Assembly: GCF_000430505.1 (NCBI RefSeq) | Contig: NZ_AUMD01000021.1 | Span: forward strand, 64,001 to 128,000 | DNA from: Eisenibacter elegans DSM 3317 | GTDB taxonomy: Bacteria; Bacteroidota; Bacteroidia; Cytophagales; Microscillaceae | Direction: 5' to 3' | DNA length: 64,000 nt | Part shown: positions 1 through 64,000 of the stretch, piece by piece | Layout of the letters: every line of letters starts with the position of its first letter | Position numbering within the stretch: position 1 is the stretch's first letter | Notes under the pieces: generated by a model | Told to the model about the DNA's origin: nothing | What the model saw: the letters and a program-made list of their open reading frames with translations, nothing else | Databases searched by the model: none | Made by a program: the position numbers and the translations under genes

Positions 1-2054
1 TGTTCATCAAAATCATACTGATGGATTTCGAGTAGGAGCTCGCGCAGGCGGCGGCTGCCAAATTTTTTGCTGCGGCTGCCTACTTGCCCAAATTGATCCT
101 GGAATCCATCAGAAAAAATGTAGAAGCTCGTAGGCTCAGAGAGCTGGATGGTGTGTAGGTCGAAGCTGTCTTTTTGGACATAGTTGTTGAAGCCCCCAAT
201 AATGATTGGGTCGCCCTTGATATGGTGCAGCTCATTGTTTTGGATATATACCAAGGGGTGCGAGGCACCGGCATACTGAATTTTGGGCAGACCCAGCAGG
301 CTGTAATACTCTACTGGGTAGGTATCGATAGTACAGATGGCGATATCCATGCCATCTTGGTTGCCGGTATGCTCTTGTGACAATACCCGCTGGACGCTCG
401 TCCGGAGCTCGTTCAAAATCTTATCCGGCTCGGTAATGTTGCGTATGTTGACCAATTCATGTAGAATATCATTGCCGATAAGGCTCATAAACGCACCCGG
501 GATACCGTGTCCGGTACAATCTACTGCTGCCAACACTACTTTGTATTTCTTCTGAGCAAACCAATAAAAATCGCCGCTGACAATATCGCGGGGTTGGAAA
601 AACACAAAGGAGTTGGGTAGATGTGCCTGAATGTCTTCAAGCCTGGGCAATATCGCATTTTGGATGCGTTTGGCATACTTGATACTGTCTACAATATGGA
701 CATTTTGCTCCTCTACAATCAGGTTTTTTTCTTGCACTTTTTGCGCTACCAATGTGAGTTCTTGGTTGGCATATTGAAGCTTGTCATATGCTTCATTGAT
801 TTCGGCAGTGCGTTGGCGCACGGTCTCTTCCAAGGTTTGATTGCGCAGGCGTAGCTCACGGCTAATTTCATCAATGATTTGAAAAGCATCTGAAAATCGC
901 CTAGCCAAAACAAACGATTGGATAAAGAAAAATACCAACAAGGCAGTCCAAAAAATCCACACTGATACATAGTAGGGGGCATATACTACGGTGATGAAAT
1001 CAATCACATAGGCCGAAATCAGCACTCCCAGGCCGAGGGTTGTCAGGCCGGCATAGGGGCGCTTGAAGTACCAAGCCCTACCCGAAAGCCAAAAAACATA
1101 TACAAACCCTCCCAGCAAAAACCATTGGAAATACAAAAATAGCAGGGATGAATGGCGTGTGGGCAATAGGATGGAGGCGGCAATCATCAAAACCACAGCT
1201 ACCAACACGACCTTGGCCATCCACAGCTTGGCCTCAAAGGCAAACAGCTCATGTAAGTACAACAACCCTAGATAAAAGGCCAAGCTAAAGCTGATGACCC
1301 TCAGGCTGTGTGCCGCTTCCCAAGACAACAAGGGAACAAACTCTAATAAGAGGCTCTCGCCCAAAAGCGAAAGTTGGATACCGATAGACAGACAAAGCAG
1401 GCCATAGTGCAGTGCTTGGCGCTCTATGCGGCGTTGGCTGTAGAGAATCAGGTGGTAGATACCCATGACCAAGACCGTTGTCAAAAAAAACATTTCTACC
1501 AACTGGCGTGCCCTGCGATTTTTGTCCACTACTTGGTATTCGCCTACCCAAACAGGGCGGCGGCTGCCACTAAAATAGTAATGATGGTTGGAGTATTGCA
1601 AACAAAAATCCAAGGTATCGGCACGGGGTAATAGTAGCATCTGAGGAATGCTGAATGTCGGTACTTCTGTTGCCATATCAGTAGCAGCGTGGCCTGAGCT
1701 ATGCAAAAGTTTCCCGTTGACATAGAGCCGATAGCCCCCTTGGAGATAGGGTAGGCTCAGCGCATAGGCTTCGGCTTGGTGTTTGGGCAAGATAACGCGC
1801 AAATGAAAAGTCCCCCAACGGACTCCTTGTGGTAAGCGGCCAAAACGCACAATTTTGCGTCGGTCATTGGTAGAAGCATAGGTGGTATCGAAGCGCTCAG
1901 CTACGAAGCTCCATTGGGTATTGAGGTTGGCTGCGCCTTCCGAAAGTTGGTATGCACCCGGAGGAGTATCTTTAAATTGCCCAAAGAGCATCAGCGGCAT
2001 AAAGCTCCAACAAGACAAGCTAATCAGTATCAGATAATGGTAGTAGAGCCTCAT
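1..2054 (-). CDS. 7TM-DISM sensor fused to a PP2C/SpoIIE-type serine phosphatase (SiaA-like). The C-terminus runs off the window start.
   Basis: The minus-strand reading frame is open from the ATG at 2054-2052 down to position 1, with no stop in the window, so it is absent from the ORF track. The translation begins MRLYYHYLILISL and continues with a signal peptide, a periplasmic region, about 7 predicted TM helices, a coiled coil and a PP2C-like domain (DFYWF, AVDCTGHGIPGAFMS, FYIFSDGFQDQ). Confidence 0.75.
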   Translation of the reverse strand, partial: MRLYYHYLILISLSCWSFMPLMLFGQFKDTPPGAYQLSEGAANLNTQWSFVAERFDTTYASTNDRRKIVRFGRLPQGVRWGTFHLRVILPKHQAEAYALSLPYLQGGYRLYVNGKLLHSSGHAATDMATEVPTFSIPQMLLLPRADTLDFCLQYSNHHYYFSGSRRPVWVGEYQVVDKNRRARQLVEMFFLTTVLVMGIYHLILYSQRRIERQALHYGLLCLSIGIQLSLLGESLLLEFVPLLSWEAAHSLRVISFSLAFYLGLLYLHELFAFEAKLWMAKVVLVAVVLMIAASILLPTRHSSLLFLYFQWFLLGGFVYVFWLSGRAWYFKRPYAGLTTLGLGVLISAYVIDFITVVYAPYYVSVWIFWTALLVFFFIQSFVLARRFSDAFQIIDEISRELRLRNQTLEETVRQRTAEINEAYDKLQYANQELTLVAQKVQEKNLIVEEQNVHIVDSIKYAKRIQNAILPRLEDIQAHLPNSFVFFQPRDIVSGDFYWFAQKKYKVVLAAVDCTGHGIPGAFMSLIGNDILHELVNIRNITEPDKILNELRTSVQRVLSQEHTGNQDGMDIAICTIDTYPVEYYSLLGLPKIQYAGASHPLVYIQNNELHHIKGDPIIIGGFNNYVQKDSFDLHTIQLSEPTSFYIFSDGFQDQFGQVGSRSKKFGSRRLRELLLEIHQYDFDE

Positions 2055-2317
2055 GGTAGCGGTGATTTTAGCATCAAGATAGTCAGGAGACTGTTATTTC
2101 GAAGCTCGAAATGTGATACAAGCTTCAAAATAACAGCACACCGATGGTGTAGCACGCAATATAAAGCATATTCCGTTAAAATAAAAAAACTTAATTATGT
2201 AAGGTTTTTGAGTGATTCGAACAAATCCCACACCCTGTTGGTGCTAGCAAAACACCAGCAGACAAATCAACTTGATATAACCGGCTTTGGGGCTACAGTG
2301 CAGGCCGTAGCTAAGGG

Positions 2318-3376
2318 CTAAAAATCAGGGCAGGGGTTGCCTTTGCGTACTTTGGGTTTGACTCCTCGGCGCTCAGCACTAGGGATATTCCACACCAGTG
2401 ACAGCTCGTGAGTGCCACCAGTTGCGGGACTGAGGCGCGAGATGGTCAGGTCATAACTATAACCTAACGCCAGTCCGCCAACACGCATTCCCACCAAGCC
2501 GACCAAGGCATCTTGGTTCAGCAGCGTGCCCTCGGGTGCTTTGAAGAGCAAACCTCGATACCATAGCCCAAACACAATAGGGCTGTAGGTATAGTAGAGG
2601 CCAAGGTCGAGCTGGTCAAATGCTCCTTGGTGTTTGTAGAGTAGCGTAGGGGTAAGGCTGATTTCTTTATAGCCAGGGCGGTATTTGTCGCGCCAGTTGG
2701 CAGCCTTTTCAAATACAATTTTGCGACCTACTTGTAAGGTGTAGCGAATTGGCAGGCGGTTTTGTCCTGCGCCGATAGTTTGGTTGGGGCGGGTAAGGTT
2801 ATGGGCCGAAAGGCCTATCCAGAAATACTCATCATAGACCAGCCCGCCAGCGGCAAGGTTGAAATAGCCCAAGTTGCCGTCGGGTAGGGCTTCGGCAGTA
2901 GGGTTGGCGAAATTTTGCTGATTGGCTACAAACTGATCCCCAAAGAGCAACCCGGCAAAACTGCTAGAGCGCAACACATAACTTCCTTGCATCCCGAAGC
3001 GCGCCGTCCACCGGTCGCTCATGGCCAACTCATAAGCATATTGTATCCCAATATCAGTAGATTGTACCCCGCCGCTGGCGGCGGTCATGTCTTGTGTGAT
3101 GAGCAGCCCAATGCCGCTGTTGATACGCTCTAAAAACACATCTACCCCACCCGAATAAGTAACAAAATTGGTTTCGAGGTTAGTCCACTGGTTGCGATAG
3201 TTTAGCCCCAAGCGAGTCTGATGAGTAGAACCTGCAAATGCCGGATTGGTAAAAAGAGGTGCTGCGTAATATTGTGAAAACTGCGGATCTTGGGCCTGCA
3301 AACCCTTAGGGATGAGCAGTATATTCCCCCAAATACAGGCTACTACAACAAGGAATCGGCGGAAATCAGTGTGCAT
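2318..3376 (-). CDS. Type IX secretion system membrane protein, PorP/SprF family.
   Basis: The N-terminus after the signal peptide reads AQDPQFSQYYAAPLFTNPAFAG, the hallmark start of the PorP/SprF family. The protein is about 350 aa with a beta-barrel-like composition. The start was chosen at MHTDF (3376); the ORF extends to 3424. Confidence 0.75.
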   Translation of the reverse strand: MHTDFRRFLVVVACIWGNILLIPKGLQAQDPQFSQYYAAPLFTNPAFAGSTHQTRLGLNYRNQWTNLETNFVTYSGGVDVFLERINSGIGLLITQDMTAASGGVQSTDIGIQYAYELAMSDRWTARFGMQGSYVLRSSSFAGLLFGDQFVANQQNFANPTAEALPDGNLGYFNLAAGGLVYDEYFWIGLSAHNLTRPNQTIGAGQNRLPIRYTLQVGRKIVFEKAANWRDKYRPGYKEISLTPTLLYKHQGAFDQLDLGLYYTYSPIVFGLWYRGLLFKAPEGTLLNQDALVGLVGMRVGGLALGYSYDLTISRLSPATGGTHELSLVWNIPSAERRGVKPKVRKGNPCPDF

Positions 3377-3526
3377 AAGTTGGAAAGATTTATACCAAGG
3401 TTTATTTGATTTGTAGAAAATCAATTTCCCAAACTAATTTCCATTCAGTACAAGGGCTTGGGGTATACCACCACAAACCTAGGTTTGGGAGATTATGTTG
3501 ACAATCTTTTAGTATCCTGCGGCATT

Positions 3527-4285
3527 CTATACAAAGGCCACTTCCTTGACCCCAAAGGTTTGTATAGCTCCTTCGCGCTCAATCTGCAAGCGCCCATAAG
3601 CATCTACCCCGATGATAGTCCCTTCCCATACAACATCGGTACGGAAAAGATGTTTTTGCTCCCTTCGATACAATAGGCTCAAGTAGCGCTCCCTTTGTTG
3701 GCTCGCCGCCCCTGCCTGTAGCAAAAGATATTGTTGTTCGATAGCTTTGAGGAGACGCTCCAATACTTCTTCAGTATAGGCTTGCTGACCGCTGAGCTGC
3801 TTGATAGAACCCGCATGGGGTGCTGTCGCAAAATTGGTCTGATTGACATTAAGCCCTATACCCACAATACACTGCTCAATACGGCTACCCTTCAAGCTGT
3901 TTTCAATCAACAGTCCGCACAGTTTTTGTTCCTCTACGTACAAATCATTAGGCCATTTGATATAACAAACCATTTGGGGCAAGTACTGTTGTAATACTTC
4001 TTGTAGGGCTAACGAAACAGCAATGCTGAGCTGGAATTGACTGGAGGCCTCCAAAAACTTGGGTTTCAATAAGATAGAGAAAGTCAGGTTTTGATATGGA
4101 GCCGATTCCCACCCATTACCTTGCTGGCCTCGGCCTGCTGTTTGTACAGGGGTAACGACCAAAGTCCCTTCGGGTAGGTCGGATTGGGAAGCCAACTGGC
4201 GGAGTGTACTGCTGGTTGACTGACACTCTGGCAGGACAAATCGGCGCTTCCCTACAAATAATGTGTCAAATGAGCCGTTGTTCAA
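3527..4285 (-). CDS. birA: Biotin--[acetyl-CoA-carboxylase] ligase.
   Basis: It has the GRGQQGNGW and KWPNDLY motifs of the BirA catalytic domain, is about 250 aa, and lacks an N-terminal HTH. Confidence 0.8.
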   Translation of the reverse strand: MNNGSFDTLFVGKRRFVLPECQSTSSTLRQLASQSDLPEGTLVVTPVQTAGRGQQGNGWESAPYQNLTFSILLKPKFLEASSQFQLSIAVSLALQEVLQQYLPQMVCYIKWPNDLYVEEQKLCGLLIENSLKGSRIEQCIVGIGLNVNQTNFATAPHAGSIKQLSGQQAYTEEVLERLLKAIEQQYLLLQAGAASQQRERYLSLLYRREQKHLFRTDVVWEGTIIGVDAYGRLQIEREGAIQTFGVKEVAFV

Positions 4286-4325
4286 AGAATTTTTGTAGTT
4301 TTACCCTCAAATTTAACGATAAAGA

Positions 4326-4706
4326 ATGAAACAAACCAAATTGGCAACAAATTCGAAGGAAATAGGGATGTTGGCTGCACAAGGGATGCAGGAGAAAAAG
4401 GGCAAAAATATTTTACTCTTAGACCTCACGCAGGTACATCAAGCGGTTGCCGACTATTTTGTGATTTGTTCGGGTGGCACACACAACCAAGTCGATGCCA
4501 TTGCTGATTCGGTAGAAGATGCTATCTATAAAGCTACCGGAGAGCACCCTTGGCGCAAAGAAGGCCGCCAAAATGGCGAATGGATTATCATCGACTATTC
4601 TAACGTGGTGGTACATGTGTTCCGAAGCGACCGCCGCGCTTTCTATGCCTTAGAAGACCTTTGGGGTGACGCTCGCATCACAGCCATCGAGTCAGAAAAA
4701 GACTAA
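4326..4706 (+). CDS. rsfS: Ribosome silencing factor RsfS (Iojap-like).
   Basis: It is a 126-aa protein with DYFVICSG, VVHVF and LEDLWGD, which matches the RsfS/Iojap pattern. Confidence 0.75.
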   Translation: MKQTKLATNSKEIGMLAAQGMQEKKGKNILLLDLTQVHQAVADYFVICSGGTHNQVDAIADSVEDAIYKATGEHPWRKEGRQNGEWIIIDYSNVVVHVFRSDRRAFYALEDLWGDARITAIESEKD

Positions 4707-4766
4707 ACCGAACAAACCCGACCTCGAATTTGTTTTGAATACTCTAACGACCTGTATTAGCATAAA

Positions 4767-6797
4767 ATGAGCAATAATAAGAAAAAACTACCCGTTCCCC
4801 CACCGCGTGGAGGGGGCTACCAGCTTTGGATTATCGTAAGCATTGTCGTAGTCATTATCGGGGTTACCTACTTTAGTAAAAGTGGAGCAGCCGTAGAAAT
4901 TACAGAGCGCGAATTTCACAAGATGTTGGCCACTGAGAAAATCCAAGAGGTGGTCGTCTACAACCGCGAAGAAGTAGAGGTTACACTCAAGCCGGCTGCC
5001 CTGCCCGAATACGAATCGCGCCTTACGATGCAGCGCTCGCCTTTCCCCACAGAGCGAGGTCCACATTTCAAGTTCCGGATTATTTCCCCAGATAATTTCT
5101 CTGACCGCTTCGTAAAAGTACAGGCTGAGGCCGGAATCCCCGAAGACAAACGCATTGGCTTCCGCTCCGAACGCCGCTCTGATATCGGGCTACAACTGCT
5201 CAACTGGGCATTGTTGATTTCGATGATTGTTGTAGTCTGGATTATTATGCGCCGGATGTCAGGTGCAGGTGGACCCGGAGGGCAGATTTTCAACATCGGC
5301 AAATCTCGGGCAACACTTTTTGATGCCGAAAACCGCGTCAAAATCACTTTCAATGATGTCGCCGGGTTGGATGAGGCCAAGGAAGAGGTTCAAGAAGTAG
5401 TAGACTTTTTGCGTAGCCCCGAAAAATACCGCGACCTAGGGGGCAAAATCCCCAAAGGGGTACTCCTTGTAGGCCCTCCGGGCACAGGCAAAACCCTATT
5501 GGCCAAGGCTGTAGCCGGCGAAGCCAATGTCCCTTTCTTTTCGCTCTCAGGCTCTGACTTTGTGGAGATGTTTGTAGGAGTGGGTGCGGCTCGCGTCAGA
5601 GACTTGTTCAAACAAGCCAAAGAGAAAGCGCCTTGTATTGTATTCATCGATGAGATTGATGCCATCGGGCGATCTCGTGGGCGTGGCGCAATGCCCGGTG
5701 CCAATGATGAGCGCGAAAATACACTCAACTCTCTCTTGGTAGAAATGGATGGATTCTCGACCGACACCGGCGTAATCATCCTAGCAGCTACCAACCGCCC
5801 TGATGTACTCGACTCTGCCCTGATGCGTCCAGGACGCTTCGACCGCCAAATCAGCATTGATAAGCCCGATATCGTAGGACGCGAGGCCATCTTCAAGGTA
5901 CACCTCAAGCCTTTGCGTAAGTCCGAAGGCGTAGATGCTAAGAAATTAGCTGCCCAAACCCCTGGGTTTGCCGGTGCCGAAATCGCCAACGTATGTAACG
6001 AGGCTGCCCTCATAGCCGCCCGACGCGACAAAAAGGCCATCGATATGCAAGATTTCCAAGATGCCATCGACCGTGTGATTGGAGGATTGGAGAAGAAGAA
6101 CAAGCTCATCTTGCCCGAAGAGAAACGTACCGTAGCCTATCACGAGGCAGGCCACGCTGTCGCCGGATGGTTCTTAGAACACGCAGACCCCTTGGTCAAG
6201 GTCAGTATTGTACCCCGTGGGGTAGCCGCCTTGGGATATGCCCAATACCTCCCCCGCGAGCAGTTCCTCTATACCACAGAGCAACTCTTGGACGAAATGT
6301 GTATGACTCTTGGCGGACGCGCTGCCGAAGACATTGTGTTTGGGAAAATCTCCACCGGTGCACTCAGCGACTTGGAGCGCATTACCAAAATGGCCTATAG
6401 TATGGTCTCTATCTATGGAATGAACGATAAGATAGGCAATGTGTCGTTTTATGACTCCAAACAATCGGACTACTCGTTCAACAAACCATACTCTGATGCG
6501 ACGGCTCAAACCATCGACGAAGAGGTACGCAAATTGATAGATACGGCCTATGAGCGCACTAAGGCGCTCCTGACCCAGCACCGCGAGGCGCTCGAAAAGG
6601 TAGCTCAAGAGCTGCTCTCCAAGGAGATACTATTCCAAACAGATTTGGAAAACCTCATTGGCAAACGCCCCTTTGACCGCCAGACTACCTATCAGGCTTA
6701 CACCAATGCGGCTAGCCCTGAGGCCGAAGCCGCTGCGCCTGCTAACGAAGTTACGGCCACACAGGAAGCCCCCTCAGACAACGAAAACGCTGCCTGA
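4767..6797 (+). CDS. ftsH: ATP-dependent zinc metalloprotease FtsH.
   Basis: It has an N-terminal TM segment, Walker A GPPGTGKT, an AAA domain, an SRH region, and the HEAGHA zinc-binding motif. Length is 676 aa. Confidence 0.95.
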
Positions 6798-7438
6798 TGA
6801 GCCAAAATAGTCGCGAACAGATATTGCGCAATATCCAACAAGCGCTACAGAAACCAACCGAGAAGCCGATGCCTAAGCCCGACTTCTCGGCTTCGGTATA
6901 TATCCCCCCTGTGTCGCCGTATTTGGATGTCGCTTTTGCCGAAAATTTTAAGAAGAACAAAAGCACTTTCTTCTTTTGTCAAAGCATCGAAGAAGCCCTG
7001 CTGACACTCAAACGCTACTTGCAAGAAAAGGCTTATGAACACGTGTTTGTATGGGAAGAATATTTGCAAAAACTGATGGATGTGGCACAATTGCCCTACC
7101 AAAAAGACGAAGCGCTGCTATTGCAGTCTGAAGTAAGCATCACACTTTGCGAAGCCCTAGCCGCCCGCACAGGCAGCATCTTGGTCTCCTCTCGCCAGCA
7201 GGCAGGGCGGCGGCTGAGTATCTATCCTCCGGCACATATTGTGGTGGCGTTTACTTCCCAAATCCAACCCGACCTCAAAGAAGCGCTGACCTTCGTACAG
7301 GAACAATATACTCCCAACTTCCCCTCGATGCTTTCGGTCATCAGTGGGCCCAGCCAAACGGCAGACATTGAAAAAACCTTGGTATTGGGCGCACACGGCC
7401 CCAAAGAACTGACACTCTTTCTCATTGATGAGTCCTGA
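6797..7438 (+). CDS. LUD-domain protein (LutC/YkgG family).
   Basis: This is a 213-aa protein whose pattern matches the LUD/DUF162 domain. Its start overlaps the ftsH stop (ATGA). Confidence 0.55.
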   Translation: MSQNSREQILRNIQQALQKPTEKPMPKPDFSASVYIPPVSPYLDVAFAENFKKNKSTFFFCQSIEEALLTLKRYLQEKAYEHVFVWEEYLQKLMDVAQLPYQKDEALLLQSEVSITLCEALAARTGSILVSSRQQAGRRLSIYPPAHIVVAFTSQIQPDLKEALTFVQEQYTPNFPSMLSVISGPSQTADIEKTLVLGAHGPKELTLFLIDES

Positions 7439-7478
7439 TATCTCGCTCCAATCTTTTTTAGCGCCGCATTTTCCGAAG

Positions 7479-8249
7479 ATGAATACCGGAAAGCGGCTTT
7501 TTTTTGCCTCTGACTTCCACTTGGGCGCACCTAATGCGGATAAAAGCCGCCGCCGCGAGTTGGATATTATCGATTGGTTGGAGCAAATCCGCCCCGAAGC
7601 TGCTGCTATTGTGTTGGTGGGAGATATTTTTGATTTTTGGTACGAATACCGCCACGTTATCCCTAAAGGCTTTGTGCGCTTCCAAGGGAAACTGGCCGAG
7701 TTGAGTGATGCCGGAATCCCCATCGCTTTTTTTACTGGCAACCACGATATGTGGATGCAACGCTACTTCTGGGAGGAACTGGGCATACCCGTTTATCGTC
7801 AGCCACAAAGCCTCCATATCGCCAACCAAAAACTATACATCGGCCACGGCGACGGCTTAGGGCCGGGCGACTATACCTACAAGTTGCTCAAAAGGGTATT
7901 TGAAAACCGATTGGCACGATGGCTCTTTTCGCGGCTTGTACATCCCGACTGGGGAGTGGGCTTGGCCCTCTTTTGGTCGAGAAGCAGCCGCGCCCGAAAT
8001 CAGAAAAAAGGAGAAGAGCAATTTATGGGCGAAAAAGAATGGCTCTGGCAGTATTGCCGCAGCTTAGAACAAACCAACCCCCACGATTGGTACATCTTCG
8101 GGCATCGGCACTTGCCCCTTGACTTGCCCGTAGGCACACAAAGCCGCTATATCAACTTGGGCGAATGGCTGCACCATTATACCTATGCTAGCTATGACGG
8201 CCAACAAGTACATTTGCAGACTTTTGAACCCGTGTCAGTAGCCTCTTAA
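7479..8249 (+). CDS. Calcineurin-like metallophosphoesterase, LpxH-like UDP-2,3-diacylglucosamine diphosphatase.
   Basis: The motifs are FASDFHLG, VGDIFDFW, GNHDMW and GHGDGLG. The ORF track starts at 7425; MNTGKR at 7479 was preferred as the start. Confidence 0.6.
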   Translation: MNTGKRLFFASDFHLGAPNADKSRRRELDIIDWLEQIRPEAAAIVLVGDIFDFWYEYRHVIPKGFVRFQGKLAELSDAGIPIAFFTGNHDMWMQRYFWEELGIPVYRQPQSLHIANQKLYIGHGDGLGPGDYTYKLLKRVFENRLARWLFSRLVHPDWGVGLALFWSRSSRARNQKKGEEQFMGEKEWLWQYCRSLEQTNPHDWYIFGHRHLPLDLPVGTQSRYINLGEWLHHYTYASYDGQQVHLQTFEPVSVAS

Positions 8250-8303
8250 ATCTCTGAAAATCAGTGATATTTTACTTGGAAAGTAGATGCGCTCAAAACC
8301 ATT

Positions 8304-8358
8304 GAGCCTCAAGAAAATCAAATCCAGCAAACCCGCCAATCAGGTAAATCTTGGGATA
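8304..8358 (+). repeat. Family-A intergenic repeat, partial copy (second half).
   Basis: The sequence gagcctcaagaaaatcaaatc...aatcaggtaaatcttgggatat matches the consensus tccttgagaatcaagaaaatcaaatctt.tgaatcttggtataa. Confidence 0.5.
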
Positions 8359-8542
8359 TCATACTTTTTTTGACCGCTCGCTCAAAAAGTACAGCCCAAG
8401 GGTTTTGAATGACCTTATTTTTGCATAAATTCGCTGGTAGTTTAAGTTTCGTTTTGCTTGTTGGCGCTAAAACCGCATAACGTTTTGGCAATCAATACTT
8501 AACACACATCAGTACTTAGTGTAAATCTAAACTCTCAAGTAT

Positions 8543-9829
8543 ATGTCTAAATTTGCTGAACTCACCTTAGACGGGAAAACATACCAATTGCCAGTAATTG
8601 TAGGTACTGAGGGAGAGCACGCCATCGATATCACCAAGCTTCGTGATATGACAGGCTATATCACCCTAGATACAGGCTACAAAAACACAGGCTCTACTAC
8701 AAGTGCCGTTACGTTCTTGGACGGAGAACAAGGAATCCTGCACTACCGTGGCTACCCTATCGAGCAATTAGCCGAGAAATCTACATTTTTGGAAGTAGCT
8801 TACCTCTTGATTCACGGGGAGCTACCTACGAAGGAGCAGTTTGAAGTGTTTGAACGCGGCATCCGTCGCCGTACCTTGGTCAATGAGGATATGCGCAAAA
8901 TTTTTGACGGCTTCCCTGTCAATGCACACCCGATGGGCGTAATGGCTGCTCTGGCTTCTGCCTTGGCTACTTTCTACCCTGGCGCGATTGACCCTAACCT
9001 CGACCCTGATGCCATCAACTTACGTATCGCCCGCCTGATTGCCAAAATGCCAACACTGGCCGCTTGGGCGTACAAAAACTCTAACGGACACCCCGTAAAC
9101 TATCCGCAGAACAAGTTCAACTACATCGAGAACTTCTTGTATATGATGTTCAGCCTGCCGGTAGAAGAGTATACCCCAGACCCAGTGGTGGTAGATGCGC
9201 TAGACAAGCTGCTGATCCTGCATGCCGATCACGAGCAAAACTGCTCTGCTTCAACAGTACGCTTGGTAGGTTCTTCACAAGTAAGCTTGTACTCTGCCGT
9301 ATCAGGTGGTATCAGCTCACTATGGGGCCCTCTACACGGCGGAGCTAACCAAGAGGTGCTCGAAATGTTGGAGGCCATTCACCAAGATGGTGGCAACGTA
9401 GATAAGTTTATCGAAAAGGCCAAAGACAAAAATAGCGGCTTCCGCCTAATGGGCTTCGGACACCGTGTGTACAAAAACTTCGACCCCCGCGCCAAAATCA
9501 TCAAAGTAGCCTGCGACAATGTATTGAACAAGCTAGGAGTAAATGATCCCTTGCTCGAAATTGCTAAAAAACTCGAAGAGCGCGCCCTCAATGACCCCTA
9601 CTTCGTAGAGAAAAAGCTTTATCCGAACGTAGACTTCTATTCAGGCATTATCTACAAAGCCATTGGTATTCCGACCAATATGTTTACGGTAATGTTTGCG
9701 CTTGGCCGCCTACCAGGCTGGATTGCGCAGTGGCTCGAAATGCGCACTGACAAGCAGCCTATCGGTCGCCCTCGTCAGATTTACACTGGGCATACCAAGC
9801 GTGATTATGTTCCGATGGAGCAACGCTAG
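8543..9829 (+). CDS. gltA: Citrate synthase.
   Basis: It carries the GFGHRVYKNFDPRA signature. At 428 aa it is a full-length type II citrate synthase. Confidence 0.95.
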   Translation: MSKFAELTLDGKTYQLPVIVGTEGEHAIDITKLRDMTGYITLDTGYKNTGSTTSAVTFLDGEQGILHYRGYPIEQLAEKSTFLEVAYLLIHGELPTKEQFEVFERGIRRRTLVNEDMRKIFDGFPVNAHPMGVMAALASALATFYPGAIDPNLDPDAINLRIARLIAKMPTLAAWAYKNSNGHPVNYPQNKFNYIENFLYMMFSLPVEEYTPDPVVVDALDKLLILHADHEQNCSASTVRLVGSSQVSLYSAVSGGISSLWGPLHGGANQEVLEMLEAIHQDGGNVDKFIEKAKDKNSGFRLMGFGHRVYKNFDPRAKIIKVACDNVLNKLGVNDPLLEIAKKLEERALNDPYFVEKKLYPNVDFYSGIIYKAIGIPTNMFTVMFALGRLPGWIAQWLEMRTDKQPIGRPRQIYTGHTKRDYVPMEQR

Positions 9830-9857
9830 TTGTCTGATACATTAATTTTTCCCGTAC

Positions 9858-9896
9858 AAACCGCCCCGCAAGCTTTTGCGCCGGCGGTTTTTTTCT
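9858..9896 (+). terminator. Rho-independent terminator after gltA.
   Basis: The hairpin is aaaccgcc(ccgcaagcttttgcgcc)ggcggttt followed by a T-run (ttttct). Confidence 0.6.
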
Positions 9897-10209
9897 AAAA
9901 TAGCTATACCAAAACCAGACTCAATAGGCCATAATGGTACACATTGGACATATTGACACAAAAATTTCACTCTAGCAAGCTTTTTGTACAAATAGAATAG
10001 GTATGTGTGCCTATTTTATTTTTTTGATAGATATTTTTGAAGTTATCCAAGAAATTCGCTCAAAACCAAAGCTCGGCTAGCTGAGTAATTTGCTGTATTT
10101 TGACTCAAAATCTTTGCATCTATTGGAGATTTACGTATTTTCGCCATTGATTACCACACGAGAACTAATCGTTAAACCCTCTTAAATTTCAATTACACAC
10201 TACATTGCT

Positions 10210-11031
10210 ATGAAAAAACTACTATTTGCAGCAGCCCTCTTCTTCGCTACTTCAGCCACTGTATGGGCGCAAGGCATCGAACTAGGCATCCGCGCTGGCG
10301 GTACTTTTACCAGCGGCAGAACTGAGCTGCCAGCCGCTCAAGGAGTTCAGGTACTGGCTCCTAACCCACTTCCTTTTGGTATCCCCGCACTTAATAACAG
10401 TGGTAATGGGGCAGGCACTGGTTTTGTAGCCGGTGTTTATGGACGTTTAACACTCCCCTTGGGTTTCTTTGTTCAGGCTGAGGTGGACTATGTAAGAATC
10501 CAATTAAACCAAAAAGTAGATGCGCCTTTTGCGTTTACCACTGTCGTACCTGTACAGGGTGTAGGCAATGTAGCCAGTGAAATTCGATTTGCAGGAGTAG
10601 AATCTACTACTAATGCAGCCGGTTTCAATATTCCTTTGCACTTCGGTAAAAGCTTTGCCGGTGGATTGGTACGTGCCTACTTAGGCCCTAATTTTCTGTT
10701 TTTGAGCAGCGCGGAGCAAAAAGCAGATTATGAATATGTTGGAGCTACTGGTGCTCTAGCTGCCCAAAATAATCAATTACAATTAGCTTTTAGCGAAACT
10801 CGTACAGACGATCTTACACAACCTACATTGGACCCCAACCGTCAGGTCTTGAGCTTCATCGTAGGCGTTGAGGTAGGTGTAGGTGTCAACTTACCTGTAG
10901 GTGGTTTGGGTGTAGACTTGCGCTATAGCGTGCCAGCCATCACGGGTGTATACGAAAACAAAGACATCAAAGGCTTCTTGGGCATCACATCGCTCACTGT
11001 AAGCAAGCGTCTTTTCAAGCTTGGTATGTAA
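10210..11031 (+). CDS. Outer-membrane beta-barrel protein, hypothetical.
   Basis: It has the signal peptide MKKLLFAAALFFATSATVWAQ, alternating-hydrophobic beta-strand composition, and an aromatic C-terminal region. Confidence 0.5.
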   Translation: MKKLLFAAALFFATSATVWAQGIELGIRAGGTFTSGRTELPAAQGVQVLAPNPLPFGIPALNNSGNGAGTGFVAGVYGRLTLPLGFFVQAEVDYVRIQLNQKVDAPFAFTTVVPVQGVGNVASEIRFAGVESTTNAAGFNIPLHFGKSFAGGLVRAYLGPNFLFLSSAEQKADYEYVGATGALAAQNNQLQLAFSETRTDDLTQPTLDPNRQVLSFIVGVEVGVGVNLPVGGLGVDLRYSVPAITGVYENKDIKGFLGITSLTVSKRLFKLGM

Positions 11032-11067
11032 GCGAGCGATAACGCTAGTAATACAAACAACCATACA

Positions 11068-11096
11068 AAGCACCCCTTGGGGGTGCTTTGTTGCGT
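11068..11096 (+). terminator. Putative rho-independent terminator.
   Basis: The hairpin is aagcacccc ttg ggggtgctt followed by tgttgcgtt. Confidence 0.45.
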
Positions 11097-11317
11097 TAAA
11101 AAAATAGTAACAAAAACGTGCCAAATCAGTTCAAAGACAAAGAAGCGTAGGCTTATGGAGGAAACACTCAAAAAAAGCCTTCGAGGTATTGTTTGAACGC
11201 GGAGTTTTTTATCTTTGGTAAAAATAAATTTGCAAGGTTTTAGCGGGAAGGTATCGATAGGTGGCCGCATCGCCCGCAAAGCTATGCTAAACCTACACCC
11301 ATTAAATAGATAGCACT

Positions 11318-12004
11318 ATGCAGATGCCCATGGAGGAAAACTCTTGGTTGTATATGGAGCTGAACAAGGTGTCGCCACACTATCTCGACATCTTGTGGGC
11401 AGATGGATGGCGGCATTTTGGCAGCTTTTTTTTCCGGGATAAGTTTGGGTTTCATCGCGGTCAGAAAGTCCCTATCTTGCCGCTGCGTATCAATCTCCAC
11501 AAGTTCCGTTTTTCTAAGAGCCAACAAAAGCTGCTCAAACGACAAGCCGCCAGCGAAGTACTGATACGGACAGCACATATTGATGACGCTAAATACGAAA
11601 TGTTTTTCAAACACATTCATCGGTTTGAAGACAATGTCCCCGATTCTATCCACGATTTCTTGGGCCAAGACCCCTCACAAATCCCAGCCCCGATGTTGGA
11701 GTGTTGTTTGTTGAGGGAAGGGCGGATGTATGCAGTCAGCTTTTTTGATAAGGGCAACAAGGCCAGCTCTAGTGTATACGCTATGTTTGACCCGGCCTAT
11801 GGCCAGCTCAGCCCCGGCTTACACACACTCTTGGCCGAGATAGAGTTTTCCCTTGCCCATCAAATGGATTATGTCTACCTAGGGTATGCGTACCGTGAGT
11901 CTTCACATTATGACTACAAAAAACGCTTCTATGGCCTAGAATTTTATGACTGGAATGGCAAATGGCACGATTATCCACGCCTTACTGGAGAAGATGAAGC
12001 ATAA
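11318..12004 (+). CDS. bpt: Arginyl-tRNA--protein transferase family (bacterial Bpt, Asp/Glu leucyltransferase-like).
   Basis: It is 228 aa with an N-terminal ATE_N-like segment (WRHFG, FFRD) and a C-terminal YLGY...YK..F motif. Confidence 0.55.
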   Translation: MQMPMEENSWLYMELNKVSPHYLDILWADGWRHFGSFFFRDKFGFHRGQKVPILPLRINLHKFRFSKSQQKLLKRQAASEVLIRTAHIDDAKYEMFFKHIHRFEDNVPDSIHDFLGQDPSQIPAPMLECCLLREGRMYAVSFFDKGNKASSSVYAMFDPAYGQLSPGLHTLLAEIEFSLAHQMDYVYLGYAYRESSHYDYKKRFYGLEFYDWNGKWHDYPRLTGEDEA

Positions 12005-12008
12005 TAGG

Positions 12009-12106
12009 CCCAATCAAAACTGGTTTGGGAAATGTATTTGAAAATCCTTGAGACCCAAGAAAATTAACCCTTACAAACCCTCAAATCAAGTGAATCTTGG
12101 TATAAA
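12009..12106 (+). repeat. Family-A intergenic repeat, full copy.
   Basis: The sequence is cccaatcaaaactggtttgggaaatgtatttgaaaatccttgagacccaagaaaatt...caaatcaagtgaatcttggtataaaa. It begins 4 bp after the bpt stop. Confidence 0.7.
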
Positions 12107-12189
12107 ATCTAGGCAAAAGCTTGGATAGTTCATTAGAACTCTGTAATATTGCAATCGCTTTTGGAAACACCTGATTTTCGAAAGCCTCC

Positions 12190-12266
12190 GGACCCATAGC
12201 TCAGTCGGTTAGAGCATCTGACTCATAATCAGAGGGTCGCTGGTTCGAGCCCAGCTGGGTCCACCA
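12190..12266 (+). tRNA. tRNA with a CAT anticodon, either Met elongator-type or Ile2 (lysidine).
   Basis: A cloverleaf can be drawn on ggacccatagctcagtcggttagagcatctgactCATaatcagagggtcgctggttcgagcccagctgggtccacca. The G1-C72 pair argues against an initiator tRNA. The anticodon stem-loop resembles tRNA-Ile(CAU). Confidence 0.85.
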
Positions 12267-12293
12267 AGCTGTTAGCCAAACAGACTAATACAA

Positions 12294-12380
12294 ATGCCTC
12301 AAACAATACTACATACTTCAGGAAGTTGGTGGCGCGGTCAAGACCTGACTGCTGCCGAAAGACCTGCGTATGTACGGTGA
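12294..12380 (+). CDS. trpL: Putative trp leader peptide, 28 aa, with tandem Trp codons.
   Basis: The ORF ATG...TGA encodes MPQTILHTSGSWWRGQDLTAAERPAYVR, with TGG TGG at 12327-12332. A hairpin and an intrinsic terminator follow immediately, just upstream of trpE. Confidence 0.45.
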   Translation: MPQTILHTSGSWWRGQDLTAAERPAYVR

Positions 12381-12431
12381 GGAAAGCAGCACACCGACAG
12401 GTGTGTTTGTGTACTCCCAAAAACTTACAAA

Positions 12432-12460
12432 GCTCATTGCCTCGGCAGTGAGCTTTTTTT
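12432..12460 (+). terminator. Intrinsic terminator (attenuator) in the trpE leader.
   Basis: The 10-bp stem is gctcattgcc / ggcagtgagc (one G-U pair) with a 2-nt loop, followed by T7. It lies 64 nt upstream of the trpE ATG. Confidence 0.65.
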
Positions 12461-12523
12461 GTTGTCCAAACTTGATTACAGCTTCCCCAAAACACTTCTT
12501 ATCACCTATTTCTACCCAACACA

Positions 12524-13945
12524 ATGCTCCCACGCTACCAACTCCAAACCCAACACAAACGCTTGCTGGCTGACACACTGACGCCGGTGAGTATCTATCT
12601 CAAGGTGCGCGACAAGTTTCCCAATGCCATCTTGCTCGAAAGCTCGGACTACCACGGAGCCGAAAACACCTTTTCCTATATTTGCTTCGCACCAATGGCA
12701 GGCTTTAGTCTCAGCCAAGGAAAGGTTACGTATAGTTACGCCAATGGCCAAAATATCCAGCGTCAGCTAACACAACCCCAAGAGGCTATCGGGGCTTTGC
12801 AAACTTTTTTGGACAGCTTTGAGGCCGAAAAGCTGCCCTTCCATTTCATCACCCAGGGGGTGTTTGGCTATACGACATACGATGCTGTCCAGTATTTTGA
12901 AGAAGTTTCGATTCAGCGCCCAAGCAATGCCGACACTCACATTCCGGAGATGCGTTATCACCTCTACGGCTATGTAATTGCCATCAACCACTTCAAAAAC
13001 GAGCTATATCTCTTTGAGCATAGCTGCCCGGAGCTGCCCGGGGTTACCAATGGGTTAGAGGTCATCGAGGCGCTCCTACACAACAAAAATGTACCTGCCT
13101 ACAGCTTCAGCTGTGTTGGCGAAGAACAGGCCAATATGGACGATGCCCACTTTCTGAAGATGATTGCTCAGGGGCAACAACACTGTAAGCGGGGCGATGT
13201 GTTTCAGATAGTGCTCTCTAGGCGCTTTTCGCAAGCTTTCAAAGGAGACGAGTTTAATGTGTACCGAGCGCTGCGCTCCATCAACCCCTCGCCCTACTTG
13301 TTTTATTTTGACTATGGTAGCTTCAAGATTTTTGGCTCTTCGCCCGAAGCGCAGCTGGTGGTCAAAGGGCAAAAGGCCGAGATACACCCCATCGCGGGGA
13401 CGTTCAAACGTACCGGCAACGACGAGTCCGACGCAGAGCTAGCCCGCCTACTCGCCGCCGATGAAAAAGAAAACGCTGAGCACGTGATGCTCGTAGACTT
13501 AGCCCGCAACGACCTCAGCCGCAATGGCAGTCAGGTACAGGTCGAGACCTTCAAAGAAATCCAGTATTACTCACACCTCATCCACTTGGTGTCGAAGGTA
13601 ACGGCACATATCCCACCACAAACAGCGGCCTTACAGTTATTTGCCGATACTTTTCCCGCCGGCACGCTCTCCGGCGCTCCCAAACACCGAGCCCTGACCC
13701 TGATAAACCGCTACGAGCCTTCGAACCGAGGGTATTATGGCGGCGCTATTGGCTTTATGAGCTTCGAGGGAGAGCTCAACCACGCTATTATGATTCGTTC
13801 ATTCTTGAGCCAAGGCAACCGGCTGCATTATCAGGCCGGCGCGGGGGTTGTTTCTAAGTCTGTTCCTGAGAATGAGCTAGAAGAAGTGCATAACAAGCTT
13901 CGCGCCCTGCGTACTGCCCTTCAAGAAGCGCAAAATATCCGCTAA
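12524..13945 (+). CDS. trpE: Anthranilate synthase component I.
   Basis: It has the chorismate-binding enzyme fold (LVDLARNDLSR, GAIGF), is 473 aa, and is followed by a glutamine amidotransferase gene. The Trp-codon leader upstream supports TrpE over PabB. Confidence 0.8.
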   Translation: MLPRYQLQTQHKRLLADTLTPVSIYLKVRDKFPNAILLESSDYHGAENTFSYICFAPMAGFSLSQGKVTYSYANGQNIQRQLTQPQEAIGALQTFLDSFEAEKLPFHFITQGVFGYTTYDAVQYFEEVSIQRPSNADTHIPEMRYHLYGYVIAINHFKNELYLFEHSCPELPGVTNGLEVIEALLHNKNVPAYSFSCVGEEQANMDDAHFLKMIAQGQQHCKRGDVFQIVLSRRFSQAFKGDEFNVYRALRSINPSPYLFYFDYGSFKIFGSSPEAQLVVKGQKAEIHPIAGTFKRTGNDESDAELARLLAADEKENAEHVMLVDLARNDLSRNGSQVQVETFKEIQYYSHLIHLVSKVTAHIPPQTAALQLFADTFPAGTLSGAPKHRALTLINRYEPSNRGYYGGAIGFMSFEGELNHAIMIRSFLSQGNRLHYQAGAGVVSKSVPENELEEVHNKLRALRTALQEAQNIR

Positions 13946-13963
13946 TCCCTTTGAGAAATCAAT

Positions 13964-14530
13964 ATGAAAATTTTAGTACTCGACAACTACGACTCTTTTG
14001 TGTACAATCTCGTACATCTTTTGCGCGAACTAGGGCATAGCCCTGAGGTGTTCCGCAACAACAAACTGCCCTTGGAGGCAGTGGCAGCTTATGATAAAAT
14101 CCTGCTTTCGCCGGGGCCGGGCATCCCCTCCGAAGCAGGGTTGATGCCGCAAATCATCGAAGCGTATGCTGCTCAGAAAAGCATCTTGGGCGTATGCCTA
14201 GGCCATCAGGCCATCGGAGAGGCGTTTGGTGCCCAACTTCACAATTTGCCCGAAGTCTTGCATGGCATCAGTTCTACGATGCACATCACAGATACTTCAG
14301 AGCCGCTTTTTGCCGGCTTGCCTGAGCAACTCTCCATCGGCCACTATCATTCTTGGGTTGTAGAAGCAGGAAGTCTACCCGAAAGCCTGCGCATCACCGC
14401 AACGGATGAGCGCGGCCACGTAATGGCCTTGGCTCATACCCGATATGATGTGCGTGGCGTGCAATTTCACCCTGAGTCGGTGATGACCGCCCACGGACGA
14501 GAAATGCTGGCCAATTGGTTGGGAATCTAA
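13964..14530 (+). CDS. trpG: Anthranilate synthase component II (glutamine amidotransferase).
   Basis: It has the class I GATase motifs GVCLGHQAIG and GVQFHPES and is 188 aa. Confidence 0.8.
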   Translation: MKILVLDNYDSFVYNLVHLLRELGHSPEVFRNNKLPLEAVAAYDKILLSPGPGIPSEAGLMPQIIEAYAAQKSILGVCLGHQAIGEAFGAQLHNLPEVLHGISSTMHITDTSEPLFAGLPEQLSIGHYHSWVVEAGSLPESLRITATDERGHVMALAHTRYDVRGVQFHPESVMTAHGREMLANWLGI

Positions 14531-14544
14531 GCGCCTCTCCCACT

Positions 14545-14657
14545 ATTGGCTCATTTATATCAAGACGCACGAGATTTAAGGATGTACAGGGTTTGATTTT
14601 CTTGATTATCAAGGATTTTCAGCACACATATTTCCCAAACCAATTGTGGTTGAGTAT
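14545..14657 (-). repeat. Family-A intergenic repeat, full copy in reverse orientation.
   Basis: The sequence is ttatatcaagacgcacgagattt...gattttcttgattatcaaggattttc...atttcccaaaccaattgtggttgagtata. It starts 15 bp after the trpG stop. Confidence 0.7.
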
Positions 14658-14685
14658 AAAAAAACCCACGGGTGAAGCCGTGGGT
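14658..14685 (-). terminator. Putative terminator for the minus-strand genes.
   Basis: The hairpin is cccacgg gtgaagc ccgtggg preceded by A7 on the plus strand, which gives a T7 tail on the minus strand. Confidence 0.5.
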
Positions 14686-14761
14686 TAAAAAATAAGATTT
14701 CTTACTATCCTGAAGCCAGCGTTATTTCATAAACTGGTGTCGGCTTAGGGTTATTGATGGT

Positions 14762-15053
14762 TTATTTTTTTCGCAGTTGTTGTATGGTCTCTATTGCCAA
14801 CCCGGTGAGTTGTTGGATAATATGCTCATCCAATCCTTCTCTAATCGCTTTTTGGGCAGTCTGAACTATAGTGTTTACCTGATTTTTCTTTGTCGCGGTA
14901 GTTTAGGGCTTTTACAGATGGCAACTCATTGGCAAGCAGGTTATTGAGGAAATCAGTCAGTAAATCTTTGTTGCGTTCGGTATCAAAGATACGCTTGAAT
15001 CCGAAATCAGTAAAGAGGTCAATACAGCGCCCTATGGATGAAGCGTGAGCCAT
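14762..15053 (-). pseudogene. Degraded remnant of an Rpn-family (PD-(D/E)XK nuclease-family) transposase or recombination-promoting nuclease.
   Basis: The 70-aa ORF starts MAHASSIGRCIDLFTDFGFKRIFDTERNKDLLTDFLNNLL, matching the conserved N-terminus of Rpn/YhgA-like proteins (YIDPLTDFGFK.LFG...NKDLLIDFLN). After a frameshift, a +1 frame encodes NTIVQTAQKAIREGLDEHIIQQLTGLAIETIQQLRKK, which resembles the Rpn C-terminal helix-turn-helix tail. The catalytic core of about 200 aa is missing. Confidence 0.45.
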
Positions 15054-15093
15054 TGTGTGGGAGGTTAGGGAGATGTAGGGTTTGGGCAGTAGT

Positions 15094-15462
15094 TTAGGTT
15101 TTTGACCAATTGAGCAGTTCTCGCTGCCTTCGGGGTAGCTTGTCTACTACAAGTTCGTAGGAGTGTCGTATCCAATGTCGTATTTCATCGTCGGTGAGTT
15201 CTCCATTCATCAGGATGGTATTCCAATGTCGTTTGCTCATGTGATAACCCGGCTGTATAGCCTCATACATTTCGCGTAGTTCAAGGGCTTTTTCGGGATC
15301 ACATTTGAGGTTGATACTCTCAAATTCGTTGAGGTCAGTTGCGGCAAACATTTTATCAAACACCTTGAAAACGAGGGTATTCTCATCAAAAGGGAGGCTT
15401 TCACTTGTTTCGGGAAAGGCTAGGCAGTAGTTTCTAAACTCTTCTATATTCATAAGCGGCAA
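15094..15462 (-). CDS. MmcQ/YjbR family DNA-binding protein.
   Basis: This 122-aa protein has FDENTLVFKV, KCDPE and HMSKRHWNTI, which match the MmcQ/YjbR family. Confidence 0.65.
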   Translation of the reverse strand: MPLMNIEEFRNYCLAFPETSESLPFDENTLVFKVFDKMFAATDLNEFESINLKCDPEKALELREMYEAIQPGYHMSKRHWNTILMNGELTDDEIRHWIRHSYELVVDKLPRRQRELLNWSKT

Positions 15463-15761
15463 GCAACTTGGGTTAGGGAGAAATCGTCGGAAGTAGAAAG
15501 ATACAAAAATTTGAGCTAAACCCCATCCGCCTCCCCTCAGATGCCAGCCAAACGAGCCGGCAATGGCTATGTTGAGAGTCCAGATATATTCAAAAACACC
15601 TTATTTATTACGTATAGAGTTACTTAGGTGCTTACAAGGGAATTCAAAAGTACGGTATTCGGCAAGCCGAGTATCGCGGTCTAAATCTCGAAACAAATCG
15701 TTTTGGGACGAGTTATCAAACAAGTATTTGTCTGAAACCCAAACCGCTAAACAATAGATTT

Positions 15762-16181
15762 TTGGAAACATTAAGCAATAGAGATTCTGTGGTGAAAGCA
15801 TTAAGACCCCAATTACCTATAGAAGTGCCTAGCGCAGAGCATGCGTTGGCGCATTTCCAGACCAATGTTTTGCGCCCCATCCTCAAGTTTCAGCACGAGG
15901 TGCTGATGCAATATTTTGAGGCGCATCTCAAACGGACGCATACTGATTTGGCCAAAATACCCCTCAGCAGCCGTATAACTTATATTACACAGATGTTAAA
16001 CCGTAATCAACCCCTGAAGTATATGTTGTTTGGGATGATTTGGGGGATGCTGACCGAAGAAGAGGCGTTGTTTTATGAGCAAAACCATCAAGAACTGAAC
16101 AAGCGCCTGACCCAGTTTCTGGCCAAGCGTTTGTGTGATGGTTGGTGTGAGTCATATCCGGAGGGATGCCTCTTAGCATAG
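15762..16181 (+). CDS. Hypothetical protein.
   Basis: It is a 139-aa ORF with coding-like composition, convergent with pheA and overlapping it by 9 nt. Confidence 0.4.
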   Translation: METLSNRDSVVKALRPQLPIEVPSAEHALAHFQTNVLRPILKFQHEVLMQYFEAHLKRTHTDLAKIPLSSRITYITQMLNRNQPLKYMLFGMIWGMLTEEEALFYEQNHQELNKRLTQFLAKRLCDGWCESYPEGCLLA

Positions 16182-17249
16182 CTTGACATAACTGCCAAGA
16201 CAGCGTATATTGGCTGCGTAGCGTGTCAGAATATCTTTTAAGTTGTCTTGCTCGGCGTGGCCGTCGATTTCGATATAAAAACGAGAGTTGAATTTATGTT
16301 GTTCACGCGCCGGGCGGCTTTCAATTTTACTAAGATTGATGCGTGCCTTGTCAAACTCACTCAAGAAAGAGGCTAGGCTGCCGGGTTGGTCGGGGAGCTG
16401 GGCGACAATGGTAGTTTTATCTTGACCACTAGGTTGGTTGTTGAAATCCTTACTAAGAATCAAAAACCGTGTACGATTGTTGGGGCTATCTTCGATGTTA
16501 TAAAACAAGATAGGCAGCTGATAGAGCTTAGCGCCGATGGCAGCACAGATTGCGGCGCTGTTGTCGCGTTCCATAGCGAGTTGAGCGGCTTTTGAGGTTG
16601 ATTCTACTGGCACCAGCTCTGCGTTGGCCTGAGGGAAATACTCTTCCAAAAACTTCTGGCATTGCAAAAAACCTTGGTCTTTGGAGAAGATATAACGAAT
16701 GTCTTTAAGGTTGTCGTAGCGGCTGGCAAAAGTATGATGTATGGGCAGCAAAATTTCAGCAACAATTTTGACATCGTGCTCCATGAGTGCATCAAGGCTT
16801 TCAGCGACTACACCAGCCTGGTTGTTTTCTATCGGGATGACACCAAAGCGAACCCTTTCTGTAACGACATTCTCAAAAACAGATTTAATAGAAGGTAAGG
16901 GTAGATATTGGCTCATTACGCCAAAGCGGCTTTCGGCGGCCTGGTGTGTGTAGCTGCCTTCAGGGCCAAGATAGGCTACTTTTTCGGGCAGTTCTAGGTT
17001 GCGGCTGGCGGCAAATATTTCTAAAAATACTGCTTCGATGGCCGCACGGTTGAGGGGCGCGTTGGCTGTAAGCTTACCGCTCAGGCGGTCGATAATGTCT
17101 TTTTCGCGCTCAGGACGATAGATAATGGCGTTATTGGTGCGTTTTAGTTCGCCTACTTGGCGAACTACCTCCATCCGTTGGTTGAGTAACTCTACCAATT
17201 GATCATCTATCTGGTCTATGGTTTGGCGTAGGGCTTCGAGCGTTTTCAT
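16173..17249 (-). CDS. pheA: Bifunctional chorismate mutase / prephenate dehydratase.
   Basis: The N-terminal chorismate mutase region reads MKTLEALRQTIDQIDDQLVELLNQRM. The prephenate dehydratase domain (VAYLGPEGSYTHQAA, TRF) and a C-terminal ACT domain follow. The ORF extends to 17351; the start was chosen at MKTLE. Confidence 0.85.
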   Translation of the reverse strand: MKTLEALRQTIDQIDDQLVELLNQRMEVVRQVGELKRTNNAIIYRPEREKDIIDRLSGKLTANAPLNRAAIEAVFLEIFAASRNLELPEKVAYLGPEGSYTHQAAESRFGVMSQYLPLPSIKSVFENVVTERVRFGVIPIENNQAGVVAESLDALMEHDVKIVAEILLPIHHTFASRYDNLKDIRYIFSKDQGFLQCQKFLEEYFPQANAELVPVESTSKAAQLAMERDNSAAICAAIGAKLYQLPILFYNIEDSPNNRTRFLILSKDFNNQPSGQDKTTIVAQLPDQPGSLASFLSEFDKARINLSKIESRPAREQHKFNSRFYIEIDGHAEQDNLKDILTRYAANIRCLGSYVKLC

Positions 17250-17515
17250 TAGCTTCTCTCTATCAAATATTTGGCTACAAATTGCTTCAAAGTAAGACTT
17301 ACCCAAAGGCAAGCGCAACAAAGTGTAGCAAAAAACGAGGGCGTGATTCAAATTAACCGTCGTGTTTGTGCTAATACAAGTAACAATGGTACTTTATAGA
17401 GTTTTGCTTGTCAGGTTCATTTACCAAAAGCAAGAGCATAGCGGACGGAAGTTGAACGAAAAAGTGTAGCTTTGTTGTTGATTAATGATTGTTTACCCAC
17501 AAACTATTAATAACT

Positions 17516-17953
17516 ATGATTAAAGCAGCTATCCATACGGCCTACGGAGTAATGGAAGTGGCATTTTTTGAAAAAGATGCTCCTAAGACAGTAGAAAACT
17601 TTGTAAAGCTTTCTGAATCAGGATTTTATGATGAACTGACTTTCCATCGTGTTATTCCCAACTTTGTTGTGCAGGCTGGATGCCCCGAGGGTACAGGAAG
17701 GGGAGGCCCGGGCTATCGTATTGACTGTGAGCTTACTGGCGACAACCAATACCACGACCGTGGCGTGCTTTCGATGGCTCACGCAGGGCGCAACACCGGA
17801 GGGTCGCAGTTTTTTATCTGCCATAACCGCCAAAACACACAGCACCTTGATCGAAAACATACTGTTTTTGGCAAGGTAGTAGATGGAATCGATATTGTTG
17901 ACCAGATTAAGCAAGGCGACAAAATCGAGAAAATTGTGATTGAGCGCAGCTAA
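17516..17953 (+). CDS. ppiB: Peptidyl-prolyl cis-trans isomerase, cyclophilin type.
   Basis: It has FHRVIPNFVVQAG, GGSQFFI and HTVFGKVV. The start was chosen at MIKAAIHT; the ORF begins at 17489. Confidence 0.85.
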   Translation: MIKAAIHTAYGVMEVAFFEKDAPKTVENFVKLSESGFYDELTFHRVIPNFVVQAGCPEGTGRGGPGYRIDCELTGDNQYHDRGVLSMAHAGRNTGGSQFFICHNRQNTQHLDRKHTVFGKVVDGIDIVDQIKQGDKIEKIVIERS

Positions 17954-18056
17954 AAAATGATGCTACCGCGACTTAGACCTATAAAGTCAGCAACAACTCC
18001 CTTAATGAGAGGTTGGCAAACCTGTTGTTAAGGGAGTGGGCAAAAATACAGTTACA

Positions 18057-18094
18057 AAAACCTATAGGGCTTTTACAAAAGCACTATAGGTTTT
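18057..18094. terminator. Bidirectional terminator between ppiB and the DUF1987 gene.
   Basis: The long near-palindrome aaaacctatagggcttttacaaaagcactataggtttt has T-runs on both strands. Confidence 0.5.
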
Positions 18095-18112
18095 GGCTTA
18101 GGCTGGTAAGTT

Positions 18113-18490
18113 CTACTTAGAGTGTAGTTCGATATTAAGGTTAATCAACGATTTGAAGTCATTGCCAGATTCTTCCATATCCTCATCTCCATCATCATAA
18201 AACCATTTGACAGAGACCTCGGTTTTGTTGGTTTCTTGTACCTTTTCGAGTTGGCGCAGCAAGTCTAAGATACACTTAGAAGAGGCGGTGTTGAAATATT
18301 CCAAATTGAAAACCATCTTGGTTTGCAGCTTTGGATTGTTCATATATTGTTCTAGCCAGTCGAGCAGCGGCTTATAAAAATTAATTGCGTGTTCGGGGAT
18401 AGATCTACCTGAAATTTCTAGTTCACCCGTCTCTGCGTTGAAATGCACATATGGAGAGCGTGCAGTTCCTTCAATATGAATGTTTTCCAT
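18113..18490 (-). CDS. DUF1987 domain protein (SiaC-like partner-switch phosphoprotein).
   Basis: This 125-aa protein has MENIHIEGTARSPYVHFNAETGELEISGRSIPEHAINFYKPLLDWLEQY and LEYFNTASS, which match the DUF1987/SiaC pattern. It lies immediately downstream of the SiaB-like kinase gene. Confidence 0.65.
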   Translation of the reverse strand: MENIHIEGTARSPYVHFNAETGELEISGRSIPEHAINFYKPLLDWLEQYMNNPKLQTKMVFNLEYFNTASSKCILDLLRQLEKVQETNKTEVSVKWFYDDGDEDMEESGNDFKSLINLNIELHSK

Positions 18491-18514
18491 TTAGAATAGA
18501 TTGCTAATGGTTTG

Positions 18515-19072
18515 TTAAATAACAACTTTTACTTGTATGCTATAAAATGCGTACGCATCATCGATGACATCAAAGTGGTAGTCAATTTTTTCGCCTGATT
18601 TACGCGCAATATCTATCAGCCCAAGACCAGCGCCACCGGTATCAGAAGTAGGCTCTTCGGTGGTATTTTCGAGGACTTCTTTGTAGAGCGCTTTGAGTGC
18701 TTGGCTATCCAATGAGTTGACGTGATCGAGGCGCGTTTGCAACTTTTCGATGCGATTGGCCTTCATATAGTTGCCCGTAAGTACATAGTAAGCTTCTGGG
18801 CTTTTTTTAATCATTAGTACGGCAGAGAGGTACTTTGGGTTGTCGTTGTCTTGATGTTGATAGTAATTATAAATGTTCTGCAAACACTCTAAAAGGATGT
18901 TAAACACCTTTTTTTTGACCTTGGTATCTTCGGCTCCCTTGTCGAGCTTATCGTCAATGAGTTGGAGGATAGAGGTTAAGAGGCTATCAGTAATCTCGCC
19001 CTTGAAATACAGGATGATTTGCTCATCTTGCATTTTTTTGAAGTAATCATAGACATCTAACATCATAGACAT
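18515..19072 (-). CDS. SiaB-like protein kinase with a GHKL/anti-sigma-factor-type ATPase fold.
   Basis: This 185-aa protein has a C-terminal GGAGLGLIDIARKSG (G-X-G-L-G-L ATP-lid motif of RsbW/SpoIIAB-like serine kinases). It is co-oriented and adjacent to the DUF1987 gene. Confidence 0.55.
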   Translation of the reverse strand: MSMMLDVYDYFKKMQDEQIILYFKGEITDSLLTSILQLIDDKLDKGAEDTKVKKKVFNILLECLQNIYNYYQHQDNDNPKYLSAVLMIKKSPEAYYVLTGNYMKANRIEKLQTRLDHVNSLDSQALKALYKEVLENTTEEPTSDTGGAGLGLIDIARKSGEKIDYHFDVIDDAYAFYSIQVKVVI

Positions 19073-19367
19073 TGTGGTATAAGGTTTGGATAGCCATCGG
19101 GACTAAAAAAAGTAGACGTGTTTGGAGGGCATTTAATAATGGTATTTTGAAAAGATTGTGTGCTTTGCTGACAAATTTATAGAATCTGAAGTGCAAAAGC
19201 AATGCCACAGTAATTTTTCTGAAAGATAATGTTTTTTACCGGCTTGAAACAAGTATGTCCACATCTTTTTGTGTCTAACTTGTAGAAAAGCCCCTATATT
19301 TTAGCAACTTTGCAAAAATATTGCTGCCACCGGGTAGCGCTCAACACCCTTTGGTTCCTCAGAAATT

Positions 19368-20897
19368 ATGACAGCTCCTCAACTCCTTATTTTAGACTTT
19401 GGCTCTCAGTACACCCAACTGATAGCCCGCCGTGTACGCGAACTGAATGTTTATTGCGAAATACACCCTTTTAACCAACTGCCGGATTATTGGCGGGAGG
19501 TGAAGGGCATTATCCTGTCGGGAAGCCCCTGTTCAGTAAGGCAGGAAGGTGCTCCGGATATTTTGCCGGAAGTACTCGAAGGGAAAGTGCCGGTGTTGGG
19601 CGTATGTTATGGGGCGCAGTTGATAGCCAAAAAGCTAGGAGGCACGGTAGCGCCTTCGGAGCACCGCGAGTATGGCCGTGCCAAGCTGCATTTGGCTGCA
19701 ACGAGTCCGTTGTTTGAGGGCTTGGCTATGCCAACACAGGTTTGGATGAGCCATAGCGATACCATTACTGCCCTGCCTGAAAATATCGAGCGTCTTGCTG
19801 GCACAGAAAGCATTGCCAATGGCGCGTATGCGCTCAAAGACAGACCGGTGTATGGCATTCAGTTTCACCCCGAAGTAACCCATACTACAGAAGGCTTGCA
19901 GCTTTTGCGCAACTTTGTCATTGGGATTTGTGGCTGCGAGCCCAACTGGACACCAGCCTCGTTTGTAGAAGAAACTGTAGCCCAACTGCGCCAACAACTG
20001 GGGAGTGACAAAGTAGTGTTGGGGCTTTCAGGCGGGGTTGATTCGTCGGTGGCGGCGATGTTGCTACATCAGGCCATTGGCCAAAACCTGTACTGTGTGT
20101 TTGTAGATAACGGCCTGCTGCGCAAAGATGAGTTTGATCAAGTAGTGGCCTCTTACCAAAATCTCGGCCTCAACCTCATCGCTGTCGATGCCAAAGAAGA
20201 ATTTTATACAGCCCTCAAAGGGCTTTCTGACCCAGAGGCCAAGCGCAAAGCCATCGGCAAGACTTTCATTGATGTCTTTCAGGATGAAGCCAATTTGCTG
20301 CCCGATATCAAGTGGTTGGGGCAAGGGACAATCTACCCTGACGTGATTGAGTCGGTGTCGGTCAATGGCCCTTCGGTTACCATCAAATCACACCACAACG
20401 TAGGTGGGCTGCCCGAAAAGATGAAGCTCAAGATTGTAGAGCCGCTGCGAATGTTGTTCAAGGATGAAGTGCGCAGAGTGGGCAAAGCATTGGGCTTGCC
20501 TGATTTTATCCTCAATCGCCACCCCTTCCCGGGGCCGGGCTTGGCTATCCGTATTTTGGGAGACATCACCCCCGACAAAGTCCGTATTTTACAAGATGCC
20601 GACGCGATTTATATCAACCACCTGCGCCAAAGCGGATGGTATGACCAAATCTGGCAGGCAGGGGCTATCTTGCTCAACGCACACAGCGTGGGTGTAATGG
20701 GCGATGAGCGTACCTATGAACAGGTAGTCGCTTTGCGCGCCGTTACTAGCCAAGACGGAATGACTGCCGACTGGGTGCATATCCCTTATGAGCTGCTCGC
20801 GCAGATTTCCAATGATATCATCAACCGTGTGAAGGGAGTCAACCGTGTCGTATATGATATCTCCTCCAAACCACCAGCCACTATCGAGTGGGAATAA
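19368..20897 (+). CDS. guaA: GMP synthase (glutamine-hydrolysing).
   Basis: It has an N-terminal class I GATase, the ATP-PPase motif SGGVDSSV, and a C-terminal dimerisation domain. Length is 509 aa. Confidence 0.95.
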
Positions 20898-20920
20898 GCA
20901 AGCCCTACAGCCTAAATACG

Positions 20921-20960
20921 CTCCCCTGTTGTTGAACCATCAATAGCAGGGGAGTTTTGC
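20921..20960 (+). terminator. Rho-independent terminator after guaA.
   Basis: The hairpin is ctcccctg (ttgttgaaccatcaatag) caggggag followed by tttt. Confidence 0.6.
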
Positions 20961-21101
20961 TACATCTCCCAATCACTACAGGAAATATTGTTTCTAGAAA
21001 GTAGCACAAAGAGTAGATTTTTTGTATTTTGAACTTTATTTCTGCAACCCTGTTCTTATCACCAATACCACCTAGACCATCCACCTCAAAAGCCTGATTA
21101 T

Positions 21102-21734
21102 ATGGACACACAAGCGCTAGAAAAAGCCCATCAACGTATTGAAGAAGCCCGTCAAAGTGCCTCACACAACCTCAACCTTTCTTGGCTCAAGCTAGATAGC
21201 CTACCAGAAGCGCTTTTTGCCCTTACTCAGCTCGAAGTGCTCGACTTGAGCCACAATCACCTGACAACATTGCCCGAAAACTTGGGGCTGTTGACCAACT
21301 TGCATACCCTTATCTTAAACGCCAATGCGTTAGAGCACTTACCCGAAAGCTTGGGCAAATGTACACAACTAAAGGTATTGAGATTGGGAGAAAATCAGCT
21401 CAGGGGTATTCCGGCAGCCATCTTTCAACTAACCTTGCTCGAAGAGCTACACCTCAACGAAAATGAACTCGCACAATTGGGGGAAGATATCCAGCTGCTT
21501 CAAAAGCTGCGGATCTTAGACTTGAGCTACAACAATATAGAAGAAATTCCGGAAGCAATAGCCAAACTTCAAAAACTCCAAGAGCTGTACTTGAGTTGGA
21601 ATGACCTCGAAGAGATTCCAGAAGCGTTAGCCCTAATTCCACAACTCCAACTATTGGATTTGTACGAAAACCAAATTGACCACATACCCGAAAGCCTCGA
21701 AAGCAAGGATGGCCTAAAGATTATTATGGAGTAA
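21102..21734 (+). CDS. Leucine-rich repeat (LRR) protein with no signal peptide and no other domain.
   Basis: It contains about eight tandem 23-residue LxxLxLxxNxLxxLPxxL repeats (LEVLDLSHNHLTTLPENLGLLTNL, ...). Confidence 0.8.
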   Translation: MDTQALEKAHQRIEEARQSASHNLNLSWLKLDSLPEALFALTQLEVLDLSHNHLTTLPENLGLLTNLHTLILNANALEHLPESLGKCTQLKVLRLGENQLRGIPAAIFQLTLLEELHLNENELAQLGEDIQLLQKLRILDLSYNNIEEIPEAIAKLQKLQELYLSWNDLEEIPEALALIPQLQLLDLYENQIDHIPESLESKDGLKIIME

Positions 21735-21735
21735 A

Positions 21736-21839
21736 TTACACCAAGATTTACAAGATTTGACAATTGACAGGCTTTGATTTTCTTGATTCTCAAGGACTCT
21801 AGGCGCACATATTTCCCAAACCAGTTTTGGTTGGGTATA
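21736..21839 (-). repeat. Family-A intergenic repeat, full copy in reverse orientation.
   Basis: The sequence is ttacaccaagatttacaagatttg...gattttcttgattctcaaggactct...atttcccaaaccagttttggttgggtata. It starts 2 bp after the LRR gene stop. Confidence 0.7.
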
Positions 21840-21929
21840 GTAATGCTCAATTGTTAGCTGTGCTAAGTAGTTGACTATTAATTTCTTGAAAATAAGAATA
21901 AGGGAGGTTGTTTTTTGCATTCTCCCTAA

Positions 21930-22793
21930 CTATCGCAAGCGCCTGAAGTTGCGGTACTCCCCAATACGCCACCCCGTAAGGCGTTCAATCCACATCAGAA
22001 ACCAAACACGTAATGTATAGTTTTTTTTGCTAATATCATGGGTAAAATCCCAGTCAGCCTGTTGAATATATTTTTGCATTACTACTGGATGAGATTCAGT
22101 AAAAAGTTTTAAAGAGTCAATGTGACTATAATCAAAAGCTTGGTTCTGAGATGTGTATTCAGAGCTGTTATATAGACGATGAAAGGCATGTTGTTTTGCT
22201 TGTTGTTTCTGAGGCTCACGAACCCAACCATAGTGATAAATGAAAGCATTACTGTGTCGAACACGTAGTTTCTGATTACGACCTTTTCTGAACCCTTGCG
22301 CATCTCTATAAGCATAAATACCGCGCCCGGGGCGTATCACACGCACCTCATGACGATACCATTGTCTAGAGTCTGCAATGTATTTATAAGAACCATAGAA
22401 ATGTAGGTAATCGAAGAGTAACCCATCAACCTCTGGCGCATCTTTATAGCGTAACATAGTGTTTAACAAATTCTTGTGATATTTTTCAGGCAGTACCTCA
22501 TCTGCTTGGATGTATATAGCCCAATCAGTATCTTTGGGAACAAGAGCCAATGCTTTGTCTGTTTCTTGTGCCAGTACCTGCCCTCCTTTACGCAGAGAGT
22601 CATCCCAAACAGAATGGTATATTTCGATTTTATCCGAGGCTATATGTTCTAGCAAAATATTTGTGTCATCCTCAGAATTACCTGCTAAGACAATCACTTT
22701 ATCACAAAGTGGAAGAATTGACCGAATAGCAGCATCAATTGGATATCCTAGTTTTACGGCATTACGCACAAAAGTAAATCCAACAACATTCAT
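21930..22793 (-). CDS. Glycosyltransferase (GT2-like).
   Basis: This 287-aa protein has the N-terminus MNVVGFTFVRNAVKLGYPIDAAIRSILPLCDKVIVLAGNSEDDT, typical of a widespread GT2-like family. No TM segment is present. Confidence 0.5.
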   Translation of the reverse strand: MNVVGFTFVRNAVKLGYPIDAAIRSILPLCDKVIVLAGNSEDDTNILLEHIASDKIEIYHSVWDDSLRKGGQVLAQETDKALALVPKDTDWAIYIQADEVLPEKYHKNLLNTMLRYKDAPEVDGLLFDYLHFYGSYKYIADSRQWYRHEVRVIRPGRGIYAYRDAQGFRKGRNQKLRVRHSNAFIYHYGWVREPQKQQAKQHAFHRLYNSSEYTSQNQAFDYSHIDSLKLFTESHPVVMQKYIQQADWDFTHDISKKNYTLRVWFLMWIERLTGWRIGEYRNFRRLR

Positions 22794-23415
22794 ATAGATT
22801 TTGGTGTTTTGTAACGAATTAAACTTACTACAATGACGGGTTTTACAATAAGAACTTGTGAACAGATTACGACATATTTGTGGTAAAGATACGGAAAAAT
22901 ATAAAAATTATCATCTCCACTGTAGATACATCAAGGGTTTAGCACTCAAATAATTGATGTGTTGTGAGCTAGTTATCAATGTATTGATATCGTGTATGTT
23001 ATTTTATGTCAATTACCCCCCCAAGCAGAAGATACAAGGATTTGTAAAAAACACATAAATAACATAAATAGCTGAAGATTCTATTTCAGCTGTGATTTAG
23101 CATATAGCGCTATTTCGATACTTAATGGGTATGTCGTCTCAGTAAACAAGCTTAAGACGACCTTCGCAGTTGTTGAAAATCCTCATCAACAATGTTTTGT
23201 TGAGCAATGTTATGGTTGGATGTTTTTTCTTTTTGGCATGGTGTCAAAAACCAAAACAAGTAAGTTATATTGGATTAGTTTTGAGGTTTTGATTTCCATT
23301 AGCCACATAAAATCGGTATCTTGCCTTCCAAACAAAGGCGCGCTTTGGGGGGTTATACGCAAAGTCATTGGGCACAACTCCCCGCTGCTGAGAATGCTAA
23401 AACCCCGACACCCTG

Positions 23416-24243
23416 ATGAACAACAACGAAATCAAGGCACTCGTATCGTTGTTAGAAGACGACGATTTTGAAATACGCAGCCACGTAGAGCAGAAGATTA
23501 TGGCGATGGGCGAAGTGATGATTCCCTTCCTCGAAACAGAGTGGGAGAGCAATTTCAACGCCAATGTGCAGAAACGTATCGAAGACCTGTTACACAATCT
23601 ACAGTTTAACCTACTGAAAACCAGGCTGCGCGAATGGCTCGACAATGAGAGCGACGACCTGCTCAAGGGGATATGGCTAGTGGCGACTTACCAGTATCCT
23701 GATTTGCCCCTAGCACGCATACGGAAGGAGGTCGAAAAAATCTACTATGAAGTGTGGATGAGCCACCGTACGTATGCCAGCCCCTTCGACCAAATCAAGA
23801 ACCTCAACAATGTGTTTTTTGGCAAATTCAACTTTGTAGCCAATACCCAAAACTATCACGCTCCTTCCAACTCAATGATAAACAATGTGTTGGAGGCGCG
23901 CAGGGGCAACCCAATCTCACTCTGTACGGTGTATATGTTGGTGGCCAATCAGCTGCGGATGCCAGTGTATGGGGTCAATCTGCCCAACCTCTTTGTGTTG
24001 ACTTACAAATCGCCCGACACCCAGTTTTATATCAATGTCTTCAACAAGGGGATTGTATTTGCCAAGGCTGACATAGATCAGTATGTGGCGCAGCTCAACC
24101 TAGCGCCATCAGATACTTTTTATGAACCTTGCACTCACATCGACATCATCCGTCGGGTGTTGCGCAACCTTAGTATCTCGTTTGAGAAGCTCGGCGAAGC
24201 CCACCGCGTAGACGAAATCAGGCAGTTGTTAGACATCTTTTAG
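23416..24243 (+). CDS. Transglutaminase-like superfamily protein (SirB1/YchA-like).
   Basis: This 275-aa protein has GNPISLCTVYMLVANQLRMPVYGVNLPNLFVL, matching the transglutaminase-like core of SirB1-type proteins. Confidence 0.5.
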   Translation: MNNNEIKALVSLLEDDDFEIRSHVEQKIMAMGEVMIPFLETEWESNFNANVQKRIEDLLHNLQFNLLKTRLREWLDNESDDLLKGIWLVATYQYPDLPLARIRKEVEKIYYEVWMSHRTYASPFDQIKNLNNVFFGKFNFVANTQNYHAPSNSMINNVLEARRGNPISLCTVYMLVANQLRMPVYGVNLPNLFVLTYKSPDTQFYINVFNKGIVFAKADIDQYVAQLNLAPSDTFYEPCTHIDIIRRVLRNLSISFEKLGEAHRVDEIRQLLDIF

Positions 24244-24253
24244 CGTTGGTAGT

Positions 24254-24550
24254 TTACAAAAACAAAAACCCCGCCTGTCCGTCTTGTTCTTGGTAGTCTA
24301 GGGTTTTGCCAGCTAGGTGTAAGGCAGCAGTTTTTTGGAGCATTACCCTCAGGCCGTCCAATTCGAATACCAAGTCCTGCTCCTTGGGTCGGTCAAAGCC
24401 CAGTCCTAACTCGGGCGCACATCCGCTGTGGCTATTAGCAGTCAGGCGCAGTCCGTAGCTAGAGTCAAGTTGCTTTTGAGCCATCAGCAGATGTACTTGA
24501 GCAATGGCCGAGGGGGTGAGCTGTACGAGCGAAATGTTTGTGTGAGACAT
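24254..24550 (-). CDS. HesB/IscA-like Fe-S assembly family protein lacking the C-terminal CGCG motif.
   Basis: It has an IscA-like N-terminus (ISLV.LTPSAIAQV, LRL....GC) but ends in QAGFLFL with no Cys pair. Confidence 0.45.
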   Translation of the reverse strand: MSHTNISLVQLTPSAIAQVHLLMAQKQLDSSYGLRLTANSHSGCAPELGLGFDRPKEQDLVFELDGLRVMLQKTAALHLAGKTLDYQEQDGQAGFLFL

Positions 24551-24633
24551 CAGAAAACCAATTTTTTTATTACCTTTGAATTTGCAAAAATACAGCAACT
24601 ACGCTTCAGACACGACCCAATAGCCATAAAACG

Positions 24634-25260
24634 ATGGAATTTCTCTTAGAACTCCTCAAAATAACCCTGCCAGCCGCCTTGGTGCTCTATGCGATGTACT
24701 TGACGGTCAAATCTTTTATCCAACAAGAGCTAGAAAAAACCCAGACCGAGCTACGCCTTAAACAAACCGAACTCTTGCTCAAAAGCAATGATACGCTTTT
24801 GGCAACACGCTTGCAAGCTTATGAGCGGATGGCCCTGTTTTTGGAGCGTATTTCGCCTTCACAGCTCATCCCCCGCATCAACCAGCCAGGCCTTACTGCC
24901 GGCGCTTTGCAGTATTTGCTCAACCAAGAAATCAGAGCCGAATTTGCCCACAACCTCTCCCAGCAAGTCTATATGAGCAGTGAAGTGTGGCTGCTGATTA
25001 AGAAGGGGATGGAAGAAATTATCTTCTTAATCAATAACTCTATGAATGGTGTAGACGAAGAGGCAGACTCCTTGGTGTTGGCCAAACGTATATTTGAAAA
25101 CACCAGCCAGCTAGGGGTATACCCTACGCAAGAAGCGCTTGAAGCCCTGAAAGAAGAGTTACGTCAATACTACATTCCTGCCGCTACCCGCACCTCTGCC
25201 AACGGTGTTCACCAACCCGGAGAAACGCCTTCTCCGCAGGAGGCCGTAGCCAAGGCCTAG
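24634..25260 (+). CDS. Hypothetical N-terminally membrane-anchored protein.
   Basis: This 208-aa protein has an N-terminal TM helix followed by a coiled coil. Confidence 0.4.
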   Translation: MEFLLELLKITLPAALVLYAMYLTVKSFIQQELEKTQTELRLKQTELLLKSNDTLLATRLQAYERMALFLERISPSQLIPRINQPGLTAGALQYLLNQEIRAEFAHNLSQQVYMSSEVWLLIKKGMEEIIFLINNSMNGVDEEADSLVLAKRIFENTSQLGVYPTQEALEALKEELRQYYIPAATRTSANGVHQPGETPSPQEAVAKA

Positions 25261-25297
25261 TGGTTTATACAATCCATTTTTTTGATACCCTCTCTTT

Positions 25298-26815
25298 ATG
25301 AGCAGCGAAAAAGTAGGCTGTACCGGCGGCCTCCAAATACTCCTGTCGATGTTGGCCTTGCTTTTGGCAGCTTGGCTTTGGATTCCTAACGACTTCAACT
25401 TCGGTAGGTTTTCGACATATATCAACAAATACATCCGACAAAGCCCCACCCAAGTTTGGGGCAGTGCCATTCTACTACCGCCCTCTACCCAACGCAATGG
25501 AGAGCGGGAGATACTCTTGTTGCATTCCCAAGTAACGGCATCGCCTGTAACAGAGGTGATTAAGAAGGTCTACCAAACCCCTGATGATGGCCTACTGCCT
25601 ATTTTGTTGACCCACAAAAAGGCCGCGCAATACGAGATTGCTTGGCAAGAGCCATTGCGATACGCCAATGTACATCAGTTGGCAGGTTTGAGGGTGGCAG
25701 GCAGTGCCGATGCCTTGTTTATTATTGCTGACCGTAAGCTCCAATCGATTCGCCGCACAGATGGCTCTCAAGTGTGGGAGCTGAACCTGAGCCAAAGCAT
25801 TGACCCTGCTTGCACGCAGTGTTTTACCTTGGAGCGCGAGACGCTTTTTGTTCTTACGCAAGATGGCGCACTCAAGGCCTTCAATATCAATACAGGGCAA
25901 GTCCAATGGCAGCAGCAAATTCAGCATACCCCTGCCGCCAAACAAGGGTTTGAGCTAGTCAAAAACACCCTTGCTTTTCAGGACATACGCGAGGGCAAGA
26001 CCACCGTCTTCTTTCACTATATTGGCGATGGCAGCCTAGCCCGTGCCATTACTCCGGCTTTGCCCAAAGGCAAGGCGGCTACCCTGTATCAATGGCTTTT
26101 TGACCCTTTCAAAGATTTTGTCTATCTTATTGATAGTCAAGATGAGATACAAGAAATTTCTTGCTGGCGCATCATCGGAACAAAGCAACAGTGGGAGGCT
26201 AAACTGCCGGCTAAAAGCCGTGTGCGTACCTTCCATCGCTACACCTCTGTGTTGGCGGCAGTGGTACAAGAGCGGTTTTTGTATGTGGGTGTAGAGATGG
26301 AAGGCCGTCATGCGCTCCTACGCTTCAATGCACGCAATGGGCAGATGATGCAGTTGGCCGAATCAGATACCTATGGCCTTGTGCCATTACAGGAGGTGAG
26401 CGGGATGTTGTTGGTCAAAGCCCGACATCTCCAAAACGATAGTTATGGCCAACTTTGGTGTTTGAATGTCCAAAATGGTCAACGTATTTGGAACTACGCC
26501 CTTGATGCCAACAACTATGTCCGCGCCAATGCCCCTATCAGCGAGCAACCCGAAGGCTTGAAATGGTCTTTTCAGAGCGTAGGCGGGTTTCTGTATGTCT
26601 TGCAAGAGGGGCCCGAAAAGGGACAGGTCAAGCTCCAGAAGCTGGACTGGCGTAGTGGCCAAGCCCTAAATACCTACACCGGAATGATATCTAGCAATGA
26701 ACAACAAAAAGAATGGCTGGGAGTACTGTGGTTGCCTGACAGGGTGCTGATTACCTTCCAACGCCTCTACTCCCTAGAGCTGGAAGGGGGCAAATGGGAG
26801 GCTTCTTGGCCATAA
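25298..26815 (+). CDS. PQQ-like beta-propeller repeat protein, membrane-anchored.
   Basis: It has an N-terminal TM segment and repeated DGSQVWE, TGQVQWQ and NGQRIWN motifs of PQQ/BamB-like propeller blades. Confidence 0.45.
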   Translation: MSSEKVGCTGGLQILLSMLALLLAAWLWIPNDFNFGRFSTYINKYIRQSPTQVWGSAILLPPSTQRNGEREILLLHSQVTASPVTEVIKKVYQTPDDGLLPILLTHKKAAQYEIAWQEPLRYANVHQLAGLRVAGSADALFIIADRKLQSIRRTDGSQVWELNLSQSIDPACTQCFTLERETLFVLTQDGALKAFNINTGQVQWQQQIQHTPAAKQGFELVKNTLAFQDIREGKTTVFFHYIGDGSLARAITPALPKGKAATLYQWLFDPFKDFVYLIDSQDEIQEISCWRIIGTKQQWEAKLPAKSRVRTFHRYTSVLAAVVQERFLYVGVEMEGRHALLRFNARNGQMMQLAESDTYGLVPLQEVSGMLLVKARHLQNDSYGQLWCLNVQNGQRIWNYALDANNYVRANAPISEQPEGLKWSFQSVGGFLYVLQEGPEKGQVKLQKLDWRSGQALNTYTGMISSNEQQKEWLGVLWLPDRVLITFQRLYSLELEGGKWEASWP

Positions 26816-26825
26816 CATTGGATGA

Positions 26826-26919
26826 TTATACCAAATTTAAGGATTCAAAGTATTTTATTCTCTTGATTATCAAGGAGTTTTAGTAATACATTTCCCAAAC
26901 TAATCTGGATTGGCTATAT
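26826..26919 (-). repeat. Family-A intergenic repeat, full copy in reverse orientation.
   Basis: The sequence is ttataccaaatttaaggattcaaag...attctcttgattatcaaggagtttt...catttcccaaactaatctggattggctatat. It starts 10 bp after the stop of the upstream gene. Confidence 0.65.
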
Positions 26920-27108
26920 TCTTTGGAGCATTCAAAAAAAGCCACGCCATTAATCGGCTCCGTAGGGAGCTCACGCTCAACGCCCTAAAGTGCGATAAAC
27001 ATTGCAACCCGAAGGGATGAGGAATACATATATCACTACTTTGCCCTCTCTGGAAATGGGTAAATTATTTATTGAATAGTCTCTTGAGCAAAAACCCTGC
27101 GACCCAAC

Positions 27109-27783
27109 GTGCAATATTACTACCTGATATATAAACCCTTTTTGGTGCTTTCGCAATTTACTCCTGAAGCCCCCGAAGACCATACCTTGGCCGAGCTAGC
27201 CGATTTCCCTCCTCAAGTTTATCCGGTAGGCCGCCTAGATAAAGACAGTGAGGGACTACTATTGCTCACTAATGACAACTATTTCAAAACAACCCTTCTC
27301 AATCCCAAAAAGCAACATTGGCGCAGCTATTGGGTACAGGTAGAGGGAGTGCCAACCCCTGAGGCTCTCGAACAACTCCGCCAAGGGGTAACAATCAGCG
27401 TACAACAAAAGCCCTATCAAACCCTTCCGGCCAAAGTCCGGCTGCTCGCCCAAGCGCCTCCCGTACCGGAGCGCAATCCTCCTATACGCTTCAGGGCCAA
27501 CATCCCTACGGCTTGGCTCGAAATATCGCTGGTAGAAGGGAAAAACAGGCAAGTTCGCCGGATGACAGCAGCAGTAGGCTTCCCTACACTCAGGTTGGTG
27601 CGCAATGCCATTGAAGACCTGAAACTACAAGATTTTGATTTTAGCCAGACCGCAGTCTACCCCCTTTCACAGGCACAAGCCTATCAGGCTTGTCGTATAG
27701 CGCCCGAAAACAGCACCTATGCAAAGCCCAAAAATACCGGCAAACGACAGTACAAACGGCCTCAAAACAAACCTCGCAAATAA
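27109..27783 (+). CDS. Pseudouridine synthase, RsuA/RluB/RluF family.
   Basis: It carries the catalytic motif YPVGRLDKDSEGLLLLTND and is 224 aa with no S4 domain. Confidence 0.8.
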   Translation: MQYYYLIYKPFLVLSQFTPEAPEDHTLAELADFPPQVYPVGRLDKDSEGLLLLTNDNYFKTTLLNPKKQHWRSYWVQVEGVPTPEALEQLRQGVTISVQQKPYQTLPAKVRLLAQAPPVPERNPPIRFRANIPTAWLEISLVEGKNRQVRRMTAAVGFPTLRLVRNAIEDLKLQDFDFSQTAVYPLSQAQAYQACRIAPENSTYAKPKNTGKRQYKRPQNKPRK

Positions 27784-27814
27784 CCACAACCCTACTTTTG
27801 TGGTTGTACTTTTG
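27782..27814 (+). terminator. Putative rho-independent terminator.
   Basis: A perfect 8-bp stem aaccacaa / ttgtggtt with an 8-nt loop is followed by gtactttt. Confidence 0.5.
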
Positions 27815-27933
27815 ATGAAGCAGGGCTTGTTATACCCAAGGTTTATTTGGCTTGAGGGTTCACTAGTTTTGATTTTCAGACCATATATCTCCCCAGCTGA
27901 TTTTGACCGGATATACCAAACACCTGCCTCTCC

Positions 27934-29058
27934 TTGATGACCAACCCCCAGTCCCCAATGACCCTAACTGCTACCTACCAACCTCATCGCCTCCGGTTTC
28001 GTTTTGCTGCCGGCACTTCACGTGGCATACTACACCACCATCAAGTGTACTACCTACAATTGGCTACGACACAAAACCCCGACTGTGTCGGTGTTGGAGA
28101 GGTTGCGCCCTTGCTTGGCCTCAGCCCCGATGCCCGCCCCGACCTCGAAACAGCCATTCAAGACCTTTGCCAGCGACTGAGGGGCATTAATGCGCCCAAA
28201 AGCATTGACGAGGTATATGTCTTGGCCAAAGAGCTTGTCAATAACGACTGGCCGGCGTTACGCTTTGGGCTAGAGGTGGCCTTGCTCGATTGGCTCAACG
28301 GAGGACAAAGACTGATTTTTGACACACCTTTTGCCCAAGGAAAGGAGGGGTTGCTCACCAATGGCTTGGTGTGGATGAACACCTTGCCCGAAATGTACCA
28401 ACAAGCACAGGACAAAATAGCCCTAGGCTTCGAATGTGTCAAGATGAAAATAGGGGCGCTTGATTTTGAACAAGAGTGTGGGCTTTTGGCTGCCTTACGC
28501 CAAACACATAGCCCGGATCGCCTTACCCTCAGGGTAGATGCCAATGGCGCATTCAGCCCTCAAGAGGCTGAAGCCAAACTACAGCGGTTGGCACAATACC
28601 AACTCCATTCTATCGAACAACCCATTATGGCTGGCCAGTTAGCGGATATGGCCAGACTATGCCGCACAAGCCCTGTGCCCATTGCCCTCGACGAGGAGCT
28701 GATAGTACATCGTACTACAGAAGCCAAACAAAACTTACTGATGCAAGTGCAGCCAGCCTTCATCATCTTGAAGCCTACCCTTGTGGGAGGGCTGGCGCAA
28801 ACGGCAGAATGGATTCAGTTGGCGCAAGCACAAAATATAGGCTGGTGGATTACCTCGGCACTCGAATCAAACATAGGCCTGAATGCTATCGCCCAGTTTT
28901 GTGCAACCTATCAGCCTACGCTACCACAGGGCCTAGGCACTGGAGGGCTGTATCATAATAACCTAGAAGCCCCCCTGAGTTTGCAAAATCAACACCTTTA
29001 TTACAACCCAAACAAAGAATGGCAAAACTTAACGCAGTTGGTTTCGTATAGCAACTAA
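27934..29058 (+). CDS. menC: o-Succinylbenzoate synthase / enolase-superfamily (MR/MLE) enzyme.
   Basis: It has the enolase-superfamily barrel pattern (KMKIG, LRVDANGAF, IEQP, ALDEE) and is 374 aa. Confidence 0.6.
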   Translation: MMTNPQSPMTLTATYQPHRLRFRFAAGTSRGILHHHQVYYLQLATTQNPDCVGVGEVAPLLGLSPDARPDLETAIQDLCQRLRGINAPKSIDEVYVLAKELVNNDWPALRFGLEVALLDWLNGGQRLIFDTPFAQGKEGLLTNGLVWMNTLPEMYQQAQDKIALGFECVKMKIGALDFEQECGLLAALRQTHSPDRLTLRVDANGAFSPQEAEAKLQRLAQYQLHSIEQPIMAGQLADMARLCRTSPVPIALDEELIVHRTTEAKQNLLMQVQPAFIILKPTLVGGLAQTAEWIQLAQAQNIGWWITSALESNIGLNAIAQFCATYQPTLPQGLGTGGLYHNNLEAPLSLQNQHLYYNPNKEWQNLTQLVSYSN

Positions 29059-29077
29059 AATACCAATCGCGAGAAGA

Positions 29078-29386
29078 ATGGAACAACTACAATTAGCCGC
29101 CCACTGGATAGACAATCACTTTGTGGCTGAAGAAACCGGAATGCCTATCGCTTGTCGTTCTATCCAATCAATAGATGAGCTGCGCGATAGCCTGCGCGCT
29201 ATCATCCTAAAGCTAATGCACACAGACTTTGACAGGTTGCTACAAGCAGCCTACCGCATAGATATCGAAGAATGTGCTTTTGTCAATGCCTTGGCTGCGC
29301 AAGATGCAGATTTGATTACGGAGTTGGTGATTGAGCGGACACTTCAGAAGGTAAAATACAGGCAACAATACCGCTCACAAGCCTAA
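29078..29386 (+). CDS. Hypothetical protein.
   Basis: It is a 102-aa ORF lying 20 bp after menC in the same orientation. Confidence 0.35.
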   Translation: MEQLQLAAHWIDNHFVAEETGMPIACRSIQSIDELRDSLRAIILKLMHTDFDRLLQAAYRIDIEECAFVNALAAQDADLITELVIERTLQKVKYRQQYRSQA

Positions 29387-29798
29387 TCATTGAGATGGAG
29401 AAGGGTAGGGGGCAAAGGCGAAGGGGGCTAACACTTCTTTCGCCGCTTTTGTATGGGGCAACTTTCTTTACGTTCGTGTACAAACATCATAAACACATCC
29501 CAACACATTAATGGAGACTGACAAGTAACAGTCTCTTTCTCATTAGATTTGCGGGCTACCGCTTGGGCTACTTTATCTTTGGTTTTTCGGCTCATAAGGC
29601 AATCAGGGGCAAGCGGAAGAATCGGATAATCATCAGCCAAAAGGCTTTTGAACACTAGGGCAACATCACTGCTAGCTATTGCTCACGCTTTCGGAGAGCA
29701 AGTTACTACAATTAGTCCATATGAGTAGAACCAATTGCCAAAGTTTTTTGTTTCACCGTTTTTTTGTTTTTTGGGAAAAATGCCCCTGATTTAGCTTG

Positions 29799-30608
29799 TT
29801 ATCCTTTGGGGATAATCCCGCCCAAGACTTGTGCCCGTTTGCGGGCCTCTTCCAGCCCTTCGATGATGCTTTGGCGCAGGGCATCGGCCTCAAAACTTTT
29901 GAGGGCGGCCTCGGTAGTCCCTCCTTTGGAAGCCACCCGGCCAATCCACTCTTGGCAACTGAGGCTGCTGCGGTTTTCGAGGTGTACGGCTCCCATAAAT
30001 GTTTGGGTTACTAGTAGTTCGGCTTCGGTATGGCTAAAGCCCATTTGTTTGGCTGCCTGCATCATTGCATCCATAAAATAATAGACATAGGCAGGGCCGC
30101 TGCCTGAGATCGCCGTAACGGCATCGAGCTTGTGTTCTTCATCAAAGTAGAGCGACTTGCCCGTCGTATTGAGTAGGTTGTGCACATAGAGCAGCTCTTG
30201 GCGGCTCACAGAAGCATCAGCCGTAAAAGCAGTCATCCCCATCCCGATTTGTGCGGGCAGATTGGGCATCGCCCGAATGATTTTGGAAATGCCCAAGGCT
30301 TGTTGCAGGGTGAAGAGCTGCACACCGGCCATAATAGAAAGCACCAGCTGCTCGGGTTTGAGCCAGGGGCGTAGTTGGGCATAGAGCGAGGCGGTGTCTT
30401 GTGGTTTGACGGCCAGAATCAACAATCGAACTGCACTGACGGAAGCGTCGGCTTGCTGAATCACGTGGGGGAAACCCGCTTGGCGCAGCATATCAGCTTT
30501 TTCATCCGAATGCTCCAACAACAATAGGTCGTCTTTGGTAATGGCTTGCGATTGTAAGAAACTGTCTGCATAGGTCTTGCCCATACTGCCAACTCCGGCG
30601 ATAAGTAT
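29799..30608 (-). CDS. proC: Pyrroline-5-carboxylate reductase.
   Basis: It has a Rossmann N-terminus (MEILIAGVGSMG) and SGSGPAYVYYFMDAMMQAAKQMG. The ORF extends to 30662. Confidence 0.85.
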   Translation of the reverse strand: MLIAGVGSMGKTYADSFLQSQAITKDDLLLLEHSDEKADMLRQAGFPHVIQQADASVSAVRLLILAVKPQDTASLYAQLRPWLKPEQLVLSIMAGVQLFTLQQALGISKIIRAMPNLPAQIGMGMTAFTADASVSRQELLYVHNLLNTTGKSLYFDEEHKLDAVTAISGSGPAYVYYFMDAMMQAAKQMGFSHTEAELLVTQTFMGAVHLENRSSLSCQEWIGRVASKGGTTEAALKSFEADALRQSIIEGLEEARKRAQVLGGIIPKG

Positions 30609-30650
30609 TTCCATTGTAGTAATTAGATTTATGTTTGATAAAAGCTGCTC

Positions 30651-30720
30651 ATACCCAATCAAAAACAGTTTGGGAAGTGTGTGTGCTGGAAATTATTTCG
30701 CATCTAGCAAATCAAAGCTA
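30651..30720 (+). repeat. Family-A intergenic repeat, degenerate copy.
   Basis: The first half, atacccaatcaaaaacagtttgggaagtgt, is clear. The second half has diverged. Confidence 0.45.
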
Positions 30721-30745
30721 GCGCATTTCTACTGCTGACAACAGG

Positions 30746-31735
30746 CTATTTGAAAACCACTTCTTCTAAGAACTTTACCGTAGCTTCTTGTACTTTTTTG
30801 TACTGTGGGTTGGTATATTGCGAGGCGATGACGTGTGCTCCGGCATCGGGAAATGCTTGTGCACGTTTTTGGGACTTGGGGGTGGCGAGCATTTCAAACA
30901 TTTGCAAGGCAGCTTCTACCGAGACGGTCTGGTCTTGGTTTTCTTCGTCTTTATAATAATACCCCATAAAGCAGGGTTGAGTAACTTTAGAGAAGGTTTC
31001 TTCGGTCATCACTGCCTCTGCGAAGGAAGTCAAGGCAATCACTCCTTGGAGATGGTAATGTTGTGACCAATATTGGGCAATTTTGCCCGTGCCGTTATTT
31101 TGGATGTATTCGCCTTGAGCCATTGTTCCAATTTGTCTTCCCCAAGGGTTGTTGAGTAGGTGAATGTAAGGTTTTCGAAAGACTACCAAAGGAGAGTAGA
31201 GTACCAGCGCAGCCACTGCCTCGGGGGTTTGTGCGGCTAGGTGCAGGGCCAGTGCGCCTCCGGTAGAAGTACCGACTAGAATCACTTTTTCGCCCAGTTG
31301 TTGGCCGATGGCCAGCGCTTCGGCAGCCGAAGCGATCAGCTGCTCAGGGGTAAGTTGTTTCATCGCATCCTTATCGCCTTGGCCGTGGCCTGCTAGGCGC
31401 GCTAGGTAGAGGTTGCAGCCAAGTTGGGCGGCCAAGCGCCGATGTACAGGGTGGCCTTCGCCTTGGCTGGCCGAAAATCCGTGCAGATACACAATACTGT
31501 AAGGGGTTTTGCGGCGGGTGCTGTCTGCCCATACAATGCGTGCTTCGTTATCAGGCTTTAGGTTATATTGTGCTTCGTGTGCGGCTATCTGTTCTTCGAG
31601 CGCATCAAAGTCTGAGGGCTGTGCCGGCAGCTGTACCGTGATATCGGGCTTAGGAGGCTTGGGACCCATCAGATACCCAACACTAAGGCAGGAAAATAGG
31701 ATAACAAAAACGAGTAACAGGCGCTTGAAAGTCAT
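30746..31735 (-). CDS. Secreted alpha/beta hydrolase (esterase/lipase-like).
   Basis: It has a signal peptide, an HGF oxyanion motif, the GTSTGG nucleophile elbow, and is 329 aa. Confidence 0.75.
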   Translation of the reverse strand: MTFKRLLLVFVILFSCLSVGYLMGPKPPKPDITVQLPAQPSDFDALEEQIAAHEAQYNLKPDNEARIVWADSTRRKTPYSIVYLHGFSASQGEGHPVHRRLAAQLGCNLYLARLAGHGQGDKDAMKQLTPEQLIASAAEALAIGQQLGEKVILVGTSTGGALALHLAAQTPEAVAALVLYSPLVVFRKPYIHLLNNPWGRQIGTMAQGEYIQNNGTGKIAQYWSQHYHLQGVIALTSFAEAVMTEETFSKVTQPCFMGYYYKDEENQDQTVSVEAALQMFEMLATPKSQKRAQAFPDAGAHVIASQYTNPQYKKVQEATVKFLEEVVFK

Positions 31736-32220
31736 TGGGGTGTGTGGTTTGTTTTGGTGCGAAAAAGTACAAGTAGTTATTAGTTTTTAATTTTGATAGC
31801 TATTCAGGAGATTCAAATGCTTGATTATTAGATACTTGAAGGAAAATAGGTTTCAACTTTAGGAATTTGGCATAAATACAACTGCTTGATAATTAGTGAT
31901 TTATAAAATAAGCTTATTTAAAGCTGAACTATACAACAAAAGATAACTATTTGATAATAAGAGATTTACGGCAAATAATATCACCTAGGTAGTTACGTTT
32001 TATTGATTTGGTTTCGAGTGTTTAGTTGGTTTATTGATTTTTTAACATATTACACAATAAATATAAATTTTTATTTATAATTACAAATAGTTGTTTGAAT
32101 TAAGAGATTTCTTGAGGTGTGGTAGTTTTTTTAGAATATCAATGGCGCAAGTTAATCTTCATTGGAGATAGTCTAACACATTCATTAACAGACACGTGAA
32201 GGTATTTTGGCCTAAATAAT

Positions 32221-32655
32221 CTAAAACTCAGGAACTTTGGGCTTATGCGCTTGGTAGATGGTCGTTAGGCTTAGCAACAACAATACTAGCCACAGCCAAA
32301 CCCACCCAGCGACGAGCGCCCACGATGACCACTGGCTCCACAGCTGAAGCGCCTCCCCTGATAGCCAAGCCCACAGCCCAGCGCAGGGCACCAACAGCCA
32401 ACCCACCAACACACGAGGCCTGCCGATATTCCACAGGCACAATACCAAGACCAATATACTTAACCCAGCCCAGCCCAATAAAGCTAGGCTGCGCGGTAGA
32501 TGGTCGAGCGCTTCTGGGGAGACACCGAGCTCAAAAACACCCAAAAACACCCAAAAAAGCACCCACAGGCAAGCCAAAATACTGAGGAAGTTGAATGTCT
32601 GACGCATAACTCTTGAGCACAGCAGGAATAATGGCTGTGAGACCAAAACTAGCAA
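32221..32655 (-). CDS. Hypothetical Trp-rich integral membrane protein.
   Basis: This 144-aa protein is made almost entirely of hydrophobic helices. It sits in a GC-rich segment flanked by a strongly AT-rich spacer. The call is uncertain. Confidence 0.3.
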   Translation of the reverse strand: MLVLVSQPLFLLCSRVMRQTFNFLSILACLWVLFWVFLGVFELGVSPEALDHLPRSLALLGWAGLSILVLVLCLWNIGRPRVLVGWLLVPCAGLWAWLSGEALQLWSQWSSWALVAGWVWLWLVLLLLSLTTIYQAHKPKVPEF

Positions 32656-32796
32656 ATTATCATCGCAAGTACAAAAAATACTGCTTTCTGGCTGTTTGCC
32701 AAATATTTAATGTTCCTGTCGAATGTTGCGCCAGTAGTTAAACTTTTTCCTCACAGTAATTGTATATTTGTGAAAATATTAGTTACGAAAATCATT

Positions 32797-33934
32797 ATGA
32801 TTAACACCCATAACAAATTAGGCGTTTTTAGCCTGATAACATGCATAATATTATTACAGGCCTGTGGTGGCAAAGCCCCTCAAAAAGAGGCAGAAGAGCG
32901 CCTTGCCGTCATTAGTTTGAAAACCGTAGACACTCAAGTAAAACAGGAGTATGTAGCCGACATAGAGGCTGTCCAGAACGTGGAAGTACGCAATAAGGTA
33001 TCGGGCTTTATAGAAAAGATATTTGTAGACGAAGGGCAAAAAGTATCTCAAGGCCAAGTGCTATTCCAACTCAATGATTCGGAATACCGCGCTCAGCTGG
33101 CAACAGCTACCGCCAACCTACAAACACTCAAGGCTGAAGCCCAAGCCGCCAAGCTCGAAGTAGACCGTATCCAGCAATTGGTAGATAAGAAGGTCGTCTC
33201 GAACACAGAGTTGGCGATGGCGCAAGCCAAAATGGCCGCCGCACAGGCCAAAGTAGCAGAAGCACAATCGCTGGCCGACCAAGCTGCGCTCCGCCTTTCG
33301 CATACCATCATCAAAGCACCTTTTGATGGCACTATCGACCGTATCCCCTTCAAGCAGGGTAGCCTCTTACAAGATGGCACACTCCTGACGACCATCTCCT
33401 CATTGGGAGCAGTATATGCATACTTCAAAGTATCTGAAGCCCAATACCTGCACTATATGCGCCGCCTCAAAAAAGAAGGCGATAACAACATCAATACCGT
33501 AGAACTGTTGTTGGCTGATGGAACAATCTATGAATACAAAGGGCAAATCGAAACCTTAGAAGGTGATTTTGAAAGCAGCACCGGTTCGATTGCTTTCAGA
33601 GCCAAATTCCCCAACCCTGACCACCTCCTCCGCCACAATGCCACCGGCAAGGTCATCATCACGACCCCTGTCGACAAGGCGCTGGTAGTGCCACAACGTG
33701 CCGTATTCGAAATCCAAGACAAGAGCTATGTCTTTGTCCTAGGGGTCAGACAACAAGGTACAGTCGCGGGCTTTTGTCCCCCAGCAGCGCCTGCCCAATT
33801 TTTATTTGGTGGCCTCAGGCCTCAAACCCGGCGACAAAATCCTCTATGAGGGCATCCAAAAAGTGCGCGACGGCGATGTGGTCATCCCCAAAGCCGCCAA
33901 TCTCGATAGCCTCTACCAAAGCATCAGCCGATAA
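32797..33934 (+). CDS. Efflux RND transporter periplasmic adaptor (membrane fusion protein), interrupted by a +1 frameshift at a G4 run (33742-33745).
   Basis: It has the lipoprotein signal MINTHNKLGVFSLITCIILLQAC, a coiled-coil hairpin and the HlyD/AcrA pattern. Frame A ends prematurely with ...GVRQQGTVAGFCPPAAPAQF. The +1 frame encodes the expected C-terminus ...SDNKVQSRAFVPQQRLPNFYLVASGLKPGDKILYEGIQKVRDGDVVIPK, stopping at 33934. Confidence 0.8.
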
Positions 33935-33975
33935 CCAGTACTTCCAACTGACTTAAACATTATCATCACGCCTTT

Positions 33976-36900
33976 ATGGTAGATACTTTCATCAAGCGGC
34001 CAATCCTGTCATTGGTCATCTCGCTCTTTTTTGTCCTTTTGGGATTGCTGGCATTGATTACATTGCCTGTTACCCAATTCCCAGACATCGCCCCGCCCTC
34101 TGTTACAGTTACGGCCAAATACAATGGCGCAAACGCCGAAGTAGCGATGAAGGCCGTCGCCACAACACTCGAACGCGCCATCAACGGTGTACCCGGAATG
34201 ACCTATATGACCACCGTGGTCAGCAACAACGGTGTTACCCTGATACAAGTCTATTTTCAGGTAGGAACAGATCCTGATGTGGCTGCCGTAAGTGTCCAAA
34301 ACCGTGTAGCTACTGTTATTGATGAGCTGCCCGAAGAGGTAATACGCGCCGGAGTGAGCACCGAGAAAGAGGTCAACAGTATGTTGATGTACCTCAACAT
34401 CACCCACGAAGACACGACGGTAGACGAAAAATTCATCTACAATTTCACCGATATTAATATCCTCCAAGAGCTTAAAAGGATTGATGGGGTAGGTTTTTGC
34501 GAAATCTTAGGCTCGCGGGAGTATGCCATCCGTGTGTGGCTCAAGCCTGATAGGTTGGTGGCTTACAAACTTGATGCAGAAGAGGTAATTGCGGCCATAC
34601 GCGCCCAAAACATCGAGGCCGCCCCCGGCAAAACCGGCGAAAGCTCAGCTCGGGCACCACAAATCAAGGAGTATGTACTCAAATATACCGGTAAGCTCAC
34701 CAAGCCCGAAGAGTATGCCAATATCGTAATCAGAGCTGATGAAGATGGATCTATCTTGCGCCTCAAGGATGTAGCCGAAATAGAACTAGGCTCTGTTACT
34801 TACAATATGATGTCAGAAACTGATGGACAACCTTCGGCCTCGATTATGATTAAGCAGCGCCCGGGGTCTAACGCTTCCGAGGTAATCCAGAACGTAAAAG
34901 ACCGGATGGCCGAGCTCAAGGCCACCAAGTTTCCGGCAGGGGTAGATTATAGCCTCTCCTACGATGTGTCGCGCTTTTTGGATGCCTCTATCCACGAGGT
35001 AATCAAGACCTTGATTGAGGCTTTCTTGCTGGTATTCTTGGTTGTGTTTATCTTCTTACAAGACATTCGCGCCACCGTCATCTCGGCGCTGGCGGTGCCA
35101 GTGGCCTTGATTGGTACTTTGGCATGTATGCAGCTGATGGGTTTTTCTATCAATATGCTGACACTTTTTGCCCTTGTACTGGCCATCGGGATTGTGGTCG
35201 ATAATGCCATTGTGGTGGTGGAGGCTGTCCACGCCACCATGCTCACCCGGCACGTATCGGCCTACGAGGCAACCTTTATCGCGATGCGCGAAATCACGGC
35301 GGCTATCATCGCCATTACCTTGGTGATGTCTGCCGTATTTGTACCGGTGGCTTTCCTCTCCGGCCCTGTAGGGGTATTTTATCGGCAGTTTTCCTTGACC
35401 TTGGCTTTTGCCATCGTCATCTCGGGTATCAACGCCCTGACCCTTGCGCCCGCACTTTGTGCCCTTTGGATGAAAAACACCCACGGCGAGCCACCCAAGC
35501 GCAATCTCCTTGCCCGTTTCTTGCGCGGCTTCGACCGCCAGTATATGAAGGTGGAAAATGGGTATCGCCAAACCGTGATACAGTTGGCCGGGCGCAAGCT
35601 GGTAACGGCCTTGGTCTTGGTGGCCTTTGTCGTGGGCACGGGGCTGATGAGCCAAATACTACCTACAGGCTTTATTCCGAATGAAGACCAAGGGATGATT
35701 TATGTCGATGTGGTGTCGCCTGCCGGCGCTACGCTGGAGCGCAGTGCCGAAACCCTCCGCAAAATCCAACAAGTGGCTGCCCAACTCGAAGAGGTGGAGT
35801 CGGTCTCTACCCTGGCGGGTTTCAGTTTGTTGACCGAGGCCAATGGTGCTTCTTATGGGATGGGAATGATTAACCTCAAACCTTGGGACGAGCGCGAGCT
35901 CACCGACGAAGCCCTGATGCAGGTCTTGCGCGAAAAAACCAAGGACTTGGGCGAAGCCAATATCGAATATTTTGCCCCACCTGCCGTACCGGGCTTTGGG
36001 AATGCCGGCGGTTTTGAGCTGCGCCTCACAGACCAAACCGGCCTCCTTGATCTCAACAAGACCGCCGAGGTTACCCAACAATTCTTAGAAGCCCTGCGCA
36101 AACGCAAAGAGATTGCCGGTGCTTTTACGAGTTTCGATGCCAGTTTCCCACAATACCTCATACACCTCGACCCGGCCTTGGTAGCCAAAAAGGGGCTGAC
36201 TGTGGAGAAAGCGATGGACAACCTACAGGTGCTCATCGGAAGTTTTTATGCTACCAATTTTGTGCGCTTTGGGCAAATGTACAAGGTGATGCTACAGGCC
36301 TCGCCAGAGTACCGCCTCAAACCCGAAGACCTGATGCAGCTCTATGTCAAAAACAATCAGGGAGAAATGGTCTCTTATGCCACTTTTGCCCGGATGGAGC
36401 GCGTCTATGGCCCTGAGCAAATCACCCGCTACAATATGTATGTAGCCGCAATGATCAACGGAGATGCAGCCAAAGGCTACAGCAGTGGGGAGGCGATTAA
36501 GGCCGTAGAAGCGGTGGCCAAAGAGGTATTGCCCAAGGGCTACAGCATCGAATGGTCGGGGATGACACGGGAGGAAATCCTTTCTGGCAATCAAACCATC
36601 TATATTTTTGCCATCTGTTTGCTGTTTGTGTACCTCATCTTAGCCGCACAATACGAGAGCTTTGCCCTTCCGATGGCCGTATTGTTGTCTTTGCCAGTAG
36701 GGGTGTTCGGAACCTACTTTTTCCTACAAATCACCGGGCTGCAAAATAATATCTACGCCCAAGTGGCTCTGGTAATGCTCATCGGCTTGTTGGGCAAAAA
36801 CGCCATTCTGATTGTAGAGTTTGCTATGCAGCAGCAACAAAAGAAACAGATATCGGCCTTTGAAGCTGCTGTAGAAGGAGCTACTTTGCGTTTACGCCCT

Positions 36901-37143
36901 ATCCTGATGACCTCGTTTGCCTTTATTGCCGGGATGATTCCGCTTTGCCTCGCCTCTGGCGCAGGGGCTTTGGGGAATAAATCAATCGGAGTGGCCGCCG
37001 CCGGAGGGATGCTCATCGGCACGGTCATCGGGGTGTTCCTCATTCCCGGGCTGTATGTCATCTTTGCCGAGCTAGGCAAGAAACGCAATGCCTCCGCTGC
37101 CGATATAGTGCCCGAAACAACCCTAACAGAAACCAACGCTTAA
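33976..37143 (+). CDS. Efflux RND transporter permease (AcrB/HAE1 family).
   Basis: The 1055-aa protein has 12 TM helices with two large periplasmic loops. It starts MVDTFIKRPILS; VVDNAIVVVE is a characteristic RND motif. Confidence 0.95.
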   Translation: MVDTFIKRPILSLVISLFFVLLGLLALITLPVTQFPDIAPPSVTVTAKYNGANAEVAMKAVATTLERAINGVPGMTYMTTVVSNNGVTLIQVYFQVGTDPDVAAVSVQNRVATVIDELPEEVIRAGVSTEKEVNSMLMYLNITHEDTTVDEKFIYNFTDINILQELKRIDGVGFCEILGSREYAIRVWLKPDRLVAYKLDAEEVIAAIRAQNIEAAPGKTGESSARAPQIKEYVLKYTGKLTKPEEYANIVIRADEDGSILRLKDVAEIELGSVTYNMMSETDGQPSASIMIKQRPGSNASEVIQNVKDRMAELKATKFPAGVDYSLSYDVSRFLDASIHEVIKTLIEAFLLVFLVVFIFLQDIRATVISALAVPVALIGTLACMQLMGFSINMLTLFALVLAIGIVVDNAIVVVEAVHATMLTRHVSAYEATFIAMREITAAIIAITLVMSAVFVPVAFLSGPVGVFYRQFSLTLAFAIVISGINALTLAPALCALWMKNTHGEPPKRNLLARFLRGFDRQYMKVENGYRQTVIQLAGRKLVTALVLVAFVVGTGLMSQILPTGFIPNEDQGMIYVDVVSPAGATLERSAETLRKIQQVAAQLEEVESVSTLAGFSLLTEANGASYGMGMINLKPWDERELTDEALMQVLREKTKDLGEANIEYFAPPAVPGFGNAGGFELRLTDQTGLLDLNKTAEVTQQFLEALRKRKEIAGAFTSFDASFPQYLIHLDPALVAKKGLTVEKAMDNLQVLIGSFYATNFVRFGQMYKVMLQASPEYRLKPEDLMQLYVKNNQGEMVSYATFARMERVYGPEQITRYNMYVAAMINGDAAKGYSSGEAIKAVEAVAKEVLPKGYSIEWSGMTREEILSGNQTIYIFAICLLFVYLILAAQYESFALPMAVLLSLPVGVFGTYFFLQITGLQNNIYAQVALVMLIGLLGKNAILIVEFAMQQQQKKQISAFEAAVEGATLRLRPILMTSFAFIAGMIPLCLASGAGALGNKSIGVAAAGGMLIGTVIGVFLIPGLYVIFAELGKKRNASAADIVPETTLTETNA

Positions 37144-37164
37144 CGCTTTTTTGATTCCCAAAAA

Positions 37165-38634
37165 ATGTCATTCAGACTTCCAAAATCAATTATAGCCCCC
37201 ATATTGGGGCTGTTGTTGATGGGCTTGCAGCTGTTTAGCGCTTGCAACAGCTTCAGACCCATCACCCTCGACACCGCCACTCTCAGCACGCCCGAGCGGT
37301 ACGGCGATCGTGCGGCGGCCGATACCAGCAATACCCTTGGTGCGCGCCCTTGGGAGGAGTTTTTTACAGACTCCGCCCTCAAAGCACTGATTGCGGAGGC
37401 GCTGCGCAACAACCAAGACCTGCGCATTGCCCAACAGCGCATCTTGCAAGCACAAGCCCAACTACAGTTTGCCAAGGGCATTCGCCGCCCTACACTCGAT
37501 GCCTTGGCTGTTGCCGGAGTTACCCGTTTCGGTGATTTCACCATCGACGGAGTCGGTAATTTTGATACCAATTTCTCCCCCAATGTTACGGGCAGCCGTG
37601 TGATTCCCAACCCTGTCCCTGATTTCTTCTTGGGCTTTCGTAGTAGCTGGGAAATAGACATCTGGGGCAAGTGGGGCGCAGCCAAAAAATCAGCCCAAGC
37701 GCGCTTGTTGGCCTCTCAAGAAGTACAAAACCTCAGCACTACCGAAGTAGTAGCACAGGTAGCTTCGGCCTACTATGAGCTGATGGCCTTGGACGAGGAG
37801 CTGGCCGTAATCAATCGCAACATCGCCCTACAAGAGAGCTTGCTACAGCTCATCCGCATTCAAAAAGAAGGGGGCAATGTAACGGCGCTTTCCGTACAAC
37901 AGGCCGAAGCCCAACTCTACAATACCCAAAGCCTGGCCTTTGGCCTCCAGCAGCAGATTGTGGTGCTCGAAAACTACCTCAACTACTTGCTAGGTCGCTT
38001 TCCTCAGCCCATTGCCCGCAGCCAAGGGTTTATGGCCCAAGCCCTGCCCGATTTGGGCAATATAGGCAGCCCCGAACAGCTGGTGATGCGCCGCCCCGAC
38101 ATCCGCCAGGCCTTGTTGTTGCTCAATGCCAATGAAGCCGAGCTGCGTATGGCACAGTTGGCCTTCTTGCCGGCACTCAACCTCCAAGCCCAAGCCGGCT
38201 ACAATGCCTTCCGAGGAGAGGTGCTTTTCAACACCCCGGCCTCCTTGGCTTACAATGCCTTTGCCGGACTGATAGCGCCTTTGCTCAACCGATACCAGCT
38301 AAAAGTACAAAAAAGTGTGAGCAAGGCCGAGGCCGAAATCGCCGCCCTACAGGTACAACAAACCTTGTTGCAAGCCTACGCCGAAGTGCTTAACCAGCGC
38401 CAACTCATTGACAACCTCGCCGCCGTAGAACGCCTCCGCCAACAAGAGGTGCAGGTGCTCAATCAGGCCGTTACGACCTCACAAGACCTCTTCGTAACCG
38501 GATATGCCAGCTACCTAGAGGTGATTGTGGCGCAAAAAAGTGTGCTCGAAGCACAAATGAGCTTCGTCGATATTCGCAAACAACAATTCCAAGGGTACAT
38601 ACAGCTCTACCGAGCGCTCGGCGGGGGCTGGTAA
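37165..38634 (+). CDS. Efflux transporter outer-membrane factor lipoprotein (TolC/NodT family).
   Basis: It has the lipobox LFSAC, two tandem OEP repeats with coiled-coil alpha-barrel composition, and is 489 aa. It is the third gene of the MFP-RND-OMF operon. Confidence 0.85.
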   Translation: MSFRLPKSIIAPILGLLLMGLQLFSACNSFRPITLDTATLSTPERYGDRAAADTSNTLGARPWEEFFTDSALKALIAEALRNNQDLRIAQQRILQAQAQLQFAKGIRRPTLDALAVAGVTRFGDFTIDGVGNFDTNFSPNVTGSRVIPNPVPDFFLGFRSSWEIDIWGKWGAAKKSAQARLLASQEVQNLSTTEVVAQVASAYYELMALDEELAVINRNIALQESLLQLIRIQKEGGNVTALSVQQAEAQLYNTQSLAFGLQQQIVVLENYLNYLLGRFPQPIARSQGFMAQALPDLGNIGSPEQLVMRRPDIRQALLLLNANEAELRMAQLAFLPALNLQAQAGYNAFRGEVLFNTPASLAYNAFAGLIAPLLNRYQLKVQKSVSKAEAEIAALQVQQTLLQAYAEVLNQRQLIDNLAAVERLRQQEVQVLNQAVTTSQDLFVTGYASYLEVIVAQKSVLEAQMSFVDIRKQQFQGYIQLYRALGGGW

Positions 38635-38667
38635 ACCTATAATCAGCCTATTGACTAGCATCAATAA

Positions 38668-38700
38668 ACCCCGCCAACTCCTAAAAAGTGGCGGGGTTTG
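38668..38700. terminator. Bidirectional rho-independent terminator after the efflux operon.
   Basis: The hairpin is accccgcca (actcctaaaaag) tggcggggt followed by ttgtg. An A/T run precedes it, giving a tail on the minus strand as well. Confidence 0.6.
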
Positions 38701-38772
38701 TGATATGGGGGAATCTGTTGTTGGAATGGATGTTATATTTTGAGCAATATGAAGCAGCGGCTGAGGGGACGC

Positions 38773-39396
38773 TTAATTCCCATCGCCTCCGAAGGTCTTG
38801 ATGCCTTCTTCAAACTCGTCTTTGCGGCGGCGCTTAGGCCCTTCATCCTTATTTTTTTGTTGGGCTTCTAGGTTTTTAGCATCCTTGGCTTCGTTTTTGG
38901 CGGCTAGGCGCTCCTGCTTGGCTTGCTCTTTTTTGCGTTTGGCTTGCAGGCGTTGGTCGTAGGCGCGGTTACGTTCGCGGTTGATTTGTACATACCGGCG
39001 GTGTTTCTGCACCTCGCGCTCGTCTATAGGCCTAAACTTTCCTATGGGCGCTTGTTGTGCGTCATAGGCTGTTGTTTTTTTGCGGAAAGTAAAATAAAAC
39101 CAAGGCAAGCCACGATACATCTTGTAGGGCGATTCGGCATTGGCCCGCCCCTGACCCAGTTCCATTCCTGTGAGGTTGGCATCCCGGTTGGCACGGCGTG
39201 ATTGGCGTTTGTTCAAGCCCACGGTATTCTTCGTAACCACTGCGATTTCTTTGCCATATTTGGGGTGGGTATGGTCTACCAAAATACCACAAGAGGGGAT
39301 ACGGCAGCGAGGGGGCAAGCACCCAGTCAACAATACTGCGGCCAACAACAGGTATATACTTGGGCGTAAGGAGCGGGGTATCAGTGTATACAACAT
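38773..39396 (-). CDS. Hypothetical lipoprotein with a Lys/Arg/Glu-rich C-terminal tail.
   Basis: The lipoprotein signal is MLYTLIPRSLRPSIYLLLAAVLLTGC. The C-terminus (KRKKEQAKQERLAAKNEAKDAKNLEAQQKNK) is highly charged. The ORF extends to 39522. Confidence 0.45.
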   Translation of the reverse strand: MLYTLIPRSLRPSIYLLLAAVLLTGCLPPRCRIPSCGILVDHTHPKYGKEIAVVTKNTVGLNKRQSRRANRDANLTGMELGQGRANAESPYKMYRGLPWFYFTFRKKTTAYDAQQAPIGKFRPIDEREVQKHRRYVQINRERNRAYDQRLQAKRKKEQAKQERLAAKNEAKDAKNLEAQQKNKDEGPKRRRKDEFEEGIKTFGGDGN

Positions 39397-39575
39397 AAGA
39401 CTTAGGGCTGTTTGTGGTGAATAGCGATGAGGGTTTATAGGCTTGGTCAAAAAGCATACCGTATCCATAACGACAGGTTGTTTGCTTGAGGTATAAGCAT
39501 TACCTTTGGTAAAGTTAAGCATACATTTTCAGAACGTAGTACTATAGGGCTACGTTCTGTGTCCAGCGAGTTTGT

Positions 39576-40256
39576 TTGCCAATGAAGTTTGCCCTGAAAG
39601 TTTGTGGGATGCGTTCTCCCGAAAACATCACCAACGTGATAAGCGCTGCCGCGCCACAGTACTTAGGCCTGATTTTTTACCCCAAATCGCCTCGGTTTGT
39701 CCCCCTCTCAGAGGCGGCGGCGCTTTCTGCCCTTGATTTTGGTGGGGTAAAGAAGGTCGGGGTTTTTGTCAATGCGGCAGAGGCCACCATCATCGAGCAC
39801 CAAGCTGCTTTTGGGCTGGAGCTTGTTCAGCTTCACGGCCAAGAGTCTTCCGATTTTTGTGCTCGCTTGCGGGCTTTATTGCCCCAATCTTGTAATATTT
39901 TGAAGGCTTGGGGGCCGACCCCTGATACTGATTGGCAGGCCTTGGCCGCCTATGAGCCATACATAGTTGCTTTTTTGTTTGACACGCCCTCGGCTCAACA
40001 CGGTGGCACAGGAAGGCGGTTTGATTGGTCGATATTGCAAGACTACCCTCTCAAAACACCTTTCTGGTTGAGTGGTGGGTTAGATTTGGACAATATCGCG
40101 GAGGCCTTGTTATTGGCCCAACAACAACGCTGGCCGCTTCAGGGGCTAGATGTCAACAGCCGCTTTGAGTTGGCTCCTGCACTCAAAAACACCGAGTTGT
40201 TGGCACAATTGCGCCAACAACTTGATACCTTTCATACTACCGAAGCGCAAAACTGA
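39576..40256 (+). CDS. trpF: Phosphoribosylanthranilate isomerase.
   Basis: It has KVCGM, GLIFYPKSPR and VQLHG, is 226 aa, and has a TIM-barrel PRAI pattern. Confidence 0.75.
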   Translation: MPMKFALKVCGMRSPENITNVISAAAPQYLGLIFYPKSPRFVPLSEAAALSALDFGGVKKVGVFVNAAEATIIEHQAAFGLELVQLHGQESSDFCARLRALLPQSCNILKAWGPTPDTDWQALAAYEPYIVAFLFDTPSAQHGGTGRRFDWSILQDYPLKTPFWLSGGLDLDNIAEALLLAQQQRWPLQGLDVNSRFELAPALKNTELLAQLRQQLDTFHTTEAQN

Positions 40257-40767
40257 GCAATATAGCCTCGGCCAAAGCTTGTGTTTGGGGTGTGGGCATA
40301 TATGCTTCCAAGGTATTGGTATAAGTCAATACGTATATTTTTCCTTGTTTGAGGTAATAATGCTGCCGCCATAACAACTTTTGTATGCCTTGTGTACCAG
40401 AGAAGATGACTTCATACAACTGGTCGGTGTCTTGTTGGCGGAAGTTGGCATACAATATTTTGGCATCCGTGATAAAGTTTTTGATTTGTGTGAGCGAAAG
40501 CTCGGCTATTTCCCCCAAGCCAACAGCGTTTTCTGTGGGGAATTGCTGTACCGTTAAGTTGACATTCGGTCTGAAACCATCGGGCTGTACTTGGTCAAAA
40601 ACAATAAAGTGGGTACCCATCAGACCGCTTTGGTCTAGTTGCCAGTCGGCAGGATAACATATTTGGTATTGGGCAGTCCTCAAGGTATCCCACGGGGTGT
40701 CTTGTGCGTGTGCATCCACAGCCCAAAGTATGAGAAACAGAAAAAGTAGGCGAGCTAAAGAGTTCAT
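40237..40767 (-). CDS. Hypothetical secreted protein.
   Basis: It has the signal peptide MNSLARLLFLFLILWAVDAHAQ and is 176 aa. Confidence 0.45.
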   Translation of the reverse strand: MNSLARLLFLFLILWAVDAHAQDTPWDTLRTAQYQICYPADWQLDQSGLMGTHFIVFDQVQPDGFRPNVNLTVQQFPTENAVGLGEIAELSLTQIKNFITDAKILYANFRQQDTDQLYEVIFSGTQGIQKLLWRQHYYLKQGKIYVLTYTNTLEAYMPTPQTQALAEAILLSFALR

Positions 40768-40892
40768 TTTTTAGAGTTGTTGGATGCCACCAGCAATACT
40801 CCCAAGCCCAAACCTACAAAGAGGATTGCCGGCACGAGCATTGTGATGATGTCGATGTTTGGGTTTTGAACAACAGACATTGGAGGAATATT

Positions 40893-41390
40893 TTAATGGG
40901 GGAGTAGTGCTTCTAGCTTTTGTTTCAAAGCCATCACTTTGTCGTAGTCCGGTTGTTGGGCTATTTCGCTGCTGGGCGCATACCAGCTGAGTATTCGGGA
41001 GGGTTGGCGCGCCAGCGATACCTCCAGCCGGATGCTGGTTACGTGGTATGGGGGAGTGAGGCTGAGCGGTGGCGCTATGCGGCTATCTACCCAGAAGGTA
41101 TTTTGCTCTAGCCACGTACGCAGCCCCTCTTCCTGCTCCGGGGTCAGTTTGGTTTGCAGCAAAGACGTAGGGCGCTTGCCAGCATTACGACCGTAGTGCT
41201 CTTGTTCATAAGTAAGCACCGACTGCCGAAGCTCCCAACGCTCCTCGGTACGGTGTGTGTCCTTAGATTTTTCTAATGTAATCACTTGCAGGCGCAACGC
41301 AGTAGTATTGGCCAATTTGGCGCTATCAATGGGTTCACTGCTGCTCCAACCCAACAATAAGGGCAATATGAGGGCGATATAGCTAATCAT
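40893..41390 (-). CDS. Hypothetical secreted protein.
   Basis: It has an N-terminal signal/anchor and is 165 aa. It overlaps the upstream DUF3592 gene by 8 nt. Confidence 0.4.
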   Translation of the reverse strand: MISYIALILPLLLGWSSSEPIDSAKLANTTALRLQVITLEKSKDTHRTEERWELRQSVLTYEQEHYGRNAGKRPTSLLQTKLTPEQEEGLRTWLEQNTFWVDSRIAPPLSLTPPYHVTSIRLEVSLARQPSRILSWYAPSSEIAQQPDYDKVMALKQKLEALLPH

Positions 41391-41829
41391 AAACTAGAGG
41401 TATATTTTTAGGCTTTTCGCAAAAAAAGCCAGCGTAAAAAAAGCCGAAGAAAAGCATAAACAGCCCTACAATGCTCAAAAATACAGGTTCAAAGTGGCGT
41501 TCCCAAAAAGCATACATCTTGGCTTGCTGAGGATTTTGGGGATTGTATATGACCGTTACCTCTTGGCCAATGCTATAAGGGAAAATATCCACATTTTGTG
41601 CTAACTCACTTTTGAAAACCACTTCTTGTCCTTCCTTGGTTATAAATCTAACCCAAGGCGACTGGTAAATGGCTTTGTGTTCGATTTCAAATACCTGTCC
41701 GGTGGTCAGTTCTCCGCCAGCTTCGAGGTTTATTTGTTGAACCAAAAACCACAGACCATAACCCAATACGGCTCCACCCAATATAACGATGGCAATCCCG
41801 ACGAAAGAAGCTTTTTTGTATCCACCCAT
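41383..41829 (-). CDS. DUF3592-like membrane protein.
   Basis: It has a TM helix, a beta-rich middle region and a C-terminal TM helix (FLSIVGLFMLFFGFFYAGFF). The ORF extends to 41880. Confidence 0.45.
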   Translation of the reverse strand: MGGYKKASFVGIAIVILGGAVLGYGLWFLVQQINLEAGGELTTGQVFEIEHKAIYQSPWVRFITKEGQEVVFKSELAQNVDIFPYSIGQEVTVIYNPQNPQQAKMYAFWERHFEPVFLSIVGLFMLFFGFFYAGFFCEKPKNIPLVYD

Positions 41830-41955
41830 CGTACATGTGTTTGGCCAATCAGTGGGGTTTCTAAGCGTGTTTTGAGGCAAAGCCTGAGCTGATGCTATTT
41901 ACATAAACGCAGGCATAGACGCAAAAGTTGTAGCCCTAAAACCTAGTCGAAGGCC

Positions 41956-42273
41956 TCAATTCAGAATAATCTTGCTTTCTGTACAGAGGTTGATGGGGCC
42001 GTAGCTCCAACTGTCGGCAGCGCTACTTACACGTACTTCCCAAGTACATTCTTGGCTATTTAGCTGATAGCTGAAGTTAGCGCCTTGTTTGAGGGCTGTT
42101 TTTTGGTCATAAACAGTAAACGTCTCGCCATTATCATTTTCAATGACAATACGGATGAGGTCTTCGCCGCTTTGATTTACAAAGACAACCTGCCGGTTGT
42201 TGGATGTTATGTCGGAGGCTCCCAACCAGATGTATATCCCACAAAGCAGGGAGAGGAGTAAATTTGCATTCAT
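41956..42273 (-). CDS. Small hypothetical secreted protein.
   Basis: It has a signal peptide, is 105 aa, and contains 4 Cys residues. Confidence 0.4.
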   Translation of the reverse strand: MNANLLLSLLCGIYIWLGASDITSNNRQVVFVNQSGEDLIRIVIENDNGETFTVYDQKTALKQGANFSYQLNSQECTWEVRVSSAADSWSYGPINLCTESKIILN

Positions 42274-42315
42274 AACACTGGATATTGATAATTAGGTGAT
42301 TAACGAAAAAGTTGG

Positions 42316-43254
42316 TTAAAAATTGTGAGTATCTTCGATGAGGTATTGGTTCAACAACGGGGCGACACTTTTAATCAACAGAAAAGGGTTGTCTCTCCAC
42401 TGTTCTACGGTGGCGTGGGTATTGGTACAGGCTACTTGTTTGAACAAGCCGCTGTGCTGGAGGCGTTCGAGGGCGTTATTGCTGAATAGCCCGTGGGTTG
42501 TGATGGCATATACTTCTTCTGCGCCGGCTTGGTGGTAGGCTTGGGCGGCATTGATTAGGGAGCCTCCCGTGCGAATCATATCATCATAAATGACAACTTT
42601 GCGACCACGGACTTCGGCATTGATGCCTGTAATGGCGGTTTGGCTGCCGCTTAGACGGCGTTTGAACACAAAGGCAGCTTCTACGCCAATGTCGTTGGCC
42701 AAGGACTCTACCCACTTGGCGCGCCCCGCATCGGTACAGGCCAGCACAAAGTCTGTTTCGCCAAAAGCCCGGGCTGCTTCGATGACCAGCTCCTTAGCAT
42801 AGAGATGTACGGGGCGGACGTGGTTTTCAAAATAATATTCCATCCCGGCCACGTGTAAGTCAATCATTACTAGCCTATTGTGCTTGTCTGCATAGGGGAT
42901 AGAAGATAAGAGACGTGCTCTGGTTTTGGCAGTTACTACTTCCCCGCGCTTGACAGCACGCTCCATTGTCGCATAACCAAAATAAGGGACAACCAAGGTC
43001 AGTGTTTCAGCCCCATATTTGACCAAGGCGCAGGCCAAGTCATAGAGTTCGAGAGTGTTGGGGTCGTCTATAGTACCTCCTACAAGCACTACAGTGCGCT
43101 GCCTTACTTCGGTCAGGATACGCTGATAGCGCTCCCCATCAGGGAAGTATTTGACAGTAACTTCCCCGCGCTCCCATCGGTCGGGGGCTTGGGCTAGTAG
43201 TTCTTCGAGAAGGTATTGGTAGGCCTGTGTGGCAAAGAGTATGGGTCGGTTCAT
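42316..43254 (-). CDS. prs: Ribose-phosphate pyrophosphokinase (PRPP synthetase).
   Basis: It has the PRPP-binding loop VVIYDDMIRTGGSL and the Prs N-domain pattern. The ORF extends to 43344; the start was chosen at MNRPILF. Confidence 0.8.
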   Translation of the reverse strand: MNRPILFATQAYQYLLEELLAQAPDRWERGEVTVKYFPDGERYQRILTEVRQRTVVLVGGTIDDPNTLELYDLACALVKYGAETLTLVVPYFGYATMERAVKRGEVVTAKTRARLLSSIPYADKHNRLVMIDLHVAGMEYYFENHVRPVHLYAKELVIEAARAFGETDFVLACTDAGRAKWVESLANDIGVEAAFVFKRRLSGSQTAITGINAEVRGRKVVIYDDMIRTGGSLINAAQAYHQAGAEEVYAITTHGLFSNNALERLQHSGLFKQVACTNTHATVEQWRDNPFLLIKSVAPLLNQYLIEDTHNF

Positions 43255-43459
43255 AGACTTGAAAACAATGCTAGGGGTGATGCTCAATAGCTCATCTGCC
43301 ACCAGAATCGTACCATTCCCGCTGACAGAAGTCAAAACCTGCATCAGCCTGAAAGATTGGCAGGCTTGAGACTGACGCAGGCGCGGGGGTATAAAAGATG
43401 TTTATGCTACTAGATATTTTTGGAAAGATAGCCCCTACCGCGAATTAACACTGTAGGTG

Positions 43460-43591
43460 CGCCACTGGACATTGTTGGAAAAGTAGCTCGGAGCTAGAGA
43501 TCCGAGACAAGCCGAGGCCTCATTTTTTTTGGGGATAAGATAAGACTTAGCCCACAGTTTTAACTGTGGGTTTGAAAAATGTCCAGCGGCG
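43460..43591 (+). mobile_element. Family-B MITE-like element, copy 1 (132 bp), with terminal inverted repeats.
   Basis: The left end cgccactggacatt and the right end (reverse complement) cgccgctggacatt match at 13 of 14 positions. Inside are the hairpin ctcgga...tccgag, a gaggcctc palindrome followed by T8, and the palindrome cccacagttttaactgtggg. Confidence 0.6.
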
Positions 43592-43674
43592 TAGGCAATA
43601 AGCAAAGCCACTCCAAAATTGGAATGGCTCGTATAGGAAAACCTTTGAGTTACTCAAAAGCAGCTTGCTTGGGA

Positions 43675-45510
43675 CTAGAAAGCGTATTTACCTTCGGCAA
43701 TCAGGCGGTCGGCAATCTGACGACGTAGGGCTTTGGCATTGATTGGGTTCAGCTCAGTATATTGGCGTAAGGCGGCTAGGGCCTGGGCATAAGCTTCACC
43801 TTGAGCAATGGCGCTGAGCACCTCTTTGCCATTGAGGTAGACTTGGTCGGCGGCCTCTTGTAGATAAATTTTGGCCATCATCTCTTGGTATTGACAAGCC
43901 TCTGTACCGCGTTGTTGGATGAGTTTCTGGGTACGCAACACTACCGACTCGGCGGCGTACACCTCTACCAACATATTGGCTAGGCTGATAAGCAGCTCTT
44001 GCTCGTCTTTGATGGCTTCTCCGACGTGCTGGACGGTATGGCCTATCATGAGCAACAGCGCTTTTTTGAGTTGTTTGGTGGCAGCCTCCTCATAGCTTAG
44101 CGCAGTGCCATCAGTTTGGCGTGGGGCGATACCTTGGCGTACTTCGGCTTGCACAGCCTTGATGGCGCTCATCAGGTCAAGCTCACCTTTGAGGCCGCGC
44201 TTGAGGATGGTACTGATTGCGAGAATGCGGTTGATCTCGTTGGTACCTTCAAAAATACGGTTGATGCGTGCATCGCGGTAGCAGCGGTCTGCCGGAGCGT
44301 CAGCAGAGTAGCCCATTCCACCAAAAACCTGTACGGTCTCGTCTACGCAATAGTCCAATACTTCAGAGCCGTGAACTTTCATCAGGGCACACTCGATGGC
44401 AAATTGCTCGAAACTTTTGAGCTTGGCTTCGGCCTCTTCCATCCCTTGGGCTTGGAAAGCCTCGATGCAGTCGTCTATATTTTGCCCGGCGCGGTATACA
44501 GCCGATTCGCTGGCGTAGATACGCACGGCCTGCTCTGCCAGTTTGTGTTTGATAGCACCGAAGTTGGCAATGGCCGTCCCAAATTGTTTACGTTCGTTGG
44601 CATAACGAATGGCGTGGTTGAGGGCTGCGCGTGCACCACCAACATTAGAAGCCCCTAGCTTGATGCGCCCAATATTGAGGATGTTGACGGCAATCTTGAA
44701 GCCATTGCCGCGCTCCGAAAGTAGGTTTTCGACCGGCACGTGGCAGTCGTTGAAAAAAACTTGGCGTGTGTCAGAGCCTTTGATGCCCATTTTGTGCTCG
44801 GGGGCGTTCATCGTGATGCCACCAAAGTCTTTTTCTACAATAAAGGCCGACAGATTTTTGTCATCGTCTATTTTGGCAAATACAATAAACAAATCAGCAA
44901 AACCGGCATTGGTAATCCACATCTTCTGCCCATTTATGACATAGTGTTTGCCGTCGGCAGAGAGGGTTGCGCGTGTTTTGCCTGAGTTGGCATCCGAGCC
45001 AGAATCAGGCTCAGTGAGGCAGTAGCAGGCTTTGAGCTCGCCAGTGGCTAGTTTGGGCAAATACTTGGTTTTTTGGGCTTCGTTACCATAATACTGGATG
45101 GGGAGCGTGCCGATACCGGTATGTGCCGAGAAGGCCACCGTAAACGAATGACCGCCGCCAAGGTAGTCTGTTACCAACATTGTAGCGTTGAGGTTCATCC
45201 CAAAACCTTCGTATGCCTCAGGAACACCAGTGGCCAGAAGCCCCAGCTCGGCTGATTTGTCCAATAGCGAGGCCATCAGCTCGGGGCTTTCGGCCTTGTC
45301 AATTTTATCAAGGATAGGCAAAACCTCCTTATCCAACAAATCGAGACAAGACTGCGCTACCATCCGCTGCTCTTCGTCAAACTCTTCGGGGATAAATACC
45401 TGTGTCGCAGGAATATCTTTGACAAGAAATTCACCGCCTTTGACCAACTCTTTATTTTCTATTGCTTGCATATAGAGTAATGATTTTTTGTTTGGAATGA
45501 GGGTAGGCAA
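43675..45510 (-). CDS. Acyl-CoA dehydrogenase, long form with a C-terminal extension.
   Basis: This 611-aa protein has ACAD N, M and C1 domains (CLTEPDSGSD, GGMGY). MQAIENKEL (45471) is an alternative start. Confidence 0.85.
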   Translation of the reverse strand: MPTLIPNKKSLLYMQAIENKELVKGGEFLVKDIPATQVFIPEEFDEEQRMVAQSCLDLLDKEVLPILDKIDKAESPELMASLLDKSAELGLLATGVPEAYEGFGMNLNATMLVTDYLGGGHSFTVAFSAHTGIGTLPIQYYGNEAQKTKYLPKLATGELKACYCLTEPDSGSDANSGKTRATLSADGKHYVINGQKMWITNAGFADLFIVFAKIDDDKNLSAFIVEKDFGGITMNAPEHKMGIKGSDTRQVFFNDCHVPVENLLSERGNGFKIAVNILNIGRIKLGASNVGGARAALNHAIRYANERKQFGTAIANFGAIKHKLAEQAVRIYASESAVYRAGQNIDDCIEAFQAQGMEEAEAKLKSFEQFAIECALMKVHGSEVLDYCVDETVQVFGGMGYSADAPADRCYRDARINRIFEGTNEINRILAISTILKRGLKGELDLMSAIKAVQAEVRQGIAPRQTDGTALSYEEAATKQLKKALLLMIGHTVQHVGEAIKDEQELLISLANMLVEVYAAESVVLRTQKLIQQRGTEACQYQEMMAKIYLQEAADQVYLNGKEVLSAIAQGEAYAQALAALRQYTELNPINAKALRRQIADRLIAEGKYAF

Positions 45511-45628
45511 ATATACAAAAAATATGGTATGCGTGCATACTATATCCTTGATTTGTTAGACTGGCTGTATATCCAAATTGTTTGTGTGTTATGGGGGAGG
45601 TAGTTTGGAAGTAACACCTAGTCAGCAT

Positions 45629-45706
45629 TAGTTTGGGTAATGTACGCTGAAAATCCCTGAAAATCAAATCTATCCAATCCTTTAATGATTTGAATCTTGG
45701 TATTGA
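45629..45706 (+). repeat. Family-A intergenic repeat, partial copy.
   Basis: The sequence is tagtttgggtaatgtacgctgaaaatccctgaaaatcaaatc...gatttgaatcttggtattga. It ends 12 bp before the aat stop. Confidence 0.55.
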
Positions 45707-45717
45707 TTCCGACATCA

Positions 45718-46419
45718 TCAATAATCGATACCTACCTGTTCTAGGCTTTGCCAGTTCCCGCGCCAAGTAGGAATTCGCAAGAGATGGTGAAGTTGTTGCA
45801 CAAATGTTGTTCGAGGAATATGTATAGCGCCTAGGCTTTCGAGATGGGTAGTATGTACCTGACAGTCGATGAGTTGGAAGTCGAGTTGGGCGAGTTTTTG
45901 GGTCAGTGTCAAGAATCCTGCTTTAGAGGCATTGCTGACCTTGCTGAACATCGATTCGCCAAAAAAGACCCTTCCCATACTGACTCCATACAGCCCCCCG
46001 ACGAGTTGCTCATCTTGCCATACTTCTACGGAGTGTGCGTAGCCTTGGTGGTGTAGGTCTAGGTAGGCTTGTAGCATTTCGTCGGTAATCCAAGTACCAT
46101 ATTGGCCGGAGCGGGGGATGTGGCGGCAAGCACCTATGACTTGCTCGAAGGCTTGGTCGAAGCTGACACGGAAGCGCCCTTGGCGCAAAATTGTGCGCAT
46201 ACTTTTAGAAACCTTCAGGTTCTTTGGATAGAGGACAAAGCGCGGGTTGGGCGACCACCAGATGATGGGGTCGCCTTGCGAATACCACGGGAAAATACCC
46301 GAGCGGTAGGCCAACAAAAGGCGCTCTTGGGAGAGGTCGCCACCAAGGGCTAAAATGCCGTCTTCGTCGGCTAGCTCTACGGGGGGGAAGTACAGGTTTT
46401 GGTCTAGGAAATAATACAT
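45718..46419 (-). CDS. aat: Leucyl/phenylalanyl-tRNA--protein transferase.
   Basis: It has the GIFPW, EVW..E.LVGGLYG and FFGESMF motifs. The ORF extends to 46458. Confidence 0.8.
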   Translation of the reverse strand: MYYFLDQNLYFPPVELADEDGILALGGDLSQERLLLAYRSGIFPWYSQGDPIIWWSPNPRFVLYPKNLKVSKSMRTILRQGRFRVSFDQAFEQVIGACRHIPRSGQYGTWITDEMLQAYLDLHHQGYAHSVEVWQDEQLVGGLYGVSMGRVFFGESMFSKVSNASKAGFLTLTQKLAQLDFQLIDCQVHTTHLESLGAIHIPRTTFVQQLHHLLRIPTWRGNWQSLEQVGIDY

Positions 46420-46518
46420 AGTAATCGTTTGGTGTAACAGAGCCAATAACCCTACCACGGAACTATTATGGCAAGCCTATGGTCGAGATTGAGGCTTATA
46501 TTGGCAAAAATCCCTACT

Positions 46519-46547
46519 TTATACCGAATCAAAATTGGGTAATGTAT
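46519..46547 (+). repeat. Family-A intergenic repeat, 5' fragment.
   Basis: The sequence tataccgaatcaaaattgggtaatgtatg matches the first 30 bp of the consensus. Confidence 0.4.
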
Positions 46548-46584
46548 GTTCTGACAATCACAGAGAGAGGTCGTATACAGGTTG

Positions 46585-48639
46585 TCAATTTCGCTTTTGT
46601 ATTTGGGTTAGCACTGCTTCGAGCGTATGTACGGGCAACTGACAAGCTTGTTCAAAACACACATAGTAGGTGTCCTGTCCGTTGAGGGCTTGCCTTTGGT
46701 GTAGGAGAGGTAACGCACTGGGCGCATCAGGTGTTTTGGCGGCCACAAGGTAGTTGAGCACAAACTGACGGTCAAGCTGGCGGGAGGCCGTTTGTGGGTC
46801 GGCAACTACCATTGCGACCTCGGCAGTAGGCACTGCCAACATCGCATAGAGGCAGGCCCAGTTGCTAAGGTATTCGGCATTGGTACTGAGCTGAGGCGAT
46901 ACTAGGCTGAGCATATCAGCGGCTTGTTTGCGCCACTGGGGCTTGTCGAGCAGCAGGCCTAGGCGGTGTAGGTTAAGCGCCATGGCAGAGTTGGATGCAG
47001 GCATAACCCCATCGAATATTTCTTTTTTGCGGGCAATAAGCTGGGCTGCATGGGCAGCAGTAAAAAAGAAAAGCCCCTCAGTCTCATCCCAAAAATGTGT
47101 TTGTGCGCCCCGAACAAGGGCCTCTGCCTTAGCAAGCCAAGAGCTGTCGAAGGTAGTTTGGTACAAAGCAGTATACGCTTCTATGAGAGCGGCATAATCT
47201 TCTAGGTAGGCCTCGATAGCCGGCCCATTATCAGATTTGGGGCTTCGGTACAGCGTTCCTTTGGGGCTGCGCAAGGTTTGTTCAATCATTTGAGCACAGC
47301 TGAGAGCCGCCTCCAACCAGCGTTCTTGGCCAAAGACACGGTAGGCCGTGAGCAATCCTGTGATTGCGAGCGCATTCCAAGCACAGAGCTGCTTTTGGTC
47401 GGTATGTGGACGTGGGCGTTGGGAGCGTGCTTGGCGCAGGGTGTGGTGCCAAAAGGTTTTGACCTCCTGTAAGCCCTCAGGGCTTAGCCGATGAGCTTGG
47501 GCAAAGGCTTCATCATCGACCTTACTGTACAGAATATTCTTGCCCTCTTCCCAGTTGCCTTCTGGGCGAAGCTCATAGTAGGCTGCCAACTGTGCCAAAT
47601 CTGCCTCGGAGAACAAGGCCTGTAGCTCGGCATAAGTCCAGCAATAATATTTCCCCTCTACCCCATCAATAGCAGCATCGACGGCGGTATAAAAGCCCCC
47701 TTGTGGTGCTTGTAGCTCCCGCAACAAGAAATCGGCGGTATCAGTTACGACCTGAGCGAATAGCGGACTAGGCTCAAGGGTATAGGCACGCGCATACAGG
47801 CCGAGTAATTGGGCACTATCGTAGAGCATTTTTTCAAAATGTGGCAGAAACCAAGACGCATCTACCGAATAGCGGGTAAATCCGCCGGCGACAGGGTCAT
47901 AAATCCCCCCCTTGGCCATCCGTTCTAGCGAAAGTAAGAGATGATGCCTGGCCATCGGGTCTTGGGTAGCTTCGTAATAATACATCAAAAACCAATAGAG
48001 CGTAGGCGTTGGGAATTTGGGCGCTTGGCGCAGCCCCCCATATTCAGGGTCAAAATCTTCGGCCAGTTTTTGGAATATCTCCCTGAGGACTTCGGGCTTG
48101 TATGTTTGTACTGCAGCCGGAAAGAGCTGGTATTTTTGCACTTCACTACTTTGAATAGCCTTTGCCAACTCCTCTGCGCTATCCTCTAGCTCTTGGCGGC
48201 GCGTCTGGAAAACGTCTGCCACATTGGCCAAAAGCGCTATCCATTCTTCAGGAGGGAAATAACTGCCTCCATAAAAAGGCTTGCCCTCTGGGGTTAGGAG
48301 CACATTGAGCGGCCACCCGCCCCGCTGCCCCAAGGCCGATACCGCATCCATATACACCGTATCAATATCGGGGCGCTCTTCGCGGTCTACTTTGATACAG
48401 ACAAAGTGTTGGTTCATCAAAGTAGCTACAGTTTCATTGCCAAAAGATTCGGCTTCCATCACATGACACCAGTGGCAGGTCGAATACCCAATACTGAGCA
48501 ACAGCGGTTTGTCTTCTGTTTTGGCACGTTGGAGCGCCTCTTCGCCCCAAGGATACCAATCGACGGGGTTGTAGGCGTGTTGTTGGAGGTAAGGGCTGGC
48601 ACTGTGGATGAGTCGGTTGGGGCTGCTATTGGGTTTCAT
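46585..48639 (-). CDS. Thioredoxin-domain protein (DUF255/YyaL family).
   Basis: It has an N-terminal thioredoxin-like motif STCHWCHVM fused to an alpha/alpha-toroid domain of about 500 aa. Length is 684 aa. Confidence 0.85.
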
Positions 48640-48841
48640 ATTGGTGTGGCTAAATATGGCTCAAGATAATAAATAGGGGCGAGCAGTACAAACACTCACC
48701 ATACAAACAAGACGACACGAGGGGCAGTATAAAGCAGGTTTTGGCTATATTGCAAATTTTAATTGCATTTCTAGGTTACAACCTGTATTTTTGCTTTATT
48801 GCCTATTATTCTCTCTCACCTAAAAACCCCTTGCAAGCCCT

Positions 48842-49138
48842 ATGTCTCAAGAAATATTAGTAGAGCAATTGCAAGCACTCGAAAAAAAGCTCCATAAACT
48901 GGTCATCAAGTGCAATACCTACCAAAAAGAGAACGAACGATTGGTAGAAGAAAATATTCAACTACAAGAAACCGTCAAAAAACAAAAAGAAGAATTAGAT
49001 ACTTTTCATAATCAAGAAAATTTTAGTAGTATTGTTGCCTCAATAGCAACCGGAACAGAAGATACCGTAGAACTTAAAAAGAAACTAGACGAATATATCG
49101 ACGAAGTAGACAAGTGTATTGCCCTTTTGGGTAAATAA
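48842..49138 (+). CDS. Hypothetical coiled-coil protein, possibly ZapB-like.
   Basis: This 98-aa protein is predicted coiled coil throughout and lies immediately upstream of zapA. Confidence 0.4.
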   Translation: MSQEILVEQLQALEKKLHKLVIKCNTYQKENERLVEENIQLQETVKKQKEELDTFHNQENFSSIVASIATGTEDTVELKKKLDEYIDEVDKCIALLGK

Positions 49139-49239
49139 TATATGCTTTTGTGGTTTGGTCTTATTTAAGGTATGACGCTTCAACCAAATCACGCTTAGCA
49201 CTATTTAGTTTATTAATCGTTGAAAGAAGCGATGCAAGT

Positions 49240-49536
49240 ATGGGCGAAAAGCTTTCTATAAAAATAAAAATTGCTGAACGGGAATACCCGATGCGTACCA
49301 GTGTCGATACTGAAGAATTGCTCCGCAAAGCTGGTCGACAACTCAATGAACGCATCCAAAGCTACCGCGAGAATTATCAAATCGAAGATCGCCAAGACCT
49401 GCTCGCAATGGTGGCCTTTGATTGTATGGTAGCGCTGCTGGGGCAGCAGACAGAAAGCGAATCGACCCAATCGCTCCTGAATCAAAAGCTTCAAAAATGG
49501 GACGAGCTGATTACCTCAGCCCTCAAATTGGACTAG
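49240..49536 (+). CDS. zapA: Cell division protein ZapA.
   Basis: It is about 98 aa starting at MGEKLSIKIKIAEREYPM (a V.I.G..Y start), has a coiled-coil C-terminus, and lies upstream of rny. The ORF begins at 49150. Confidence 0.6.
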   Translation: MGEKLSIKIKIAEREYPMRTSVDTEELLRKAGRQLNERIQSYRENYQIEDRQDLLAMVAFDCMVALLGQQTESESTQSLLNQKLQKWDELITSALKLD

Positions 49537-49673
49537 GCCTCAGCGGGTACTTGTATTAGTTTTTTAGTTTGTTCTCATCCTCTCTTCATTCGTTCTGTCG
49601 TTGTTATCGGGATCGCACCGCTACCACCTATGGTGTATTATGGTAGAATGATTTAAAAGTCCACTCCCCGTCA

Positions 49674-51254
49674 ATGATAGTATATATAACCCTCACTGCC
49701 CTCATTTCTATCGTGATAGGAATCGCGATAGACCGCAGCTTGCTCAAGAAAGTACTCAAACGCAAAGAGCAAGAAGCCGAAGCCAAAGGCCAACAGTTAA
49801 TCGAACAGGCAAAAATGCAAGCCAAAAGCATTGTGCAAGATGGCGAAAACCAAAAGAAAGACCGCCTGCTCGAAGCCAAGGAGAAGTTTCTGAAACTCAA
49901 GGCCGAGTTTGAAGAAGAAGCCAACCGCAAGAAAAACCAAATCATCGGCAACGAAAACAAGCTCAAACAACGGGAGCAAAACCTCACCAAGCTGATGGAA
50001 CAGACCAAACGCCGCGAGGCGGAGCTGAATGCCCTCAAAGAAAGCTTGCAAGAGCAAGCCGATTTGGTCAATAAGAAAAAAGAAGAGGCCGAACGCTTGC
50101 GACTCTCGCAAGTAAAACAACTGGAGAAAATAGCGCATCTCAGCGCCGAAGAAGCCAAACAACAACTGATGGAGGCGCTGCGACAAGAGGCCGAAACACA
50201 AGCCGCCTCCGATATCAAAAACGCGCTGGAAGAAGCACGCCTGACTGCCACCAAGGAAGCAAAAAAGGTCGTCATTCAAACAATCCAACGCACGGCTGCC
50301 GAACACGCCATCGAAAACTGTGTGTCGATTTTCCATATCGATAGCGATGATGTAAAAGGTAAAATCATTGGCCGCGAGGGGCGTAACATCCGTGCGCTCG
50401 AAGCCGCCACCGGAGTAGAAATCATTGTGGATGACACCCCCGAAGCCATCATTATTTCAGGCTTTGACCCTGTGCGCCGAGAGGTTGCCCGCCAAGCCCT
50501 ACAAGGCCTCGTTACCGATGGGCGTATTCACCCTGCCCGCATCGAAGAGGTAGTGGCCAAAACACAGAAAAGCATCGAAGAGCAAATCTTAGAACTTGGA
50601 GAGCGTACGGTGATCGACCTAGGCATTCACGGCCTACACATCGAGCTCATCAAGCTCGTTGGGCGGATGCGCTTCCGTTCTTCGTATGGCCAAAACCTAC
50701 TCCAACACTCTCGCGAGGTAGCCAAGCTTTGCGCAGTGATGGCTTCGGAGCTAGGGCTAAACGCAAAACTGGCCAAACGTGCCGGCCTCTTACACGATAT
50801 CGGCAAGGTATACCAAGACGAAACCGATCTCCCACACGCCATCCTTGGGATGGAGCTGGCCAAAAAGTATAAAGAACACCCAGAGGTGTGTAATGCTATT
50901 GGTGCTCACCACGACGAAATCGAAATGACTTCGCTCATCTCGCCCATCGTACAGGCCTGTGATGCTATCTCCGGCTCACGCCCGGGCGCTCGACGCGAGG
51001 TGATGGAGTCATACATCAAACGCCTACACGACCTAGAAGCGCTGGCGCTCTCCTTCAATGGGGTTACAAAATGTTATGCCATTCAAGCCGGACGAGAGCT
51101 GCGTGTCATTGTAGATGCCGACCACGTATCGGATGAGCAAGCGAGCATGCTGTCTTTTGAAATCTCTAAGAAAATCGAAACGGAAATGCAGTACCCGGGT
51201 CAAGTAAAAGTAACGGTCATCCGCGAAATGCGCGCCGTGAGTTATGCCAAATAG
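49674..51254 (+). CDS. rny: Ribonuclease Y.
   Basis: It has an N-terminal TM helix, a coiled coil, a KH domain ([15 protein letters not shown]) and an HD domain (LLHDIGK). Length is 526 aa. Confidence 0.9.
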
Positions 51255-51294
51255 TGGCTCAAGAGATAATCTACTTCTTGGGTAAAAAAACAAA

Positions 51295-51330
51295 CCCGTT
51301 TGGGAAACAATGTTTCCAGACGGGTTTTAT
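51295..51330 (+). terminator. Rho-independent terminator after rny.
   Basis: The hairpin is cccgtttgggaaaca a tgtttccagacggg followed by ttttattgtttgg. Confidence 0.65.
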
Positions 51331-51425
51331 TGTTTGGAAGAGCATTCAGAAAAACTACCCAAAGTAGCCTAAGAGGGGTGTCTTTGTGCGGATATCGCCA
51401 TTGTACTGCTTCGGGAATGGGCAAG

Positions 51426-51496
51426 TTATACCAAGATTCACAAGATTTGGAAATTTACAGGAGCTGATTTCCCAAACCAATTGTAGTCGGGTATAT
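51426..51496 (-). repeat. Family-A intergenic repeat, short copy in reverse orientation.
   Basis: The sequence is ttataccaagattcacaagatttgg...gatttcccaaaccaattgtagtcgggtatat. The central palindrome is missing. Confidence 0.6.
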
Positions 51497-51510
51497 TTAT
51501 TGAAAAGCTA

Positions 51511-51613
51511 CACACCACTGGACATTTTCAAATCCCACAGTTAAAACTGTGGGTTAAGTCTCATTGTACCCCAAAATGAAACCTCAGCTTTTCCAAAAAT
51601 GCCCAGTGGTGTG
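51511..51613 (-). mobile_element. Family-B MITE-like element, copy 2 (103 bp), with TIRs and a putative 9-bp target-site duplication.
   Basis: The left end cacaccactggacatt and the right end (reverse complement) cacaccactgggcatt match at 15 of 16 positions. The flanks gaaaagcta (51502-51510) and gaaaggcta (51614-51622) look like a target-site duplication. The interior carries cccacagttaaaactgtggg in the opposite order to copy 1. Confidence 0.6.
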
Positions 51614-51619
51614 GAAAGG

Positions 51620-52708
51620 CTACATTTTTTCGTAAATGGCGCGAATATCTTCTCTTTTGAGTTTCTGTTCCCAATCGAGACCGATGGCGTGATTCCACAT
51701 ATGTTTGAGTGCCCAGGTTACGTCAATCATCTGTTCGATTTGGGCATCTGTCCAGTCTTTGGCAAGATTTTGAGGGATGTGGATATTATTTTTGGCCACC
51801 ATCTGGTTAAACTCTTCGACTCCCTGAGGGTAGTAGTCGCCAAGGTGGGGGAAGATGATGCAGTTGGCGATGCAGTGGCGCGTTCCGAATACAAAAGACA
51901 GCCCATAAGAAAGAGCGTGGCACACACCCACCTCTGAGTAGGTCAGGCTAAGTCCGCCCATATATGAGGCGACCATCAGTTTTTCGTTGTTGATTGGTGT
52001 TTGGCCAAAGCCATCGCGGAGATATACATCTTGGCAGAGGTCGATAGACTTATAGCCGTAGGCTTCGCTAAAGGTGTTTTTGTAGTGTCCGTTCATTGAT
52101 TCTACACAGTGGATATAGGTATCCATTCCGGTATAGAACCATTGGTTTCGGGGGACATCGGCGATGAGCTCGGGGTCAAGCACGATTTGGTCAAACACCG
52201 TCCAGTCGCATTTGAGGCCGAGTTTTTTCTCAGGCCCAGTCAGTACGGCAGTCATCGATACCTCTGCGCCAGTACCCGAGATAGTGGGTACACCTACGTG
52301 GTATACGCCTGGTTTTTGGATAAGATTTAGCCCTTGGTATTTGGTAGAGGAGCCTTCGTTGGTGAGCATCAGGGCAACAGCCTTGGCGATGTCCATCACG
52401 CTACCGCCACCAATTCCGATTACGCCGGCGGGCAAGCCCTTGGTCTGTAGGATATGGTCGCGGAGCTGGTCTACTTGCTCAGTGGTAGGCTCGTGGTCGT
52501 CTACATCCACAAACAGGAGCATGTCGTGGGCGTGGGCGGGCACGCGCTGCGCGAGAGGCTTGTCTTTGAAGTAGTTGTCTACCAAGAAAATCATTGGGGC
52601 TTCGGGTGTAGGGCGTTTGGCAGCCAAGATATCGTCGAGTTGGTTGAAGCTACCGGCTCCGAAGACGGTCTTATCAACGCTTTTAAAATTTTTCCAAGTA
52701 TTTGTCAT
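51620..52708 (-). CDS. Iron-containing (group III) alcohol dehydrogenase family protein, KdnB-like.
   Basis: It has GIGGGSVMDIAKAVA (GGGSxxDxAK) and CHALSYGLSFVFGTRHCIANCIIFPHL, matching the Fe-ADH metal-site region. Length is 362 aa. Confidence 0.8.
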   Translation of the reverse strand: MTNTWKNFKSVDKTVFGAGSFNQLDDILAAKRPTPEAPMIFLVDNYFKDKPLAQRVPAHAHDMLLFVDVDDHEPTTEQVDQLRDHILQTKGLPAGVIGIGGGSVMDIAKAVALMLTNEGSSTKYQGLNLIQKPGVYHVGVPTISGTGAEVSMTAVLTGPEKKLGLKCDWTVFDQIVLDPELIADVPRNQWFYTGMDTYIHCVESMNGHYKNTFSEAYGYKSIDLCQDVYLRDGFGQTPINNEKLMVASYMGGLSLTYSEVGVCHALSYGLSFVFGTRHCIANCIIFPHLGDYYPQGVEEFNQMVAKNNIHIPQNLAKDWTDAQIEQMIDVTWALKHMWNHAIGLDWEQKLKREDIRAIYEKM

Positions 52709-52776
52709 ATTGTGTGTGGAAGCGTTTGGGTGGTAAGGAGTATAAACGTTGGGGGGCTACACAGGCGTAAGCGGCT

Positions 52777-52855
52777 TAGTGATGCGCCAGCAGTACCCCG
52801 CAGCGAAGCGAGGAGTACAGCGGCGCAGCACGACCCCGAAGGGGGAAGCCCCAAA
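52777..52855 (-). repeat. Family-C conserved intergenic element, copy 1.
   Basis: The sequence cagcagtaccccgcagcgaagcgaggagtacagcggcgcagcacgaccccgaagggggaagccccaaa is about 80% identical to 58365-58436. On the minus strand it forms a C(UUCG)G-type GC hairpin. Confidence 0.5.
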
Positions 52856-52895
52856 CCTAGGGTCTCCCTCCGGCAGTGAGGTTTTAAACAAGTGC

Positions 52896-54098
52896 TTAGG
52901 CCAAGGCTTCGCGCAAGACAGCGGTGAGCTGTTGGGTAAAGGCTTTCAGCTCGTCTTCGGTCCAAGTAACGCGCACGACCATAGAGAGCAAACGGCGCAT
53001 GACCTCATCTGTTTTGGGGAGATTGAGGTGGATGGTGCGGTAGTCTTGTGGCAGCTCATCGAGGGTTTGGGCGTGTACTTTGGCGATGGTTTTCATCTCG
53101 CGGAGGTGCTCCCAGTTTTTGATGTAGTGGAAGTTGTTGTCATACCAATATTGCACTCCGATACTGGCCTTTTGGAAGGCTTGTTGTACTTTGCGGGTGG
53201 TGGCTTCGTCGGGCAAGAAGAAGTCGATAAAGGTAGCGGCATCACCGGCAGGGTCGGGGATGTGTCGGAAGCTGATTTGGGGGAACTGTGCCAGACAGTC
53301 GTGCAGTATTTTTTTGTGTTTGCGTTGCTGTTCGATGATGTAGGGCAGCTTTCGGGCTTGGGCTAGGCCTACGGCGGCGTTGAGCTCGCCCATGCGGTAG
53401 TTGAACCCTACGATGGGGTGTTGCTCGGCGCCACGGTTGTCGCCGATGTGGTCGTGGCCGTGGTCAGAGTATTGGTGGGCATAATCGTATAAGACGGGGT
53501 CGTTGGTGATGACCGCTCCACCTTCGCCGGCAGTGATGATCTTGAAGAAATCAAAAGAGAAGCAGCCCATTTTGCCAAACAAGCCTACGTGTTTGCCCTT
53601 GTAGGTAGCGCCCAGAGCCTGAGCCGAATCTTCGATGAGCAGGAGGTTGTGCTCTTCACAGATGGCCATAATCTCATCGAGGCGTGCCATAGAGCCACAC
53701 ATATGCACCAGCACGACGGCCTTGGTGCGTGGGGTAAGGGCGGCACGGATGCCTTCGGGGCTGAGGCAGAGGGTCTCGTCGATTTCGGCAAACACAGGGA
53801 CTGCCCCGCCGAGGAGTGCGCCTTCTACCGTGGCGATGTAAGTGAAGGGCGGGACAATAACCTCGTCGCCGGCACCAATACCACAGCAAGCCATTGCAAT
53901 GGCTACGGCAGTAGAGCCGCTGGTGCAGGTATGGGCGTATTTGGCTCCCGTAAATTTGGCCAGCTCAGCCTCAAATTCTTTGGCCTTCCAATGGCCGTTG
54001 CGGAGGTTGTCGTGGTTGTATCGGAAAAGAATGCCCGTTTCGAGCACATCGTTTACTTCTTTACGCTCTTCAGCGCCGAATAATTCTGAACCCGGCAT
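52896..54098 (-). CDS. DegT/DnrJ/EryC1/StrS-family PLP-dependent aminotransferase, KdnA-like.
   Basis: It is a 400-aa fold-type I aminotransferase of the sugar-aminotransferase class, with an active-site Lys region (FSFDFFKIITAGEGGAV) and an N-terminal E.EAV.EVL-type motif. Confidence 0.8.
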   Translation of the reverse strand: MPGSELFGAEERKEVNDVLETGILFRYNHDNLRNGHWKAKEFEAELAKFTGAKYAHTCTSGSTAVAIAMACCGIGAGDEVIVPPFTYIATVEGALLGGAVPVFAEIDETLCLSPEGIRAALTPRTKAVVLVHMCGSMARLDEIMAICEEHNLLLIEDSAQALGATYKGKHVGLFGKMGCFSFDFFKIITAGEGGAVITNDPVLYDYAHQYSDHGHDHIGDNRGAEQHPIVGFNYRMGELNAAVGLAQARKLPYIIEQQRKHKKILHDCLAQFPQISFRHIPDPAGDAATFIDFFLPDEATTRKVQQAFQKASIGVQYWYDNNFHYIKNWEHLREMKTIAKVHAQTLDELPQDYRTIHLNLPKTDEVMRRLLSMVVRVTWTEDELKAFTQQLTAVLREALA

Positions 54099-54329
54099 AA
54101 TCTCATTTTTTAGGTGAATGAATTGACTAGTCCTACAAAATTACGCAGCCAACTAGGATTTTGACGAATGCCGGCTGATTTTTTATTGCCAATACCAAGC
54201 CTCACGTGCTTTGGCTGACATCAACAGCAGAAAATTCAGATAAGCAACAAAAAAACAGCAGAACATTCCTCAACTCCAAAGCTTTCTTGTAAATTAGCCA
54301 CTAGCTCTGATGACTAAACGCATTCACCT

Positions 54330-56825
54330 ATGACTCCTGAACAGGCTCGTCAGCTTGAAATATTACAAGCCCGTATTAATAACCTACAAGCTACTTTGGG
54401 GCGCATCCAACAACAAGTGGTCTTGCTACAGAATGATATGACGCTATTGCGGCGCGATATTATAAATCGTCAAGCGCCCCTTGAGCCTAGTAAGCCTCAA
54501 GCCTTTGCTTCCGAGCTTGATGCCCAACCGACGGCTTTTGAGATGGCCTCGAAGCGAGTAGAGGCATTAAAGCAAACCGAGGAAAGGGTTGAGACTCCAA
54601 TAGCCCCCCCCAAAGAAGACACACAAGCACCGCCGCCCCAAGACTTCGCCCCCTCTCCAACGACCCAAGATTGGGAGAATTATCTTGGAGGTAATATTTT
54701 GGGCAAAATCGGGATGTTTTTACTCCTCATTGGGATGGGCACGCTCATCAGTTATGCCGTTACCAACAACCTCATCTCTCCGATGATGCGCGTGGCCTTG
54801 TCTTATGTGGCCGGTATGGTGTTGGTAGGAGTAGCCTACAGGCTCGAAAAAAACTACTCCAATTATGCTGCTTTGCTCTTGGGGGGGGGATGTTCGTTGT
54901 TGTATTTCACAACCTATCTAGGCTATAGTTTTGAAATATTGACCCTGCCCCCAGGGGTGATTTTTGCGATGCTGGTACTTGTTTCGGTCTTTGCTACCGG
55001 TGCAGCTATACGGATGAATCACGAGTTGGTAGCCCTTTTGGGGATTGTTGGAGCTTATGTAGTGCCTATTTTGTTGGGCAATTCGGCCAACCAAGGAATG
55101 CATTTGTTTTTCGGGTATATGGCCTTGCTCAATGGGGCGGTACTGTGGTTGGCTCTGTATAAACGATGGCAAGTATTGAGCTATTTTGCCTTTCTATTTA
55201 CTTGGGGTGCATTTCTGATATGGTATACCACTGCTAACCAAAACGACTGGTATACGGCTGCGGTCTTTTCGACCGTGTTTTTCTTGCTTTTTTATGGTGT
55301 TTGGGTGTCTCAGGCCTGGCAAGCCCCCAAGGAGGAATCACAACGCTTCTGGGTGTTGCTCAATGCAGGGCTGTATTTTGCCCTTGGCCTGACGATATTC
55401 TCGACAAACTATGCAGATACGACCTCAGTATGGTCAGACCAGTGGTTGATTGTCTTGGTGGCTTGGTTATGGGATGTTTCGGATGTTTACAGAGGACTTT
55501 TTGCCCTTGCCAATGGGCTGATGCATACGGCGGTGCTCGCGGTGCTGTGGTTTCGTCAGTATCAAAATGACCAAACCGGCACTCATCGTGAGCTGAACAA
55601 AACGATTTTCTTGCTGGCTTTCAGCGGCATTACGGTAGCTATTCCCTTGCTCTTCCAAGGGAGGATAACGGCGATATTCTGGGCCATCGAGTCTTGCGCC
55701 CTGTTGGTGTTGGCGGGCAGGGGGCTTTCACCACTGTTTCGTATTGCGGCTAACTTTGCCTTGCTGATTGCCTTGTTGTCTACACTCTTCAATTGGTTAG
55801 AATATACCGACAATACCTTGCTGCGCCCTGTTTTCAACAGTGTTTTTGTGAGCAGTGTTTTTGTTGTGGCAGTTTTGGGCTTTTGGGTATATTGGCTTAA
55901 TAGACCCGAAATGGAAGAAAATACCAGCCATATCTCTAGATCGCTACTGCTGTTGACACTCCTCCTTACAGTCTATGTATTGGGCTTATTAGAATGGCAC
56001 AACAGCCTCTATTGGGTGGCTAAATATGGCGTTCAAGGGTATGAAAATGCCGTATTTTGGTCGTATTATTGGCTCTTGGGCGCTACAATATATACAGCCC
56101 TGTTCTTGACAATGATGCTCTTGATAGGAATGAACCACCTACAGGCAGACTTTACGCAGTGGGCGATACAATTGAGCAGCATAGTGTTGCCGATAGGTGG
56201 AGTGCTGGGCGTGATTACTACCCAAAATCTGCTCAATAGCTACTATGAAGCTATGGTGCTAGACAAGGAACTTTTGCCCGGGCTGCTTTTCGCCCGGATA
56301 GGATTTTATGCGGCCTACTTGCTGCTGATAGCGGCAGCGCTGCGCCTGACTCAGAAGCAGTGGCCTTTATTCAAATCCTCACACAATACCCTAGTCTTCC
56401 TCACACACGTATGGGTGTTGTGTTTCCTGAGCTGTGAGGTACGGGCTTTGGCCTATGCCCAAATTATACAAAGCCCTATCAATAGCCTCAAAATGCTCTA
56501 CAGCAAGCTTGAGTTTGTATATGGCACAGGTTATACTATCCTTTGGGGTGCTTATGCGGTAGGCTTGATGACCTTCGGTATCTGGAGCCGCCAGCGTACC
56601 CTGCGCCTGACTGGAATGGCCTTTGTAGGCTTGGTGCTGCTCAAAATCTTTACGGTCGATATTATCCGGATGGAGACACTGGCGCGCATCATTACTTTCT
56701 TGATATTATCGGTTTTGTTCTTGGTTACGGCCTTCTTGTACCAAAAATACAAAGAGGTGATTCTGGCTACTGATGAACCGGAGGATGCCCCCAACAATCC
56801 TACAGAAACAACAGATTCCTTTTAG
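54330..56825 (+). CDS. Large polytopic membrane protein (DUF2339-like) with an N-terminal coiled coil.
   Basis: This 831-aa protein has an N-terminal coiled coil (QARQLEILQARINNLQATLGRIQQQV), a Pro-rich linker, then more than 20 predicted TM helices. Confidence 0.5.
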   Translation: MTPEQARQLEILQARINNLQATLGRIQQQVVLLQNDMTLLRRDIINRQAPLEPSKPQAFASELDAQPTAFEMASKRVEALKQTEERVETPIAPPKEDTQAPPPQDFAPSPTTQDWENYLGGNILGKIGMFLLLIGMGTLISYAVTNNLISPMMRVALSYVAGMVLVGVAYRLEKNYSNYAALLLGGGCSLLYFTTYLGYSFEILTLPPGVIFAMLVLVSVFATGAAIRMNHELVALLGIVGAYVVPILLGNSANQGMHLFFGYMALLNGAVLWLALYKRWQVLSYFAFLFTWGAFLIWYTTANQNDWYTAAVFSTVFFLLFYGVWVSQAWQAPKEESQRFWVLLNAGLYFALGLTIFSTNYADTTSVWSDQWLIVLVAWLWDVSDVYRGLFALANGLMHTAVLAVLWFRQYQNDQTGTHRELNKTIFLLAFSGITVAIPLLFQGRITAIFWAIESCALLVLAGRGLSPLFRIAANFALLIALLSTLFNWLEYTDNTLLRPVFNSVFVSSVFVVAVLGFWVYWLNRPEMEENTSHISRSLLLLTLLLTVYVLGLLEWHNSLYWVAKYGVQGYENAVFWSYYWLLGATIYTALFLTMMLLIGMNHLQADFTQWAIQLSSIVLPIGGVLGVITTQNLLNSYYEAMVLDKELLPGLLFARIGFYAAYLLLIAAALRLTQKQWPLFKSSHNTLVFLTHVWVLCFLSCEVRALAYAQIIQSPINSLKMLYSKLEFVYGTGYTILWGAYAVGLMTFGIWSRQRTLRLTGMAFVGLVLLKIFTVDIIRMETLARIITFLILSVLFLVTAFLYQKYKEVILATDEPEDAPNNPTETTDSF

Positions 56826-56875
56826 TATCGGCTTGGCGAAGAATCCACTTGGCAATCTCCAAGTGGATTACCGCT

Positions 56876-56960
56876 CACACCACTGGACATTTTTGGAAAA
56901 GTAGCTCGGAGTTCTAGCTCCGAGACAAATTAAGACCTCATTAATCACATAGTTTTGTTT
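56876..56960 (+). mobile_element. Family-B element, partial copy 3 (left TIR plus internal hairpin, no right TIR).
   Basis: The sequence cacaccactggacatttttggaaaagtagctcggagttctagctccgagacaaattaagacctcat aligns to copy 1 at 43460-43525. Confidence 0.5.
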
Positions 56961-56987
56961 GGGGAAAGCCACGCCTGAGGAGCCTAT

Positions 56988-58325
56988 TCAGGGCTGTTTT
57001 TTAAGGGTTTTGGTAATGATTTTGTCATTTAAGAAGCGGTAGCGCACCTTTCCAATGACTAGCCCCTGTTTGGTTTCGAGTGTGTTGAGGTCATACCAGT
57101 CGTTTTCCATTGTATGGAGCGAGCCCTTGGTGCCGTAGGCAATGGCGATATAGTCGGGTTGGATGCCTTGGTCAGCGTCGCAGAGGATGACATGTACTTG
57201 CTGGTTGTGGGTGCGACACACACGGATCAGCTCGGGCAGGAGCTGTATATCGCGGGCGGTAGACTTGCTGTCAGCAATGAAGATGATATTGGCCGCTTCG
57301 GGGTGTTTGCGGGCGGCATAGAGCAGGGCTTCGAGGTCGTTTTCGGGCAAGTCTCCTCCGCTACCGGCTTTGGCGGCGCGTGCCATTGTCTCCACAATGT
57401 CTTGGCTGCTCATCGAGGGGCTGCGGTGTAGCCCTCCTGTTCGGCCAATGACCTTTTCGGCAGCAGACTTGCTGTCGCCATCATTGAAAAATAGCAGCAT
57501 CCGCACGGATTCTCGCGAGGGCTCGTTTTTCCGAAACCATACCAAGAGCTGTGCGCCATAGTGGTACATACTGGCTGTCCAATCGACGACAATTACATTT
57601 TTGGGCCATTGTTGCCAATTGCGGCCTACAGCCTTGAAGACGGTAGAGTCGGGCGTTACATAATCTTGGGCGACGATTTGGTAGATATTTTGAGGCTGGC
57701 GATAGTCCATATTGGGCGCATCTTCTATGGGTAGTAGGCGCTCGGGGATGGGGATAGGATCGTCATAAGTGGTGGTATTGTTCCCACCCCCTCCGTCGTT
57801 GTCGGGTTGGCGGTCGGGCTGTTGGGTGGTCAGGCCTTGGTCGGTGGGGGTTTGGGTATCGGGTAGGGCGGTGAAAAACACCACGATACCGTGAAACATC
57901 GCCTGCGCATCGGGGTAGGTTTGGGCGTAGGTCTGGGCGATGTAACGCCACGGAATGTTGGTGTCAATCAACTGGGGTAGGTATTTGGCTACTTCGTAAA
58001 TGCGGCTGCGGTTTAGCTCGTCGAAGTTGCGCCCCTTGGGGAAATCAGTATAGACGAGATGTACCGAATCTATTTGTTTGTTTTTGAGGGTTTGTAGGTC
58101 TTCGGCACTGACGATGAGGTGATTGTCGAAGGACATCTGCAGCGCACGATGAGGCGTTTGGGCAAAGGTGTAGCGAGTTGTTTGTTGACGTAAGGCTTGT
58201 TGGGCCAGGGTTTCGGCAACAGGGTTCTTTTGCTGGGCGTGGAGCGGCCACACAAGGAGGCTGAGCCACCACAAAAGGCTAAGGCTGCAGAAAGAGGTAT
58301 GCGTGCGTACACTGCTTAGGGACAT
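56988..58325 (-). CDS. Hypothetical secreted protein with a vWA-like domain.
   Basis: It has the signal peptide MSLSSVRTHTSFCSLSLLWWLSLLVWPLHAQ and a VIVVDWTASM...DGDS region consistent with a von Willebrand A / MIDAS-like fold. The ORF extends to 58505. Confidence 0.4.
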   Translation of the reverse strand: MSLSSVRTHTSFCSLSLLWWLSLLVWPLHAQQKNPVAETLAQQALRQQTTRYTFAQTPHRALQMSFDNHLIVSAEDLQTLKNKQIDSVHLVYTDFPKGRNFDELNRSRIYEVAKYLPQLIDTNIPWRYIAQTYAQTYPDAQAMFHGIVVFFTALPDTQTPTDQGLTTQQPDRQPDNDGGGGNNTTTYDDPIPIPERLLPIEDAPNMDYRQPQNIYQIVAQDYVTPDSTVFKAVGRNWQQWPKNVIVVDWTASMYHYGAQLLVWFRKNEPSRESVRMLLFFNDGDSKSAAEKVIGRTGGLHRSPSMSSQDIVETMARAAKAGSGGDLPENDLEALLYAARKHPEAANIIFIADSKSTARDIQLLPELIRVCRTHNQQVHVILCDADQGIQPDYIAIAYGTKGSLHTMENDWYDLNTLETKQGLVIGKVRYRFLNDKIITKTLKKQP

Positions 58326-58364
58326 CTTAGCGCGAGAGCGCAAAGTATGCGGGTGTAGCCCACG

Positions 58365-58436
58365 AGCAGTACCCCACAGCACAAAGTGCGAGGAGTATGG
58401 CCGTCCAACCCGACCCCGAAGGGGGAAGTCCCAAAA
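58365..58436 (-). repeat. Family-C conserved intergenic element, copy 2.
   Basis: The sequence gagcagtaccccacagcacaaagtgcgaggagtatggccgtccaacccgaccccgaagggggaagtcccaaa lies 40 nt upstream of the vWA-like gene start. Confidence 0.5.
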
Positions 58437-58497
58437 AGAAAATCTGGTGTGTGTCATCGGTTTTTTGCTTTCAGTACTTTGTTGCGGTGCGTGTTTT

Positions 58498-58583
58498 ATA
58501 CCCAATCAAAATTGGTTTGGGAGATATATCTGTTGAAAATCCTTGGGAATCAAGAAAATCAAATCTTATGAATTTTGGTATAA
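58498..58583 (+). repeat. Family-A repeat, full copy overlapping the 3' end of murI.
   Basis: The sequence is atacccaatcaaaattggtttgggagatatat...gaaaatccttgggaatcaagaaaatcaaatcttatgaattttggtataa. The last 8 murI codons plus its stop are encoded inside the element. Confidence 0.7.
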
Positions 58584-59413
58584 CCCAAGGGGTCTAAGTC
58601 TACCGACTGTATGCTAGGAACGTGGCCTAGGGGCAATAATTGCCATTGTTCCAAAAAAAGGGCAAGCCCCTGGGCGCTCCCTGTAGTCAAGAACCGGTAT
58701 TGCGGGAGTGTTGTTGAGGAGGTGGCCAGATTTTGGGTGTGGAGGCATTGTTGCGTTCGCTTGGCGACCGCCCCGGCGGGGTCGATGATTTGTACGGGCT
58801 GAGTGCCGATGATACGCTCCAAGAGAGGCATCAGGAAGGGGTAATGTGTACAGCCCAAAACCAACTGATCGATGCCGGCGGCCAACATCGGCTCGACATA
58901 GCGGCGGAGCAAGGCTTCGGCCTCGGGTGTGTGGAGGTGGCCTTGTTCTACGATTTCGACCAGGCCTTCGCCTACTTGGGTATGGACGGTGATATGCTGA
59001 GCATAAGCTTGCAGGGTTTGGTGGAAGTGCCGCCCTTTCAGCGTGCCGGCGGTGGCCAACACCCCAATATGACCGCTACGGGTTTGGAGGGCAGCAGGCT
59101 TGACCGCCGGCTCCATCCCCACAAACTGTACCTGTGGGTATTGCTGCCGCAAGGCCGTAATGGCCGCCGCCGTAGCCGTGTTGCAAGCTACTACAATGAG
59201 CTTGGCTCCCTGTGAGAGTAGGGTTTCGGTCAGCTGCCGGGAGAGTTGTACAATCTCTTCAGCCGGGCGTGTGCCATAGGGGCAGTGGGCACTATCGGCC
59301 ATATAGATAAAAGACTCTTGGGGCAATAGGGCGGCTAAATGTCGCCAAACCGACAGCCCGCCCAACCCTGAATCAAACACCCCAATGGGGCCTTGTGAAT
59401 GAAGCATCTCCAT
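58559..59413 (-). CDS. murI: Glutamate racemase.
   Basis: It has VFDSGLGGLSV and IVVACNTA and is 284 aa. Confidence 0.9.
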   Translation of the reverse strand: MEMLHSQGPIGVFDSGLGGLSVWRHLAALLPQESFIYMADSAHCPYGTRPAEEIVQLSRQLTETLLSQGAKLIVVACNTATAAAITALRQQYPQVQFVGMEPAVKPAALQTRSGHIGVLATAGTLKGRHFHQTLQAYAQHITVHTQVGEGLVEIVEQGHLHTPEAEALLRRYVEPMLAAGIDQLVLGCTHYPFLMPLLERIIGTQPVQIIDPAGAVAKRTQQCLHTQNLATSSTTLPQYRFLTTGSAQGLALFLEQWQLLPLGHVPSIQSVDLDPLGYTKIHKI

Positions 59414-59617
59414 AAAGCAAATGAGCTAGGCAACAAAGGTACACAAGGTGGGATAAAAGGCAGGGCTTTTGCCCCAAAAATGAAGTGAGACACGCACAAG
59501 CCCAAAAGCTCGGATTTTGACTGTTACGCAGTATTTCGGTACGGAAGCCCTGACATTGATTGTTAAATCTGCTTTTTTGCTGTATTTTTACAAGGCCGAA
59601 TATCCCTCCATTATTGA

Positions 59618-61126
59618 ATGAAACTATTTACTGCCGCCCAAATACGCACCTGGGATGCGTATACCATAACACAAGAGCCTATTGCTTCTATCGCCTTGAT
59701 GGAGCGGGCTTCGGCGGCCTTGGTGCGTTGGTGGGTAACACACTACAACACGGCGAACCCGGTGTTGGTAGTAGCGGGGATGGGCAACAATGGCGGCGAC
59801 GGGCTGGCTGTGGCCCGAATGTTGCGCCAACGAGGGTATGCCGTATCGGTATGGATTGTCGCACACAGTGCGCAGGGTAGCCCCGACTGGCAAATCAATG
59901 CACGGCGCTGGCAGGAGCTTGATGCGCTTCACTGGGTATACCAAGTAACTGATTTACCAACACCTCCGCCTCACACCTTGCTAGTAGATGCCTTGCTAGG
60001 CTCCGGGCTGAACCGCCCCGCCGAGGGGCTGTTGGCTGATACCATCCGCTGGATGAACGAGAGCGGGCTGCCCATCATCTCGGTCGATATCGCCTCAGGA
60101 TTACAGGCCGAAGGACTGGGAAAAACAGCTGAGGCTATCATAAGACCACAACATACATTGACGCTGCAAACACCTAAATTGGCGATGTTATTGCCTGATA
60201 ATGAATTGTTTGTAGGCAAATGGCACTGCCTCGACATAGGGTTGCACCCTGAGTATAGTTGCCAAACAGAAAGCCCATATCATGTATTGACCGACGCGGA
60301 TATTGCTCCGTGGTGGCACAAACGGGCACTATTTTCGCACAAGGGTACTTATGGCCATGCACTGTTGATAGCAGGCAGCAAAGGCAAGATAGGCGCAGCG
60401 GCCTTGGCAGCGGAGGCCTGCCTCCGCGCAGGAGTTGGGTTGTTGACAGTACACCTGCCCGCTTGTGGCTTGTTACCCCTACAAACACAATTGCCAGAGG
60501 TAATGATTAGCCCTGATGAGGCCGAAGACTGTTGGCAACACCCTCCCGATACCCAAGTCTACAAGGCCATTGCCATAGGCCCAGGGTTGGGCCAAGCTGC
60601 TGAAACTTTAAACGCCTTGGAGGCGTTTCTGTCAAAACCGAACTTGCCACCGCTCGTGCTCGATGCCGATGCGCTGAATTTATTGGCACAAAAACCAACG
60701 CTCTTAACCCAATTACCACCCTACAGTATTTTGACCCCACACCCTAAGGAGTTTGAGCGCCTCGCAGGAAAAAGTACGGATAGTTTGGAACGACTCAACC
60801 GTTTGTGCTATTTTGCAAAAACATACCAAGCGATTGTACTACTCAAAGGCCGGCATACTGCCATTGCTACGCCCCAAGGGCAGCTTTGGTTCAACAACAC
60901 CGGCAACCCGGGAATGGCTACCGCCGGAAGCGGAGATGTGCTCACAGGTATCATTACGGCGCTTTTGGCACAGGGTTATTCCCCGATGAGGGCCGCCTGC
61001 TTAGGGGTTTATGTTCACGGAGCCGCAGGCGATGCCGCCGCACAACAACTAGGACAGGCTGCTTTGCTGGCTTCAGATATTATCAGCGCCACTGCTAGGG
61101 TATTTAAACAAGCATATAATGGATAA
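59618..61126 (+). CDS. nnr: Bifunctional NAD(P)H-hydrate repair enzyme Nnr (epimerase plus ADP-dependent dehydratase).
   Basis: It has a YjeF-N domain (VVAGMGNNGGDGL) and a YjeF-C domain (GSGDVLTG). Length is 502 aa. Confidence 0.9.
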   Translation: MKLFTAAQIRTWDAYTITQEPIASIALMERASAALVRWWVTHYNTANPVLVVAGMGNNGGDGLAVARMLRQRGYAVSVWIVAHSAQGSPDWQINARRWQELDALHWVYQVTDLPTPPPHTLLVDALLGSGLNRPAEGLLADTIRWMNESGLPIISVDIASGLQAEGLGKTAEAIIRPQHTLTLQTPKLAMLLPDNELFVGKWHCLDIGLHPEYSCQTESPYHVLTDADIAPWWHKRALFSHKGTYGHALLIAGSKGKIGAAALAAEACLRAGVGLLTVHLPACGLLPLQTQLPEVMISPDEAEDCWQHPPDTQVYKAIAIGPGLGQAAETLNALEAFLSKPNLPPLVLDADALNLLAQKPTLLTQLPPYSILTPHPKEFERLAGKSTDSLERLNRLCYFAKTYQAIVLLKGRHTAIATPQGQLWFNNTGNPGMATAGSGDVLTGIITALLAQGYSPMRAACLGVYVHGAAGDAAAQQLGQAALLASDIISATARVFKQAYNG

Positions 61127-61676
61127 CATTAGCATCAAAAAAACCATCGAGACCCCCGAAGTCTTGTTTGACTTCAACCAAGGGCTTTTTGAAATCAAAG
61201 GCGTATCTATCCCCGAAGATGCCGATGATTTTTATCGCCCATTGCTACAAGCACTCGAAATGTATATCGCTCAGTCTGAAAACGCAGATACACGCTTTCG
61301 ACTAGAGTTTAATTATTTCAATACCAATACTTCGGCTATTTTGATGAATATGCTCAAAATGCTAGAAGAATTTTACCTCAACGGCCATAGCGTCATGGTA
61401 GAGTGGCGCGCAGAGGAAGAAGATGAGGATATGTATGAACTGGGTGAGTATTTTAGCTCTTTGACCAAGCTGCCTTTTGAGCTAGTCGTAACGAATCTGC
61501 CCGACAACCTCAATGAGGATGAATTTTATCCTGACGACGATGAGGAGGAAGAAGACGTACGCTTTGTCTCTACAGTAGACACGGATAGTGAAATTGATTT
61601 GGAGGAAGATGAAGATGTTTTTGATGATGATGATGACCCAGATACACTCAACGACTCCCCCCTACCAAACGCCTAA
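61119..61676 (+). CDS. DUF1987 (SiaC-like) paralog with a long acidic C-terminal tail.
   Basis: It has MDNISIKKTIETPEVLFDFNQGLFEIKGVSIPEDADDFYRPLLQALEMY and FNYFNTNTS and aligns to the 18113-18490 protein. The C-terminal roughly 60 aa are rich in D and E. Its start overlaps the nnr stop by 8 nt. Confidence 0.65.
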   Translation: MDNISIKKTIETPEVLFDFNQGLFEIKGVSIPEDADDFYRPLLQALEMYIAQSENADTRFRLEFNYFNTNTSAILMNMLKMLEEFYLNGHSVMVEWRAEEEDEDMYELGEYFSSLTKLPFELVVTNLPDNLNEDEFYPDDDEEEEDVRFVSTVDTDSEIDLEEDEDVFDDDDDPDTLNDSPLPNA

Positions 61677-61701
61677 TATTCTCGATACAACACCATAACC
61701 A

Positions 61702-62487
61702 ATGCCCCCTTTAGCAACGCCACCCGACGCATCTTTAGCGCCCTTTGACCGCCTACTGGCGATTATGAACGACCTGCGCACACACTGCCCTTGGGACAAA
61801 GTCCAGACCAAGGAGAGTCTCCGCCGCTTGACCATCGAGGAGGCGTATGAGTTGTCTTCGGCTATTGTGGCCGATGACTGGGAGGAGGTCAAAAAAGAAT
61901 TGGGCGACCTGCTGTTACACATTGTTTTTTATGCCAAAATAGCTTCCGAAAGCCAAGGCTTTGGGATTGAGGAAGTCATCACACAACTGTGTGAGAAACT
62001 TGTACGCCGCCATCCACACATCTATGCGGAAGTCGAAGCCGGCGACGAAGGCCAAGTACGTCAACGCTGGGAAGCGCTCAAGCTCAAAGAAGGCAACCGC
62101 TCGGTGCTCAGTGGAGTGCCCGAAGCGCTACCCGCCCTCGTCAAAGCTTTCCGATTACAAGAAAAAGCCCGTGGAGTAGGTTTCGATTGGGATACCCCGG
62201 AGCAAGTCTGGGCCAAGGTCGAAGAAGAGGCCCGAGAGTTTGCCGAAGTACGACACGACCCCGACCAAGCCGAAGCCGAAATGGGCGACTGGCTCTTTGC
62301 ACTCATCAACTATGCCCGCTTTGCCAATATAGACCCCGAAGCGGCGCTCGAACGTACCAACCAAAAATTTATCCGACGTTTCCAATATCTTGAAACACAG
62401 GCGCAGGCCTTGGGCAAACAACTCCCTGATATGACCTTGGCCGAAATGGATGTTTTTTGGAATGAAGCCAAGGCCAAAGGCCTCTAA
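61702..62487 (+). CDS. mazG: Nucleoside triphosphate pyrophosphohydrolase MazG.
   Basis: It has two tandem MazG domains (EEAYEL, EELGDLLLHIVFYA, EFAE...EMGDWLFALINYAR) and is 261 aa. Confidence 0.85.
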   Translation: MPPLATPPDASLAPFDRLLAIMNDLRTHCPWDKVQTKESLRRLTIEEAYELSSAIVADDWEEVKKELGDLLLHIVFYAKIASESQGFGIEEVITQLCEKLVRRHPHIYAEVEAGDEGQVRQRWEALKLKEGNRSVLSGVPEALPALVKAFRLQEKARGVGFDWDTPEQVWAKVEEEAREFAEVRHDPDQAEAEMGDWLFALINYARFANIDPEAALERTNQKFIRRFQYLETQAQALGKQLPDMTLAEMDVFWNEAKAKGL

Positions 62488-62520
62488 AATAGCGCATCAC
62501 TAATACCTAATTTAATCTCA

Positions 62521-63543
62521 ATGAAAGTCTTTGTGCGGTTTATACTCAGCCTCCTGCTCGTCGGGATGCTGTCTGTTACTACTTTTTATTTTTGGGGAAG
62601 CGCCGGCAAGCTTTCAGAGGCCGAATTGACCCAGACTTATGTGTTGCCCAATGCACAAACACCCACCCAAAGCGACAGTCTGGTATTGGTCTCTTTCAAT
62701 ATTGGCTACCTTGCAGGGATGACCAACAACTTGCCACTTCCTCGTACTCAGGCTTTTGTAGATAGCAATATGCTGCACGTAAAGTCGATATTCAAGCACT
62801 TAAAGCCTGATGTGGTGGGGTATCAGGAGATAGATTATGGCGGTCGGAGGGCTTTTGATAACAACCAATCAGAGGTAATCGCCACACGGCTAGGCTTTGG
62901 CTACCGTGCCGACGCAGTCAATTGGGATAAAAACTATGTACCCTTCCCCTATGCGGTCAATCCGGCCTTGCATTTTGGCAGGGTGCTTTCCGGGCAAAGT
63001 GTACACAGTCGTTACCCGATTTTGTCACACAAGCGCATTGCTTTGCAGAAGGTCAAAAATGCACCCTTTTACTACAATGCCTTCTACCTTGACCGTTTGG
63101 CACAGGTAGTAGAGCTTCAATATGGGCGAGATACGCTGGTGTTGATTAATGTACACCTAGAGGCGTTTGACGGCCCTGCTCGCGAAGCTCAGACGGAAGA
63201 GTTGTTGAACATCTACCGCAGCTATCGCCCAGAGCAGCGTCCGGTGTTGCTCATCGGAGACTTCAATAGCAACGCGCCCACGGAAGCCTATCGACAAAGC
63301 GCTGACTATGAGAGAGTAATAGACCTTATCTTGGCAGAGCCTACATTGGCCTCGGCCTGTGTGCCGGAGCTTTTCAGCCAGCGCGAACAATGCACATACC
63401 CTGCCGATAAGCCGGATGTACACATTGACTATATTTTTTATAACCCAAAATTTTGGGAGCTGCGCCAATACCGGGTATTAAACGAAATGCAAACCGCCTC
63501 CGATCACCTACCCATTATGGCCATACTCAAACGCCTCCGGTAA
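62521..63543 (+). CDS. Endonuclease/exonuclease/phosphatase (EEP) family protein, membrane-anchored.
   Basis: It has an N-terminal TM helix and the EEP motifs VVGYQEID, LIGDFNS and SDHLPIMA. Confidence 0.8.
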   Translation: MKVFVRFILSLLLVGMLSVTTFYFWGSAGKLSEAELTQTYVLPNAQTPTQSDSLVLVSFNIGYLAGMTNNLPLPRTQAFVDSNMLHVKSIFKHLKPDVVGYQEIDYGGRRAFDNNQSEVIATRLGFGYRADAVNWDKNYVPFPYAVNPALHFGRVLSGQSVHSRYPILSHKRIALQKVKNAPFYYNAFYLDRLAQVVELQYGRDTLVLINVHLEAFDGPAREAQTEELLNIYRSYRPEQRPVLLIGDFNSNAPTEAYRQSADYERVIDLILAEPTLASACVPELFSQREQCTYPADKPDVHIDYIFYNPKFWELRQYRVLNEMQTASDHLPIMAILKRLR

Positions 63544-63548
63544 TTTTT

Positions 63549-63634
63549 ATACCTACCCAAAATTGGATTGGGAAATCTACGCATGGAGAATCCTTGATAA
63601 TCAAGGAAATCAAATCTTGTGAATCTTGGTATAA
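63549..63634 (+). repeat. Family-A intergenic repeat, full copy.
   Basis: The sequence is atacctacccaaaattggattgggaaatctacgcatggagaatccttgataatcaaggaaatcaaatcttgtgaatcttggtataa. It starts 6 bp after the EEP gene stop. Confidence 0.7.
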
Positions 63635-63804
63635 TAACCGGCATCGATGTCAAGAGGTATTGGAGAGTATCACAGGGTATTTTACCACACAAGCCGCATA
63701 TACGGGATAAAAGTCTGGGTTTTTTGTAATATTTTTGTATCATGCGAAGTATACCCCACTAGACAGTCATTGCATTGGACACAGCCCCAACCGACGAACA
63801 TTTG

Positions 63805-64000
63805 ATGCAGCAAGTTTGCCAAGGGCAAACCCAACAGCTTGGGTTGCTTTTTGAGCGTTATCATATACGCCTGTACAACTTTTATAGGCGTACCGTCAAC
63901 GATGAGGAATTATGTGAAGACTTAGTACAGACCGTATTTGAGCGCATTCTGAAATACAAGCATACCTACAAGCCCGAGGCGGCTTTTAAATCGTGGTTTT
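63805..64000 (+). CDS. ECF-family RNA polymerase sigma-70 factor; N-terminal part only, running off the window end.
   Basis: The translation MQQVCQGQTQQLGLLFERYHIRLYNFYRRTVNDEELCEDLVQTVFERILKYKHTYKPEAAFKSWF matches sigma-70 region 2 (DLVQ..F.....F..W). TTG at 63775 is an alternative start. Confidence 0.65.
   Translation, partial: MQQVCQGQTQQLGLLFERYHIRLYNFYRRTVNDEELCEDLVQTVFERILKYKHTYKPEAAFKSWF

Follow-up and report, generated by a model that had tools for sequence, protein, structure and literature searches.

A small MITE-like repeat overlaps the 3' end of murI in Eisenibacter elegans and probably supplied its last seven codons and stop codon

Bacterial MITEs are recognized as dispersed repeats below ~300-500 bp that have no transposase, carry terminal inverted repeats (TIRs), are bordered by a target-site duplication and have a cognate autonomous IS. 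The Correia elements of Neisseria (CREE/NEMIS) are abundant, ~100-150 bp long and located near genes, with which they are often co-transcribed. They have TA at both edges and TIRs of ~26 bp starting with TA; an IHF site, promoter elements and processing by RNase III have also been described, and empty sites have demonstrated that TA is duplicated. A different organization is found in the IS200/IS605-derived PATE, which have no TIR and no duplication, but a subterminal hairpin at each end and, on one flank only, a fixed target of 4-5 nt.

Repeats of this size are known to reach into genes. QMITE1 and QMITE2 of Coxiella burnetii reach 1-50 bp into the 3' ends of functional housekeeping genes (ubiB, pntAA, mutT, nagZ, ruvB, recN and others); every functional gene concerned is affected at this end, and EnhC owes a C-terminal extension to a QMITE2 copy (Wachter et al. 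2018, PMC5896051). Further cases in which repeats overlap or lengthen the 3' ends of genes are given in PMC3184786, and enterobacterial and pneumococcal repeats, namely the ERIC/IRU type, BOX, RUP and SPRITE, have been found fused to ORF ends (Delihas 2007, 2011; Croucher 2011). REPs are G+C-rich palindromes of 20-40 nt with a GTAG/CGTC tag, mobilised by RAYT transposases (see PMC3733652).

Here, we analyzed a 64-kb stretch (hereafter, the window) of the genome of E. elegans DSM 3317, a member of the Microscillaceae in the order Cytophagales of the Bacteroidota, in which a small repeat, family A, was found at the end of murI. A profile made from three copies, and then from eleven, was used with nhmmer and gave 11 copies of 69-103 nt in the window, in both orientations, with E from 6e-28 to 6.5e-11 (Table 1). 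According to the alignments, the copies share the ends TA-TACC(C)AA...TTGGTA-TA-A, and the flanks past these ends are unrelated. The terminal inverted repeats (5' TATACC(C)AA versus 3' TTGGTATA) agree in 8 of 9 bases and are short for a MITE. The terminal 24-mer of the murI copy (CAAATCTTATGAATTTTGGTATAA) recurs with two mismatches at 51426-51449 (minus) and 63611-63634 (plus), while shuffled sequence yielded a match in none of 100 shuffles. Pairwise divergence among the copies is ~20-40%, with 81% identity between the 63547 copy and the murI copy. Full-length copies have ~103 nt; this long form (21736-21842 and 14555-14661) is one 17-nt internal sub-repeat (AAATCnnGTnAATCnT) apart from the short form of 86-88 nt, to which the murI and 63547 copies belong. 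Other copies are truncated or internally deleted. Family A has no coding capacity, with stops in most frames, and contains two short hairpins.

Table 1. Coordinates in the window of murI, of the family-A copy at its end and of the other family-A copies.
Feature	Position	Strand	Basis
murI ORF, present form	58559..59413	-	PF01177, identical to E. elegans protein
Native gene-derived part of murI, through first two bases of Gly276	58584..59413	-	MurI-tail homology to ~two residues before junction; family similarity ends at 58583
Element-derived coding end: Gly276 third base, Y-T-K-I-H-K-I codons, TGA	58559..58583	-	Overlap with family-A copy
Family-A murI copy, short 86-88-nt form, 3' end (GGTATAA) toward murI	58496..58583	+	nhmmer E = 4e-20, alignments
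TA at 5' edge of murI copy, candidate target-site duplication copy 1	58497..58498	.	TA at both ends in 8/9 copies
TA at 3' edge of murI copy, candidate duplication copy 2, within Tyr codon TAT	58581..58582	.	With A58583 would restore TAA on excision
Hairpin 1 (CCCAATCA-AAAT-TGG-T-TTGGG), best-conserved part of family	58501..58521	.	87.5% of cells paired; covariation not above shuffles
Hairpin 2 (CTTGG-GAA-TCAAG)	58542..58554	.	In mRNA sense, begins 4 nt past new murI stop
Family-A copy, 4 nt past stop of plus-strand Metallophos gene	8254..8361	+	
Family-A copy, 0 nt past TAA of plus-strand ATE_C gene	12005..12106	+	
Family-A copy, long form, 24 nt past stop of plus-strand GATase gene	14555..14661	-	
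Family-A copy, long form, 1 nt past TAA of a plus-strand gene	21736..21842	-	
Family-A copy, 10 nt past TAA of plus-strand PQQ_2 gene	26826..26921	-	
Family-A copy, 43 nt past pseudouridine synthase stop, beyond hairpin	27827..27918	-	
Family-A copy, 3'-truncated, 13 nt past stop of minus-strand hydrolase gene	30647..30732	+	
Family-A copy, 12 nt past stop of minus-strand Leu/Phe-tRNA protein transferase gene	45614..45705	+	
Family-A copy, internal deletion, mid-intergenic, 121 and 171 nt from the two stops	51426..51498	-	
Family-A copy, short form, 3 nt past TAA of plus-strand Exo_endo_phos gene	63547..63634	+	

With its small size and lack of a gene, dispersed copies with unrelated flanks and inverted ends, family A has the general build of a MITE; across ~40 kb of 99.7%-identical JGI and Logan contigs, no site occurred in both a filled and an empty version, element-sized indels were absent and every copy was present. 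The TA-edged inverted ends resemble those of Correia elements, whereas sequence similarity is absent and long TIRs, an IHF site, promoter elements, RNase III processing and an empty-site TA duplication are known from the Correia elements only. Compared with PATE, there is one subterminal hairpin, 4 nt from the 5' end, and an asymmetric flank (A after the 3' TA), but inverted ends are present and the other end has no clear hairpin. QMITE1 and QMITE2 are likewise small non-coding interspersed repeats with terminal inverted repeats that overlap gene 3' ends; they are unrelated in sequence and belong to a gammaproteobacterial host, defined direct repeats are known for QMITE1 and QMITE2 serves as a hot-spot for IS1111, whereas family A overlaps a gene in one of its 11 copies and has no known sRNA or IS association. 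The ERIC/IRU, BOX, RUP and SPRITE repeats differ in sequence, size and host phylum. Family A has in common with REP/BIME of E. coli and its relatives that they are extragenic, hairpin-bearing repeats concentrated just past stop codons, but it is not REP-like in its size of 69-103 nt, its A+T-rich composition and the lack of a GTAG/CGTC tag at the hairpins, which are weak, and the inverted ends are a further difference. Finally, Rickettsia palindromic elements (RPE) are also repeats that become protein-coding sequence, but these enter the interior of genes in frame and are translated over their whole length, while of the family-A copy at murI only the outer 22 nt are translated and the ORF closes within the element.

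No description of family A was found, the one paper found to mention the species being taxonomic, and literature searches for a Bacteroidota or Cytophagales family with these ends found none either. Within the loci fetched for comparison, nhmmer matched family A only in those of Eisenibacter, and BLAST against plasmids gave no match. A first pattern scan of metagenomes had no match, and a second one returned four low-G+C contigs that share only a pattern of 23-30 nt and were judged to be chance hits. The E. elegans sequence covered comprises the window and ~10 kb beyond, and the 9.5 kb past the right window edge hold no more copies. Family A is a previously undescribed, species-restricted family, of a kind and with an effect that are already known.

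The murI ORF encodes 284 aa and its product is a glutamate racemase with a PF01177 domain, 100% identical to E. elegans MurI; the NCBI entry WP_211231606.1 has the same C-terminus and starts two codons later. The catalytic motifs ACNTA and GCTHYP are conserved in an alignment with 22 homologs. The ORF has the C-terminus ...DLDPLGYTKIHKI (its translated end is also given as ...SIQSVDLDPLGYTKIHKI), followed by TGA at 58559-58561. The overlap with the repeat comprises 25 nt, i.e., 22 sense nt and the stop: base 58583, where similarity to the family ends, is the third base of the Gly276 codon, and 58562-58582 encode YTKIHKI. The sequence-only reading of this DNA had proposed that a family-A copy provides the C-terminus and the stop codon of murI, and both the overlap and the match to the family profile confirm this. 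Its measure of the overlap, the last 8 codons in 23 nt, needs correction to seven full codons plus the glycine third base and the stop, and the repeat, which had been placed from 58498, spans 58496-58583 with TATACC beginning at 58497. Two assemblies made independently, one represented by a JGI metagenome contig and the other by a contig from Logan SRR35364711, agree in every base of the junction, and therefore an assembly error is ruled out; in addition, the 284-aa murI is called identically on a contig from Logan SRR896301.

The origin of the tail could be assessed from both sides of the junction. On the gene side, MurI homologs have C-terminal tails that vary in sequence and length, and neither YTKIHKI nor any fragment of the tail is found in any of the 120 best homologs. 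The most similar homolog tail (P0009, ending LLPPGHQASVHFSTLDL before its stop) aligns to LLPLGHVPSIQSVDLDP and ends two residues before the junction; thus, native sequence reaches within two residues of it. The comparison with orthologs that had been proposed as a check on the repeat-derived C-terminus is, with these results, in its favor. On the element side, the overlapped 25 nt match the family-A consensus, and the copies at 63547, 21736, 14555 and 12005, none of which has an adjacent murI, read from the same end as YTKIHKI, YTKIYKI, YIKTHEI and YTKIHLI, each closed by a stop. The peptide and its TGA therefore belong to the family consensus. Insertion at or into the 3' end of murI is the economical reading of this sequence pattern, and we assign a probability of about 0.8 to the murI tail being an element-derived gene end made by insertion.

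As to how the junction arose, four excision models were computed, and a fifth one, in which TATACC...GGTATAA is removed with no duplication, was also translated. If the element proper is TACC...GGTA and TA was duplicated, its excision leaves ...CCC TTG GGT TAA, with the stop exactly at the junction and a 276-aa protein ending in DLDPLG. The excision models with no duplication give 8-13 other codons or run on into the frame of the next gene. The present MurI has 39 residues after the invariant G245, more than ~96% of 113 homologs (median 27), and 32 once the seven element residues are removed, and the TA-duplication model is the best fit to the homolog tail lengths. It also fits the TA at both edges, which is present in 8 of the 9 copies for which the two ends could be placed, a pattern that is inseparable from the inverted repeat without an empty site. 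Longer direct repeats were not seen around the family-A copies.

We thus envisage that a non-autonomous, MITE-like E. elegans repeat would have entered murI at its very 3' end, upstream of the native stop or at it, so that translation would continue into the element, which then would give the seven residues and end the frame at the consensus TGA. The target would be the TA that forms the first two bases of the gene's own TAA, duplicated by the element, and ...GGT TAA would have become ...GGT TA[T ACC AAA ATT CAT AAG ATT TGA...], a 7-residue extension of a 276-aa protein. That the duplicated TA was indeed the one within the murI stop we put at an even chance. From the tail lengths and the excision products, an extension would be favored over a replacement of the native C-terminus; the insertion that the sequence-only reading had proposed stands, and the replacement that it had attached to it is not favored.

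Such a replacement we consider somewhat unlikely. It supposes an element with its own terminal A/T that caused no TA duplication, removed a native tail of 8-13 residues and put YTKIHKI in its place, perhaps by an IS200/IS605-like single-strand or other asymmetric insertion. The native protein would have ended in ...GNTHRNKVLKAKNR, ...GTRTATKY or ...GYKTRTATKY, and the alternative excision ORFs do all close within 8-13 codons. However, tails of this kind, with 40-45 residues after G245, would exceed those of ~96% of homologs, and the hypothetical peptides are unlike any homolog tail. In 8 of 9 copies the 3' TA is followed by A, but a T precedes the 5' TA in just 3 of 9, and this asymmetry does not match a simple, symmetric TA-duplicating transposase, which leaves room for the models with no duplication, as does the subterminal hairpin 4 nt from one end of the element. 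Nevertheless, a TnpA or RAYT gene was not seen in the window.

Whichever way the extension was made, the change of the tail is probably tolerated rather than selected, because MurI tails vary in length and sequence. The AlphaFold model (23 sequences) has an overall pLDDT of 92.7 and of ~75 for the last 14 residues, which are predicted to form a beta-hairpin of a native strand and an element-coded strand, and this model says little on function. The coding end of the murI copy has two differences from the ends of the 63547 and 51426 copies, and both are synonymous third-position transitions. Selection on the tail was not read from these, since n = 2 and the element termini are the most conserved part anyway. 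Recruitment of the repeat as coding sequence, which had been offered as an alternative to insertion, found no support in terms of a selected function.

The position of murI can be compared with that of the other copies. Eight of the 11 lie at most 13 nt downstream of a stop codon (0, 1, 3, 4, 10, 12 and 13 nt, and the murI copy), and the remaining ones at 24 nt, at 43 nt and mid-intergenic. The share expected that close to a stop is 6.9% under uniform insertion into element-free intergenic DNA (binomial P = 7e-8). Either end of the element may face the gene and the offset to the stop is not fixed, and murI is the extreme case of a family living at gene 3' ends in either orientation. Since the bias is also present in two of the three convergent intergenic regions, which have no promoters to avoid, promoter avoidance cannot explain stop proximity there. 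Target choice may thus play a part besides tolerance. To our knowledge, no Bacteroidota family that inserts preferentially beside stop codons has been described. The proposal that family A homes to the 3' side of stop codons (by the TA of TAA, A/T-rich DNA or hairpins), or is kept there tuning the expression of the upstream gene, we regard as unlikely; if it were true, murI would be a direct strike on the stop codon itself. The placement, in terms of target choice versus 3'-UTR function, is the sole aspect that might repay study.

It is quite improbable, in our view, that family A is a 3'-UTR element kept by stops for mRNA stability, termination or translation-termination efficiency, with the murI overlap itself being selected, as a recruitment for either regulation or coding. 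Although the strong stop-proximal bias, in both orientations and with convergent regions included, would be expected of such an element, both orientations are awkward for a sequence-specific RNA. Hairpin 2 begins just past the new murI stop, but the folds are no more stable than those of shuffled sequence (z -0.4 to -2.3), pair counts over the 11 copies revealed no covariation beyond shuffles, Rfam had no match in the window except a tRNA, and no terminator-like site was found in the murI copy. Moreover, the truncations and internal deletions of the copies and their divergence of 20-40% are what decaying selfish DNA would show. As for precedents, Liang, Rudd and Deutscher are said to have reported in 2015 that REP elements close to stop codons in E. 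coli lower the expression of the upstream gene. MITEs located in 3' UTRs are cited in PMC5896051 as repressive. A structured non-coding RNA family was likewise rejected on the Rfam, covariation and fold results.

The seven other copies located 0-13 nt past intact stops are also what would be expected if the junction arose in two steps, with the element inserted past an intact murI stop that was later lost by a point mutation (e.g., TAA to TTA at the Leu271 or Leu275 codons, or TAG to TTG), followed by readthrough. TTA and TTG codons just upstream of the junction are one change from stops, and P0009 ends at a compatible place. However, this requires two events where one suffices, and the residues up to ...DLDP align with the homolog tail, which makes a stop much further upstream unlikely, so that we hold this course of events to be very improbable. 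That family A instead derives from the murI 3' end, with gene sequence copied around the genome and a native tail, the case that had been named as refuting a repeat-derived C-terminus, is scarcely credible: nothing beyond the overlap itself speaks for it, whereas the tail is missing from all homologs, YTKIHKI or a similar peptide is read from other copies away from murI, only the outermost 25 nt of the 88-nt element overlap the gene and the other 10 copies have no murI-like sequence beyond the element.

Insertion as the origin of the murI tail leads to the mobility of the family, for which the sequence-only reading had concluded that the element is, or was, mobile. The past tense holds, and the present one does not, considering the ~20-40% divergence of the copies and the lack of presence/absence polymorphism among the 99.7%-identical strains over ~40 kb. 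We infer that the family spread by transposition, with TA duplication and a neutral outcome, and its mobility would be old. The protein search for an empty murI site gave only 99%-identical variants, all ending in KIHKI, before a drop to 64% identity, and among genome contigs only distant taxa matched, at no more than 50% identity. The next closest MurI-bearing genomes are 58-64% identical in MurI, non-syntenic and devoid of family A. No transposase or autonomous partner was found among the genes of the window or of the ~10 kb beyond, for which Pfam returned housekeeping functions only. A partner IS would have ends beginning with TATACCCAA; an IS630/Tc1-like one would fit the TA, and IS200/IS605 or RAYT would fit the asymmetric model.

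Supplying a gene end is among the ordinary side-effects of small mobile bacterial repeats that have been described before, and the finding opens no long-standing question. It adds a clean example to those in which a small repeat has changed the C-terminus of a housekeeping protein, probably with neutral effect. For annotation, it means that the E. elegans MurI entry ends in seven residues that come from the repeat and lie outside the enzyme family, and that the other copies mark gene 3' ends and break short-read assemblies. The Logan contigs L081, L083 and L090 end within family-A copies or a third repeat (14621/14633, 56885, 63615), and therefore the repeats are numerous genome-wide.

Several single sites have further features. 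The 12005 copy follows the stop of the ATE_C-domain gene and precedes, by 83 nt, a tRNA gene (12190-12263). The 63547 copy is flanked (63530-63650) by CCGGTAATTTT and ATAACCGG, which are mutual inverted repeats, and its insertion site may be the loop of a small hairpin overlapping the TAA of the upstream gene. Abutting the 5' end of the 14555-14661 copy, in a convergent intergenic region, there is a perfect 9-bp hairpin at 14662-14695 (AACCCACGG / CCGTGGGTT); together with the T run that comes after it on the minus strand, it is likely an intrinsic terminator.

The gene downstream of murI (56988-58505) has its start called in three ways, giving 421 aa, 489 aa or a 505-aa TTG ORF, the last of which would extend into the repeat. 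A signal-peptide-like MSLSSVRTHTSFCSLSLLWW... suggests a start near 58333, and the only Pfam match is a weak one to VWA_4. A second, G+C-rich repeat occurs at 58365-58435 and 52789-52855 (79% identity over 71 nt), with a GACCCCGAAGGGGGAAG(T/C)CCC hairpin and no Rfam match. Each copy separates the stop of a minus-strand gene from the start of the following one, namely murI from the VWA-like gene and a DegT aminotransferase from an Fe-ADH. The third repeat family (CCACTGGACATTKTTGGAAAAGTAGCTCGGAG..., 84% identity) is present at 43462-43524, 56880-56942 and about 51560-51600; it has an internal hairpin of the CTCGGAG/CTCCGAG type and is intergenic, adjoining gene ends.
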